From Bdellovibrionota bacterium (GTDB lineage: Bacteria; Bdellovibrionota; UBA2394): 47,567 bases of DNA. A program made the translations under genes and the position numbers. This document shows positions 1-47,567 of the stretch, in pieces; position 1 is the stretch's first letter; each line of letters begins with the position of its first letter. Where the stretch lies: the NCBI GenBank assembly GCA_049436045.1, contig JBMTHG010000001.1:1-47567 (forward strand), written 5' to 3'. The notes below the pieces were generated by a model. That model did no database searches. It saw only the letters and a list, made by a program, of their open reading frames with translations, and was not told where the DNA came from.

Positions 1-381
1 ATTCGGGGTCATTTGTTTCGTTCAATGGGCCCAAGCGTTTCGGCCCTCTTTAATTCAGATGGGCTTAGTTCGGGCTTAGATCTTCTTCGTGCTACAGCAG
101 ACAAGGTTCGCCTGGGGGGCAACAAGCAGATTATTCTAAACGTAGAGTATCTTTTTGATATTTTCAAAGAGGCGGGGATTAAGGGAGTTGTATTCTTTGA
201 TATGGGCAACACCTATGTGGAGAGTGACTACAAGCTTTGGAATACTCGAGAAAGCGCTGGGTTTGGATTTCGCTGGTTCTCACCTCTCGGGGCCCTAAGA
301 TTTGAGTGGGGAATTCCCTTAGACCGACGAGAAGGCGAAGACAGTATATTGTTTGACTTTTCTATCGGGGCTCCATTTTAG
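1..381 (+). CDS. bamA: BamA (outer membrane protein assembly factor), C-terminal fragment; 5' end lies outside the window
   Basis: The frame is open from nt 1. The beta-barrel C-terminus GFGFRWFSPLGALRFEWGIPL...FDFSIGAPF ends in Phe. It is followed by skp, the conserved bamA-skp order. Confidence 0.8.
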   Translation: MRGHLFRSMGPSVSALFNSDGLSSGLDLLRATADKVRLGGNKQIILNVEYLFDIFKEAGIKGVVFFDMGNTYVESDYKLWNTRESAGFGFRWFSPLGALRFEWGIPLDRREGEDSILFDFSIGAPF

Positions 382-418
382 TAGAAGCCTAGAGAGACTC
401 AAGAAAGGACTCATCCAC

Positions 419-991
419 ATGAAAAAGTTTGTATCAGTAATTTTTATGGCCTCAGTAGGCTTTTTGGGGGCCGATCAAGCCTTGTCAGCTCAAAATGCTG
501 AACAGGGAGTTCGCTTAGCCGTTGTTGATTTTCAGCAAGCTCTGAATGGTGTTGAAGAAGGTCGTGTCGCGAAAGACCGACTAAAAAAGGAATTTGAGTC
601 TCGTCAAAAAGAGATCGAAAAGCTCAAGGCGAATGTAGAGTCCCTGCAAGATAAGTTAGAGGGTTTTCAGCAGAAAGCTGCAAGTGGTCTTTTAAAGCCC
701 GAATCGATGGAGGAGGGGCGAAAGCTTGAGATGGAGTTTCGAACCAAGCTTGAGGCTTACACAAATTTGATTCAAAACAGTCAAAAAGAGATCAGTCAAA
801 AAGAAATGGAAGTGACGAGCGGCATTCTGAATCGACTTCGTGAGCTGGTGATTGATATCGGACGTCAAGATGGATTCAGCATGGTTCTTGAGAAGAACGA
901 GAGTGGCTTGCTCTATGCAGCAAGCTATACTGATTTGACCGAGCGTTTGATTCAGGAATTTAATAAAAAAAATAAAGCCAAAAAAAGGTAG
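419..991 (+). CDS. skp: Periplasmic chaperone Skp/OmpH family
   Basis: ATG 419 gives the signal peptide MKKFVSVIFMASVGFLGADQALSA. The mature protein is Lys/Glu/Gln-rich and coiled, and sits directly after bamA. The track start at 353 overlaps bamA and lacks a signal peptide. Confidence 0.75.
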   Translation: MKKFVSVIFMASVGFLGADQALSAQNAEQGVRLAVVDFQQALNGVEEGRVAKDRLKKEFESRQKEIEKLKANVESLQDKLEGFQQKAASGLLKPESMEEGRKLEMEFRTKLEAYTNLIQNSQKEISQKEMEVTSGILNRLRELVIDIGRQDGFSMVLEKNESGLLYAASYTDLTERLIQEFNKKNKAKKR

Positions 992-1013
992 TTAGATTTT
1001 TAAAGGAGTTTTT

Positions 1014-1130
1014 ATGGGACGAGGCGATAACCGAAAAACCAGAAAAGTTATTCAAAAAAGAAGTCAAAAGAGAAAAAAATCGAGACTCAAGATTGCTGCG
1101 GAGAAAGTCAGAGCGGCGCGAAAGGCCTAA
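1014..1130 (+). CDS. Small (38 aa) highly basic protein with a bTHX-like N-terminus; below the ORF-track length cutoff
   Basis: AAAGGAG lies 5 nt upstream of ATG 1014. The product is MGRGDNRKTRKVIQKRSQKRKKSRLKIAAEKVRAARKA. The MG[KR]GD..[KR]T[RK] start resembles ribosomal protein bTHX as I recall it (Thermus MGKGDRRTRRGK...). Confidence 0.5.
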   Translation: MGRGDNRKTRKVIQKRSQKRKKSRLKIAAEKVRAARKA

Positions 1131-1135
1131 AGTCT

Positions 1136-2119
1136 TTAAGGGCTCACCTCTGAAGACTGAGAGCTAGACTTTCTTTTTGATGCCGGTGCCTTTGGAATTT
1201 CCTGAAACATTTCAACCCGATTTCGGCCGCGCTCTTTGGCTTGATAAAGAGCCATGTCAGCGGCCTCGATAATGCTATCAGATGTTCTTCGGTCGCTCGA
1301 ATTGTAAGAGGCTAGGCCAATAGATAAGCTGAGATGCAGCAGCTGATTTTTGACATAGAACTTTTCTTCTGAGACTTTTTGTCGAATTCGATCGCATAAA
1401 CGCTCTGCATCTTGAGGCTGGGTATCTGGAAAAATAATCAAAAACTCATCTCCTGCATAACGACCCACAAAATCAACGGAGCGCGTTGTTTCCTTTAGAA
1501 TATCAGCAATTCTTTTGAGCGTGGCATCTCCTGCAGGATGTCCGTATTTGTCGTTAATCTGTTTGAAAAAATCGATATCAATCAAGCAAAGACAAAGCGG
1601 CTTCTTATAGCGTTCGGCGCGGCTGATCTCTGTTCCCAATTGGTTCATCAAAAACCGATAGTTATAAATGTCGGTCATTTCATCTGTGAATGTCAGCTTT
1701 TGAAGCTGATCATTTGCTTTTTGAAGTTCTTGAATCAAAAATCTATTGGTCTCAAGAAGCTCATGTTTCGAACGCGCTTCACGAATGACGTTCGGTAGGC
1801 GCTCAAGATAAACTAGCTGAGTGTCTTTGACTAAATAATCATATGCCCCAAGCTTGATGGCATCGCTGGCTATAATTTCATTTCCGTGTCCGGTCATAAA
1901 AATGACTGGCGTTCGAATCTCCATCTCTTTCATTTTTTTCAAGACATCAATGCCTGAAGCTCTCGGCATACTAAAATCAAGCAGAATGAAATCAAAATGA
2001 TGAAAGCTCTCTCTGGGCGTAGGATCATCGGTGATCTCAATCTTCCAGCCCTCTTGCTCTAAGCGACACGCGGCGAGTTCTGCGTGATGAGCGTTATCGT
2101 CAATGATTAAAATTTTCAT
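1136..2119 (-). CDS. Response regulator with GGDEF (diguanylate cyclase) output, PleD/WspR-like; the active-site motif reads AGDEF
   Basis: REC residues are DD8-9, D48 (LLDFSMP), T76 and K98, followed by a coiled linker. The GGDEF domain has DIDFFKQINDKYGH, an RSVD I-site five residues before AGDEF, and YQAKERGRN. Its start overlaps the kinase stop by 1 nt. Confidence 0.85.
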   Translation of the reverse strand: MKILIIDDNAHHAELAACRLEQEGWKIEITDDPTPRESFHHFDFILLDFSMPRASGIDVLKKMKEMEIRTPVIFMTGHGNEIIASDAIKLGAYDYLVKDTQLVYLERLPNVIREARSKHELLETNRFLIQELQKANDQLQKLTFTDEMTDIYNYRFLMNQLGTEISRAERYKKPLCLCLIDIDFFKQINDKYGHPAGDATLKRIADILKETTRSVDFVGRYAGDEFLIIFPDTQPQDAERLCDRIRQKVSEEKFYVKNQLLHLSLSIGLASYNSSDRRTSDSIIEAADMALYQAKERGRNRVEMFQEIPKAPASKRKSSSQSSEVSP

Positions 2120-2952
2120 TACCGCTTCTCCCTCGGAAGAAACACGGTGAATGTTGTTCCTTTGCCCATTTGACTTCTCACGCCAATTCGACCACCAAAT
2201 GATTCAGCGATTCGCTTCACAATCGTGAGTCCGATTCCAAGGCCATCGGTGGGGCTCTCTTCAATTCGAGTAAAAGGTGCAAAAATTTTCTCGAGATTTC
2301 TCTTATCAATGCCGATGCCGTTGTCATTGATAGAGATGCGATGCCACTGGCTGTCTTTGCGATGCTTTATGATGATGACAGGATCTGCATCTTTTCGATG
2401 ATACTTCAGTGAGTTTGCGATCAGATTTAAAAAAACTTGATATAGACGAACGGCATCTCCGCGAAGAATAACATCTTCTTTGGGCAGGATAACTTTGCCC
2501 CGATTGCGTTTGATTTGCTCTGATAAAGCGAGTGTTACACTTTCTAAAATTTGAAGAAGACTTAAATCCGCAAGCTCGCTTGGATCTTGATAGAGCTTTG
2601 CAATCGATTGCAAAGAGCCGATTAAAAGATGGAGGCTGCCCACCGCTTCTCGAGAAATTTTGACATAGCGTTTTTGATCTTTCGTAAGAGGAGAGCTCTG
2701 CTCAAGAATTTTTGTGAAGCCTTCGAGAGTGAGTAGGGGTTCCTTCAGATCATGAGCTAACATATTAAACATCATCTTCCATTCTTTATCGCGCTGTTGC
2801 AGGCGATGAAGTTCTGACTTCAATTGAAAGACGAGTTTCGAGGGCGCCAAGGCTTTGCTCGGCGAGTTTTCGCGAGCACCCAAAGGGAGACGAACTTGAT
2901 GGTCTGATTTTTGCGGACTTCTTTTCGAAGCCTTTTGTCTGTTGTTTGTCAA
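2119..2952 (-). CDS. Soluble histidine kinase (HisKA + HATPase_c) with no TM segment or recognisable sensor domain
   Basis: H-box MLAHDLKEPL, N-box LNLIANSLKY, G1 DNGIGI and G2 GLGIGL are present. The TTG start at 2952 is preceded by AGGGA 7 nt upstream. Confidence 0.85.
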   Translation of the reverse strand: MTNNRQKASKRSPQKSDHQVRLPLGARENSPSKALAPSKLVFQLKSELHRLQQRDKEWKMMFNMLAHDLKEPLLTLEGFTKILEQSSPLTKDQKRYVKISREAVGSLHLLIGSLQSIAKLYQDPSELADLSLLQILESVTLALSEQIKRNRGKVILPKEDVILRGDAVRLYQVFLNLIANSLKYHRKDADPVIIIKHRKDSQWHRISINDNGIGIDKRNLEKIFAPFTRIEESPTDGLGIGLTIVKRIAESFGGRIGVRSQMGKGTTFTVFLPREKR

Positions 2953-3203
2953 AATTCTGTCCCTTTTTCCCCTTGATTGACTCTCTGCAAAAACGACCTG
3001 ATTCTATGGCGGCTTTGAGTTTCTGTCAAAAGCCCCCCAAAAATCCAAAAATCTTCAGTATGTAAAATAAGTTACACCACACCGCACTGTAACATTTGTT
3101 ACTCTCAATCACAAAAATTATTCGTCCTCTTTCAGAAGTGTCAAAGTTCTGATAGCCTAAGATCTGTCATTTATTTGACTTACTCGGGGGGAGGATCAGG
3201 TTT

Positions 3204-4352
3204 ATGAATCAAAAAGGCGAGGCCGAGGCGGCCTCCGAAAAGCAGCCAAATTTATCAGAGAATCAGGCTCAGAACCCGTGGAGCGAATCGGCTCTGCGAG
3301 CGGCTTCTGGCGAGGCGGGCGAGGCTTTAAAACAACAAGAGCGATTGATGGCTCGGGCAAAGCTAACACCCAATTTTCCATTCGTGGGCAAAAGTGTGGC
3401 TGTGGTGAAGGTTTTCGAACTGATCGAAAGAGTGGCGAATACAGACTCAACGGTTTTGATTTTAGGAGAGAGCGGCACTGGAAAAGAGCTGGTAGCGCGT
3501 GCCCTTCATGAGCAAAGTGAGCGCAAAACAAAATCTTTTGTTCCTGTAAACTGCGGAGCTATTCCATCTGAACTTTTAGAAAGTGAGCTTTTTGGTCATG
3601 TCAAAGGAGCGTTCACGGGAGCTCATAGTTCTCGTATGGGGCGATTTAGTTTGGCTCATCAGGGAACCCTCTTTTTAGATGAGATCGGAACAATGCCGGC
3701 AAGTCTTCAAGTGAAGATTTTAAGGGCTTTGCAAGAGAAAGAGTTTGAGCCAGTCGGCGGTGCTAAGACTTTGAAGTCTGATTGTCGGGTGATTGCGGCA
3801 ACAAATAATGATTTAGAAAAAGAAGTGGCTGCTGGAAACTTTCGAGAAGATCTATTCTATCGCTTAAATGTCATTCCGATTTCCTTGCCGGCCCTTCGCG
3901 ATCGACGCGAAGATATTCCACTTTTGGTCGAGCACTTTATTGATCAATTAAATTCAAAGAAGTCTTACCAGATTGACGGCCTTTCAAAAGAAGCCATGGA
4001 TGCCTTGATTCGCTATCCGTGGCCAGGAAATGTTCGAGAGCTTGAAAACATCTGTCAGCGCCTTTGTATCCTCAAGGGTAGCGGAAGAATCGAACTCACC
4101 GATTTGCCGCCAAAAATTCTCGAATCCAAGAGCGCTGTTCCTGGAGCTTCTCCATGGGGCTCTTGGATGGCTCAGGGTTTTCCCGAAGGCGGCGTGCATT
4201 TCGACCAGCTTGTGGAAAGTTTCGAAAATGAGCTGATATTAAAGGCTCTAGAGACCACGCGATGGAACAAGAATCGGGCGGCTCAGCTTCTCAACATGAA
4301 TCGAACGACCTTGGTCGAGAAGATTAAGAAGCGAAACTTAGCGCAGAGCTAG
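3204..4352 (+). CDS. Sigma-54-dependent transcriptional activator (bacterial enhancer-binding protein): AAA+ domain plus Fis-type HTH, with no receiver, GAF or PAS domain
   Basis: Walker [16 protein letters not shown], the GAFTGA loop, Walker B LFLDEIG, and the C-terminal [25 protein letters not shown] are all present. Only about 65 low-complexity residues precede the AAA+ core. GGAGGA lies upstream of the ATG. Confidence 0.9.
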
Positions 4353-4369
4353 AAATTCTTGTAAGCTGC

Positions 4370-4393
4370 GGCAGGAGTGGTTAGGCTCCTGCC
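4370..4393 (+). promoter_or_regulatory. Perfect 8-bp stem-loop (GGCAGGAG-N8-CTCCTGCC) abutting the dcd start codon
   Basis: Read directly from the sequence. The 5' arm contains AGGAG and the 3' arm ends 1 nt before ATG 4394. No U-tract follows it. Confidence 0.4.
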
Positions 4394-4948
4394 ATGACTA
4401 TCAAAAACGACCAATGGATTACGAAAATGTCGCGCGAACATGGCATGATTGAGCCTTTCGAAGAGCGGCAAGTGCGCGAGTCAATGATCTCTTATGGAGT
4501 TTCCTCGTATGGTTATGACATGAGGGTTTCGGATGAATATAAAATTTTCACAAATGTAAACAGCACCGTGGTTGATCCCAAATCATTCGATGCTTCAAAT
4601 TTTGTGGAAGTGAGATCCGATGTTGTTCTTGTTCCCCCCAATTCCTTCGCCCTAGCGCGAAGCATCGAGTATTTTCGAATCCCTCGAAATGTTTTAGCGG
4701 TTTGTCTCGGCAAGTCGACCTATGCTCGATGTGGAATTATTTGTAATGTGACCCCCTTTGAGCCTGAGTGGGAAGGGCATGTGACGATCGAAATTTCAAA
4801 TACGACTCCTCTGCCGGCAAAAATTTATTCGAATGAGGGCATTTGTCAGGTGCTATTTTTTGAGTCTTCAGAGCCTTGCCGCGTCAGTTATAAAGATCGA
4901 AAAGGAAAGTATCAGGGACAAACAGGTATCACTTTGCCTAGAATGTAA
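4394..4948 (+). CDS. dcd: dCTP deaminase
   Basis: The 184-aa product has the typical Dcd N-terminus (...DQWI...GMIEPF) and the motifs SYGYDMRV and [16 protein letters not shown]. Confidence 0.85.
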
Positions 4949-4951
4949 GTG

Positions 4952-5791
4952 ATGTATGCCGACCTTCATTTTCACAGCACCTGCTCGGATGGTAAACATT
5001 CGGTAGCCTGGCTTGTAGACGAACTAAACTCGCGACCGAATTTGGGTTTAGCCGTTTTGACGGATCATGATGGAGTTGATGGCTTTGAGGAGTTCTCAAA
5101 AGCTTTAGATTCCCGAATCAAAACTCTTCGAGCTTGCGAACTATCTTGCTATTTTCAGCGAAATGAAAATCTAGATCAAGAGCTGCATCTTTTGGTGTAT
5201 GGCATTGCCAAAGAAGATCATTATTTGAATTCAATTTTTGAAAAGTTTCGCCATTCAAGAAAAGATCGTTTTTTGGAGATTTGCCGTCGGCTAGAAATGG
5301 CTGGCTTTAGAGTGGATGCCGAAGGCTTCATCAAAAATCATCCTGGTCGATTGGGGCGACCGCACGTCGCAGATGCTTTGATTCAGGCGGGCCATGTTCG
5401 AACTCGCCGAGAAGCCTTTGATCGATTTTTACATGCAGGCAGTTCTTATCTGGTGGAGAAATGGCGGCTTGATATTGAAGATGTGATCACTCATTGCAAA
5501 AGCAAAAACTATATGACCTCGATCGCACATCCAGGAATCTACGGATTGCAAAGAGAAGATTTTTTAAAGCTAAAAAAAATGGGTTTGACGGCAATCGAAG
5601 TGTTTCATCCCAAGCACTCTCAGAGCGATCACCAGAAATATTTGGAGATTGCCAAAGATTTAAATCTCAAAATCAGTGGCGGCAGTGATTTTCATGATTC
5701 TGAATTTGATAAAAAGGAAGGGCAAGCGAGTTTAGGACGAACCCAATATTCTTTGGAAATGGCAGAGAATTTTTTGGGGCCGGTTTTGTGA
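4952..5791 (+). CDS. PHP-domain phosphoesterase (TrpH/YciV-like)
   Basis: The N-terminal DLHFHSTCSDG motif and later LTDHDG, AHPG and GGSDFH metal-ligand motifs are present. A GTG at 4949 is an alternative start. Confidence 0.75.
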   Translation: MYADLHFHSTCSDGKHSVAWLVDELNSRPNLGLAVLTDHDGVDGFEEFSKALDSRIKTLRACELSCYFQRNENLDQELHLLVYGIAKEDHYLNSIFEKFRHSRKDRFLEICRRLEMAGFRVDAEGFIKNHPGRLGRPHVADALIQAGHVRTRREAFDRFLHAGSSYLVEKWRLDIEDVITHCKSKNYMTSIAHPGIYGLQREDFLKLKKMGLTAIEVFHPKHSQSDHQKYLEIAKDLNLKISGGSDFHDSEFDKKEGQASLGRTQYSLEMAENFLGPVL

Positions 5792-5798
5792 GGCGGTG

Positions 5799-6092
5799 AT
5801 GGATTACGATCGCGAACTTTTCGGAGAGATTACAAAGTTTGTTGAGATTGAGATCAAGGGCCGCCAATATCAAGTGCCTGATCAACTAGAGCTGCTTCGA
5901 GTTTTTCAATTTCTAAACTTCAGCATCGATTACGCGAGACTCTGCTGGAATGCGAGCTGTCAACGTTGCTTTATTGAGTACGAGAAGAAGTCAAAAAGCT
6001 TTAAGGCTCTGAGCTGTCGAACAAAATCATTTGAGGCTATGAAAATTACTCAGCTTCCTGATGCGATTCGCGAGGGGCCACCTGCTGTTTAG
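5799..6092 (+). CDS. Small 4-Cys protein, possibly 2Fe-2S ferredoxin-like (NuoG N-terminal/Fer2_4-like pattern)
   Basis: GAGG lies 5 nt before ATG 5799. The pattern IEIKGRQYQVP...LCWNASCQRCFIEY...ALSCRTKSFEAMKITQLP resembles C-x4-C-x2-C...SC-x-T. The 3' end overlaps the convergent ORF. Confidence 0.4.
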   Translation: MDYDRELFGEITKFVEIEIKGRQYQVPDQLELLRVFQFLNFSIDYARLCWNASCQRCFIEYEKKSKSFKALSCRTKSFEAMKITQLPDAIREGPPAV

Positions 6093-6531
6093 AAATCTTC
6101 CAATTCACAACCGCCCAAAGAAATAGATTGCCCATGAAAAGTGCGACCACGGCAAAACCAAACATCGAGTGAAGAAATGGAAATCTCCCCGCCGTGGCGG
6201 TGCTGCCTGATAAGAGTCCCATCAATAGCAAAAGAATAAGGCCAAATGAAGCGGCATGCGCGATTTTCATTTCTTTAGGCGGGGTCAGCCTGGCTTTTGG
6301 ATCTCTCAATAAAATTGATTTTAAAATTTGATCCTGTCTCTTTTGCGTTAAAAAAATGAGGGCGGCAGAAGAGATGATTCCTAAGGCCACCATAAAAATC
6401 GCACGTATCAAATGCCACTGAGCAAGTTGAGAGCTGTGCTCGGCCAGTGCAAGCCCCGACAAGATGTTTCCAACCGATAGAAGAAACGAGAAGAGCAGCA
6501 GCACCCAAAAAAAAGTAATCTTAATTTTCAT
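6046..6531 (-). CDS. Four-TM membrane protein with a His at or near the start of each of TM2-4; last gene of the ccm operon
   Basis: Its ATG overlaps the ccmD stop (ATGA at 6528-6531). There are four hydrophobic segments, with HLIRAIF, IAHAASF and LHSMFGF at helix starts. Confidence 0.6.
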   Translation of the reverse strand: MKIKITFFWVLLLFSFLLSVGNILSGLALAEHSSQLAQWHLIRAIFMVALGIISSAALIFLTQKRQDQILKSILLRDPKARLTPPKEMKIAHAASFGLILLLLMGLLSGSTATAGRFPFLHSMFGFAVVALFMGNLFLWAVVNWKISKQQVAPRESHQEAE

Positions 6532-6671
6532 TTTTCTTGTTTGTCTTCATTCCAAGAATTCAATCGCGATTCAAGCTTTTGAATTTTCCATATGGCAAAG
6601 GCAATCGAGGCAAAAATTATAAGCCATAGAAACAAATAGCCCCAAACAAATGAATCAAAAGTATCCGTCAT
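6528..6671 (-). CDS. ccmD: Heme exporter protein D (47 aa), not in the ORF track
   Basis: The product is MTDTFDSFVWGYLFLWLIIFASIAFAIWKIQKLESRLNSWNEDKQEK: a single TM followed by a charged tail. The ATG lies 2 nt after the ccmC stop, the standard ccmC-ccmD position. Confidence 0.65.
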   Translation of the reverse strand: MTDTFDSFVWGYLFLWLIIFASIAFAIWKIQKLESRLNSWNEDKQEK

Positions 6672-6672
6672 G

Positions 6673-7338
6673 TTAAAACTCTCCCTCTAACTGTTGAGCT
6701 CGATCGTTTAAATGAATCAGCTTAAAAGAAACAAACACTAAAAGAGCTGCGAGAAGAAAAAAGCTCAAAACCATCATCTCCAAGCCCGTTCGATAGCTAT
6801 CAGGCAAGCCCTCTGGATTGCTTAAGACGGAGGGATGAAGGCCTCGCAAAAGCTTCGCGCTGAGATGAACTAGAGGAATGTCAACGACTGCAAAAATCGA
6901 AATCACAGCACCGATTCGCGCGGCCTTTTGGGGGGAGCTTTCATGAAAAAGTTTGCGAACGACGACGTAAGCGATCAGTAAAACAAATAATATCAAACTT
7001 GTCGTGAGTCTTGGATCCCACGTCCAGTACACGCCCCAAATTGGCTTCGCCCAGATCGGTCCAGAGATCATCACCAAGGCTCCAAAAAGACAGGCGATGT
7101 AGAGATTCGCTCGGGCAAGCTGATCATAGAAATTCTTTTTTAAAAACAAATAGAGAATCGAAAATATCATTCCGACGACAGCCAAGAGATACATCGCAAA
7201 GGCGCTTGGAACGTGAAAGAAGAAAATTTTTTGCACGAAGCCCTGTGTTTGTTCGGGTGGAAGCGAAAAGAGCACGTAAAAAAGAGAAGGCATAAAAACA
7301 CACAAGCAAAAGCCAAACAGAAACCAAATCATCTTCAT
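6673..7338 (-). CDS. ccmC: Heme exporter protein C
   Basis: The Trp-rich WWD motif WGVYWTWDPRLTTS is present in a protein with about 6 TM helices, placed after ccmB. Confidence 0.85.
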   Translation of the reverse strand: MKMIWFLFGFCLCVFMPSLFYVLFSLPPEQTQGFVQKIFFFHVPSAFAMYLLAVVGMIFSILYLFLKKNFYDQLARANLYIACLFGALVMISGPIWAKPIWGVYWTWDPRLTTSLILFVLLIAYVVVRKLFHESSPQKAARIGAVISIFAVVDIPLVHLSAKLLRGLHPSVLSNPEGLPDSYRTGLEMMVLSFFLLAALLVFVSFKLIHLNDRAQQLEGEF

Positions 7339-7345
7339 GAGCTTA

Positions 7346-7972
7346 TTAAACCTCCGTCAATTCGTCGAAGAAAAACTCGAATAGAAAAAAACTTAAAAAT
7401 CCCCCTATCAGTGCAAAAATGCCAAGAATGTAGAGCCAGAAAGACGAATCACCCAGGCTTAGGCTGTGAGCGCCAATGATGACCGGACTCGCAAAAGGCA
7501 AATAAAAAAGTGGAAATAGAATCTCTCGCTCTTTTTGAAGAAGAAGTCCGATAAAGCTCGCTGTGGGAGCTAGCGTTAAAGCGACAATGAGCAAAATTGT
7601 TAAGAGACTTGAGAGATTTAGATCTTTGGGCGACCACCACATATTGGCAAATAAAACATAGATCAATCCCAAGAAAAAAAACGAAAGCACTTGAACGAGA
7701 CTTTGAGATAACAAAATCTTCCACGGCCTAACTTTAAGAGCAGTGTAGACTCCAAAGTTTCGATTTTCTGATTCAAAGCCAAAGCTTCGATAAAAAATGG
7801 CGGTCGAGGCAAAAAATAGACTGAACCAAAAAGCCGTTCTCCAACTTACGAATTGATCAGGCTCTGTTTGGTTTGAGATCGCTAAGATTAAAAAAAGAGG
7901 AAGTCCCAAAAGCAGACCCGCCCAAAAACTTCTTTTGGCGTTACGAACATCTTTTTGAAAAAGACCCATCAT
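7346..7972 (-). CDS. ccmB: Heme exporter permease CcmB-like
   Basis: A 208-aa polytopic membrane protein lying between ccmA and ccmC. Its start overlaps the ccmA stop by 4 nt. Confidence 0.6.
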   Translation of the reverse strand: MMGLFQKDVRNAKRSFWAGLLLGLPLFLILAISNQTEPDQFVSWRTAFWFSLFFASTAIFYRSFGFESENRNFGVYTALKVRPWKILLSQSLVQVLSFFFLGLIYVLFANMWWSPKDLNLSSLLTILLIVALTLAPTASFIGLLLQKEREILFPLFYLPFASPVIIGAHSLSLGDSSFWLYILGIFALIGGFLSFFLFEFFFDELTEV

Positions 7973-8514
7973 AAGGTTATTACCCCCCTTTGGGATCCGA
8001 AAATTTCTGAAGACTCATGAATGCTACAGATCACTAGGCTATCTTGGCTTTTTTTTGTTAGCGCTGTCTGCATTTCCTCTTTCGTAGGGCCATCAAGATG
8101 AGTAAATCCCTCGTCAATCAGATAGGCTGGAGAATTCCATTCTAGCAACATGAGAAACTCCATTTTTTTTCTTTGGCCGAGACTCAAATCTTTTAGTCGA
8201 CGATTTCGATAGGGGCTTGCGGCAGACGGAAGGGCTCTTTTTTCTGACTGAAGTCGTGAAAAGTAGTTCCAGTTTTCGAGGCAAGTCCATTCATTGAAGA
8301 AAAATCCCTCTGCTCCCAGATACAGACAAGAGGCGGGGCGCTCCTCAATCTTTCCTTCATAATTTTTAATCCGCCCCATGAGAAGCCGAAGCAAGCTCGT
8401 TTTTCCCGCGCCATTTCGACCTTGAATAAAGTATAAGCCAGTTTTCTCAAACCCGAAGTTGATCGGACCTAAATTAAACTGATTTCTCTTGTAATGAAGA
8501 TTTATGAGTTTCAT
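7969..8514 (-). CDS. ccmA: Heme exporter ATP-binding protein CcmA-like
   Basis: Walker A GRNGAGKTS, signature LSLGQRKK and Walker B YLIDEGFTHLD are present. ATG 8514 has AAGGA 5 nt upstream, whereas the track start at 8559 is a TTG. Confidence 0.75.
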   Translation of the reverse strand: MKLINLHYKRNQFNLGPINFGFEKTGLYFIQGRNGAGKTSLLRLLMGRIKNYEGKIEERPASCLYLGAEGFFFNEWTCLENWNYFSRLQSEKRALPSAASPYRNRRLKDLSLGQRKKMEFLMLLEWNSPAYLIDEGFTHLDGPTKEEMQTALTKKSQDSLVICSIHESSEIFGSQRGVITL

Positions 8515-9544
8515 AAAAATCCTTGTCGAAAAAAGGAAGCAGTTGCTCCACCAAATCAAGCTTTCTCAGCCGGTAGGTTTTTTCATCGAGGCTTGATGAC
8601 TCATAGAGCCGGTGTAAATAAGTCCACTCCTCAATGAGGTCTTTAAAATCTTTTGAGGCTTCAGTTCGTTTTGATTCATTCTGAGGAATCAAAAGACTAA
8701 AGAGTAGGGCGATGCTCAGAGCCAGCGGAAACCACCAAGTCCAAGGAATGTTCAATGGAAGCCCTGAAAGCTGAACTGTAAATTCAGATGAATCAGGCTT
8801 GCTCAGATAAACTCTTCGAAGCTCTCCGGCATAAAATTTTTCAAACGAAGACTCAATTTTTGGATCATTGAATCGAATGTTCGAGCTGTTCGAAAGTAGC
8901 GATAGGTTTCTGACTGGCAACGAAAAGCTTTGTGCCAGCTCCAGACTCCAGCGTGGTGAATCGACGGAGTATTGAAACGAGAAATAGGAGTCTCCTGGGT
9001 AAAGAGGGCGCTTGATCAAAACAGAATTGCCCTGATTCTCAACTTCTCCTCGTTGAAAGCCCTCTCCATAGCGAAAGTCAAAAGCCGAATTCGGAACCAT
9101 AAAACTAAAAACTGCATCATTTTCGGCCGATCTTACGCTGGAGCCTGAGCTATTTTTCACCCAAAAACTTTGATGAACAATGAGGTCTTTTCCTCGGACT
9201 TCAAAGTAGATGCTGGCATCAAAAATTTCGAGAGATTCTTTGGAAAGTGTTGATGGATAAACTTCAAATCGATGTGGTTGAGTGGGCTTTGATTTTGTAG
9301 AAACCGCGGGCGAGAGATACGCCACATCTTCATAAACAGTTCCTGCAAAAACAAAAGGATTCGTCTCAGCATCGACTTCAAAGCGAACGACGCCTTTTGC
9401 ATTCGTTTTTCCTCTGCCCATGCCCTCTGCGCGAGAGTTCACTAAAACAACTTCTTGATTCGAAACAGGGCGCTCATTTGAAATGAGTTGCCATTCTACA
9501 GTCGATCCTAAAAGAAGTAGAGAAAGGGCGGTGCTAAGTAACAT
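8474..9544 (-). CDS. Uncharacterised bitopic protein inside the ccm operon: signal peptide, about 270-aa periplasmic part, one TM, then a helical cytoplasmic tail
   Basis: It starts MLLSTALSLLLLGS and has an N-terminal stretch VVLVNSRAEGMGRGKTNAKGVVRFEV resembling a carboxypeptidase-regulatory-like fold. The TM is WWFPLALSIALLFSLLIP and the tail contains DLIEEWTYLHRLYESSSLDEKTYRLRKLDLVEQLL. Confidence 0.6.
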   Translation of the reverse strand: MLLSTALSLLLLGSTVEWQLISNERPVSNQEVVLVNSRAEGMGRGKTNAKGVVRFEVDAETNPFVFAGTVYEDVAYLSPAVSTKSKPTQPHRFEVYPSTLSKESLEIFDASIYFEVRGKDLIVHQSFWVKNSSGSSVRSAENDAVFSFMVPNSAFDFRYGEGFQRGEVENQGNSVLIKRPLYPGDSYFSFQYSVDSPRWSLELAQSFSLPVRNLSLLSNSSNIRFNDPKIESSFEKFYAGELRRVYLSKPDSSEFTVQLSGLPLNIPWTWWFPLALSIALLFSLLIPQNESKRTEASKDFKDLIEEWTYLHRLYESSSLDEKTYRLRKLDLVEQLLPFFDKDFYETHKSSLQEKSV

Positions 9545-9884
9545 TTTGAAACTCAGATTCTTTCTGTTTAATCCATTTGAAAAAATCAGCTTGTGATTCT
9601 ATTAATTTCAAATCTTCATTCAAAGAAACAGCCGATTTCAAAAGCCGATCTCTCAGACCGTCATAATCTCTGGCATCCATTTTGTCGGTTCGAAAATCGA
9701 GCTCTAGGTCCTTTAAATTCTCCATGATGATTTCGCGATTTTGAACTTGCGATTGATAATCATTGAGAAATTTCTGCGCGAGGCTTGAAAAAGGAGGCTT
9801 GGGAGTGTTGAGCCATGGAAAGAAAACATAGAGCAAACTCAGACCTCCAAAAAGCAAAATGAAGCTAAACAACTCTAAGCTCAC
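9534..9884 (-). CDS. Small membrane-anchored protein resembling the CcmI N-terminal module
   Basis: A GTG at 9884 overlaps the ccmF TGA (TTGGTGA) and has GGAG 6 nt upstream. One TM is followed by LKDLELDFRTDKMDARDYDGLRDRLLKSA, which resembles the EL..D...G.L...Y...R..L..LL stretch of CcmI. Confidence 0.5.
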   Translation of the reverse strand: MSLELFSFILLFGGLSLLYVFFPWLNTPKPPFSSLAQKFLNDYQSQVQNREIIMENLKDLELDFRTDKMDARDYDGLRDRLLKSAVSLNEDLKLIESQADFFKWIKQKESEFQNVT

Positions 9885-11845
9885 CAAGTTCTCCGTGAAA
9901 TGCTCGGTAGCATACTCATTAAGCCTCCTAAAATTAGCACAAGGCCCCCGATCCAAAGCCAGGCGATGAAGGGTTGAAGTAAGACTCGTATTCGAACACT
10001 TTCATCTGCTGGGTTAACCCCGCCTAAAATGAAATAAACATCCTCCTTCCATCGAGAATAAATATCGACTTCTGTCGACGGCTGCTCTTGAGCTTTGTAA
10101 AAAAAACGAGCGGGTTTCACCTCGGCTTTTTTCTCTCCATTTACAAAAAGATCAACCAAAGCAAGAGTCTCAATTTGATTTGGTTTGTCATATTGCTTCA
10201 AATCTTGAAATTGAATTTCATATTCTTTGAATTGAGCACTTTGCCCTGGCTTCAGATCAAACTCAAAAACATCTTTATAAACGGCTCCTGCGATTCCCAC
10301 AAAAATCAGAACGATTCCCAAGTGAACAATGTAGCCTCCATACTTGCGATGATTCTTAATGCTGATTCGAATCATGGCCGTGAGAGGATTTTCTTTGTAG
10401 CTGAGCATTCTCGCTCGAGCCCCTCGATAAAATTCCATCACGATCGTGGTCACAACAAAGCCTACGCCAAACGCAGTGGCCAAAACATACCACTCCCACA
10501 ATTCGATCAAAGCGATGAAAACCATTGATAAAAGTCCTACAACAATCGGGGCCACGAAGTTGCGCTTCAGATTGCTTGATGAAGCCTTTCGCCAAGCGAT
10601 GACGGGCCCAATACCGGTCAAGATCAGAAGGGCGATTCCAAAAGGCGCTAAGATTTTATTGAAAAATGGTGGGCCGACAACAATTCGAGTTCCAATAATC
10701 AGCTCACTCGCTGAAGGAAAGAGGGTTGACCATAAAATGATGAAGGCAGATCCAACGAGCACGATATTGTTGACGACAAAGGCGCTCTCTTTCGAAAGAA
10801 AAGATTCAAAAATATTTTCGCTTCGAAGCTCTGAGCGTCGTTTCCAAATCCAATAGCCTGAAAAAACAAGACAGATTGCCAGAAAAACTAAAAAGAAAAT
10901 TCCAGTTTCTGAACTCGCGAAGCTGTGAACACTTTGCACCACTCCCGATCGAGTCAAATAGGTGCCTAGAATGGTTAATGCAAAACTCAAAACGATGAGA
11001 TGCATATTCCAAAACTTTAACATCCCGCGCTTTTCTTGAATCATGACAGAGTGAAGAAAGGCCGAAGACGTAAACCACGGAAGAATGGCAGCGTTTTCCA
11101 CTGGGTCCCATCCCCAAAATCCACCCCACCCAAGTTCAACATAAGCCCACTGAGCCCCAAGCAAATTCCCGATGGATAAAAAGAACCAAGCCAAAAGACT
11201 CCAGAGACGAGAGGCCACGATCCAGCGGTTTCCGAGCTGACCGCTAATCAACGCGGCTAATGCAAAACAAAAGGGAACCGACATTCCCACGAAGCCAAGA
11301 TAGAGCGTTGGGGGGTGAATCGCCATACTTGGATTTTGTAGAAGTGGGTTGAGGCCGCGCCCATCTGGAGGCGCTGAAGGAAAGACCGAAAATGGATTGT
11401 CGGCGTAAAGAATTAAGCACGAAAAAAATGCCAAGATGCCGCCAAAAACTGGCACCATATAGGGAATCAGGGCCCGATCAACACGTCGATGCAAAAATAA
11501 ACAAGTGGAAGCATAGATACAGGCAATCCAAAGCCAAAACAAAAGGCTTCCATCTTGGCCTCCCCAAAGGGCCGTGATTTTGTAGATGTTCGGCATGTCT
11601 CGATTGGAATAGGCGTAGACGTAGCGAAGCAAAAAGTGATCGTCTAAAAAAGCCACCCAAAGAATGATTACTGATAAGCTGATCAAGATGGCGCCTGCAT
11701 AAATCGCTCGCAGAGAGCTTTCGACAACGCGAGGCTTTGACTGTTTGATTCCTAAAATCGATCCGAAGATGCTGAAAAGAAAAAAGCCCAGGGACAAAGC
11801 TAAAAGAAATTGACCTGCCTGCGCTAGAAAAAGAGATGAAAACAC
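9881..11845 (-). CDS. ccmF: Cytochrome c-type biogenesis protein CcmF (heme lyase subunit)
   Basis: A 654-aa polytopic protein with the WWD motif GWGGFWGWDPVENAAILPW. It uses a GTG start. Confidence 0.9.
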   Translation of the reverse strand: MFSSLFLAQAGQFLLALSLGFFLFSIFGSILGIKQSKPRVVESSLRAIYAGAILISLSVIILWVAFLDDHFLLRYVYAYSNRDMPNIYKITALWGGQDGSLLFWLWIACIYASTCLFLHRRVDRALIPYMVPVFGGILAFFSCLILYADNPFSVFPSAPPDGRGLNPLLQNPSMAIHPPTLYLGFVGMSVPFCFALAALISGQLGNRWIVASRLWSLLAWFFLSIGNLLGAQWAYVELGWGGFWGWDPVENAAILPWFTSSAFLHSVMIQEKRGMLKFWNMHLIVLSFALTILGTYLTRSGVVQSVHSFASSETGIFFLVFLAICLVFSGYWIWKRRSELRSENIFESFLSKESAFVVNNIVLVGSAFIILWSTLFPSASELIIGTRIVVGPPFFNKILAPFGIALLILTGIGPVIAWRKASSSNLKRNFVAPIVVGLLSMVFIALIELWEWYVLATAFGVGFVVTTIVMEFYRGARARMLSYKENPLTAMIRISIKNHRKYGGYIVHLGIVLIFVGIAGAVYKDVFEFDLKPGQSAQFKEYEIQFQDLKQYDKPNQIETLALVDLFVNGEKKAEVKPARFFYKAQEQPSTEVDIYSRWKEDVYFILGGVNPADESVRIRVLLQPFIAWLWIGGLVLILGGLMSMLPSISRRTW

Positions 11846-11913
11846 CTCATAAAATTACTCGAAAGATTTCGAGGAAGAAAGCCAGAAAGGTCTTCTGCTA
11901 TAAATTTTAGCGA

Positions 11914-12351
11914 CTAATAACCTTGCTTTTGATTTTCAAGGTTCGGCATTTGACCGACTTCATATTTAGAGGCGCATTTTGCCATCAGTTTTTGAGCTTC
12001 AAAGGCTTCGTTAAGCGAGCCTCTTCCTTCGACGACGACTTCAACGCCCTCTTTGAAAGTGTCGGGTGGCAAGCCTCTATAAATGACAGGAAGACTTTCT
12101 CCGCCAAATTCAATTTCAAACTCATAACTCTGATTTTCGGTTCGAAGACTGTCTGCGCGCACGATTCCCGCGATTTTGACATAGCGATCTTCAAAGCCTT
12201 CTCTCTTTTTTACGTATTCATCGGTCGTGAGATAATATTGAAAGCTTCCCTCGACCGCCTTGAGTGCAAATCCGCCGGCCACAACAACGATCACAAGACC
12301 CGCAATAATCCAAAACCAAGGAACCGTCTTCGAACTTCTCTCTTGTGCCAT
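11914..12351 (-). CDS. ccmE: Heme chaperone CcmE, variant with Cys in place of the heme-binding His (CxxxY)
   Basis: There is an N-terminal TM anchor and an OB-fold region IAGIVRADSL...LPVIYRGLPPDTFKEGVEVVVEG. The C-terminal LMAKCASKYEV aligns with E. coli LAKHDENYTPPEV. I chose the MAQ start at 12351 because the track start at 12399 would overlap the divergent gene. Confidence 0.85.
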   Translation of the reverse strand: MAQERSSKTVPWFWIIAGLVIVVVAGGFALKAVEGSFQYYLTTDEYVKKREGFEDRYVKIAGIVRADSLRTENQSYEFEIEFGGESLPVIYRGLPPDTFKEGVEVVVEGRGSLNEAFEAQKLMAKCASKYEVGQMPNLENQKQGY

Positions 12352-12380
12352 GAACCCCATTATGCCATGACTAGGGTTCC

Positions 12381-13424
12381 ATGAACAATCTGAAGGCATT
12401 GAAACTTTCTGAAATTTCGCCTTTAGGCCCTGAGATTCGGGCAGAGTTTGAAAAAGCCATCGATTTAATGCGAAAAGCTCGCCGGATTTTGATTTCGAGC
12501 ACGCTCACCGCCGATGGAGACTCGATCGGAGCTCAGATTGGTGTTTTATATTTTTTTAAAGCTTTGGGAAAAAAAGATTCTGATATTCGAATCGTCAATC
12601 ATACGAAGGTTCCAGATCGATATAGTTTTTTGTCGGAAGTGGAGAAAATTCAGGAACTGAATTCGGCAGATCCCACAGACTTACAAAATTTTGATCTTGG
12701 TATTGTGTGCGATGGCGGGGTGGAAAGAACCGGTAGTGTCGCTCCTTTGTTTGACTCCATCAAAGACTGCATATTGATTGACCACCACGTCGTCGGAAGC
12801 CAGCGGGATTACAGCGCAAAGCTGTTGGATCTGACAGCCTCAAGCACTTGTGAGATCGTTTTTAATTTGTTTGATGTGGGCAATGTCAAACTTTCAAAAG
12901 AAGTCGCAGAGCAGCTCTATTTGGGGATTGTTTTTGATACGGGATTTTTTAAACATTCGCTCACTACTCCAAGAACTCATCAGGTGGCCGCTGAGTTGAT
13001 TCGTACGGGTATTGATTTTTCTCAGCTATCTGATCGAGCCTTGTTAGAGCGCACATGGTCTGCTCAGCTTTTGCTTCTTAAGCTATTGCAAAACATGGAA
13101 CGGCACTTTGCTGATCAGTTAATTCTTTCTTCATGGTCTCAATCGGAACTTTTGGAGATTAATTTTAAAGATGGCGACCAAGAGGGAATGATCAATCAGC
13201 TCTATTTCACTCAGGGAGTGAAAGTTGTGGCCTTGATCACGGAGATTTCACCTACAAGTTGTAAGATTTCATTTCGAAGCAAGGGTGATTTCAATGTGGC
13301 CGACCTAGCTCGCTCTATTGATCCTGAAGGGGGCGGACATAAGCGTGCCGCTGGCTGCTCTTTGCAAAAATCGATGGCCGAAGCAAAGGCCTTGGTAAAA
13401 GAAAAAATAGAGCCTTTGCTTTAA
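12381..13424 (+). CDS. DHH/DHHA1 phosphoesterase (NrnA-like nanoRNase/pAp phosphatase)
   Basis: Motifs DGDSIGA, GIVCDGG, LIDHHV and DTGFF are present, plus the DHHA1 motif GGGHKRAAG. Confidence 0.8.
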   Translation: MNNLKALKLSEISPLGPEIRAEFEKAIDLMRKARRILISSTLTADGDSIGAQIGVLYFFKALGKKDSDIRIVNHTKVPDRYSFLSEVEKIQELNSADPTDLQNFDLGIVCDGGVERTGSVAPLFDSIKDCILIDHHVVGSQRDYSAKLLDLTASSTCEIVFNLFDVGNVKLSKEVAEQLYLGIVFDTGFFKHSLTTPRTHQVAAELIRTGIDFSQLSDRALLERTWSAQLLLLKLLQNMERHFADQLILSSWSQSELLEINFKDGDQEGMINQLYFTQGVKVVALITEISPTSCKISFRSKGDFNVADLARSIDPEGGGHKRAAGCSLQKSMAEAKALVKEKIEPLL

Positions 13425-13446
13425 TTACGTCTCTAGGCGGTTCAAC

Positions 13447-13863
13447 TTATCGGAGCCGTCGTTCAATTTCTTCGAGCACTTCGTTTGACTCAGCAGACTT
13501 TTCATTCGTTAGAGAGCTTGAAACTGGCTTTGTGCGCTTTCTCCAATAAATCGCGATTAGAATCGCTGCGATTAAAAAAGCAATCCATGGGATCATATAG
13601 GCGAGTTGCCCTCGGCCTTGGGTCTCGGGTTCCATCCGAAGTTGATTGCCATACCGAGACCGCAGGGAAGCTTTGATCTCAGCAATCGACTTTCCAGATT
13701 CAAACTCTACACGAATCGAGTCTCTCAGTTCTTCAGCTTTAGAGCTCGGACATTCGAGTAGCGAGATGCCTTTGCAATAAGGGCTCCAAATATTTTTCAT
13801 GAGATCGTTTAAATCTTCTCGAGGCGAACTAATAAGCGTTAGCAGGAATATCAGTTTGATCAC
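13447..13863 (-). CDS. CcmH/CycL/NrfF-family-like protein lacking the canonical CXXC
   Basis: The stretch YCKGISLLECPSSKAEELRDSIRVEFESGKSIAEIKASLRSRYGNQLRMEP followed by a TM helix matches CcmH architecture, but the cysteines are spaced C-x7-C. It uses a GTG start. Confidence 0.45.
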   Translation of the reverse strand: MIKLIFLLTLISSPREDLNDLMKNIWSPYCKGISLLECPSSKAEELRDSIRVEFESGKSIAEIKASLRSRYGNQLRMEPETQGRGQLAYMIPWIAFLIAAILIAIYWRKRTKPVSSSLTNEKSAESNEVLEEIERRLR

Positions 13864-13925
13864 AGGCTGAGAATAACCGGTTCGAATTCGAAAGGCCAGT
13901 TTTCTTGTTTTTCGAGACCTCTAGC

Positions 13926-14801
13926 TTAATTGAGCGGAAAACTATCCGCAGACGCTGAATCGGAGTTGGCATCTAAGAGTTCAGCAAGCTCTCGAACACT
14001 CTTTGAAAGCTTGGCATCTTCATCGCTCGTGATGCTGATGTTCTTTTTGAATCTTGTCGCCAGATCTTTTGGTTTTTGACTCAAAACACTTTTTAAAGTC
14101 TTCAAATACTCTGGCCAAATTTTTGATCGCAACTCCACAGAATCAATTTCAAGCATGAAGCCCACGATGGGTTGATGAATGTCATTTAAAAACTCGGATG
14201 AGCTTACAAAATTTCTAAATTGTGCATCGCTCATTTTCGAAACCTTAGCTTTTAACTCCTTAAAGCTATTCTTGCCCAATTCGCGAACCTTTTTGAAAAG
14301 TGCTTGGTCTTTATCTGCTAAAAATTCTTCGAGTTGGCCCACTTGTTTTTTTAGCAACTCCAGTCGCAAGCTCTCAGAATCCAGTTTTAAAATTAGGTCG
14401 AGACCTTTTTTGAGGCGGTCAAAACTCGCAATCTCGGTCTCTACACTTTTGATTTCATTTTTAATCTCCGACCGCAATTCTAGAGTCTTCGCATAAGTCT
14501 CTTCGTCTAATATCTTATGAACTTCTTTTTCCCACTCTAAACTAATTTGCGTTCGAGAAAGAGGCCAAAGCATTCGCTGAGTACTGAGCATGATCGGCTC
14601 AAGAAATCGATCGTAAACGAGTGAAGATTGACGAAGCTGTTCGAGGCGACCAAAAGATTCCGCTGATTGAATGCTTTTTTTCAATTCCGTTTTGAGCGAA
14701 ATCTGATTGGCTTCAATTTCTTGATGCAAAATCCACTCACGCGCAATTGCTGCCGATACAAGAATCGTGATCCCCACCAAGCTAAAAATCCATGATTTCA
14801 T
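13926..14801 (-). CDS. Membrane-anchored coiled-coil protein, function unknown
   Basis: An N-terminal TM (WIFSLVGITILVSAAIA) is followed by a long Glu/Lys/Leu-rich helical region. It lies in an operon with ppsR. Confidence 0.55.
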   Translation of the reverse strand: MKSWIFSLVGITILVSAAIAREWILHQEIEANQISLKTELKKSIQSAESFGRLEQLRQSSLVYDRFLEPIMLSTQRMLWPLSRTQISLEWEKEVHKILDEETYAKTLELRSEIKNEIKSVETEIASFDRLKKGLDLILKLDSESLRLELLKKQVGQLEEFLADKDQALFKKVRELGKNSFKELKAKVSKMSDAQFRNFVSSSEFLNDIHQPIVGFMLEIDSVELRSKIWPEYLKTLKSVLSQKPKDLATRFKKNISITSDEDAKLSKSVRELAELLDANSDSASADSFPLN

Positions 14802-14810
14802 AAAACTATT

Positions 14811-15656
14811 TTACCCTTCTTTTCGTTGAATGAGTAAAAGTATTTCGCTCGCGGTCTCTTCAATTGCTTTATCTGTGACGTCAATGATCGGCCAACTGTG
14901 TCGACGAGCCATTTTCTGCGAAGCTTCTAATTCGTCTTTGATGCGGAGCACGTCGGTGTATTCATTTTCGCTTTGATTAAACTTACCAAGATTGCTTACT
15001 CTCGATTTTCGAATTCTCTCTAGGTCTGAGAATTGAATACTTAAGCAAATCACAGGAACTCCTAATTTTTGAGCTTCAAAAATTTCAAGAGCAGGTTCAA
15101 TGCCGGGCACCAAAGGAACGTTGGCAACACGAAAGCCTTTGTGAGCAAGATAAATAGATGTTGGAGTTTTTGAACTTCGAGAAACTCCAACCAAAACAAT
15201 GTCGGCAAGATGCAAATCTTGGAGACGCATTCCGTCATCATGCTTGACCGTAAACTCAATCGCTTCGACTCTTTCAAAATAACCGAGAGATCGAGTGGAA
15301 TGAAGGGCGCCTGTTTGCTCTGAAGGATCAATTTTCAAAAAATCTGAAAAGATTTCTACAGCGGGGTAGAGAAGATCAATGCCAATCAGCTGTTTTTCTC
15401 GAATAACTCCCCATGCTAGTTTTCTCAATTTTTCAGAGGCAAAGGTATAGGCGATGAGATAGGGAGGTTTGAAGCGCTCTAGTGCATTTCGTAGATCCAT
15501 CTCTGATTTTACGCTAGGGATCCGAATGATCGGAGAATCTTCTTTTTGAAACTGAGCCATAACGGCCTGAACAAAAGCTTCTGCGGTTTCTCCGGTGCCA
15601 TCAGAGAGAATGGCCACTCGATTTGAAAGTATATTTTGATTTTTAGAATTTTTCAT
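14811..15656 (-). CDS. ppsR: Pyruvate,phosphate dikinase / PEP synthase regulatory protein (DUF299 kinase-pyrophosphorylase)
   Basis: VAILSDGTGETAEAF and the P-loop region IVLVGVSRSSKTPTSIYLAHKGFRVANVPLV are present. Confidence 0.85.
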   Translation of the reverse strand: MKNSKNQNILSNRVAILSDGTGETAEAFVQAVMAQFQKEDSPIIRIPSVKSEMDLRNALERFKPPYLIAYTFASEKLRKLAWGVIREKQLIGIDLLYPAVEIFSDFLKIDPSEQTGALHSTRSLGYFERVEAIEFTVKHDDGMRLQDLHLADIVLVGVSRSSKTPTSIYLAHKGFRVANVPLVPGIEPALEIFEAQKLGVPVICLSIQFSDLERIRKSRVSNLGKFNQSENEYTDVLRIKDELEASQKMARRHSWPIIDVTDKAIEETASEILLLIQRKEG

Positions 15657-17221
15657 TTCTTACTGAACTCAAAATCTCGCTCGTAATCGACTTTCGTTTT
15701 TTGCCAGATAGAATCAAACTCAGCTTCACTCCAGCCCAACTCTTTCTGAAAAACTCGTGCGACCACTTCAGCGATACTCTGTGAATTTGATTCATAATAA
15801 ACAGAACTTCGACGCCGCAAAAAATCGAGAGGCTCTAGAGCCATCTCATAATAAATGCTGTAAAGAATCTCTGAAAACAAATGGGGAAGAGATCGACTTA
15901 TTTTCTTCTGATGAAGAGAGTTTTGTGAGTCTAACTCAAGCACGTCAGAAGCATACACTCCATAGGTCTTCTCAAGTCGATCAGGGGTTGAGTTGTCTAT
16001 CAAATCTCCTTGAAGATATTTTTCATCGGTTAGACTTGGGTAAGATATCTCTAAACTTTTACAGATTGAATCGATAGCTTCTTGTGCCATTAGCCGATGA
16101 CTGGTCAACTTGCCGCCTAGAAGATGAAAGAATCCAGAGGGGTTTTCTTCAAGTTGATGCTCACGAGAAATATCGGCATTCGAGTCGGAGCTCTCAGGCT
16201 GAATCAAGGGGCGAACGGCGGCCCAAGATTGAATGACATCTTTTTCATCTAAGGGAAGCTGAAAATAATTTCGAGCAACGCCTAAGACATACTCCAAATC
16301 ATTCCTCGTGGCTTGAGAGGCATCAGGATTTTCAATGTCAGTATCGGTAGTGCCAAGATAACTGATGTTTTCCCAAGGAATCGCAAACAAAATGCGTTTC
16401 TTCTCCGGATCAGATAAAACAAAAGCTCGATCAAGCGGCAGCTTTTCTCTCGGAAAAATGAAATGAACGCCTTGAGTGAGATGCAAGCGAGGGGGAAGGT
16501 TTAGCATCTTTTTAATCTGGTCAGAGAATGGGCCGGCACAGTTTAAGACTTTTTTCGCTGTGAAGCGGTAAGTTTCGTTTTTGATTTCATCGTGAGCCTC
16601 TAGAAGAAAGCCATCATTTTGTGCAGCTCCGCTCACAAAACCCAGTCGAGAAACACAGGTGGCGCCCTCATGTATAGCGCTTTTGATGAGTTCGATCACC
16701 AATCGGTAATCTTCGGTGAAGCTATCTTGATAGATAAGAGCTCCCGTTAGATTCTCAGACTTCAGATAGGGGAATCGTCTCTTCACCTCCTCTTTTGAAA
16801 TCGATTGATGAGATTTTTTGAAAAAAGAAAACGAATCATAAAGACTAAGCCCAAGCCTGAGGAGCCACTTCGAGGGGTAGCGCCCTTTATAAGTTGGGAA
16901 GACAAAGTCAATGTCTTGAACGAAGGGAAAATAGAGTTTCTTTAAGAGCTCTCGCTCTTGAATCGCATGAAATACTAAATTGAAAGCCTTATGCTCTAGA
17001 TATCGAATTCCTCCGTGAATCAATTTTGAAGATCCCGAACTCGTGCCAGAAGAAAAATCTTTGGATTCCAGCAGCAAAACTTTTAGGCCGCGAAGCGCGG
17101 CATCGCGAGCACACGCGGCGCCAGATATTCCTCCTCCGATGATACAAAGATCCCATTCAGAGCCTTCTAGGCTACTCAGAAATTTTTCTCGGGTTCGAAA
17201 AGAAAACTCAGCGCTTTTCAT
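15653..17221 (-). CDS. glpD: FAD-dependent glycerol-3-phosphate dehydrogenase
   Basis: DLCIIGGGISGAACARDAALRGLKVLLLE...GTSSGSSKLIHGGIRYLE is present. The gene has a 4-nt overlap with ppsR. Confidence 0.85.
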   Translation of the reverse strand: MKSAEFSFRTREKFLSSLEGSEWDLCIIGGGISGAACARDAALRGLKVLLLESKDFSSGTSSGSSKLIHGGIRYLEHKAFNLVFHAIQERELLKKLYFPFVQDIDFVFPTYKGRYPSKWLLRLGLSLYDSFSFFKKSHQSISKEEVKRRFPYLKSENLTGALIYQDSFTEDYRLVIELIKSAIHEGATCVSRLGFVSGAAQNDGFLLEAHDEIKNETYRFTAKKVLNCAGPFSDQIKKMLNLPPRLHLTQGVHFIFPREKLPLDRAFVLSDPEKKRILFAIPWENISYLGTTDTDIENPDASQATRNDLEYVLGVARNYFQLPLDEKDVIQSWAAVRPLIQPESSDSNADISREHQLEENPSGFFHLLGGKLTSHRLMAQEAIDSICKSLEISYPSLTDEKYLQGDLIDNSTPDRLEKTYGVYASDVLELDSQNSLHQKKISRSLPHLFSEILYSIYYEMALEPLDFLRRRSSVYYESNSQSIAEVVARVFQKELGWSEAEFDSIWQKTKVDYERDFEFSKK

Positions 17222-19520
17222 TTAACTCATTTGCATCGGCAGCGGCGATTGTCGCCATATTCACAATTTCTTCCACAGAAGAGCCTTGTTGAAGAACATG
17301 CACAGGTTTTTTCGCGCCCAATAAAATGGGGCCAATCACATCAGCGCCAGCGAGGCGTTGTAAGAGTTTATAGGCAATATTACCCGCCGCTAAATTTGGG
17401 AAAATGAGAATGTTGGCTGCTGTTTTCAGCTCAGAAAATGGATAGCGAGCCAAAATTTCGCTCGTGACGGCCGTGTCAGCCTGCATTTCTCCGTCAATCA
17501 TGAGTTTTGGCATTCTTTTTCTGATCAACTTAATCGCCTCAATGATTTTTCTATTCTCCTCAGCGCCTGCTGAACCAAAATTTGAGAAGCTCAACATGGC
17601 CACTCGCGGTTCAACACCAAATTGCTGAACGCGCTCAGCCGCTTGCAGAGCGATTTCAGCTAAACATTCTGCGCTAGGGTTCACGTTCACCGTAGTATCT
17701 GCAAAAAATAAAACTCGATCTTTAACTGAAAGAATATAAAGACCTGCTGCAAATCGATATTTTTCTTTTAGTCCTATAATCTGCAAAGTGGGTCGAATCG
17801 TTTCAGGATAGCTTTTTCCAAGCCCAGAAACTAAGGCATGAGCTTCGCCTTTTTCTACGAGCATCAATCCAAAGTGAGTTCTTCGCTCTAATAGCTTTTG
17901 AGCTTCATATCGACTGAGCCCTTTTCTTTGCCGCATCTGGTAGAAGTCTTCAGCAAACTTTTCTCGTCTGGGGTCTCGATTGGGATCGACAATTTCTATT
18001 CCAGCTAAAGAAACGTGAACCTCAGCCGCTTGTTTCTTAATGCTTTGAGGGTCGCCAAGTAAAATGGGAGTGGCAATTCCATCTTCCACTAAAATTTGAG
18101 CCGCTCGAATAATTTTTGGAAGATCGCCCTCGGGAAAAACAATTTTTCGTTTCTGCTCTTTGGCCTTGATGATCGAGGCTCCTAAAATCTGACGAGATCG
18201 ATCGATGCTGTTTTTGAGATGGTTTCGATAATCCTTAAGGTTGATTTTCTTTCGCGCCACTCCGCTTTTCATGGCCGCTTCCGCCACAGCCGGAGCCACC
18301 CAATAAAGCGCTCTCATATCGAATGGCTTCGGAATCAGATAATCTGGTCCAAAATGAAAATGATCTTCTCCGTAGGCATTCGATACCGATTCAGGTACTT
18401 CCTCTTCCGCCAATTGAGCTAAAGCTTTCGCTGCTGCAATTTTCATTTCGTCATTAATGGCAGAACTTTCAACATCTAGGGCGCCTCGAAAAATATAAGG
18501 AAAGCCCAAGACATTGTTAATCTGATTGGGAAAATCAGAGCGACCAGTGGCAACCAAGGCGTCGGGTCGCGCTCGTTTCGCTTCATGATAATCAATTTCT
18601 GGGGTGGGATTGGCGAGAGCAAAAATGATCGGATTTTTACTCATGCCTTTAAGCATTGAGGATTTCACGATTCCTCCCACAGAGAGGCCGATAAAAACAT
18701 CCGCAGATTTCATGGCGGTTGTCAAAGAGCCCGATAGGCCCACTTGCGCGAACTCAGCCTTGAAAGGGTCGAGATCTTTTCGCTTAGAATGAACAATGCC
18801 CGCTTTGTCACAAAGAGTAATATTTTTTTTCTGAACGCCAAACTTCAACAAAAGACGAGCGCAAGCGATCGCGGCGGCTCCAGCACCACTGAACACAACT
18901 TTCACTTGCGAGGCTTTTTTCTTCGCTAGTTTTAAAGAGTTGATTAGCGCCGCGCATACGATGATCGCTGTGCCATGCTGATCATCATGAAAAACCGGAA
19001 TCTTGAGAGATTTTTTTAGTGCCTCTTCAATCTCAAAACACTCCGGTGATTTGATGTCTTCTAAGTTGATGCCCGCGACAGTGGGTTCCAGCATTTCACA
19101 AGCGCGAATAACATCGGCGGGCTCTGAAGCGTTTAACTCAATGTCAAAAACATTGATGTTTGCGAATTTTTTAAAAAGAACAGCTTTTCCCTCCATGACG
19201 GGTTTGGCGGCCAAGGGGCCAATATTGCCTAAGCCCAAGACGGCCGTTCCATTTGATACCACGGCGACGAGATTGGCTCGGCTGGTATAGTCGGCAGCCT
19301 TTCGCGGGTCTTTAGCAATGGCTAAGCTGGCGGCGGCTACCCCTGGCGTATACGCCAAAGATAAATCGCGTTGAGTAAGACAAGATTTGGTGGCGACCAC
19401 TTCAATCTTTCCGGGTTGTCTCTTACTGGATCGGCTTGTCGAGAACTCGTGATATTTTAAAGCTTCAGAGTCGGAGACCTTGAGGCTGGGTTTCGGTTTA
19501 GATTTGGATTTTTTCTTCAT
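17208..19520 (-). CDS. maeB: NADP-dependent malic enzyme (malic domain plus PTA-like domain)
   Basis: The 770-aa product has LSLAYTPGVA, FHDDQHGTAI and GAGAAA in the malic enzyme half, followed by a C-terminal phosphotransacetylase-like half. Confidence 0.9.
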   Translation of the reverse strand: MKKKSKSKPKPSLKVSDSEALKYHEFSTSRSSKRQPGKIEVVATKSCLTQRDLSLAYTPGVAAASLAIAKDPRKAADYTSRANLVAVVSNGTAVLGLGNIGPLAAKPVMEGKAVLFKKFANINVFDIELNASEPADVIRACEMLEPTVAGINLEDIKSPECFEIEEALKKSLKIPVFHDDQHGTAIIVCAALINSLKLAKKKASQVKVVFSGAGAAAIACARLLLKFGVQKKNITLCDKAGIVHSKRKDLDPFKAEFAQVGLSGSLTTAMKSADVFIGLSVGGIVKSSMLKGMSKNPIIFALANPTPEIDYHEAKRARPDALVATGRSDFPNQINNVLGFPYIFRGALDVESSAINDEMKIAAAKALAQLAEEEVPESVSNAYGEDHFHFGPDYLIPKPFDMRALYWVAPAVAEAAMKSGVARKKINLKDYRNHLKNSIDRSRQILGASIIKAKEQKRKIVFPEGDLPKIIRAAQILVEDGIATPILLGDPQSIKKQAAEVHVSLAGIEIVDPNRDPRREKFAEDFYQMRQRKGLSRYEAQKLLERRTHFGLMLVEKGEAHALVSGLGKSYPETIRPTLQIIGLKEKYRFAAGLYILSVKDRVLFFADTTVNVNPSAECLAEIALQAAERVQQFGVEPRVAMLSFSNFGSAGAEENRKIIEAIKLIRKRMPKLMIDGEMQADTAVTSEILARYPFSELKTAANILIFPNLAAGNIAYKLLQRLAGADVIGPILLGAKKPVHVLQQGSSVEEIVNMATIAAADANELNEKR

Positions 19521-19733
19521 TTTTCAACCTTAACTTTCATTCATCGCCCTTGCCCAATTCATAGCAATTTTAGATTTGGCAAGCAAAAATCAAATGTCGC
19601 TTTCGATTTATTGTCGACTCCAAGAATTCTAACCCGAAAAATGCGGGCAAAGCCATGGATTCGTTGACACTACTTTGACCAAAAAACTAATGTTTTTCTT
19701 TAGGTTAAGGATAAAGGTTTACAGGGGTTTAAG

Positions 19734-20270
19734 GTGGAAAGTTTTCAATCAGATTTTCAGCATGATGGAGCGGGGGCCTCTTCGAGTTTGAGCATGGAGG
19801 CTCGTTCGATTTTGCGCTCAATTCAAACAGAGAGCTCAAAACTGGAGCAGGCAAATTTGCTTGCTCGGTCAGATTTACACTATTTCAGAGCGCGCTTTAA
19901 TTATTATCGACTAAGTTTGTTAAGGCTATCACCCCATGAGCGCAGTGTTTTAGAGCCTATTTTGTCTCATTTTATGGAATTGATTGCAGCTCGGGAGGCA
20001 GAAAACCAAGAAAGTTTAAGCCCAAAGTTGCCGTCAACACCTCCATTTTTAGAATCGGTGGCGGAGAGACAGAAAAAAGAGCCGGTCGTTTTTGATGAAC
20101 CAGTGACAGCAAAGCCTGAGAGGCTAGAAGAGGCAAAAGTGGCCTGTGATATCTTGGGTAATCTTCAAGTGATTCAAATGGCCCTTCAGGCGCCAGCCTC
20201 TGCTTCGGGTAATCAGATTATTGCCAAGCAAATCTCTCATCTCATCCGAGAGCTTGAACAAAAATCTTAA
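19734..20270 (+). CDS. Hypothetical protein
   Basis: A GTG start has AGGGG 6 nt upstream. A TTGACA-18-TAATGT promoter-like pair lies about 60 nt upstream. I recognised no motifs in the product. Confidence 0.5.
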   Translation: MESFQSDFQHDGAGASSSLSMEARSILRSIQTESSKLEQANLLARSDLHYFRARFNYYRLSLLRLSPHERSVLEPILSHFMELIAAREAENQESLSPKLPSTPPFLESVAERQKKEPVVFDEPVTAKPERLEEAKVACDILGNLQVIQMALQAPASASGNQIIAKQISHLIRELEQKS

Positions 20271-20289
20271 AATTTTTCATGAGATTTCA

Positions 20290-20526
20290 AATGAAAGAAG
20301 TTGCAGATAGGAGGAGGAGGTCTCCTATCTGCAGCGTGAACTAGAATTTCGCATGACCAGTGGTGCGAGTGGTGTGGTGCGTTTGGCAAGGCGATATGAA
20401 AAGCCATGCGCAATTCTAGATTGTGATGGCAGCCCTAGTCCTAGTGGGGTTACCAATCATCCTCCTCAAATTTCAAAGAACAAAATTCAAATCAGGGAAA
20501 GCTTTAATAGACCCCCCTTAAGACAA
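20290..20526 (-). ncRNA. Candidate sigma-54-dependent small RNA (about 235 nt); ends are approximate
   Basis: It is bounded by a perfect sigma-54 promoter and a hairpin with a U-rich tail on the same strand. It contains a 15-bp stem with one mismatch (20405-20419 with 20341-20355) and has no ORF with a credible RBS. Confidence 0.45.
20302..20333 (-). terminator. Intrinsic-terminator-like hairpin (12-bp perfect stem, 8-nt loop ACCUCCUC)
   Basis: The sequence is TGCAGATAGGAG-N8-CTCCTATCTGCA. On the minus strand it is followed by ACUUCUUUCAUUUG. On the plus strand the tail is not U-rich. Confidence 0.55.
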
Positions 20527-20536
20527 TTCTAGAGGT

Positions 20537-20552
20537 TGCAAAAGCTGTGCCA
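20537..20552 (-). promoter_or_regulatory. Sigma-54 promoter, perfect consensus TGGCAC-AGCTT-TTGCA, with no downstream CDS
   Basis: The minus strand reads cTGGCACagcttTTGCAa, with the GG and GC dinucleotides at canonical -24/-12 spacing. It lies in the gap between convergent genes. Confidence 0.65.
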
Positions 20553-20647
20553 GATGCATGCCCTGAAAAATCTTGTAAAAATAGCGAGCCAGCTAACGAA
20601 TGGGGAGGCTGGTGTCCAGTTTTGGGGCATGAATGGGACTAAATTTT

Positions 20648-21289
20648 TTAAGCAGAGACGATCCAGCGGGCTAAGAGCATGGAGGGCGTCCAAATCAGAT
20701 TTCTCAAAATATTGATCGGCAAAAGTAAATCCATAAATATCAAGCCCAACAATAATAGAGAACCAAAGCGAGCATTCCAATTCTCGTAATTCAAAGAGCT
20801 TCGAAGAGGCAAAAGACGCGCCATAAGCGTAGACCCATCGAGGGGCCCAATCGGAATTAAATTAAAAAAGCAAAGTGCAAAATTAAGAATCATTGAAATC
20901 TGAAACAAAGAAATGAAGAAGCTCGAATAGTTTTCGCCAAAAAGACTTGCAACATTCCAGCGCAAAAGAAGCGCAAAACCAATTCCTAGAATCAAATTCG
21001 TCGCTGGACCAGCCCCAGCCACTAAAAACTCCGACCACTTTCCTCGCATCTCAGAGGGGTTGACGGGAACGGGTTTTGCCCAGCCAAAGCCTATAAAAAA
21101 AATCGCCATTGTTCCAAAAACATCGAGATGCACAAATGGATTGAGGCTCAAGCGACCGGCTCTTTGGGCCGTTCGATCACCCTGAGAGTAGGCGACGGCC
21201 GCGTGGGCCCATTCGTGAAAAGTGAGGGCCGGAATGAGCGCCGCTAACAAAAAAGGAAGTTGATCAAAGAATCCATCTCTAAAAATCAC
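20648..21289 (-). CDS. Site-2 protease family (peptidase M50) membrane metalloprotease
   Basis: HEWAHA (HExxH) sits in TM1 and NLIPIGPLDGS occurs later, in a polytopic protein. It uses a GTG start. Confidence 0.8.
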   Translation of the reverse strand: MIFRDGFFDQLPFLLAALIPALTFHEWAHAAVAYSQGDRTAQRAGRLSLNPFVHLDVFGTMAIFFIGFGWAKPVPVNPSEMRGKWSEFLVAGAGPATNLILGIGFALLLRWNVASLFGENYSSFFISLFQISMILNFALCFFNLIPIGPLDGSTLMARLLPLRSSLNYENWNARFGSLLLLGLIFMDLLLPINILRNLIWTPSMLLARWIVSA

Positions 21290-21405
21290 GCCTCTATAGA
21301 AGCTGATTCAATTCTAAGACTCAATGAAAAAGCAGGCTTGAGACTTCGAAAAATCGACTGAACCGCCGATAAAACACTGGATAAAGCCTCCGTTAAGCTG
21401 AGAGC

Positions 21406-21717
21406 ATGGAGTTGAGCTTGCTTTTTTCAAATCAGAACCTATGTTGTGAACAAGCAAGTTCAGAGAAAAACATGAAAGAAATTCTTCAAAAAGAAAAATC
21501 CTCTAAGAGAGAAAAATCACCGAATGCCGGCATGGTTCGAGTCGTTTTGTGTCGATCTTCAGATTGGAGTTCTCTCGGGGCTAAAAGTCTTCAGACGTGG
21601 ACTGATCCCTTTTATGATTTTTCGAAACCCTTGGAGATGATGCTCTCCGCAAGCATTGCTGAAGGTCAATATGACGGGGATTTCTTCATTATAAGCGATA
21701 AACCAAAATCGTTTTAA
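21406..21717 (+). CDS. Hypothetical protein (start may be ATG 21472)
   Basis: This rests on the ORF alone; I recognised no motifs. Confidence 0.35.
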   Translation: MELSLLFSNQNLCCEQASSEKNMKEILQKEKSSKREKSPNAGMVRVVLCRSSDWSSLGAKSLQTWTDPFYDFSKPLEMMLSASIAEGQYDGDFFIISDKPKSF

Positions 21718-21772
21718 GAGAAGCTCTCAAAGCACCTATCCAAGACAACTCAATTCGGTTAAAAATGAAAAG

Positions 21773-22204
21773 ATGCGAAGATATTCGGTAGCAGCAGGAA
21801 TTAGTTTTCATGAGGGGCGCATACTTTTGGGTCGAAGAATTCGTTCAGAGAGTCAGTTTGCCGGTTATTGGGAGTTTCCAGGAGGGAAAATCGAAGAGGG
21901 AGAGTCAGATGTTGAGGCTTTGAGGCGAGAGTTTATGGAAGAGCTCGGCGTCGAAGTCTTACGTCATCAGAGCTTTATTCAGTTAGAGTGGAAGTATCCC
22001 GATCGGATCGTTGATTTAAATTTTTTTCTTGTTGAGTTGAGCGAGGTTCAGCCAGCTCTATTAAAGAAGAATGCGCACAGTGAAATTGAATGGATGTCGC
22101 TAGAAAAAGCGATGAATTGCGAGCTTTTGCCGGCTAACGTCGAGGTTTTTCAAAAGATAAAATCTCAGATGCCAATCATTGAGAGATTCTTTGATAGAAA
22201 TTAA
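21773..22204 (+). CDS. mutT: NUDIX hydrolase, MutT-like
   Basis: The Nudix box GYWEFPGGKIEEGESDVEALRREFMEELGV is present. Confidence 0.8.
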   Translation: MRRYSVAAGISFHEGRILLGRRIRSESQFAGYWEFPGGKIEEGESDVEALRREFMEELGVEVLRHQSFIQLEWKYPDRIVDLNFFLVELSEVQPALLKKNAHSEIEWMSLEKAMNCELLPANVEVFQKIKSQMPIIERFFDRN

Positions 22205-23919
22205 AACTGATAAGTTAAAAAAACTTTGAAATGAGTTTCTGCGGGCTCTGGATAATCTGGATCTCTTTGTAAATTTTGTCTCAATAGATTTGAAACTTCT
22301 AAGGCCAGAGTCCATTTCAAAACCTTTAAAGTCGTTTTCAAGCTAAGGTCGAACTGTGAAGGAGTTTTTTGTTCAGAAAATAGACTGGGGCGAGTTGATG
22401 ATTGTGCGTTTAGAAGAAGAGCTAATGACCAGCTAGGAATGATCTGTAGCTCTGGGCTTAAGAAAAAACGATGCTTGGCCAAAAGAGGTCGAGCTTGGTT
22501 ATTGAGCTTTGAAAAAGTGAATGTGTAGCTAGATTTTAGCTGAAAGCCCTTCCAGTGAAAAAAATAAAGTTCATTTTCTATGCCCCAAATTTTAGACTTA
22601 GCTTCATTCACAGACTGATAAAAATCATTTTCGACTTCTTCAATGACAATCGTATTCGAAGTTCTCGCAAAGAAAAATGCTTGAGTGAGTTTCAATCCGC
22701 TCGCAGCCTTCCATTCCCAGCCCAAATCACCGTGAATGGAATTTTCTCGTTTCAGATTCGGATTGGGTCTGAAGTTGCCAACAGAATAATAGAGTTCATT
22801 GAAACTCGGAGCTTGAGATGAAAAGGCAATGTTCCAAAGAGTTGAAAATGTCGGGCTTAAAAAATGAATTCCCCCAACTCCAGGATGTGCTGATAACTTC
22901 GATTTCAAATCAGTCAGCCACTCAAATCGAAGTCTAGGATGAATCATTTGACCTGAAGCGGGATTCCAAAGAGCACTTGAAGATAGAGCAAAGCTGTGTC
23001 TCTGCTTTGAATCAAACTCAGACTGAAAAAGAATGTCTTGAGTCCATTCAATAGCATTTTGAAAACTGACTTGAGGGCCTAGCTGATAGCTATTTCGAAA
23101 ATCTGCTCCCGAATACCAAATTTGATTATGGCTAAGACTATCGACGAATTCATTTTCTTGAGTTTCAAATCGAGCCCAAGCGCTCCACATCCAATCGGCC
23201 GATCGACCTTGATAGGCGATCATGGGGGAGAAGCTTTGGAAGTGCTTTTGATATTGAGCCTCTAAATTTGAAACTGGCGGAGGCAGTTGGCGGTCAATGA
23301 GGCTCATATATGAAAAAAATCGATGATTGCCGATCTCTTGCCAAAAGCTGAAGTTCAGTCGAAGAGACTCATTCTGACTTCGCCTTAAAAAGCTTCCTTC
23401 ACTTTCATAGAGAAAATCATTTTTTGCACTCTCAAATGAAAAACTCGCATTGGGTACTCGCTGAAGAAGCGAGAAAAAATCATAAGATCCCCAGCCGATT
23501 CTTGTTTCAATGACTTTGTCAGTGGGAAGCCTGAAATGAATCTGGCCGCCTAGACTTGTTGAAAACGGGGAATAGCCACCTTGAATCATTTTGATATCTG
23601 AAAAACCAAGGCCAGAGATTTGGCTGAAATCATAAGTGCCTTGAGCAGGAGAATTCAAACGTATTCCCTCAATACTAAAGCTAATATTTTTGGACGATGT
23701 GCCTCGCATTGATAAGCTGCTAAATCGTCCGAAGCCGCCCGTGGATAAAACCTGCGATCCCGATAAAGTCTCAAGAGCTGATTTCAACTCGGTCTCTTTG
23801 GTCGGCAGAGACTTTTGAAAACTCGTTGGAGCATCAGGCACAAGGCTTTCAACACTCTGGGCGAAAAGATTCCCCGACATCAAAGACGCCAATATCAAAA
23901 TGATCCTAAACAAAAACAT
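22201..23919 (-). CDS. TonB-dependent receptor-like outer-membrane beta-barrel (small, BtuB-sized)
   Basis: ATG 23919 gives the signal peptide MFLFRIILILASLMSGNLFA. The plug region has LSMRGTSSKNISFSIEGIRLNSP...IKMIQGGYS, and the barrel ends in FLTYQF. Confidence 0.75.
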   Translation of the reverse strand: MFLFRIILILASLMSGNLFAQSVESLVPDAPTSFQKSLPTKETELKSALETLSGSQVLSTGGFGRFSSLSMRGTSSKNISFSIEGIRLNSPAQGTYDFSQISGLGFSDIKMIQGGYSPFSTSLGGQIHFRLPTDKVIETRIGWGSYDFFSLLQRVPNASFSFESAKNDFLYESEGSFLRRSQNESLRLNFSFWQEIGNHRFFSYMSLIDRQLPPPVSNLEAQYQKHFQSFSPMIAYQGRSADWMWSAWARFETQENEFVDSLSHNQIWYSGADFRNSYQLGPQVSFQNAIEWTQDILFQSEFDSKQRHSFALSSSALWNPASGQMIHPRLRFEWLTDLKSKLSAHPGVGGIHFLSPTFSTLWNIAFSSQAPSFNELYYSVGNFRPNPNLKRENSIHGDLGWEWKAASGLKLTQAFFFARTSNTIVIEEVENDFYQSVNEAKSKIWGIENELYFFHWKGFQLKSSYTFTFSKLNNQARPLLAKHRFFLSPELQIIPSWSLALLLNAQSSTRPSLFSEQKTPSQFDLSLKTTLKVLKWTLALEVSNLLRQNLQRDPDYPEPAETHFKVFLTYQF

Positions 23920-24015
23920 GAGAATCTCAGATACGTTAGGCAAGGACTGATGTCGAGAGACAATGCTCGACGCCTTCCATCAAATCCAGACTCGGGTTAG
24001 CTTTAAGATTCGGGG

Positions 24016-24705
24016 GTGGGGTTTATGGTTTCAGCGTTAATTTTAAATTTATTTCTGTTCAGCCAGATTCATGATCGTAACTGGAATGATGCAAAGGTGG
24101 GGGACTGTTTAACGGCAAAACAGCTTCAAGAATTTGTTGGAGTGCTTTCTCCCGAGGCCTATCTTTTAGGATCATGCGATCAGGATTATCCGCTTGATGG
24201 CGATGTATTTAAAGAGACTGTCTGTGAAGAGCCGCTGCACTTGGGCTCTTGGAGCCGAGAGATTAAAAAGCATAAAGAGCCCGGATTCTTTTTTCCAAAA
24301 CCTGTGCCCTGTCGTACTTCAGTAGCCTATCTCAAGGCGCATTATGAAGTTCCGGTAGAGGAGGATTTGCTTATCTGCTCCGATATATCTCCACGAGTTG
24401 CATACGAACAGTCTGAAGAATTTTTTACTAAGAAATATTCGGCTGGGCAGGGTGAAATTTATCTTCCAAATCCCTTAGTCATTATAAAAAATTGGCATGA
24501 TGAAATTTTGAGGCTGGACGCCTGTCATGAATCTCGTTTTCAAGTGGAGTACACGGGCTGGGGCAAATTCAGCGCACAAGTCGAAGAGTTGAATTGCCAA
24601 TCGGGCGTTGAGATTTTATGTCGGCGAGCCGATTTGAAAACTTCTCAAAATAAAGATGGCGAAATGTGTTTGGAGATCACGAAGATCACTGCCTGCAAAA
24701 ATTAA
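24016..24705 (+). CDS. Exported Cys-rich hypothetical protein
   Basis: It has a hydrophobic N-terminus (an ATG at 24025 is an alternative start) and about 10 Cys in the mature part. Confidence 0.5.
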   Translation: MGFMVSALILNLFLFSQIHDRNWNDAKVGDCLTAKQLQEFVGVLSPEAYLLGSCDQDYPLDGDVFKETVCEEPLHLGSWSREIKKHKEPGFFFPKPVPCRTSVAYLKAHYEVPVEEDLLICSDISPRVAYEQSEEFFTKKYSAGQGEIYLPNPLVIIKNWHDEILRLDACHESRFQVEYTGWGKFSAQVEELNCQSGVEILCRRADLKTSQNKDGEMCLEITKITACKN

Positions 24706-24841
24706 GAGTTCATTTCGAGATTTCGACCAAAGAAAGATGAAAAGCTGAAATGGGGCAGATAGATTCCCCAAAACTGCCCCATATAAGTCGCGTTTTGCTC
24801 GAAGAGGCTAAGTGATTTCAATGACTTAGGCTGTTTTCGCA

Positions 24842-24857
24842 GGGCACAGGCCTTGCA
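24842..24857 (+). promoter_or_regulatory. Sigma-54-type promoter gGGCAC-AGGCC-TTGCA upstream of the S41 peptidase
   Basis: The GG/GC spacing is canonical, and only the first T and position 7 deviate. The -12 GC lies just 16 nt before ATG 24872. Confidence 0.45.
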
Positions 24858-24871
24858 TTTCCTATTCCTCG

Positions 24872-26278
24872 ATGAGGAATTTGAGAATTATTAGCATTTC
24901 AATCTTGGCGGCGCTGCTGGGGAGTTTTTTTCAACCCAGCTTCGCCAATGGATTAGAGTGCGATGATTTCAAGAAGATTGTGGGCTTTGTTCATCAAGAG
25001 CATTTGAGATTTCAAGCAGAAGATTTTGTCAACGTTCCACGACTCATCGAGGAGGCTCTTCATCGTATTCCCGAGGTTCTACGAGAGAGCGGCGCTTTCA
25101 TTCTCGCGACGCAGTTCGAAAAAAACTACAAACAGCGTTTTCAAAATCTGCATCGCCTGCCTCTTGAAGATTTTTGTGAGCAGCTTCAGCACACGAAATA
25201 TCGAGAGTCTTTTTTGAAGGCCTACGTGGGCTCTTTGGATCCCTTTAGTGAGTTTTATTCAGAAGCTGAAATGCAAACCAAGACGTCGGTTGTCGATGGA
25301 CATTTTGTAGGAGTGGGAATTGGAACAAAAATTCATGATACCTTTGTGGAAGTGACGGAAGTCGTTCCCGAAGGACCCTCAGATGGAATTCTAAAGACTG
25401 GGGATAAAATCACTCATATCGATTCAAAGAAAGTTAGAAAAATGTCTCAAAGTGATTTGCGCCAAAGAATTCGAGGAGCTCTTCATAGCGTCGTTGATTT
25501 CGAAATTTTGAGAGAAGATAAATCTTTAAAGCTTCAAGTCAAAAGAGACTATGTTTTTCAAAAATCCATGACTCATAAATGGTTCGAGAAAGATATTTTA
25601 AATATCAAAATTCACCGATTTTATGCTCAGACGGCGCATGAGATTCAGCGGCTTGTCGAAGAGAATCGCGCTCGAATCCGAGGGATCATTTTCGATCTAA
25701 GAGATAATCCAGGGGGATTATTGCAAGCTGCTCGAGATGTAGTTGATCTTTTCGTTGATCAAGGCGTGGTCGTACACCTTCGAGGCCAGTATGCCGATCA
25801 ACTGTTAGCCCTCGGTTCTAAAGATTATCTTGATATTCCACTTGTCGTTTTGGTGAATGAAAGATCGGCGAGTGCCTCAGAAATCTTAGCGGGAGCTTTG
25901 CAGGATTATGGCCGGGCTCTTTTAGTGGGATCAAAGACTTTTGGAAAATCTTGTGTGCAAAATGTTTATGACACCGATCAGTCGATTGGAACTCGGTATC
26001 GGGCCGGTCTAAAACTCACAACACACTGGTATTATCTTCCCTCTGGAAGAAGCGTTCAAAATTTAGTTCCTGATATTCTTGTGGCTTCATCTGAGGAGGC
26101 TTCAGAAAATCGAATCGAGATGCCATATCCCTGGCCCCAGAAAATTGAAGTTTTTCCTTTTTACAATGAGAGCAAAGACCTGAGGTCGCGCTTGAAAGAA
26201 TTAAAAGATAAACTGATCGGAATCTCTGAATCAGAAGAGCTCGGCAAAGCCCTGCTTCGTCAACTCGCTCAAATCTAA
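24872..26278 (+). CDS. S41 family C-terminal processing peptidase (Tsp/CtpA-like) with a PDZ domain
   Basis: It has a signal peptide, a PDZ region (GDKITHIDSKKV), FDLRDNPGGLL, the catalytic region NERSASASEILAGAL, and TFGKS. Confidence 0.85.
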   Translation: MRNLRIISISILAALLGSFFQPSFANGLECDDFKKIVGFVHQEHLRFQAEDFVNVPRLIEEALHRIPEVLRESGAFILATQFEKNYKQRFQNLHRLPLEDFCEQLQHTKYRESFLKAYVGSLDPFSEFYSEAEMQTKTSVVDGHFVGVGIGTKIHDTFVEVTEVVPEGPSDGILKTGDKITHIDSKKVRKMSQSDLRQRIRGALHSVVDFEILREDKSLKLQVKRDYVFQKSMTHKWFEKDILNIKIHRFYAQTAHEIQRLVEENRARIRGIIFDLRDNPGGLLQAARDVVDLFVDQGVVVHLRGQYADQLLALGSKDYLDIPLVVLVNERSASASEILAGALQDYGRALLVGSKTFGKSCVQNVYDTDQSIGTRYRAGLKLTTHWYYLPSGRSVQNLVPDILVASSEEASENRIEMPYPWPQKIEVFPFYNESKDLRSRLKELKDKLIGISESEELGKALLRQLAQI

Positions 26279-26303
26279 TAAACTCTAATAAAGAAAAATC
26301 AAT

Positions 26304-26708
26304 CTAGAGATTAGCTTTGACTTTGTTGGACTTACCGCCATCAGCTGCTGCTTTGGGAGATTCACTTTCGACGGGTCTTGCGGCCTCTCGTGCTGTGGCC
26401 TCTGCCACAGGTGGAGCGGCATTCGTTTGGCCTTCGCTGATAAGGTCTGAGGATCTGGCGCGAGCTAAGGCGTTTGATAAATTGTCTTTGGAACTGACGG
26501 GTGCTTTGGGAGACGAGCTTGTGTCAGCTGAAGCATCAGGCGCACTCACACGTTGCTCTTGGGCAGAGAGGCGACGAGCATCGGCTTGGTTCGATGCATT
26601 TGAAGAAGACGCAGCACTCTCATCCACTGGAACTTCGGCTTGTGCGCTGGGTGTTGCTGCCGCAGTCGCCTGTCTAACGTTTGAAGAACCTCCACCTGAA
26701 ATATCCAT
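26304..26708 (-). CDS. Ala/Ser-rich, probably disordered protein
   Basis: GAGGAGAGG lies 8 nt upstream of the ATG. It is co-oriented with the upstream gene. A competing plus-strand ORF (26317..26793) has no RBS. Confidence 0.5.
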   Translation of the reverse strand: MDISGGGSSNVRQATAAATPSAQAEVPVDESAASSSNASNQADARRLSAQEQRVSAPDASADTSSSPKAPVSSKDNLSNALARARSSDLISEGQTNAAPPVAEATAREAARPVESESPKAAADGGKSNKVKANL

Positions 26709-26832
26709 AACCTGTACCTCTCCTCACTCCTTAAAGAGCTTCGCCGCTCTTTATGATTATTCTTTCGACGCAGGGCCCCAAAATCTTAAGTAAAAAATTA
26801 AAAATCACAAAAAAATCAATAAAATCATATTT

Positions 26833-27615
26833 TTAGGCTGAAATCTGAGGCTCAATTAAGGCGTCCTCGGCGACATCAAAAGACACGATAGAGGCCTTTT
26901 TCGCATAGAGCCCGCCGACGAGATCTAAGAGTCGAAAGACCTCATTAATCTCGCTCTGAGGAATTTTTTTTGAGCTCAGCTTTCGAATATAATCCTTACA
27001 TTCAAGCTTATGAAGCCGAGCAATCTTTAGATGATTTCTGGCCTTTATTTCAAATTTCTCTCCCTCAAGATCGAAGTTTAATTTTTTGAGCATTTCAATA
27101 TGGTGACTCCAATCTTCAATCGCATTCAGATGTTGCTGATGCTGAATAAGATGATGACGAATTCGTGCAGTCACGGCTGTCTTATTTTTGATGATCTGAT
27201 CGACAAAGCGATTTGAAATCGCCTTCTTGAGGAGTTGTTTTCGACCGGGAACTTGAGAGATAAGTCTCCAATCAAGAATGAAAACTTCTTGCGAATCTGT
27301 TCCAACGAAAAAGCTCATCAGTTCATCAATTTTTTCTTCTTCTAGCTCGTTGAGGCTTTCAGTCTCTGACTGAAAATGTGCATTTTCAAAGCTGTGTTTA
27401 TGACCCTCTGAATCCCGCTTTGGTGACCATGCATCGGGGCTTTTTCGATCGCTGTGATCGCTGAGCTTTGATCGATCGACCAGAGAATCCACTTTTAGAT
27501 GTTCAAAACGGGAAGAAACTTTTTCAAGAGAGCTCCGAATTCCTTGAACGGCCACCTGCGATTGCTGATGATAAGCGTTTAATCGCTCTCTCATTTTAGG
27601 GTCAGCTCCATTCAT
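26833..27615 (-). CDS. Hypothetical protein
   Basis: A 260-aa ORF, His/Lys/Glu-rich and predicted helical. I recognised no motifs. Confidence 0.55.
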   Translation of the reverse strand: MNGADPKMRERLNAYHQQSQVAVQGIRSSLEKVSSRFEHLKVDSLVDRSKLSDHSDRKSPDAWSPKRDSEGHKHSFENAHFQSETESLNELEEEKIDELMSFFVGTDSQEVFILDWRLISQVPGRKQLLKKAISNRFVDQIIKNKTAVTARIRHHLIQHQQHLNAIEDWSHHIEMLKKLNFDLEGEKFEIKARNHLKIARLHKLECKDYIRKLSSKKIPQSEINEVFRLLDLVGGLYAKKASIVSFDVAEDALIEPQISA

Positions 27616-27779
27616 TAAAACTTCTCCTTGTTTCTAATGACTCACCACTCATGATCTACATCGGCAATTCACAGAAATTCTATAGGTCAAAATTGAGTCG
27701 CTGAGATGCCCTCGGTATGCAGAGATTTCATAGTGAAGTCCTAGATCGCCAGAAAAGCCGCCATAAAGAGTATTTTCAA

Positions 27780-27795
27780 TGGCAAGAATCTTGCA
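27780..27795 (+). promoter_or_regulatory. Sigma-54 promoter TGGCAA-GAATC-TTGCA
   Basis: It has one mismatch to TGGCAC-N5-TTGCA with correct spacing. It lies 25 nt upstream of ATG 27820, with GAGG between them. Confidence 0.6.
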
Positions 27796-27819
27796 TTTTT
27801 TGAGCCTAGAGGTGCGAAT

Positions 27820-28311
27820 ATGAGAAAAATAGCCGTTTATAGCTTTGTTTTAACAGCCATCATTTCTAGCTTCGTTGATGTCAGAGCTGAGAGTGTTGAT
27901 GCTCTCGAGGCCACGACTTATGAGTTCAAACTCTCTCAAATCACTCGAGATGAACTTTCTATTGTTGAGAGAATTTCAAAACTTCGCCAAGCCACAGAAA
28001 AATTGCCGGATGACTGGAAGTCGTCGATGAAAGTCGAGGGTGATTTTCTTTATAAGCAAGGTTTGATTTATGAGATCAATGAAATGGAGTTTCAGGCGGC
28101 CGCTCGTTGGGAAGTTCTTTTAAAAAATTTAGCGACGCTAAAAAAAGGCTCCGCTCAACTGACAGCCTTCGAGGCCAAAGATCGTGAAAAGCTTTCAGAT
28201 CTTTTAGCTCAACATCAAAAAATTAATTCGAAATTAGATCGATTTAACGCCCAGTTAAAAGAAGGAATTTTGTTGAACTTAGCAGATCGACTTCAGGCGA
28301 CTTCGAATTAA
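27820..28311 (+). CDS. Exported helical hypothetical protein
   Basis: The signal peptide is [27 protein letters not shown] lies 7 nt upstream of the ATG. Confidence 0.6.
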
Positions 28312-29519
28312 GATTTTTTGATTTTGATCCATCGCCGTTTGCCTACTTTTAAAATGAATCCGTCAGGCAAGTGGCTCAAATCGTGCTCCAAACTCAACTT
28401 CGTTAAATTGGAATTTTGGCCTTCAGCATAAGAAACGCCGCCTTGCTGAAAAGCTCTCTTCGCCTCATTTTTTGAGGGAAAAACCTTCGCTGCAACGAGC
28501 TGGTCTAAGAGATTAGATTTCTCTTCTAAAACGAGCTCCTCTGAAATGTCAGAAGGGATCTCTTTCTTTGAAAACTCTGAAACAAACTTTTCGACTTCTT
28601 GTTGGGCAATTTCAGGATTGTGATAAAGGCTCACAATCTCTTTGGCCAATCGAATTTTAGCGTCCCGCGGATGTGAAGACAGCACAGACTGAATCTCGTC
28701 TTTAGGAACTCGCGTGAGATATTCAAAATACTTAGGCATCAGATGATCTGGAATGCTCATGAGGCGTCCAAACATTTCGTGTGCGTCATCTAAAATGCCA
28801 ATTGAGTTGCCCAATGACTTACTCATTTTCTCAACGCCATCGATTCCTTCAAGCAAGGGTAAGAGAATTAGAACCTGCTGCTCTTGGCCATGGTGTTTTT
28901 GAAGATCGCGCCCCACAAGAAGATTAAAGCGCTGATCTTGCCCGCCGATTTCGACGTCGGCTCGAAGTGCCACAGAGTCATAACCCTGCATGAGAGGATA
29001 TAAAAACTCATGAATCGATATGCTAATACCATTTGCGTATCGGTTCTTAAAGTCTTCTCTTTCAAGCATTCTTGCGACGTTCATTTGAGCGGCCAATTTA
29101 ATGATGTCTTTCGCCTGAAGGGCATCACACCATTTTGAGTTAAAGACCACTTGAGTTTTTCTTTCATCTAAAATTTTAAAAACTTGATCCTGATAAGTGG
29201 CGGCGTTTTTTTTAATCTCTTCTTCATCAAGCGGGGGCCGAGTTTTATTTTTACCTGAGGGATCTCCAATTCGCGCTGTGAAGTCGCCGATGACAAAAAG
29301 AACCTCATGACCAAGATCTTGAAAATCTCTTAATTTTCTGAGTCCTAAACTGTGTCCTAAATGAAGATCAGGGGCCGTGGGATCAAAGCCCATTTTGATT
29401 TTTAACGGACGGCCCTCTGATTTTGATTTCTTTAACTTTTCAATCAGTTCGGATTCTTGAATCACCTCGACGCAGCCACGTCTAATCACTTCCAATTCTT
29501 TGCTAAAAAGATTCGGCAT
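28308..29519 (-). CDS. tyrS: Tyrosine--tRNA ligase
   Basis: The HIGH-type motif [14 protein letters not shown], and a C-terminal S4-like domain are present. Confidence 0.9.
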
Positions 29520-30312
29520 CAATCTGTCTCACTCTCTCTATATTAAGACATCGACCGCTTGTTGGATCAATTTGAAAGATAACTCCTTGCAAAATACCTC
29601 GCCCGTCAGCGACTTCCATTCGAATCGGAATCTTCTTCAAAAATCTTTGCACAATGATTTCAGTTTTCATTCCGATAATCGAATCATAGGGCCCGGTCAT
29701 TCCCGCATCACTCAAGAAGCCTGTGCCCTGAGGTAAAATGCGTTCGTCGGCTGTTTGAACATGAGTATGCGTTCCAGAGAGACAAGAAATTTTGCCGTCG
29801 AGATACCAAGCCATCGCCGCCTTTTCACTCGTGGCCTCAGCGTGAAGATCTACGAAAATCATGCGGCACTGGTCTTTGATTTTTTCGTAAATACGATCAA
29901 ATTCTTGAAAGGGGCAATTTAGGGGATCCATAAAAACTCGCCCCATGAGATTGATGATTCCGATCGAGTGAGAACCAACTTTTAAAACACTGTAACCCTT
30001 GCCACTTAGTTTATCTGGATAATTGGCTGGCCTTAGCACTCGATCTGGATATTTAGCAAAAACGCTCTCGATATCTTTTTTGTCCCAAGAGTGATTGCCT
30101 CCCGTGAGAGCGTTCACGCCAGCCTGAAAAATTTCTTCCGCCACAGTTGGGGTCAGTCCAAAACCATGGGCTGCGTTTTCAGCATTGGCTATCGTGAGAT
30201 GAATGTTTCGCTCTCGTTGAATGGAAGGCAAAAACTTCTTTAAAGCATTTCGACCTGAAGAACCAACGATGTCTCCAATAAATAAAAAATTGAAAGTTTG
30301 CATGAGCCGCAT
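29503..30312 (-). CDS. ymdB: YmdB-like metallophosphoesterase (TIGR00282 family)
   Basis: [33 protein letters not shown] and [11 protein letters not shown] are present. Confidence 0.8.
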
Positions 30313-30349
30313 GCTTATCAGAATTTATGAGGATGCAAAAGCCGTCAGC

Positions 30350-30940
30350 CTAGATTTTAGTGCGTTTCGAGCCCCAAAGACCGGCAGGACTAAAAATATA
30401 GTCCATTCGTTGATCGTGAGTCTCCTCGGGCCATAACTCCGAGCTAATTTGTTCTTCAAAGGCGAGTCCAAGCCGGAGGAGTTCCGGGAACTGACTGAGA
30501 AATCGATCGTAGTAGGCCTTTCCGTAGCCGATTCGTTGCCCTAATCGATTGAAAACAAGCCCAGGTACGAGAGCCACGCCAGAATTTTCTCCATTCCATC
30601 GAATAGCGGTTTCGGGGGGCTCCAAAAGAAATCCCGTTGGAACCAACTGATCCCATGCGCTCACTAAATGAAAATGCAAATCTGATTTTACGCAGCGAGG
30701 AAAGAAAACCTTTTTATTGTGCTGAATCAAAAACTCGAAAACAGACTGTGTTGGAAACTCTTCGTTGACCGAGGCATAAATCAGCCACGATTCAAAATTG
30801 AGAAAACTTTGGAGCTGTTGAAGAAAGGCAAAATCAAGAGGCCTTTGAAAAGCCTCGCTTCTAATCTTTCGATATTTTTCGCGTAGTTTTGTTTTCAAAA
30901 GAAAAATCTGCTCCCACTTGTACCGAGACGAAGAACTCAT
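30350..30940 (-). CDS. ygfA: 5-formyltetrahydrofolate cyclo-ligase
   Basis: The C-terminal GQRIGYGKAYYDRFL motif is present and the size (196 aa) is typical. Confidence 0.75.
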   Translation of the reverse strand: MSSSSRYKWEQIFLLKTKLREKYRKIRSEAFQRPLDFAFLQQLQSFLNFESWLIYASVNEEFPTQSVFEFLIQHNKKVFFPRCVKSDLHFHLVSAWDQLVPTGFLLEPPETAIRWNGENSGVALVPGLVFNRLGQRIGYGKAYYDRFLSQFPELLRLGLAFEEQISSELWPEETHDQRMDYIFSPAGLWGSKRTKI

Positions 30941-31231
30941 TTGAACCCAGCTATGCTAGGTGGGGTCCGTGGTAGACAACTTCAGGCGCACTTCGAAAAG
31001 TGAGCTCACCGTTTCCAGGGACAGACCCCTTTCAAAAAACTTATCGGTTCAAAAATATATTTCTTCAACCGAATACCGCAGGAGCAGATACCTCTACTTT
31101 ATTAGATTCCTGACTTCTCGCCTAGTGCATTTGCAAACGGAGCCAAAAATTTTTTAAATTTTGTTGATCGAGGGGCTATTGACAAAAACTTTTTGTCGCC
31201 AGGTCTTTACGAAAGTTAGAAAGTACTATCT

Positions 31232-32023
31232 ATGGGGTTAAAAGAGCTAAAAAAACTTTTTTGGTCGAAAAAAGTTTTCCTTTTCGATTTGGATGGAACT
31301 TTATACCTGGGGGATCGGGTTCTTCCGCGCGCTAGGGCATTGATTCAGAGAATTGAATCACATGGAAAACGGGTTTTCTATTTCACAAATAACTCGTCTC
31401 GATCTGTAAGCGACTATGTTTCAAAGCTCACTAAAATGGGTTTCTCGTGTCGACCGCATCAGGTTGTGATGTCGACCCATACGCTGATTTCAGAGCTTCA
31501 TCGAGATGGCATTAAGAGGATCTTTCTTTTGGGCACTCCCGCCATGCGAAAAATGCTGACCTCAAGCGGCATTTCCACTCATGAACATCACCGAGCTCAA
31601 GCCGTGGTCGTGGGCTTCGACAAAACTCTGACCTACAAAAAGTTGGAGCAAGCCGCTTTTTTGATTCATCAAGGCCTTCCATATTACGTGACCCATCCAG
31701 ATCTGTTTTGTCCGACGGATAAAGGCCCTCAGCCAGACTGCGGAGCCATGGCCGAGGCTCTATCTTTGGTCACCGGCAAAAAAGCAAAAAAAATCTTAGG
31801 AAAGCCCCATCCCCTGATGATTCGAGAGGTGATGAAGCGAGTGAAATGTCGAAAATCTGAGATGATCATTATCGGAGATCGTGTGGCAACGGATCTCATG
31901 CTAGCAAAGCGAGCTGGAATTGATGGGCTATTAGTTTTGAGTGGAGATTCCAAGAAAGAAGAACTAAAGACGCCTCATTTTAGAGCCTTCTCGGCGGTAA
32001 GCTCGGTGGCCGATTTATTGTAA
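31232..32023 (+). CDS. HAD-IIA family hydrolase (NagD-like)
   Basis: Motif I FLFDLDGTLY, FFTNNSSRS and IIGDRVATD are present. Confidence 0.75.
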   Translation: MGLKELKKLFWSKKVFLFDLDGTLYLGDRVLPRARALIQRIESHGKRVFYFTNNSSRSVSDYVSKLTKMGFSCRPHQVVMSTHTLISELHRDGIKRIFLLGTPAMRKMLTSSGISTHEHHRAQAVVVGFDKTLTYKKLEQAAFLIHQGLPYYVTHPDLFCPTDKGPQPDCGAMAEALSLVTGKKAKKILGKPHPLMIREVMKRVKCRKSEMIIIGDRVATDLMLAKRAGIDGLLVLSGDSKKEELKTPHFRAFSAVSSVADLL

Positions 32024-32147
32024 ATTTGGGGGCGTTGACCTTTTGGGTTCTGCTTGATAGACAAGGGGCGCATGTGGATAGATGTTTTACGACGAGCGCT
32101 CCTTGGAATCTCTTTAAGTATCTGGGCATTGTTTTTGGTTTGAATCG

Positions 32148-32822
32148 ATGAATTTGAGTTTTTCTTTTAAAGGCTTCTTTTTCGCTGGGCCCCTTTTGGC
32201 CGCTCTCATTCTCATCAATTTGAGCGCATGCGGACCATTGGGTAAGGTTGGGCCAATCACTGATCCTCGTGACCCTAGATATTCAAAAGTGCCGATAAAC
32301 TCTTCTCCAGATGCGATCGAAGCGATTAAGCAAGGCTCGGTCGTATCTCAGGATTCTCAACAGATTGGTGGAAAGTCTTCAAAAATTGATTTTGCTGAGT
32401 TACAAATTTTGACCGAAACCACATCGCCACTTAACTGTGAAGCCGTCACATCAGACGAGTTTTTTGAGTCGGCAGATTTTGAGGGCTATCTTTCTGAGTT
32501 TGGTGAGGTTGTTTTGAAATCCGACAAAGCCTCGAATTCGTTGATCAACGTAGAATTTAGAGCCATCGGATTAGACGAGGGAGCCTTTCGTACGAGCTTC
32601 GTCGATGGTAAATCAAAAACGAAAGTTCCTTACAATTTGAAGCTTTCTTTTTTGCCGAATAAATCAATCAGACTTCGATATCTTGATCGAAGTGTTGATC
32701 TTCAGCTCGATAAAACCCCGATCTATAGCGTTTCAATCCTTGAGCAAAGGGCGGGCTGTGAAATCACCCATAATCTCAATGTTTTTGCCAAGGTTTCAGG
32801 ATCATTCAATCGTCCTGAATAG
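32148..32822 (+). CDS. Lipoprotein, function unknown
   Basis: The signal peptide carries the lipobox LSAC (LILINLSACGPLG). Confidence 0.6.
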   Translation: MNLSFSFKGFFFAGPLLAALILINLSACGPLGKVGPITDPRDPRYSKVPINSSPDAIEAIKQGSVVSQDSQQIGGKSSKIDFAELQILTETTSPLNCEAVTSDEFFESADFEGYLSEFGEVVLKSDKASNSLINVEFRAIGLDEGAFRTSFVDGKSKTKVPYNLKLSFLPNKSIRLRYLDRSVDLQLDKTPIYSVSILEQRAGCEITHNLNVFAKVSGSFNRPE

Positions 32823-33927
32823 TTATTTTTTTAATAAAAATGCCTCTACAAAGTCTTCGAGTTCGCCATTGAGAACCGGGTCTACATTTCCAGTTTCGAA
32901 TTGTGTGCGATGATCTTTGACGAGGCGATAGGGTGCTAAAACATAGGAGCGAATCTGACTACCCCAACTGATTTCACGCTTCTCAGCATTCTTGGCATCA
33001 ATTCCCGCCTGACGTTTTTGCATTTCAAGTTCATAAAGCTTACTTCGTAACATGGTCATCGCCGTCGCTCGGTTTTGATGCTGTGAGCGTTGGTTTTGAC
33101 AGCTCACCACAATTCCTGTCGGCTCATGAACGATGCGCACGGCAGATTCTGTCTTGTTGACGTGCTGGCCACCGGCTCCGCCAGCACGAAAGGTGTCAAC
33201 TCGAAGATCTTCAGGACGAATTTCAATCTCAATGCTTTCATCAATTTCTGGAACCACGTCCACGGCGGCAAACGAGGTATGCCTTCGCTTGTTGGCATCA
33301 AAAGGTGATATTCGAACGAGTCGGTGCACCCCACGTTCGGATTTGAAATATCCATACGCGGATGGCCCTCGGCAAATGAATGTGCAAGATTTGATTCCGG
33401 CTCCGTCTCCCATTTGCTCATCGACAAGCTCGACCTGAAAAGACTTTCGATCAGCATAACGCATGAGCATTCGTTGTAAAATCTGAGCCCAGTCTTGAGC
33501 TTCAGTGCCACCTGAGCCAGAATTGATGCTTACGATGGCGGGGAGTTTATCTTCGGGTTCACAGAGCATTTGTCGAAGCTCGAGGGCTCGCGTTGCCGTT
33601 TCGAGCTGAGTCAGCTCAGTCGCCGATTCAACAATCAAATCATCGTCGTCACTGGCGATTTCTAAAATCTCTTCAATGTCTTTAAGACCTGTGTCGGTTT
33701 TGTCAAAAGGATCGAGGATCTGAGAAATTTCTCCAATTCTCGAGTTAGCCTCTTTCGCGCGTTGGGGATTATCCCAGAATCCCGGAAGCGCAGATTGCTC
33801 TTCTAAAGAGGCGCGTTCGTCTCGAAGTTTGTCGACGTCAAAGTAGCCTCCGTAAACTTTGAATTCTTGAGCTTAGGATCTTGATCTTTGAAAGAAGATC
33901 TTCTTTTTCGGGCTTTTTACTTTCCAT
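32823..33927 (-). CDS. prfB: Peptide chain release factor 2, requiring a programmed +1 frameshift (frame 0 is 33927..33841; the +1 frame is 33839..32823)
   Basis: Frame 0 encodes MESKKPEKEDLLSKIKILSSRIQSLRRLL, then UGA. The +1 frame continues DVDKLRDERASLEE... and carries SPF (VRISPFD) and GGQ (AGGAGGQHVNKTESAVR). Confidence 0.9.
33837..33851 (-). promoter_or_regulatory. RF2 autoregulatory frameshift site GGAGG-CUA-CUU-UGA-C
   Basis: An internal SD-like GGAGG lies 3 nt before the slippery CUU UGA C. This is the same geometry as E. coli AGGGGG-UAU-CUU-UGA-C. Confidence 0.9.
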
Positions 33928-35420
33928 AATCCGACGATAGCAAAGATGACCAGCCAAATCCACTGCATCAATGGAAAAGTCAAAACGAAAAAGCTTTGTC
34001 TGGCATTTTTATTGAGCTTCACTTCTGTCACGAGGCTTTCTAATTTTTCCATCGGGATTTCTTCTGAAGTGCCGTTAAAATCATAACTCACACTGAGGCC
34101 CGTATTCGTGGCACGAACCATGGGAATTCCCGTTTCAAAAACTCTCATGCGGGCAATCAAGGCATGTTGTCTTTGAGCGGAACTTCGTCCGTACCAGGCA
34201 TCATTTGTCATATTCACCAAAATGTCAGCGCCTTTGCGAACAAGATCAACGCTTCGGCGGCTAAAAATATCTTCATAGCAAATCAAAGGCCCAAGCTGAA
34301 TGCCCGAGGCCAGTTGAAAAACTTTTTGATTGGCGTTTCCGGGTACGAAGCGTCCGACATTGGCGACAAGTTTTTCGAAAGGCAAAAAGCTTTCGAATGG
34401 AACATACTCTCCAAAAGGAACAAGGTGCAGTTTATCAAATCGAGAAAGAATTTGATCGTCTTGAATCAATAGGGCGGAGTTGTAGTTGATCATTCGATTG
34501 GAAACAACCGCTCCTATAATGGAGGGCACCGGCGATCGAAAGGGAACCGTTCGTTGGAATTCGGCGATTAAAAATGGATAAGATGTTTCGGGCCAGACAA
34601 TCAATTCAGGTTTCGATGAAAGAAGATCGTCGCTGAGACTGATCAAAGTTTGAAGATTGCTCGAAGCACTCTCCGCATCCCATTTCATGCTCTGCGGAAT
34701 ATTAGGTTGCACTAAACCAACTCGTAAGCTTTCTGAGCTCTCCTGAGATTTAAGAGAATAGCTGCTGGCAAATCCAATGACAAAAAAAGCGATGAGCAGC
34801 CCAAGACTCCAGCGCCAACTTGATTTTTCTTCTAAAAGCTCTCGACTAAAGATGAGGCAACTCAGAGCAAAAACCCAAAAGAAGCTAAGACCATGAACAC
34901 CAAAAACTGAAGCAAATTGACCAACCCAAGGCCAAGAAGAGAACGCATAGCCAAGCTCCGCCCAAGTGAAACCGGTAATCACATATTCCCTTAAGCTCTC
35001 TAAGCTCGCCCAAAGGCAGGCCCACAAAAAGCAACGAGTGAAGGGAGCTCGATCTAGAATCCATGGCGAACCAGCAATCGCCGCCCAAGCACCAAAATAG
35101 AGCGCACAATACGCAGCAAGTAGCATCGCCACGACAAAGCTGGTGAGAGAGGGGAGATTGCCAAACTGCTGAAGGGCGATATCAATCCAATAGAGACTCG
35201 TTAAAAAATAAACGAAGCCGCCTAAAAATCCATAACTAAAGCGAGACCAAGCGTGAAGAGCTCGCGACGAAAGTCGAAGAAGAACGATGAGTGCCAGGGA
35301 GCTGACGAGGAAAGTCCACCAGCTCGGATTGATTTCAAATCCTTCCCAGCGAAAGGGATGAGCCAAGCTTAAAATCATACCTGCCAAGATCACGCCTATC
35401 ACGCTCAGCATATGAATCAT
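33873..35420 (-). CDS. lnt: Apolipoprotein N-acyltransferase
   Basis: A polytopic N-terminal half is followed by a CN-hydrolase domain, with E in IVWPETS, K in KLHLVPFGEYVPF and C in GPLICYEDIF. Confidence 0.85.
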   Translation of the reverse strand: MIHMLSVIGVILAGMILSLAHPFRWEGFEINPSWWTFLVSSLALIVLLRLSSRALHAWSRFSYGFLGGFVYFLTSLYWIDIALQQFGNLPSLTSFVVAMLLAAYCALYFGAWAAIAGSPWILDRAPFTRCFLWACLWASLESLREYVITGFTWAELGYAFSSWPWVGQFASVFGVHGLSFFWVFALSCLIFSRELLEEKSSWRWSLGLLIAFFVIGFASSYSLKSQESSESLRVGLVQPNIPQSMKWDAESASSNLQTLISLSDDLLSSKPELIVWPETSYPFLIAEFQRTVPFRSPVPSIIGAVVSNRMINYNSALLIQDDQILSRFDKLHLVPFGEYVPFESFLPFEKLVANVGRFVPGNANQKVFQLASGIQLGPLICYEDIFSRRSVDLVRKGADILVNMTNDAWYGRSSAQRQHALIARMRVFETGIPMVRATNTGLSVSYDFNGTSEEIPMEKLESLVTEVKLNKNARQSFFVLTFPLMQWIWLVIFAIVGLWKVKSPKKKIFFQRSRS

Positions 35421-35464
35421 TTTCTAAGATTAAGTTGAGCGCATCGTGAAGGGCTAGTGAGAAA

Positions 35465-35899
35465 TTACATTTTTTTGGACAAGCCGACGAAATAGCTTTC
35501 ATAAAAACTCATGAAATCTGCTTCGGGGGCTATTTCGTGGTCAAAGCCATAGAGATGTAAAACTCCATGAATGAAAAGCTCAAGGCACTCTTGTTCGAAT
35601 GAATGAGAAAAATCCCGTGCCTGATTTTCTGCGGTTTCGAGATCAATAATGATGCTTCCCAAAAGCGGACGACGATCAGAAGGAAAGCTTAAAACATCAG
35701 TGGGTTTGTTTTTTTTTCGAAACTTGAAGTTGAGTTTCTGCATCTCACGGTGATTGGTGAGCAGAAGTTCGATGGCGTCTTTTTCGTCGCCAATTTGCTT
35801 TCGCATCTCAAGGAAAATCCTTCGAAATCTCTTCATTCTAAGTCTTTTTGCTCTGAGAGCAGAGCCCGTTTCGATATGAATTGAGAAATCAGTCATCAA
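35465..35899 (-). CDS. ybeY: rRNA maturation endoribonuclease YbeY
   Basis: The HGVLHLYGFDHE zinc motif is present. Its start overlaps the upstream stop as ATGA. Confidence 0.9.
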   Translation of the reverse strand: MMTDFSIHIETGSALRAKRLRMKRFRRIFLEMRKQIGDEKDAIELLLTNHREMQKLNFKFRKKNKPTDVLSFPSDRRPLLGSIIIDLETAENQARDFSHSFEQECLELFIHGVLHLYGFDHEIAPEADFMSFYESYFVGLSKKM

Positions 35900-38184
35900 C
35901 TTTTGTCAGCCGATTTAGAAGAGACAGAGCGCAAATCTTGGTCTGCTATCGAAACCTCTTCAAAGTCTTTGTCTTTTAAATGAGGGTAATCAATTCTTTG
36001 ATGGTAAATACCCTGAAGAACTTGAATGAAAGCATCCCCGATGGAATTTAGATCTTTTAGACTTAGTTCACATTCATCGAGTTGGCCGTCGAGGAAAAAT
36101 CTCTTGATGGTTTGGCCTACTTTCTGTCGAAGTTGGTCAAGATTCGCTCCTTGTAAGCTTTTTGCCGTGGCTTCAACGGCGTCTGCGAGCATGATGATGG
36201 CCGCTTCTTTGGTTTGAGGTTTTGGGCCTGGATAGCGAAAATCTTTTTCATCAATGTCTTCTGGAGATTCTGCAGCTTGTTTAGCCTTTTCATAAAAAAA
36301 TGAAATAAGTGATGTGCCGTGATGTTGAGGGATCACATCAATAATGCTTTGAGGAAGTTTGTAGCTTTCGGCCAATTCAATTCCCTCTTTCACATGATTC
36401 GAAATGATCAAAGCGCTCATGCTCGGAACGAGACGGTCATGTTTGTTTTCACCCTTGATGTTCTCAATAAAGTATTGAGGCTTTTTTGTTTTTCCTACGT
36501 CATGGTAAAGACTCGCTACTCTTGCAAAGAGTGGGTTGGCATTGATGGCCTCGGCGGCCTTTTCTGATAGCTGACCTACTGTGAAAGAATGAAAATAGCT
36601 ACCAGGCGCTTTCATGATCATCTCTCGCAACAAAGGGTGATTCGTATTTGAGAGCTCCATCAATCGAAGGTCGGTGGTGTAACCTAGATATTCAATAAGA
36701 GGCTGTGCAGCTAAAACCAAGCCCGCAGAAAAAACTCCAGAAAGAATAGCGAAGCCTGCCGACGCCGAAACATTTAACCAAGTCGATTCAAGGCCAACAG
36801 ATTGTGAAAGCCCGATCGCTAGGCCAATCAAAAGGCAGAGCGCTTCAATGCCGCCGGCCAAGAGGCCTGCTTTCAAAACATCAATGCGCTGATTCATGTG
36901 ACGCATCGAAGCCGCTCCCGCCATGCACACCACAAAACCGAGCAAGCCAAAAAAGGGATCTTTGAAAAGCCAAGCGACACAAAGATTAAACAAAAGACAG
37001 AAGAAGGAGGTGATCTCTATGCTTGTGAAAAGTCGAAGCATCATACCCGGAAACGCTAACGGAATCAGAAGCGTTAATGAGATGGACGTTGCCGATTGGG
37101 CCTCTGCAGAATCAAAGAGATATTGTAATCCAGTGACGAGCGCCATCGACAGAACAAAAAATCCACCTAAGACAAGCCGATCTCTTCCCGAAATTTTAAA
37201 TCGTTTAAAGTTCCTCACTCCGATCCAATGAAAGAGAAACACAAGAACAAAAAGCAAAAGCACGAAGCCTAGATAAGACTCGATATCGGTTTGCCTGAGT
37301 TGCAAGTTTTTAAGGCTCTCTAATAAGAGAACATGTTTTCGCTCCACTCGCTGGCCCTCTCGAAGAATCATCTCACCCTTGGCGATCTCGATTAACACGG
37401 GTTCGACCTTCGCTCGAGATTCTTCTCTTTGGGTCTTTGTCTCCACTTGATTGAAGGCTAGATTTGGCAGAATCAATTTCTCGGCTAACTGAAGTAAGAT
37501 TTCTCGAGATGAAGGTGAAATGTCTTGCCACTGTCGATCGGTCGATGTTTGAAATCGGCGTAGGCGATTGGAAACTTGATCAGTAAACAAAATTTTTCTG
37601 CGTAGATCATCTTTCAAAAGGCTTTCTTGAGATTCAGAAATAAGGTCTCGAATAACGGCTGAGCCTTGCATCTTAAAGTCTGTAGGCTCTTGTTCTAAAA
37701 TCCAATATTGATAAACGAATCGGATCATATTGATGAGATAGGCCTCATCTTTTTTCGAAAGATTGTCGGCTTCGATTCTCTTCCAAAGAGAATCGCTAAT
37801 CTCAATTTTCAATCTATCTTCAAACTCTTTCTTTGAAGGGCTCTTTAATCGATTTTGACGAAGCCAACTAAAGCTTTCTTGAATTCTTGAGATCAAATGG
37901 CTTTGAAGTTGAGAGTCAAAATCAAAAACATCAGAGACATTTAACTCAGCGGCATCTTGTCGTCGCCTTGTCGATTCATCATCGACAACAAGAATGGCAC
38001 CGAGAGACTTTATGTCTGACTTGGCAATTTCTCCAACTTCATAGGCAGGAACATTTTTTTGAAATGGATTTTGCACCATCAAGCCAGTCAGACAGGCCAA
38101 TACGAGCGGAACAATGATTTGCGACCAACGTGCTCTAAAAAAATCACTTAAAAAATCTAAGACTTCTAACAAACGCTGCCGCAC
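35896..38184 (-). CDS. 7TM-receptor/HD-domain phosphohydrolase (PgpH/YqfF-like)
   Basis: An extracellular N-terminal domain is followed by seven TM helices and an HD domain (SLYHDVGKTKKPQYF, QHHG). It sits upstream of ybeY, as in the Bacillus phoH-yqfF-ybeY cluster. Confidence 0.8.
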   Translation of the reverse strand: MRQRLLEVLDFLSDFFRARWSQIIVPLVLACLTGLMVQNPFQKNVPAYEVGEIAKSDIKSLGAILVVDDESTRRRQDAAELNVSDVFDFDSQLQSHLISRIQESFSWLRQNRLKSPSKKEFEDRLKIEISDSLWKRIEADNLSKKDEAYLINMIRFVYQYWILEQEPTDFKMQGSAVIRDLISESQESLLKDDLRRKILFTDQVSNRLRRFQTSTDRQWQDISPSSREILLQLAEKLILPNLAFNQVETKTQREESRAKVEPVLIEIAKGEMILREGQRVERKHVLLLESLKNLQLRQTDIESYLGFVLLLFVLVFLFHWIGVRNFKRFKISGRDRLVLGGFFVLSMALVTGLQYLFDSAEAQSATSISLTLLIPLAFPGMMLRLFTSIEITSFFCLLFNLCVAWLFKDPFFGLLGFVVCMAGAASMRHMNQRIDVLKAGLLAGGIEALCLLIGLAIGLSQSVGLESTWLNVSASAGFAILSGVFSAGLVLAAQPLIEYLGYTTDLRLMELSNTNHPLLREMIMKAPGSYFHSFTVGQLSEKAAEAINANPLFARVASLYHDVGKTKKPQYFIENIKGENKHDRLVPSMSALIISNHVKEGIELAESYKLPQSIIDVIPQHHGTSLISFFYEKAKQAAESPEDIDEKDFRYPGPKPQTKEAAIIMLADAVEATAKSLQGANLDQLRQKVGQTIKRFFLDGQLDECELSLKDLNSIGDAFIQVLQGIYHQRIDYPHLKDKDFEEVSIADQDLRSVSSKSADKS

Positions 38185-38230
38185 TACAATAAGTTAACCG
38201 CTTTTGGAACATTTTTAAAGAGGAGCTTAT

Positions 38231-39289
38231 CTATTCGATTGGCTTAGCTTTCCAACGATATCGAGTAGGGCTTTCCCATTGATAAGGCAAGTTTTGTCCC
38301 TTTTGCAGAAAAAAATGATTTGTTTCATTGAGTTCTCGCAGTTGGGTCGGATATTGACCAAATTCTGCTCGATAGAGTTCTAAAGTTTGCGAAAGTTCGT
38401 TGGGAATCTCGTAGAAGGCTTCGCGATGAAGTTGATTATAGAAAGCGAGCAAGTTCAGTATTCCTCCAAAGACGATTAAGACGCTCGACACAATCAGGAC
38501 ATCGCGCAAATACTTCGTGGGTCTCAGTGAGGCATTGGCGGATCGAGTTCGTTTGTCAAGTGGCTCGATGAGTCCACGATCCCAAAGCTCGATGAGCTGG
38601 CGGAGCACAAGAAATTCTCCCTGATAGGAGCTTCGAATTAAATCCTCGACACTATTCTTTCCATTGCAGAGTTTCAGAATGTCTCTTTCCATTTCTTCTT
38701 CTGGGCTAAATGATGCCTCGTTGGATTCAAATTGCAGGGCCAGATCAATAATGTCGGGCGTGGAAAATTGCTCATTTGAAGTTTTTGACTTCAACACAAA
38801 AATTCGTTTGGAAGACTCTATTCGCCTTTGTATTGATTGCCATTCCTGATCTCTGTGTTGAGCTTCTTTTAATAAGCTCTCAATTTTCGTGGGATGAAAG
38901 TAACTTATTTCTGAATCTTGTGATTCATTCGGTTCTTGAGCCTGAGGAACGAGCTCAAGATTCGTCCAAAAGAAAATTCTAAAAAAAACTTCAAATCGAT
39001 CAATCTCGAAATATCGCATGAGCCGCTGGGTTTGATCAGCGTTCAGCCTCAAACAGATTTCAATAAAGTCTATCCAGCCCTCATGGGGAGAGATGGCATT
39101 GAGCGGCGGGAGTTCTATGGATGAAAGTTTTTCAAGGCGCTCTATACTGCGATCTAGAGGTCGATAGGCGTAGAGAAAGCGACCTTTTCGAAGGCAGATA
39201 TAGGCTAAACCTTCGGAGGCCCGAGCTTCGATGAATCCCGACCATTTTTGCTCTGCGAGTTCCTCAAAAAAATGAAAAATCTTTTTCAT
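38231..39289 (-). CDS. Hypothetical protein with one C-terminal TM; the N-terminus is loosely DUF4388-like
   Basis: It is ATGA-coupled to the upstream gene. The N-terminal WSGFIEARASEGLAYICLRKGRFLYAY and the TM VLIVSSVLIVFGGILNLLAF are present. Confidence 0.55.
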   Translation of the reverse strand: MKKIFHFFEELAEQKWSGFIEARASEGLAYICLRKGRFLYAYRPLDRSIERLEKLSSIELPPLNAISPHEGWIDFIEICLRLNADQTQRLMRYFEIDRFEVFFRIFFWTNLELVPQAQEPNESQDSEISYFHPTKIESLLKEAQHRDQEWQSIQRRIESSKRIFVLKSKTSNEQFSTPDIIDLALQFESNEASFSPEEEMERDILKLCNGKNSVEDLIRSSYQGEFLVLRQLIELWDRGLIEPLDKRTRSANASLRPTKYLRDVLIVSSVLIVFGGILNLLAFYNQLHREAFYEIPNELSQTLELYRAEFGQYPTQLRELNETNHFFLQKGQNLPYQWESPTRYRWKAKPIE

Positions 39290-40983
39290 ATCGATGATGC
39301 CTTTTTAACTCCCCAAAGCGCGTTAAAAGTTAAGAGAAGCAATCCAAAAATGAGGAGGCTAAAAGATGTTCCATAAGCCAAAAACTGTGGAAGCTGCTGA
39401 AATCCAAAAAAGTTTAAAACCTCACTACGCCATAGTGAGGATAGCCCACCCCAAAGAGTCAAATAGACCAAAAGATTGAGAGCTAAGGCCCTTCCATAGG
39501 AGCCTTTCTCTAGCTGGTAGGCTCCTGGAACAATCCAAATCCAAAACTGAATCAATCTTTTTAGCTGTTCCTTATAAAAAAGCTGTTGATTCTTCCATTG
39601 CTTTCTCTCAGCGAGATGGAGTTGATCTCGCTTTTCGAGCACATGGATACTTGTCGTGCTGAGAAACTCATCATGGGTATTTGTTGCTCGTCCAGTTTCT
39701 TGGCAGAGCCCGCTTGTTTTTTGAGACAAGAACAAGAAGATCAGAAAAATAACTAATGGTAGAAAAAATAAAATCATCTGAATCAAAAACGAGCTTATCG
39801 AAGCTGACCTCCAAAGTTGACTGAAGCCTTGCAAAAAATCTTTGGCCGCTTGAAGAAATGCATCGCCCCATTCAATATCAGTTTTCGGCGGAAGGATTCC
39901 GGCGCTTGTCGCCAAACTTCGGTCGTAAAGTTTTGAATAGGTTTCGTGTCCTAACTCATTCTTCATCTTGTCAAAAAGATCTAAGTTCTGAGATTTGAGA
40001 TAGAGCTGAGAAAGATTGAAGCTTATGATTTCATTTTTTCCATATTGCGCTTCTATTTGATGAAGCTGATCGACCAGCAGACGCGCAGGTTGGTATTGAG
40101 CATCGATCACAAATTTCATCAAAGAAGAGTTGAGGGAGTCAGGAGCGCTTTGATTGAGTCTCGAGGCGAGAAGATATTGATGATTCCAGAAAGACCACTG
40201 AGCTTGTTCTTCAGGTTTCAATTTCAGCAAAAGGTGCTGCGGATATTCTAAGCGATTTTTGCCAGAGTTCATCGCCTCTTTGAGACTAACAAAACTCAAG
40301 TTTTCATATAGGGAGCCCCAAAAACTAGCGGTCAAAATAAATCCAAGAAGAATCAGGGATAATCGCCGATAAAATCTTCGATTTCTTGAATATAACATCG
40401 CTGTCAGGCAGAAAAGAAGGCAAGCAAACAAAAATTGTTTAGTCATGATTCCCAAAATCAAAGCTCCTGTGAGTAGAAAAAGCCCGCCGAAATGCGTAGA
40501 AATTTTTAAGAGTCGATTTAAATCATTCATGATCGAAGCTCGCCAGATAAAAAGCTGAAACAAGCAGAGCGTAAGCACAGAAATCAGTAGAATTGGAAGC
40601 AGTCGGTAGAGAATCTCCATGCATGTTCTGAGGGCATCGATGGGACGATGAATCAGCTCTCGAATCAATGATTGAAACGAATTTAACACAAGTTGCCATT
40701 CGAAGATCGATTCAGAAAGAAGATGGCGAATTCCCAAAAGATGAGTCGAGACATCACCTAAGGGGGGTTCAATTTCTTTTTGCTGAAGAATCTGCCACTG
40801 AACCCATTCTGAGGTTTGGCGAAAGTCATTTTTTCGATCAAGAGGTTCGCCAAGTTCAAAGGATTTCAATGAGTTTTGAAAATCCTCTCGACGCTCTGAT
40901 TGGCCCAAAATGGAGCCAAAAGCAGACAAAGATGGGACAGCCAACAGAGCGAGAATTCCGAAAATTTTAAAAAACCTAGGCAT
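39286..40983 (-). CDS. Polytopic membrane protein, function unknown
   Basis: ATG 40983 gives the signal-like N-terminus MPRFFKIFGILALLAVPSLSAFG. The track start at 41037 is a GTG that overlaps the sigma-54 promoter on the other strand. Confidence 0.6.
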   Translation of the reverse strand: MPRFFKIFGILALLAVPSLSAFGSILGQSERREDFQNSLKSFELGEPLDRKNDFRQTSEWVQWQILQQKEIEPPLGDVSTHLLGIRHLLSESIFEWQLVLNSFQSLIRELIHRPIDALRTCMEILYRLLPILLISVLTLCLFQLFIWRASIMNDLNRLLKISTHFGGLFLLTGALILGIMTKQFLFACLLFCLTAMLYSRNRRFYRRLSLILLGFILTASFWGSLYENLSFVSLKEAMNSGKNRLEYPQHLLLKLKPEEQAQWSFWNHQYLLASRLNQSAPDSLNSSLMKFVIDAQYQPARLLVDQLHQIEAQYGKNEIISFNLSQLYLKSQNLDLFDKMKNELGHETYSKLYDRSLATSAGILPPKTDIEWGDAFLQAAKDFLQGFSQLWRSASISSFLIQMILFFLPLVIFLIFLFLSQKTSGLCQETGRATNTHDEFLSTTSIHVLEKRDQLHLAERKQWKNQQLFYKEQLKRLIQFWIWIVPGAYQLEKGSYGRALALNLLVYLTLWGGLSSLWRSEVLNFFGFQQLPQFLAYGTSFSLLIFGLLLLTFNALWGVKKASSI

Positions 40984-41031
40984 TTTTAATAGTTTAAGGG
41001 CTCTTTCACAGATCAACCAAGGCTTAATTTT

Positions 41032-41047
41032 TGGCACGACATTTGCA
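41032..41047 (+). promoter_or_regulatory. Sigma-54 promoter, perfect TGGCACG-ACAT-TTGCA
   Basis: It matches the full TGGCACGNNNNTTGCW consensus and lies 36 nt upstream of ATG 41083, in a divergent intergenic region. Confidence 0.7.
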
Positions 41048-41082
41048 TACTAGGGCGCTGAATACGTGTGTGAGCTTATTGT

Positions 41083-42738
41083 ATGTGGATTAAAAGCTAC
41101 ATTTTTAGTTTTGCCTGGCTTTGCCTCTCGGTCTCGGGACTGTGGGCTCAAAGCCCTTATCGCATTGCCACTTTTGGAAGCTTATCCAATGACTCCTGTA
41201 GTGATTTTCTTTCCTATTTGGGCGAAGCTCTTTCTCGAAGTTCGATTCGGCATTTAAAGCGATCGGAGCCTTCGTCTTTTGGCGATGACCGAGCGCGGTT
41301 TGGGCCTTTTGCGATCGCCAAGTCAAAAGAGACAGCTCGCTATGTCTCTCAGCCTGAGTCGGGGCGCTTAGTTCATTACATTCAGATTCTTCCTGGAAAG
41401 CTTAAGTTTTTGAGATCAAAGCTCACAGCCGAAGAAGTGAATATTTTGCTAAATCAAATTAGAGAGATCATTATTCGATCGGGCCTAATTGAAACGGGTG
41501 AGAGTGATGCTATTTTTGGATTTAAATCAGGTCGTTATAATTTGAATGCGAGTCAGGAAAATTCAGAAGAGATTTCAAAACTCATCAAGGCGTCTGAAAA
41601 TATTTTTCGAAATCTTCAAAAAAATATTTTTGAATCTCCACATTTACAAAATGGACCTTTTAACTGGCAAGTGGATCGCTTGTTAGCTCTTGGCTCTGGT
41701 GAATCTGAAATTGAAGCTGTCATTGCCTCTCGCTTTTCAACAGAGAGTTTTGTTAGGTTTTCAGAAGTTGAAGCTAAGGTCAAAGCGGCTGTTCTTGAAC
41801 TGCGAGACTTATCAAGTCGATTAAAGAATATTCTTCGATCGAATGTGCATACTTCGAGGCTCATCGCAAATGACCAATTCGAGAAATCATTTTTTGATAA
41901 TTTTCGACAATTTCAGAGTCAGGAAGATTTTATAGATAGTCTTCGCTCTAAAGGCCTGACGGAGGGTGAAGCTGAAGAGTTGGCTGGGGTTGCCTTTCGA
42001 TTTTTTTCTTTAGTCGATAAATTTATTCCTGGAACTCAGTTTTCAAATGATTCGATTGAGCAAGTTTTTGAAGATCAAACACCACGCGATCGAAGCCCTA
42101 GCGAAGATACGAAATCGATTTTGATTGCTGATGTAAAAGGTGCTGGCTCTGACATTCTTTCAGAAACTTGGTACTCGCTTGAAGCCGCTATCGCTCCGCA
42201 CATGGCTTCTAGAGAAAATTCTTTTGATGTCAAAGCAGTGATAAGAGAAATTGACATTAGCCCAGCGATTCAACGACTGCAGTCTTCACTCGATCGAGCT
42301 TTAGAGACAGTTAAAAAAATTGAAGGGGAGAATCTGATTGATCATTGGATCACAGGAGATGAAGTTCTATTTTTCTTAAAAGATGAATCAAGAGCTCATC
42401 GAGTCTCTTCATTAGAGTTAGGCAATGTGAGATTGGTCGAAGAGAATCAATCTTCAATCTCGGAGCTTGCTCCACAAGATCGAGCTTATTTTCGAGAAGT
42501 GGTCGAGCGAAGTCATAAGTTTCTTGAAAAGCAATACCCAGACCTCCCATTAAAGATGGTGAGGGCAGACTTCCAAAATGATTTATTCTCTATTCAGATT
42601 TCTTTACAGAATTCAGCGGATAAAGATCGACCAAGCGATGAACAGCTGGAGGCTATCAAAATTGCCATTTCAAAAGATCTTCGAGAGGGCTTTTCAGATT
42701 TTCAGCTTCTTAATCGTCTTCAGGTCGATTTTTTCTAA
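41083..42738 (+). CDS. Exported 551-aa hypothetical protein
   Basis: The signal peptide is MWIKSYIFSFAWLCLSVSGLWA. I could not securely recognise any domain. Confidence 0.65.
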   Translation: MWIKSYIFSFAWLCLSVSGLWAQSPYRIATFGSLSNDSCSDFLSYLGEALSRSSIRHLKRSEPSSFGDDRARFGPFAIAKSKETARYVSQPESGRLVHYIQILPGKLKFLRSKLTAEEVNILLNQIREIIIRSGLIETGESDAIFGFKSGRYNLNASQENSEEISKLIKASENIFRNLQKNIFESPHLQNGPFNWQVDRLLALGSGESEIEAVIASRFSTESFVRFSEVEAKVKAAVLELRDLSSRLKNILRSNVHTSRLIANDQFEKSFFDNFRQFQSQEDFIDSLRSKGLTEGEAEELAGVAFRFFSLVDKFIPGTQFSNDSIEQVFEDQTPRDRSPSEDTKSILIADVKGAGSDILSETWYSLEAAIAPHMASRENSFDVKAVIREIDISPAIQRLQSSLDRALETVKKIEGENLIDHWITGDEVLFFLKDESRAHRVSSLELGNVRLVEENQSSISELAPQDRAYFREVVERSHKFLEKQYPDLPLKMVRADFQNDLFSIQISLQNSADKDRPSDEQLEAIKIAISKDLREGFSDFQLLNRLQVDFF

Positions 42739-42740
42739 GA

Positions 42741-44330
42741 TCAGCGACGCAGCTTTCGTCTTAGGATCTGACTAATCTCAAGTCTCATGATCCAAGCAAA
42801 AACAAAGAAAAGAAAAACGCCGCAAATCACAAGCAATAAGAGAACAAGGGCTTTGTGAATAGAGAGGCCGTGAGTGTTCCAAAGGTTATCAAACACATAA
42901 AGTTGAGAGAAAAACAGCGGCACAAACATGATAAGAGAGGCGAGGCTTGATTTCATGCTAGTCGAAGCAATTTTCTTCCAAGGAAAATCGGGATGTCGAT
43001 GAATCAAGGCGACAAGCAATAAAAAGAAGTTGGCAGCCGATGCGATAGATGTCGCCAGTGCAATGCCGGGAGCTCCCATGAAATTTGACAACTGCCAAGC
43101 TCCAAAAAAGTTAATAATCAAAGCAACGACAGCGACGTAGACGGGAGTCTTCGTATCTTTCTCGGCATAAAAGAGAGGAACTAGGCTTCGAAGAAGACAA
43201 AAAAACGGCAGACCGAGAGCATAAAAAATAAGACACTGAGTGCTCACCCTCCAGTCATCGAGTTGAAATTTACCCGTCAAAAAAATGCTGGAGATCAAAG
43301 GTCCTGCCAAAGCGAGAATTCCGGCCATCGAGGCAAAGGCAAGAGATGAATTGATTGACCATGAAAATGCAAAGGTTTGCCCAAGTGCTTCTTTGTCACC
43401 TGCCGCTGCCAATCGAGAAAAACTCGGAACTGCGGCGACAGCCATTGAAGTGGCAATGAGAGAAACAGGAAGTTCGATCAACAAATCAGCATAAAATAAA
43501 TGCGAAACGGCGCCTGGAATCTCACTCGCAAAAACTCTGTTGATGATGATGTTGAGCTGATAAACGCCCATTCCAAAAATCGAAGGCAAAAGAAGAACAG
43601 AAAGCTCTTTCACTCGAGGGTCTGATTTTGGAATTTCAAATTTCGGCAAACAGCCCGCTCGAATGAGGGCGGGAATCTGAATCAGAAGTTGCAATAGGGC
43701 TCCAAGAAGAATGCTGCCTGCAAAAATAAACATGGCCTCATCGGCGGCGTATTTGCCGCGCCAAAGAAGTGCTGGGCAAACAATAATCACGCTGAGGTTC
43801 AGCACGGCGGGGCCAAGAGCGGGAATGGCAAAGCGCTTCAGGCTGTTGAGAATTCCCATGCAAAGCGCCGACAGAGAAATCAAAATCAAAAAAGGAAACA
43901 AAAATTGAGTGAGTTGCACGGTGAATTCAAATTTGCCGGGGGTGTTTTGAAACTCCGGAACATAAATAAAAACTAAAAGCGGGCTTAGCAAAATGCCGAA
44001 CAGGGTCACGAAGACGAGACCTAAAAAAAGCCAAGAAAGACTCTGGTTGGCAAAGCTTTTTGCTTCGGCGCCAGCCTTTTCGTCTTTCAATTGACGAGTA
44101 AAGAGTGAAACAAAGGCGGGGGTGAGTGCGCCCTCACCAAATAGCCTGCGAAGCGCGTTAGGAATCGTAAAAGCTGCGATGAAGGCATCGGCTAAAAATC
44201 CTGCGCCAAAAAAGTGACTCAAAATCTGGTTTCGAGCGAGTCCTAGAATTCGTGATAAAAAAGTCGAGGCTGCCAAAATGCTAGAGGCTTTTCCTATCTC
44301 TTTATTTTCGTGTTTAGACCGGCTCATCAC
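42741..44330 (-). CDS. murJ: Lipid II flippase MurJ (MviN)
   Basis: A 529-aa protein with about 14 TM helices. The N-terminus ASSILAASTFLSRILGLARNQILSHFFGAG...FTIPNALRRLFGEGALTPAFV is typical of MurJ. Confidence 0.85.
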   Translation of the reverse strand: MMSRSKHENKEIGKASSILAASTFLSRILGLARNQILSHFFGAGFLADAFIAAFTIPNALRRLFGEGALTPAFVSLFTRQLKDEKAGAEAKSFANQSLSWLFLGLVFVTLFGILLSPLLVFIYVPEFQNTPGKFEFTVQLTQFLFPFLILISLSALCMGILNSLKRFAIPALGPAVLNLSVIIVCPALLWRGKYAADEAMFIFAGSILLGALLQLLIQIPALIRAGCLPKFEIPKSDPRVKELSVLLLPSIFGMGVYQLNIIINRVFASEIPGAVSHLFYADLLIELPVSLIATSMAVAAVPSFSRLAAAGDKEALGQTFAFSWSINSSLAFASMAGILALAGPLISSIFLTGKFQLDDWRVSTQCLIFYALGLPFFCLLRSLVPLFYAEKDTKTPVYVAVVALIINFFGAWQLSNFMGAPGIALATSIASAANFFLLLVALIHRHPDFPWKKIASTSMKSSLASLIMFVPLFFSQLYVFDNLWNTHGLSIHKALVLLLLVICGVFLFFVFAWIMRLEISQILRRKLRR

Positions 44331-44427
44331 TCCCCTTTTGTGACAGATTATAAAATAGGCTACAATATTAGAGGCTGCGGGAGAATGAGGAATTCGTTAG
44401 TTTTTTAATGAAATAAATGGGGGGCCT

Positions 44428-45444
44428 TTGATTTCTTTCGAAACAAATATATTAGTCTGGTTAATTTTTTTAAGTGCCATTGCTTTTATTTCGTGGGTGG
44501 TTTTGAGATCGAAGTCCCATGGTCGAAAATTTGATTTTCGACTGCTTGCAATAGGTTTTAGTTCTCTTTCGGTGATCGGTCTTTTTATGATTTGGCAATC
44601 TGGTTTTCTCATGCCCGATCAAACTTCAAAGAATTCCGCTAGTCTGACCTCCGAAGAATTTCTATGTGAGGAGGTTTCCGAAGAGGGCTCTCAGATCGGC
44701 GGTGTTGGTGGCGCTGATATGTCTCCAGAGACAGAGGCTTCATATGAAGCGTGGATGAGTTTTGTTGAGCATGATCTCTCTTCACTTCGCGATTTAACGA
44801 CGCCACCTGAGCCCTGCGAAACTTGGGAGCTTATTTGCGATAACTGGCCGATTCCTCCGGGTTATGTGGACCCCTCAGAATGTAAAATGAAAGTGCCTAC
44901 GGCTGCGTGCGCGCAATGCGGATTTAGCGCAGGAGAAAGTTATACCTCAGAGCAGATTCAAAACTGTGCTTCCGGCATGACGCCCGAGACTCTTGGTTGT
45001 GATGCTCGAATCAGCATTCAGGCGCTTTGTAGTTTCCGGCACGAAGCGATCCATACAGGGCAAGACTTTTCATCGATGAGATCGTGTGAGGCAGAAATTC
45101 CCGCCTTTGAAGACACGGAGCAGTGTTTTCGAGATTGGTGCGAGCAATGCCCCCGCAAGTGCTCAGATATTGATCGAAGGTATATTTCATTTGCGAGAGC
45201 GGCGGTAGAGTTTAATCAGTGCGTGTGTCGACGCTCTTCGATTCATCGCGATGCCATCTCCGATGATATTTTAGAAATTATTCAGTCGACAATTCACTGC
45301 AGTCTCTGTCGAGCAGCCTGTGGGCTATCTCTTCGATGTGCTTTTTTTCCGGGCGATAACTGCCAGCGACTTGAACGGCAATACTGCAAAGAACTGCCTT
45401 GGCATTTGGAGCCTCAAATGGGTCTTCAAAACTCAGAGCCTTGA
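44428..45444 (+). CDS. Membrane-anchored Cys-rich protein with an HEAIH (HExxH) motif
   Basis: A TTG start follows GGGGGG. There are two N-terminal TM segments and more than 20 Cys in the C-terminal 230 aa. HEAIH lies at 45040-45054. Confidence 0.5.
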   Translation: MISFETNILVWLIFLSAIAFISWVVLRSKSHGRKFDFRLLAIGFSSLSVIGLFMIWQSGFLMPDQTSKNSASLTSEEFLCEEVSEEGSQIGGVGGADMSPETEASYEAWMSFVEHDLSSLRDLTTPPEPCETWELICDNWPIPPGYVDPSECKMKVPTAACAQCGFSAGESYTSEQIQNCASGMTPETLGCDARISIQALCSFRHEAIHTGQDFSSMRSCEAEIPAFEDTEQCFRDWCEQCPRKCSDIDRRYISFARAAVEFNQCVCRRSSIHRDAISDDILEIIQSTIHCSLCRAACGLSLRCAFFPGDNCQRLERQYCKELPWHLEPQMGLQNSEP

Positions 45445-45509
45445 GGCCAAAGAATGCCTCAAAAACCCAATTGACTTCCTGCGGGCTTAGAAGTTAAGTC
45501 CTAGGCCAT

Positions 45510-45761
45510 ATGGCCAATCATAAGTCAGCAGTAAAACGATCGAGACAAAACCCCAAGCGAGCCGCGCGAAATGCAAAAGTGCGCTCTCGTGTGAAAACCG
45601 CAATTAAAGCTGTTTTAGGGGCTTCTGGAGCTGAAGTTGATCAAAAGCTTTCAGAGGCATTTAGCGCGATTCAAAAGTCTCGAGGCGTTTATCATCGAAA
45701 AGCCGTTCAGAGAAAAATGTCTCGATTGGCAAAGGCCGCTCAGGCAAAAAAATCAGCCTAA
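45510..45761 (+). CDS. rpsT: 30S ribosomal protein S20
   Basis: The product starts MANHKSAVKRSRQNPKRAARNAKVRSRVKTAIK and is 83 aa and basic. Confidence 0.9.
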   Translation: MANHKSAVKRSRQNPKRAARNAKVRSRVKTAIKAVLGASGAEVDQKLSEAFSAIQKSRGVYHRKAVQRKMSRLAKAAQAKKSA

Positions 45762-45805
45762 AAAATTAGCTTAAAAGTTTAGTCGGTCAAAAAAGCAGTT
45801 CGTTG

Positions 45806-46624
45806 TTAGGCCCATTGAAGAAATGAGGCCGAAAATAGGCTTGCCGGTTTGATTTCTGGCAGCACTTGCTTCATCACAGGAGATTTTTGCTTTTGTGCTG
45901 AAAGTTCAAAGCTCAGCCTCTTTAAAGTGCTCTCGGCGTCCATTCCACTTTTCAACTGAAAATCAGCCCAATGACAGCGCTCAAAAATTCTCTGCCATTC
46001 TCGCGCTGAAATTTTCGGACCTCGCAGCCACTTTTGCAAAACAAAACTAGGCACTTTAACGATTTTAAGAATTTCAGCTTCCCGCCAGCCTTTTTGATGA
46101 GCGTGCTGAATCAGTCGGCCCAGGCGATAATGTCGAGCCAAAAGCTGCAAAAACACGAGCGGATGCTGGCCTCCTTCAAGAGCAAGATCGAGCTCAGAGA
46201 GAGCCTGTTTCAGGTTTTTAACCTGAATGGCATCAATCCATCGAAAAATTGCCTTATCATCACGAGGGGATTCCTCTTCATTGAAGGGGCTTTCCCAGAA
46301 CTCAAATGGCCAATTTTTTGGGGGAGAGTTTTCGGATTGAATTAAAAGGTGATGAGGCCCTTTTTTTAAATCTTCCCAAAGCTTGAGAGTTGAATTGTCA
46401 GATTTTGAAAATCGATCAGCTTCTTGAATCAAAAGAACCTTTTGCTGTGAAAACAGGGTGAAAGAGCGAAGCGAGTCAACCACTCTTGGCCAGCTGACTT
46501 CAGAGCCTGACCAGGTTTCGATCTCGATTTTTTCTTTCCAAGCCAGATCCTTGCACAGAGTCGACCACCACTGACTGCGGGCTTGGTTTTTATGAACTTT
46601 AATCCAGATTCGTTTGGCGGTCAT
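45806..46624 (-). CDS. holA: DNA polymerase III delta subunit-like (short)
   Basis: LFSQQKVLLIQEADRF and the C-terminal helical region HPLVFLQLLARHYRLGRLI are present. It lies next to rpsT, as in many bacteria. Confidence 0.5.
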   Translation of the reverse strand: MTAKRIWIKVHKNQARSQWWSTLCKDLAWKEKIEIETWSGSEVSWPRVVDSLRSFTLFSQQKVLLIQEADRFSKSDNSTLKLWEDLKKGPHHLLIQSENSPPKNWPFEFWESPFNEEESPRDDKAIFRWIDAIQVKNLKQALSELDLALEGGQHPLVFLQLLARHYRLGRLIQHAHQKGWREAEILKIVKVPSFVLQKWLRGPKISAREWQRIFERCHWADFQLKSGMDAESTLKRLSFELSAQKQKSPVMKQVLPEIKPASLFSASFLQWA

Positions 46625-47567
46625 GAGGCCCCTGTGATGTCATCTTCGGGGGTGTCAAAATCAAGAGCCGAAGAATCAAAGATAAGACTTTCATCCGTTT
46701 CTTCGATCGGCATGGAGAGTAAATCATCTAAATTCTGAGACTGGTTTACTTTCACGTCTTCTTTAGTCTCACCAGATTCGGTTTTTTCTGGCAACCCCTT
46801 AGATTCAGGAGCCTTTTTAGAATCTTCCGGTGGCTCGCTCGGCTCAGTTTCTAGCGCAAAATCGGGGCGAGGCATGGGTTCAGTCAAATCAGAGACGCCT
46901 TCAGCCACGGGTTCTGGGGCCTCGAGGGGTGCTGCGTCGACCAAGGGCGGTTGAGGCGGATTTTCAGAAGGAGCCGCTTCCTCTGGGGCTGCTTCTGGCG
47001 CTGGCTCTGCCGGAATCTCTTCGGGGCTTGCTGCTGCCTCAAGTTTTTCGGAAGCCGCCTCTTCTTGAGCAGCTTCTGCAGGGGTAGCTTCTGCGGCAGG
47101 AGTTTCTGTTGGAGCGCTTTCTGCGGGAGCGCTTTCCGTTTTAGCCGCCTCAACAGGTGCTTCATCGGGAGAGGCGAGAGCCTGATTCAGCGAAGCTTCA
47201 AGCGCTGAGAGATCAGCCGCAGGCTTTTCTTCAAACTCATCGGGAGAGCTGGGGCGAGGCTCGGTTAAGCCAGCAGCAGAAGAGGGCGCCTCTGCCGTCG
47301 CTTCTGACTCTGATGGTGACTCTGCCTTGGCCTCTTGAGATTTTTCTGGCTCGCTCAGTTTCGCAGCTTCATCAGCAGGCTCTTGCGTCGGTTGCTCTGG
47401 TGCAGAAACTTCCGCTGAGTTTTCAGATACAGATTTTGGATTTTCCTCCGTAACCCGACTTTCATCTTTTTTAGGTGTGGGAGCCGTGGCCTCTTTTTCG
47501 GCGGCCATCGCTACTGTCGCCGCAGCGGCAGCCAGAGGCGCTGCATGTGGAGCCTCATCTTGAACTT
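46621..47567 (-). CDS. Acidic Pro/Ala/Glu-rich low-complexity protein; 5' end possibly outside the window
   Basis: It is the longest frame, and its stop overlaps the holA start (ATGA). The frame stays open upstream of ATG 47508 to the window edge. Confidence 0.5.
   Translation of the reverse strand, partial: VQDEAPHAAPLAAAAATVAMAAEKEATAPTPKKDESRVTEENPKSVSENSAEVSAPEQPTQEPADEAAKLSEPEKSQEAKAESPSESEATAEAPSSAAGLTEPRPSSPDEFEEKPAADLSALEASLNQALASPDEAPVEAAKTESAPAESAPTETPAAEATPAEAAQEEAASEKLEAAASPEEIPAEPAPEAAPEEAAPSENPPQPPLVDAAPLEAPEPVAEGVSDLTEPMPRPDFALETEPSEPPEDSKKAPESKGLPEKTESGETKEDVKVNQSQNLDDLLSMPIEETDESLIFDSSALDFDTPEDDITGAS

Follow-up and report, generated by a model that had tools for sequence, protein, structure and literature searches.

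What is encoded in a gap between two convergent genes that carries an exact sigma-54 promoter motif? The question arises at positions 20271–20647 of the window, by which we mean the whole stretch of 47,567 nucleotides analysed here (contig JBMTHG010000001.1 of a Bdellovibrionota bacterium). A first-pass annotation placed this gap correctly but gave its length as 378 bp, where the coordinates yield 377 nt, and read into it a structured non-coding transcript of about 235 nt running from an orphan sigma-54 promoter to an intrinsic terminator. Each of the sequence features that it described is present where it had been located, and all of the comparative evidence favours the predicted transcript. 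The element occupies positions 20289–20552 of the minus strand and comprises an exact −24/−12 motif, a predicted transcript of ~235–240 nt and an intrinsic terminator. Comparison shows a conserved, non-coding element that has the described fold and a sigma-54 motif. On balance we favour the view that it is the gene of a new family of structured sigma-54 sRNAs, made in response to a signal and acting in trans by pairing with ribosome-binding sites. The RNA family is previously undescribed and its phyletic setting is a subgroup of the Bacteriovoracaceae (Bdellovibrionota), in which the predicted RNA measures ~240 nt in the window and 230–360 nt in relatives and is present as a single copy in the DNA examined.

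The putative promoter, as the first-pass annotation had it, reads TGGCAC-AGCTT-TTGCA on the minus strand (20552–20537), a −24 and a −12 element separated by a spacer of 5 nt and matching the consensus in full. Exact matches to TGGCACN5TTGCW number only two in the window, this promoter being one of them, against ~0.05 expected by chance by our own arithmetic; allowing up to one mismatch raises the count to four against 1.4 expected. The motif TGGCA[CT]-N5-TTGC[AT] is found at the same relative place in 14 of 14 homologous loci, and the DNA flanking it does not align among them. From the promoter geometry, the transcript is predicted to start near 20526–20524. It is established biochemistry that sigma-54 promoters stay inactive unless an ATP-dependent enhancer-binding protein acts on them, and so the sigma-54 RNA polymerase would bind the −24/−12 element but the RNA would appear only once an activator had been turned on. 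The sole sigma-54 activator gene in the window is located at 3204–4352, 16 kb from the RNA gene; its product has no sensor domain, matches no NCBIfam equivalog at cutoff that would name its subfamily, and has uninformative neighbouring genes. K-mer and gapped-palindrome searches of the 215 nt upstream revealed no activator-binding site common to all copies. In one clade CCCCA/CCCAT occurs 16 times at −130 to −30 against 4.5 ± 2.3, a clade-specific candidate site only, and the upstream region of locus L062 includes a 9-bp inverted repeat.

Homologous elements were found in 14 distinct Bacteriovoracaceae loci. A metagenome scan contributed six loci, and P0004 (63% identity) lay outside the DNA comparison. 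In close relatives the 3′ domain of the element is 97.8–98.9% identical, compared to 81–89% for the flanking genes and 74–85% for the intergenic DNA. Plain MAFFT alignments (A3 and A4) scramble the arms of the longest helix, which is why RNAalifold recovers only the terminator from them; a covariance model, seeded from ungapped window-type copies, cured this and recovers all copies with E-values of 1e-63 to 4e-7, L002, which is cut by the locus end, being the one it did not report. Searched against a 389-kb control set, the model found only further copies of the element and no match in the 43 loci from other phyla. In the covariance-model alignment 94.9% of the cells are paired, falling to 34–47% when the partners are slid, and the covariation score is 0.637 against 0.05–0.12 in controls, with none of 500 shuffles reaching the observed values. 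A covariation alignment of the homologous region had been suggested at first pass, and it reveals stems that are kept by compensatory changes, 31 of the 40 pairs being changed on both sides. G·U pairs outnumber A·C combinations in paired positions by 42 to 9, and this excess favours the strand read from the promoter. An alignment fitted to a structure inflates its own pair counts, but the slid controls, together with the independent folds, suggest only a minor bias here.

The minimum free energy (MFE) folds were made for each of the copies independently, and H2 and H3, the second and third of three hairpins described below, appear at the same positions in 14 of 14, with H1 in most. The promoter motif and both of these helices are present in every copy. 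The folding energy itself is weak evidence, with z-scores of −2.1 for the sense and −2.4 for the antisense strand, and these values, only about −2 and similar on both strands, are what one would cite for the view that the gap contains nothing but two terminators and chance palindromes. The recurrence of the promoter, both long helices, the GAGGAGG block and the CCUCCUCC loop in 14 distinct loci is more than chance, and a promoter kept in 14 of 14 copies speaks against any reading in which the element is not an RNA gene.

The RNA is organised as a variable 5′ part followed by a constrained 3′ domain of three hairpins (H1, H2 and H3). Four short blocks are invariant in the 3′ domain, namely GAGGAGG, CUGCCA, GCCUUGCCA together with CACCAC repeats, and CCUCCUCC; the unpaired blocks do not vary in the 14-sequence alignment and the helices around them change by compensatory substitution. 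The 5′ part (20474–20526, minus strand, from the predicted start) is only 75–89% identical in close relatives and varies in length from ~20 to ~160 nt among homologs, measured from the predicted start site to GAGGAGG. Two features of this region that had been noted at first pass, a GGGG/CCCU hairpin and a third copy of CTAGAATTG near the predicted 5′ end, do exist in the window but are not conserved, being lost in L051 and L048, respectively; the alternative pairing proposed for the third CTAGAATTG copy is not maintained even in close relatives and finds no support. Between the 5′ part and H1 lies the UUUGAGGAGG block, which is invariant across the family. Its Shine–Dalgarno (SD)-like core GAGGAGGA (20460–20467, minus strand) is embedded in (U)UUGAGGAGG with an A/U-rich sequence upstream, and in the 14 sequences A8, G9, G10 and G12 are invariant and G7 and A11 nearly so.

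H1 (20424–20459, minus strand), which on our reading forms in the MFE folds of most copies, bears the invariant CUGCCA (20432–20427) in its 3′ arm and pairs a C-rich run with an AGG/GGG run at its tip; it has weak covariation (helices 1–3 of the model alignment), since the model assigns the sequences of the distant clade to insert columns. H2 (20341–20419, minus strand) is a long helix of 15–20 bp enclosing a large loop, and corresponds to the 15-bp stem with one mismatch that had been proposed to pair CTAGAATTGCGCATG with CATGCGAAATTCTAG (20419–20341) and that is present in the MFE fold. All 17 of its pairs are changed on both sides, 90–96% of the cells are paired (helices 4–5), and the helix was found independently in the fold of every copy although the arm sequences share no similarity. 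The apical loop (20359–20401, minus strand) is CA-rich and G-poor, about 70% C+A, ~45–55 nt in size across homologs and mostly unpaired in the MFE folds; it contains the invariant GCCUUGCCA (20392–20384), in the alignment GCCTTGCCA-A, which is followed by the CACCAC repeats.

Transcription would end at H3 (20302–20333, minus strand), a terminator hairpin in which a perfect 12-bp stem with six G–C pairs carries the loop ACCUCCUC (20321–20314) and precedes a T-rich tail, just as first described. Nine of 11 H3 pairs are compensatory when RNAalifold is applied to the plain MAFFT alignment, and in the model alignment 10 of 12 covary with 100% pairing. The loop sequence CCUCC(U)CC is invariant and resembles an anti-Shine–Dalgarno sequence. 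The tail, ACTTCTTTCATTT (20289–20301, minus strand), has counterparts on the RNA strand in all homologs, amounting to seven consecutive T in clade B; the window's own tail is interrupted by a C and makes a weak U-tract. No T-run follows the hairpin on the opposite strand.

Could the same interval encode a small protein instead? ATG-initiated ORFs of 9, 14 and ~46 codons exist on the sense strand, much as had been listed at first pass except that the longest was then counted as 47 codons, and automated gene calling had annotated an opposite-strand ORF of 72 aa in L048–L050, as well as short ORFs that cover the element in L063 and L064. A small-protein gene might, for example, be an opposite-strand ORF of 59–72 aa or a short ORF behind GAGGAGG, where a strong SD-like sequence is followed by AUG in about six of 10 lineages. 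Neither survives comparison. No reading frame is conserved at the anchor blocks on either strand, and the spacing of the blocks changes by numbers that are not multiples of three; the ORFs that cover the conserved blocks differ in frame (0, 1 or 2) from one genome to another, start mostly with TTG or GTG and span 20–93 codons. In the lineages with an AUG behind GAGGAGG the frames and stops disagree, the SD–AUG spacing ranges from 0 to 7 nt, and the peptides extend from five to more than 60 residues with no common sequence. Both candidates, the ORF behind GAGGAGG and the opposite-strand ORF, are ruled out by this frame inconsistency, and the claim that there is no credible CDS downstream of the promoter holds. 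A conserved small-protein frame in relatives had been named at first pass as the pattern that would tell against an RNA; what the relatives display are inconsistent frames and helix substitutions that are compensatory rather than synonymous, in a 3′ domain whose nucleotides are 98–99% identical, well above the coding flanks. We regard it as extremely unlikely that the element is a protein gene, or a pair of terminators with fortuitous palindromes. The core reading, a structured non-coding RNA, is supported by the motif in 14 of 14 homologs, the covariation, the G·U excess, the lack of a conserved frame and the conservation of the 3′ domain.

The convergent neighbour raises a different possibility. 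The gene at 19734–20270 on the plus strand encodes a protein of 178 aa with homologs at 34–99% identity, and in 12 of 14 loci its 3′ end directly faces that of the RNA gene, a convergent arrangement that is kept even where the other flank (an M50 gene) has been replaced. The protein is modelled as all-helical; it has no sequence match in Pfam, NCBIfam or the PDB, and a Foldseek search of PDB structures yielded nothing beyond generic helical bundles (E > 0.7). The RNA gene might then be a cis-acting partner of the 178-aa gene, the overlapping transcripts regulating each other through duplex formation or polymerase collision. Read-through is conceivable because the U-tract of the hairpin is on the RNA strand only: with no T-run after the hairpin on its own strand, the 178-aa mRNA may run into the RNA gene, or the RNA may be read through its weak U-tract into the 178-aa gene. 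The mature RNA and the 178-aa CDS, however, do not overlap (an 18-nt spacer separates them), another gene intervenes between the two in L062 and L066, and L056, L057 and L067 possess the 178-aa gene without an adjacent RNA. Antisense action, moreover, needs no invariant loops, no covarying long helix and no CA-rich loop, and we consider a cis-acting role quite improbable.

From the sequence we infer that the RNA is transcribed, that this depends on sigma-54 and an activator, and that the product acts in trans on targets. In the mechanism that we favour, the RNA would act on target mRNAs through the CCUCCUCC loop of H3, which equals the anti-Shine–Dalgarno sequence of 16S rRNA and would pair with GGAGG ribosome-binding sites, blocking initiation. 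The CA-rich H2 loop would add specificity by pairing with G/U-rich flanks, and the internal GAGGAGG would either mask the H3 loop within the RNA or serve as a second site of interaction. The seeds of known Gram-negative sRNAs are usually 5′-proximal and not placed in terminator loops, which counts against this mechanism. Within the window, the H3 loop forms its best duplex (−22.5 kcal/mol, an extreme value relative to the shuffled background) with the SD of the activator gene at 3204, which is very strong (GGGGGGAGGA). This match is not specific, since any strong SD would be a partner for an anti-SD loop.

The CA-rich loop can form an 18-bp interrupted duplex with the maeB leader in the window (−22.4 kcal/mol). 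This leader, the one candidate target put to a conservation test, was rejected: across 10 loci shuffled loops pair just as well (z from −0.7 to +1.8 in nine loci; L066 has −2.2), and even L048, a close relative, has an eroded version of the complementary motif. Elsewhere in the window the complement of the invariant loop core has no exact match apart from the element, and 13 matches with up to two mismatches compared to 9.8 expected.

A conformational switch between GAGGAGGA (20467–20460) and UCCUCCUC (20318–20311) in the terminator had also been put forward. The two segments are indeed complementary, but they could not act as an anti-terminator in most homologs since the complementarity spans the loop and at most one or two stem pairs. 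Anti-termination by GAGGAGG was rejected as a general mechanism on the same pattern in clade B, where it reaches the loop and no more than one or two pairs of the stem. Covariation is uninformative on this switch because both partners are essentially invariant. With GAGGAGG and CCUCCUCC both invariant, covariation cannot separate intramolecular pairing, pairing with mRNA and protein binding.

Invariance without covariation also suits recognition by a protein, and the RNA could be a sponge or decoy whose invariant unpaired blocks bind an RNA-binding protein that is titrated when sigma-54 transcription is activated. GlmY and CrcZ, amongst the best-known sigma-54-dependent sRNAs and both activator-dependent, are protein decoys that titrate a protein rather than pair with mRNA, as the CsrB/Rsm RNAs also act on proteins by titration; they are the model for this, the main alternative, and neither has an Rfam match to the window RNA. 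A CsrA-type protein could recognise the GGA/AGG motifs, or a dimeric protein could recognise CUGCCA and CUUGCCA, UGCCA recurring in two invariant blocks. Over all copies there are 76 AGGR motifs against 40 ± 5 in shuffles, a roughly twofold enrichment, and GAGGAGGA lies 20–30 nt upstream of the conserved AGG at the H1 tip. The GAGGAGG block and the terminator arm, however, account for part of that excess, and each RNA has only two to eight AGGR motifs, whereas sRNAs that sequester CsrA/RsmA typically expose 7 to more than 20 GGA motifs in loops or single strands; in the clade B folds the conserved AGG is paired with the C-run in the H1 tip rather than looped. No CsrB/Rsm-type family matches in Rfam even at E ≤ 10, and a sponge leaves the anti-SD-like loop and the 70% C+A loop unexplained. 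CrcZ uses repeated A-rich motifs and GlmY mimics GlmZ, in contrast to the window RNA, whose repeats are CA-rich or UGCCA, and GGAGG/CCUCC. We consider a sponge fairly unlikely.

How does a putative trans-acting, mRNA-pairing RNA of this kind compare with known systems? An Infernal-type scan against Rfam had been recommended at first pass; with Rfam 15 no family reaches its gathering threshold in the region, and at E ≤ 10 no sigma-54 sRNA family (Qrr, GlmY/GlmZ, CrcZ, Pxr, NrsZ) matches. The only near-match is csRNA (RF02379), at 26.3 bits against a gathering threshold of 57 (E = 0.26), and at that score the window RNA is not a member. The csRNAs are CiaR-dependent RNAs of Streptococcus with an SD-complementary CCUCCU hairpin loop, and the model aligns to 20259–20332 with this loop in register; they offer the closest analogy to a possible action of the H3 loop. 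They are ~90-nt Firmicutes RNAs under a CiaR promoter, whereas here the hairpin is the terminator of a predicted sigma-54 transcript in the Bdellovibrionota. A precedent for a seed in a terminator loop is provided by the 3′ domain of Staphylococcus aureus RNAIII and by RsaE/RoxS, in which C-rich apical loops, including that of the terminator hairpin, pair with the SD regions of mRNAs and block translation; phylum, promoter type, size and sequence all differ, and there is neither homology nor an Rfam match.

Amongst sigma-54 sRNAs the Qrr RNAs are ~100 nt long, multi-copy and Hfq-dependent with 5′-proximal seeds; unlike them, the window RNA is single-copy in the DNA examined and much longer, and its candidate surfaces are loops of the 3′ domain. 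Feedback on their own regulators is known in Qrr, and the match of the H3 loop to the activator-gene SD is a lead in that direction only. Qrr1–5 of Vibrio depend for their transcription on sigma-54 and the activator LuxO, and they regulate mRNAs through base pairing (PMC2680268; 10.1101/2021.07.01.450815). Pxr is a 108-nt sRNA found in Myxococcus xanthus and its myxobacterial relatives; its gene stands alone between other genes, with an apparent sigma-54 promoter and three predicted stem–loops including the terminator, directly downstream of its sigma-54-dependent regulator nla19 (PMC5568312). The window RNA shares with it the intergenic location, the putative sigma-54 promoter, the three stem–loops and synteny with one neighbouring gene; the organisms that carry Pxr have a complex life cycle and belong to a lineage once classed with Bdellovibrio among the deltaproteobacteria. 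The window RNA differs in its length of 230–360 nt, in its distance of 16 kb from the only activator gene in the window and in its neighbour, an unannotated 178-aa protein. To our knowledge, neither an anti-SD terminator loop nor a CA-rich loop has been reported for Pxr.

Literature searches retrieved no description of the RNA family, and no regulatory RNA biology for the Bacteriovoracaceae branch of the Bdellovibrio-like predators. The occurrence of an SD mimic and an anti-SD loop in one RNA is an unusual pairing, and its mechanism is worth testing. A more speculative idea, which we hold to be very doubtful, is that the RNA acts on the translation machinery itself: the SD mimic UUUGAGGAGG with its A/U-rich leader and the 16S 3′-end mimic CCUCCUCC would bind 30S subunits or SD sites globally, and the CA-rich loop and UGCCA blocks would recruit a dedicated protein, possibly the 178-aa helical protein. 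Bdellovibrio-like predators alternate between a free-living hunting phase and a growth phase, and, if this idea were true, the firing of a sigma-54 activator, perhaps as the predator passes from one phase to the other, could reprogramme translation. Few sigma-54-dependent sRNAs are known, and the family extends them to a further, independent lineage; it also shows that some ORFs annotated in metagenome assemblies are spurious, and turns a co-conserved but unannotated 178-aa protein into a candidate partner of the RNA. Because its promoter and structure are defined and its four invariant surfaces are open to mutation, it provides a concrete handle on post-transcriptional control in these bacteria.

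The gap between the convergent genes at 19734-20270 (+), encoding a 178-aa protein, and 20648-21289 (-), encoding a peptidase M50, is indeed long, although it measures 377 nt and not the 378 nt of the first-pass annotation. Its minus strand carries a sigma-54 motif, TGGCAC-AGCTT-TTGCA (20552-20537), followed downstream by the block GAGGAGGA (20467-20460), a 15-bp stem with one mismatch (20419-20341) and a perfect 12-bp hairpin with the loop ACCUCCUC and a T-rich tail (20333-20302), all of which had been placed correctly. Exact matches to TGGCACN5TTGCW number two in the 47.6-kb window, where by our own arithmetic ~0.05 would be expected by chance. The second, TGGCACGACATTTGCA (41032-41047, +), lies 36 nt upstream of the ATG of a 551-aa ORF (41083-42738) with no Pfam or NCBIfam match and overlaps the start of a divergent, unannotated 583-aa ORF (39286-41037); the 551-aa ORF is probably a real sigma-54-dependent gene. 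ATG-initiated ORFs downstream of the element's promoter and on its strand span 9, 14 and ~46 codons, the last having been counted as 47. The folding z-score of the element is -2.1 in sense and -2.4 in antisense orientation, as DNA palindromes would give, and folding energy by itself is weak evidence for an RNA gene. The scan of Rfam 15 that had been proposed returned no family for the region, the best sub-threshold match being a csRNA hairpin with a CCUCCU loop (26 bits versus 57, E = 0.26). Across the window, only a 6S (SsrS) RNA gene at 30907-31087 (-) reaches an Rfam gathering threshold (RF00013, 73.4 bits, full-length).

When the M50 protein was scanned against one genome per species to place the window, the closest genomes were Bacteriovoracaceae MAGs (M50 protein identity 49-58%), in which the gene order downstream of M50 is not kept. 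On the M50 strand, three of their loci (L001, L002 and L003) each match the sigma-54 consensus exactly once, and the ~220 nt behind the match hold the window's blocks GAGGAG, CCCCCAAGG, CUGCCA and ACGCCAAGCCUUGCCACACACCAC together with a terminator whose stem sequences differ from those of the window around the UCCUCCUCC loop; a homolog of the 178-aa ORF (40-43% identity) lies facing the element in L001 and L003. With further copies drawn from the DNA around 178-aa family members and from one metagenome scan, 14 distinct complete copies are available, besides the truncated L002 and L060. The most distant loci with a 178-aa homolog (L056, L057 and L067) have, in the RNA gene's place, a flagellin-like gene with FG-GAP repeats and a simple terminator (~3560-4360 in L056 and L057; 3691-4320 (-) in L067). 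A flagellin-N/FG-GAP/flagellin-C gene adjoins the RNA gene in L064, and another gene sits between the RNA gene and the 178-aa gene in L062 and L066. The RNA gene of L061 is intact despite an IS200/IS605-type Y1 transposase gene (4022-4543, +) inserted between its promoter region and the M50 gene.

Absence of the promoter and hairpins from close relatives had been named as a case against an RNA gene; the promoter, the long stem and the terminator hairpin are retained. TGGCA[CT]-N5-TTGC[AT] occurs in 14 of 14 copies, 230-360 nt upstream of the terminator loop, and independent MFE folds of the 14 copies give three hairpins in the same order: H1, with the invariant CUGCCA as its 3' arm (clear in most copies by our reading of the folds), H2, a helix of 15-20 bp around a CA-rich block (14/14), and the terminator H3 (14/14). 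RNAalifold on a plain MAFFT alignment finds 9 of 11 terminator pairs changed on both sides around an invariant loop; the long helix is beyond MAFFT, since its arms have no sequence in common from one genome to the next. A covariance model seeded with only three near-identical window-type copies recovers all 14 (E 1e-63 to 4e-7) and reports a single copy in the window; within a 389-kb control set, the 43 loci of other phyla gave no match, and its hits were all additional copies of the element (L053, L055 and L060). In the model alignment, which is fitted to the structure and whose pair counts carry that caveat, standard pairs fill 94.9% of cells versus 34-47% with partners slid by 1-3 columns, and the helices are kept by both-sided changes in 31 of 40 pairs, the covariation that the first-pass annotation had suggested looking for. 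Covariation scores 0.637 in this alignment and 0.05-0.12 once partners are slid, and none of 500 shuffles reached the observed values. From the slid controls and the independent folds we argue that the signal is real. Covarying pairs make up 17/17 of H2 and 10/12 of H3; most of H1 does not vary and the alignment of the distant clade is poor in this part, which leaves H1 no more than probable as a conserved helix.

The helices suit the promoter strand better than the opposite one, since G.U pairs far exceed A.C pairs (42 versus 9); pairing is 94.9% on the promoter strand versus 88.3% on the other, and the T-tail is found on the promoter strand only. ORFs across the conserved blocks differ in frame (0, 1 or 2) from genome to genome, start mostly with TTG or GTG and span 20-93 codons, while the CUGCCA-CUUGCCA spacing takes values such as 42, 44, 49, 47, 60, 43 and 46 nt. 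This inconsistency extends to an opposite-strand ORF called as a 72-aa protein in L048-L050. In ~6 of 10 lineages there is an AUG 0-7 nt behind GAGGAGG, and the peptides that it would start range from 5 to >60 residues without common sequence. Judged by its reading frames the element is non-coding, as first proposed, with no frame, start or peptide kept among homologs. A coding or chance origin was rejected. The short ORFs (50-72 aa) placed over the RNA gene by automatic gene callers in public assemblies (L048 3614-3832 (+); L063 3591-3776 (-); L064 3566-3718 and 3906-4082 (-)) are probably spurious, as their frames are not kept. What the comparison shows at this locus is a non-coding gene, conserved and structured, that has a sigma-54 motif and ends in an intrinsic terminator, and we are highly confident that this RNA gene is genuine.

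Compared with L048 and L051 (178-aa protein 89% and 83% identical to that of the window), nucleotide identity is 98.9% and 97.8% in the RNA 3' domain from GAGGAGG to the tail, 89% and 75% in its variable 5' part, 81-89% in the 178-aa gene, the M50 gene and maeB, and 74-85% in other intergenic DNA. Columns invariant in all copies are the AGG-G core of the GAGGAGG block, CUGCCA, GCCUUGCCA-A and the CUCC-CC core of the CCUCCUCC loop, blocks that the MFE folds predict to be unpaired or at helix ends; the H2 loop is ~70% C+A. Three earlier structural proposals did not survive the comparison. L051 no longer has the GGGG/CCCU hairpin near the 5' end. At the start site, the third copy of CTAGAATTG reads CTCAAATCG in L048 while the H2 arm that it opposes is unchanged, so the alternative pairing is coincidental. 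Nor is GAGGAGG a general anti-terminator, because in clade B (homologs with seven consecutive T in the terminator tail) its complementarity reaches only the loop and 1-2 stem pairs.

The RNA may act in trans via its invariant unpaired surfaces. Since the CCUCCUCC loop is the 16S anti-Shine-Dalgarno sequence it should pair with GGAGG ribosome-binding sites, as do the C-rich loops of csRNAs, RsaE/RoxS and the RNAIII terminator hairpin; we rate this mode of action at slightly short of an even chance. Of all sequences in the window, the SD that precedes the sigma-54 activator gene, GGGGGGAGGA, forms the best duplex with the loop (-22.5 kcal/mol, an extreme value relative to shuffled sequences); this SD is unusually strong and any strong SD would score well. 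The helix-mounted CA-rich loop would be the obvious source of specificity. The maeB leader, the sole candidate target tested for that loop, failed the conservation test. The RNA could instead be a protein sponge, a reading that draws on a 2-fold enrichment of AGGR motifs, but each RNA has only 2-8 of them.

The sigma-54 holoenzyme requires an ATP-hydrolysing activator, so expression of the RNA should be all-or-none and signal-dependent if, as its promoter motif makes quite likely, the gene is sigma-54-dependent. The activator encoded at 3204-4352, an enhancer-binding protein of the generic sigma-54 type, lacks an N-terminal receiver or sensor domain and reached no subfamily cutoff; a histidine kinase (2119-2952, -) is divergent from it, followed by a REC-GGDEF diguanylate cyclase (1136-2119, -). 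No link between this activator and the RNA promoter was found. CCCCA/CCCAT motifs upstream of the promoter number 16 versus 4.5 ± 2.3 in shuffles; they lie at ~20600-20640 in the window, 55-90 nt upstream of the promoter, and in the same region in L054, L063, L064 and L058, are spaced by ~21-22 nt in the window and L054, and are absent upstream in clade B. L062 carries a 9-bp inverted repeat, GATGTCGCA-N5-TGCGACATC, and L002 two GCGACA copies. All three are possible clade-specific activator sites.

The 178-aa family comprises 33 clusters among 5.8 billion proteins, without annotation; AlphaFold confidently predicts an all-helical protein (pLDDT 82), and neither sequence nor fold searches gave a match. 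Without exception the 178-aa gene diverges from maeB, and in most loci it converges with the RNA gene, which makes the protein a candidate functional partner. Regulation of the 178-aa gene by convergent overlap would fit an arrangement kept in 12 of 14 loci, yet leaves the invariant loops unexplained. A DAO-type FAD oxidoreductase gene, maeB (malic enzyme fused to a PTA domain) and the divergent 178-aa gene form a conserved block in nearly all loci examined (window 17208-20270), and the M50 side of related loci is repeatedly rearranged.

The nearest analogue is Pxr of myxobacteria, which is 108 nt long, adjoins its activator nla19, and has three stem-loops and an apparent sigma-54 promoter (PMC5568312); the Qrr RNAs are the textbook sigma-54/LuxO case (PMC2680268; 10.1101/2021.07.01.450815). 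Pxr, Qrr and the other Rfam 15 families do not match the element, and searches of full-text literature turned up nothing on sigma-54-dependent or similar sRNAs in Bdellovibrio or Bacteriovorax; we therefore regard the element as a new family of an established kind, the sigma-54-dependent bacterial sRNAs. Its combination of an SD mimic, an anti-SD terminator loop and a helix-mounted CA-rich loop is unusual. The category of system is already known; the finding is solid, new to the Bacteriovoracaceae and experimentally testable.
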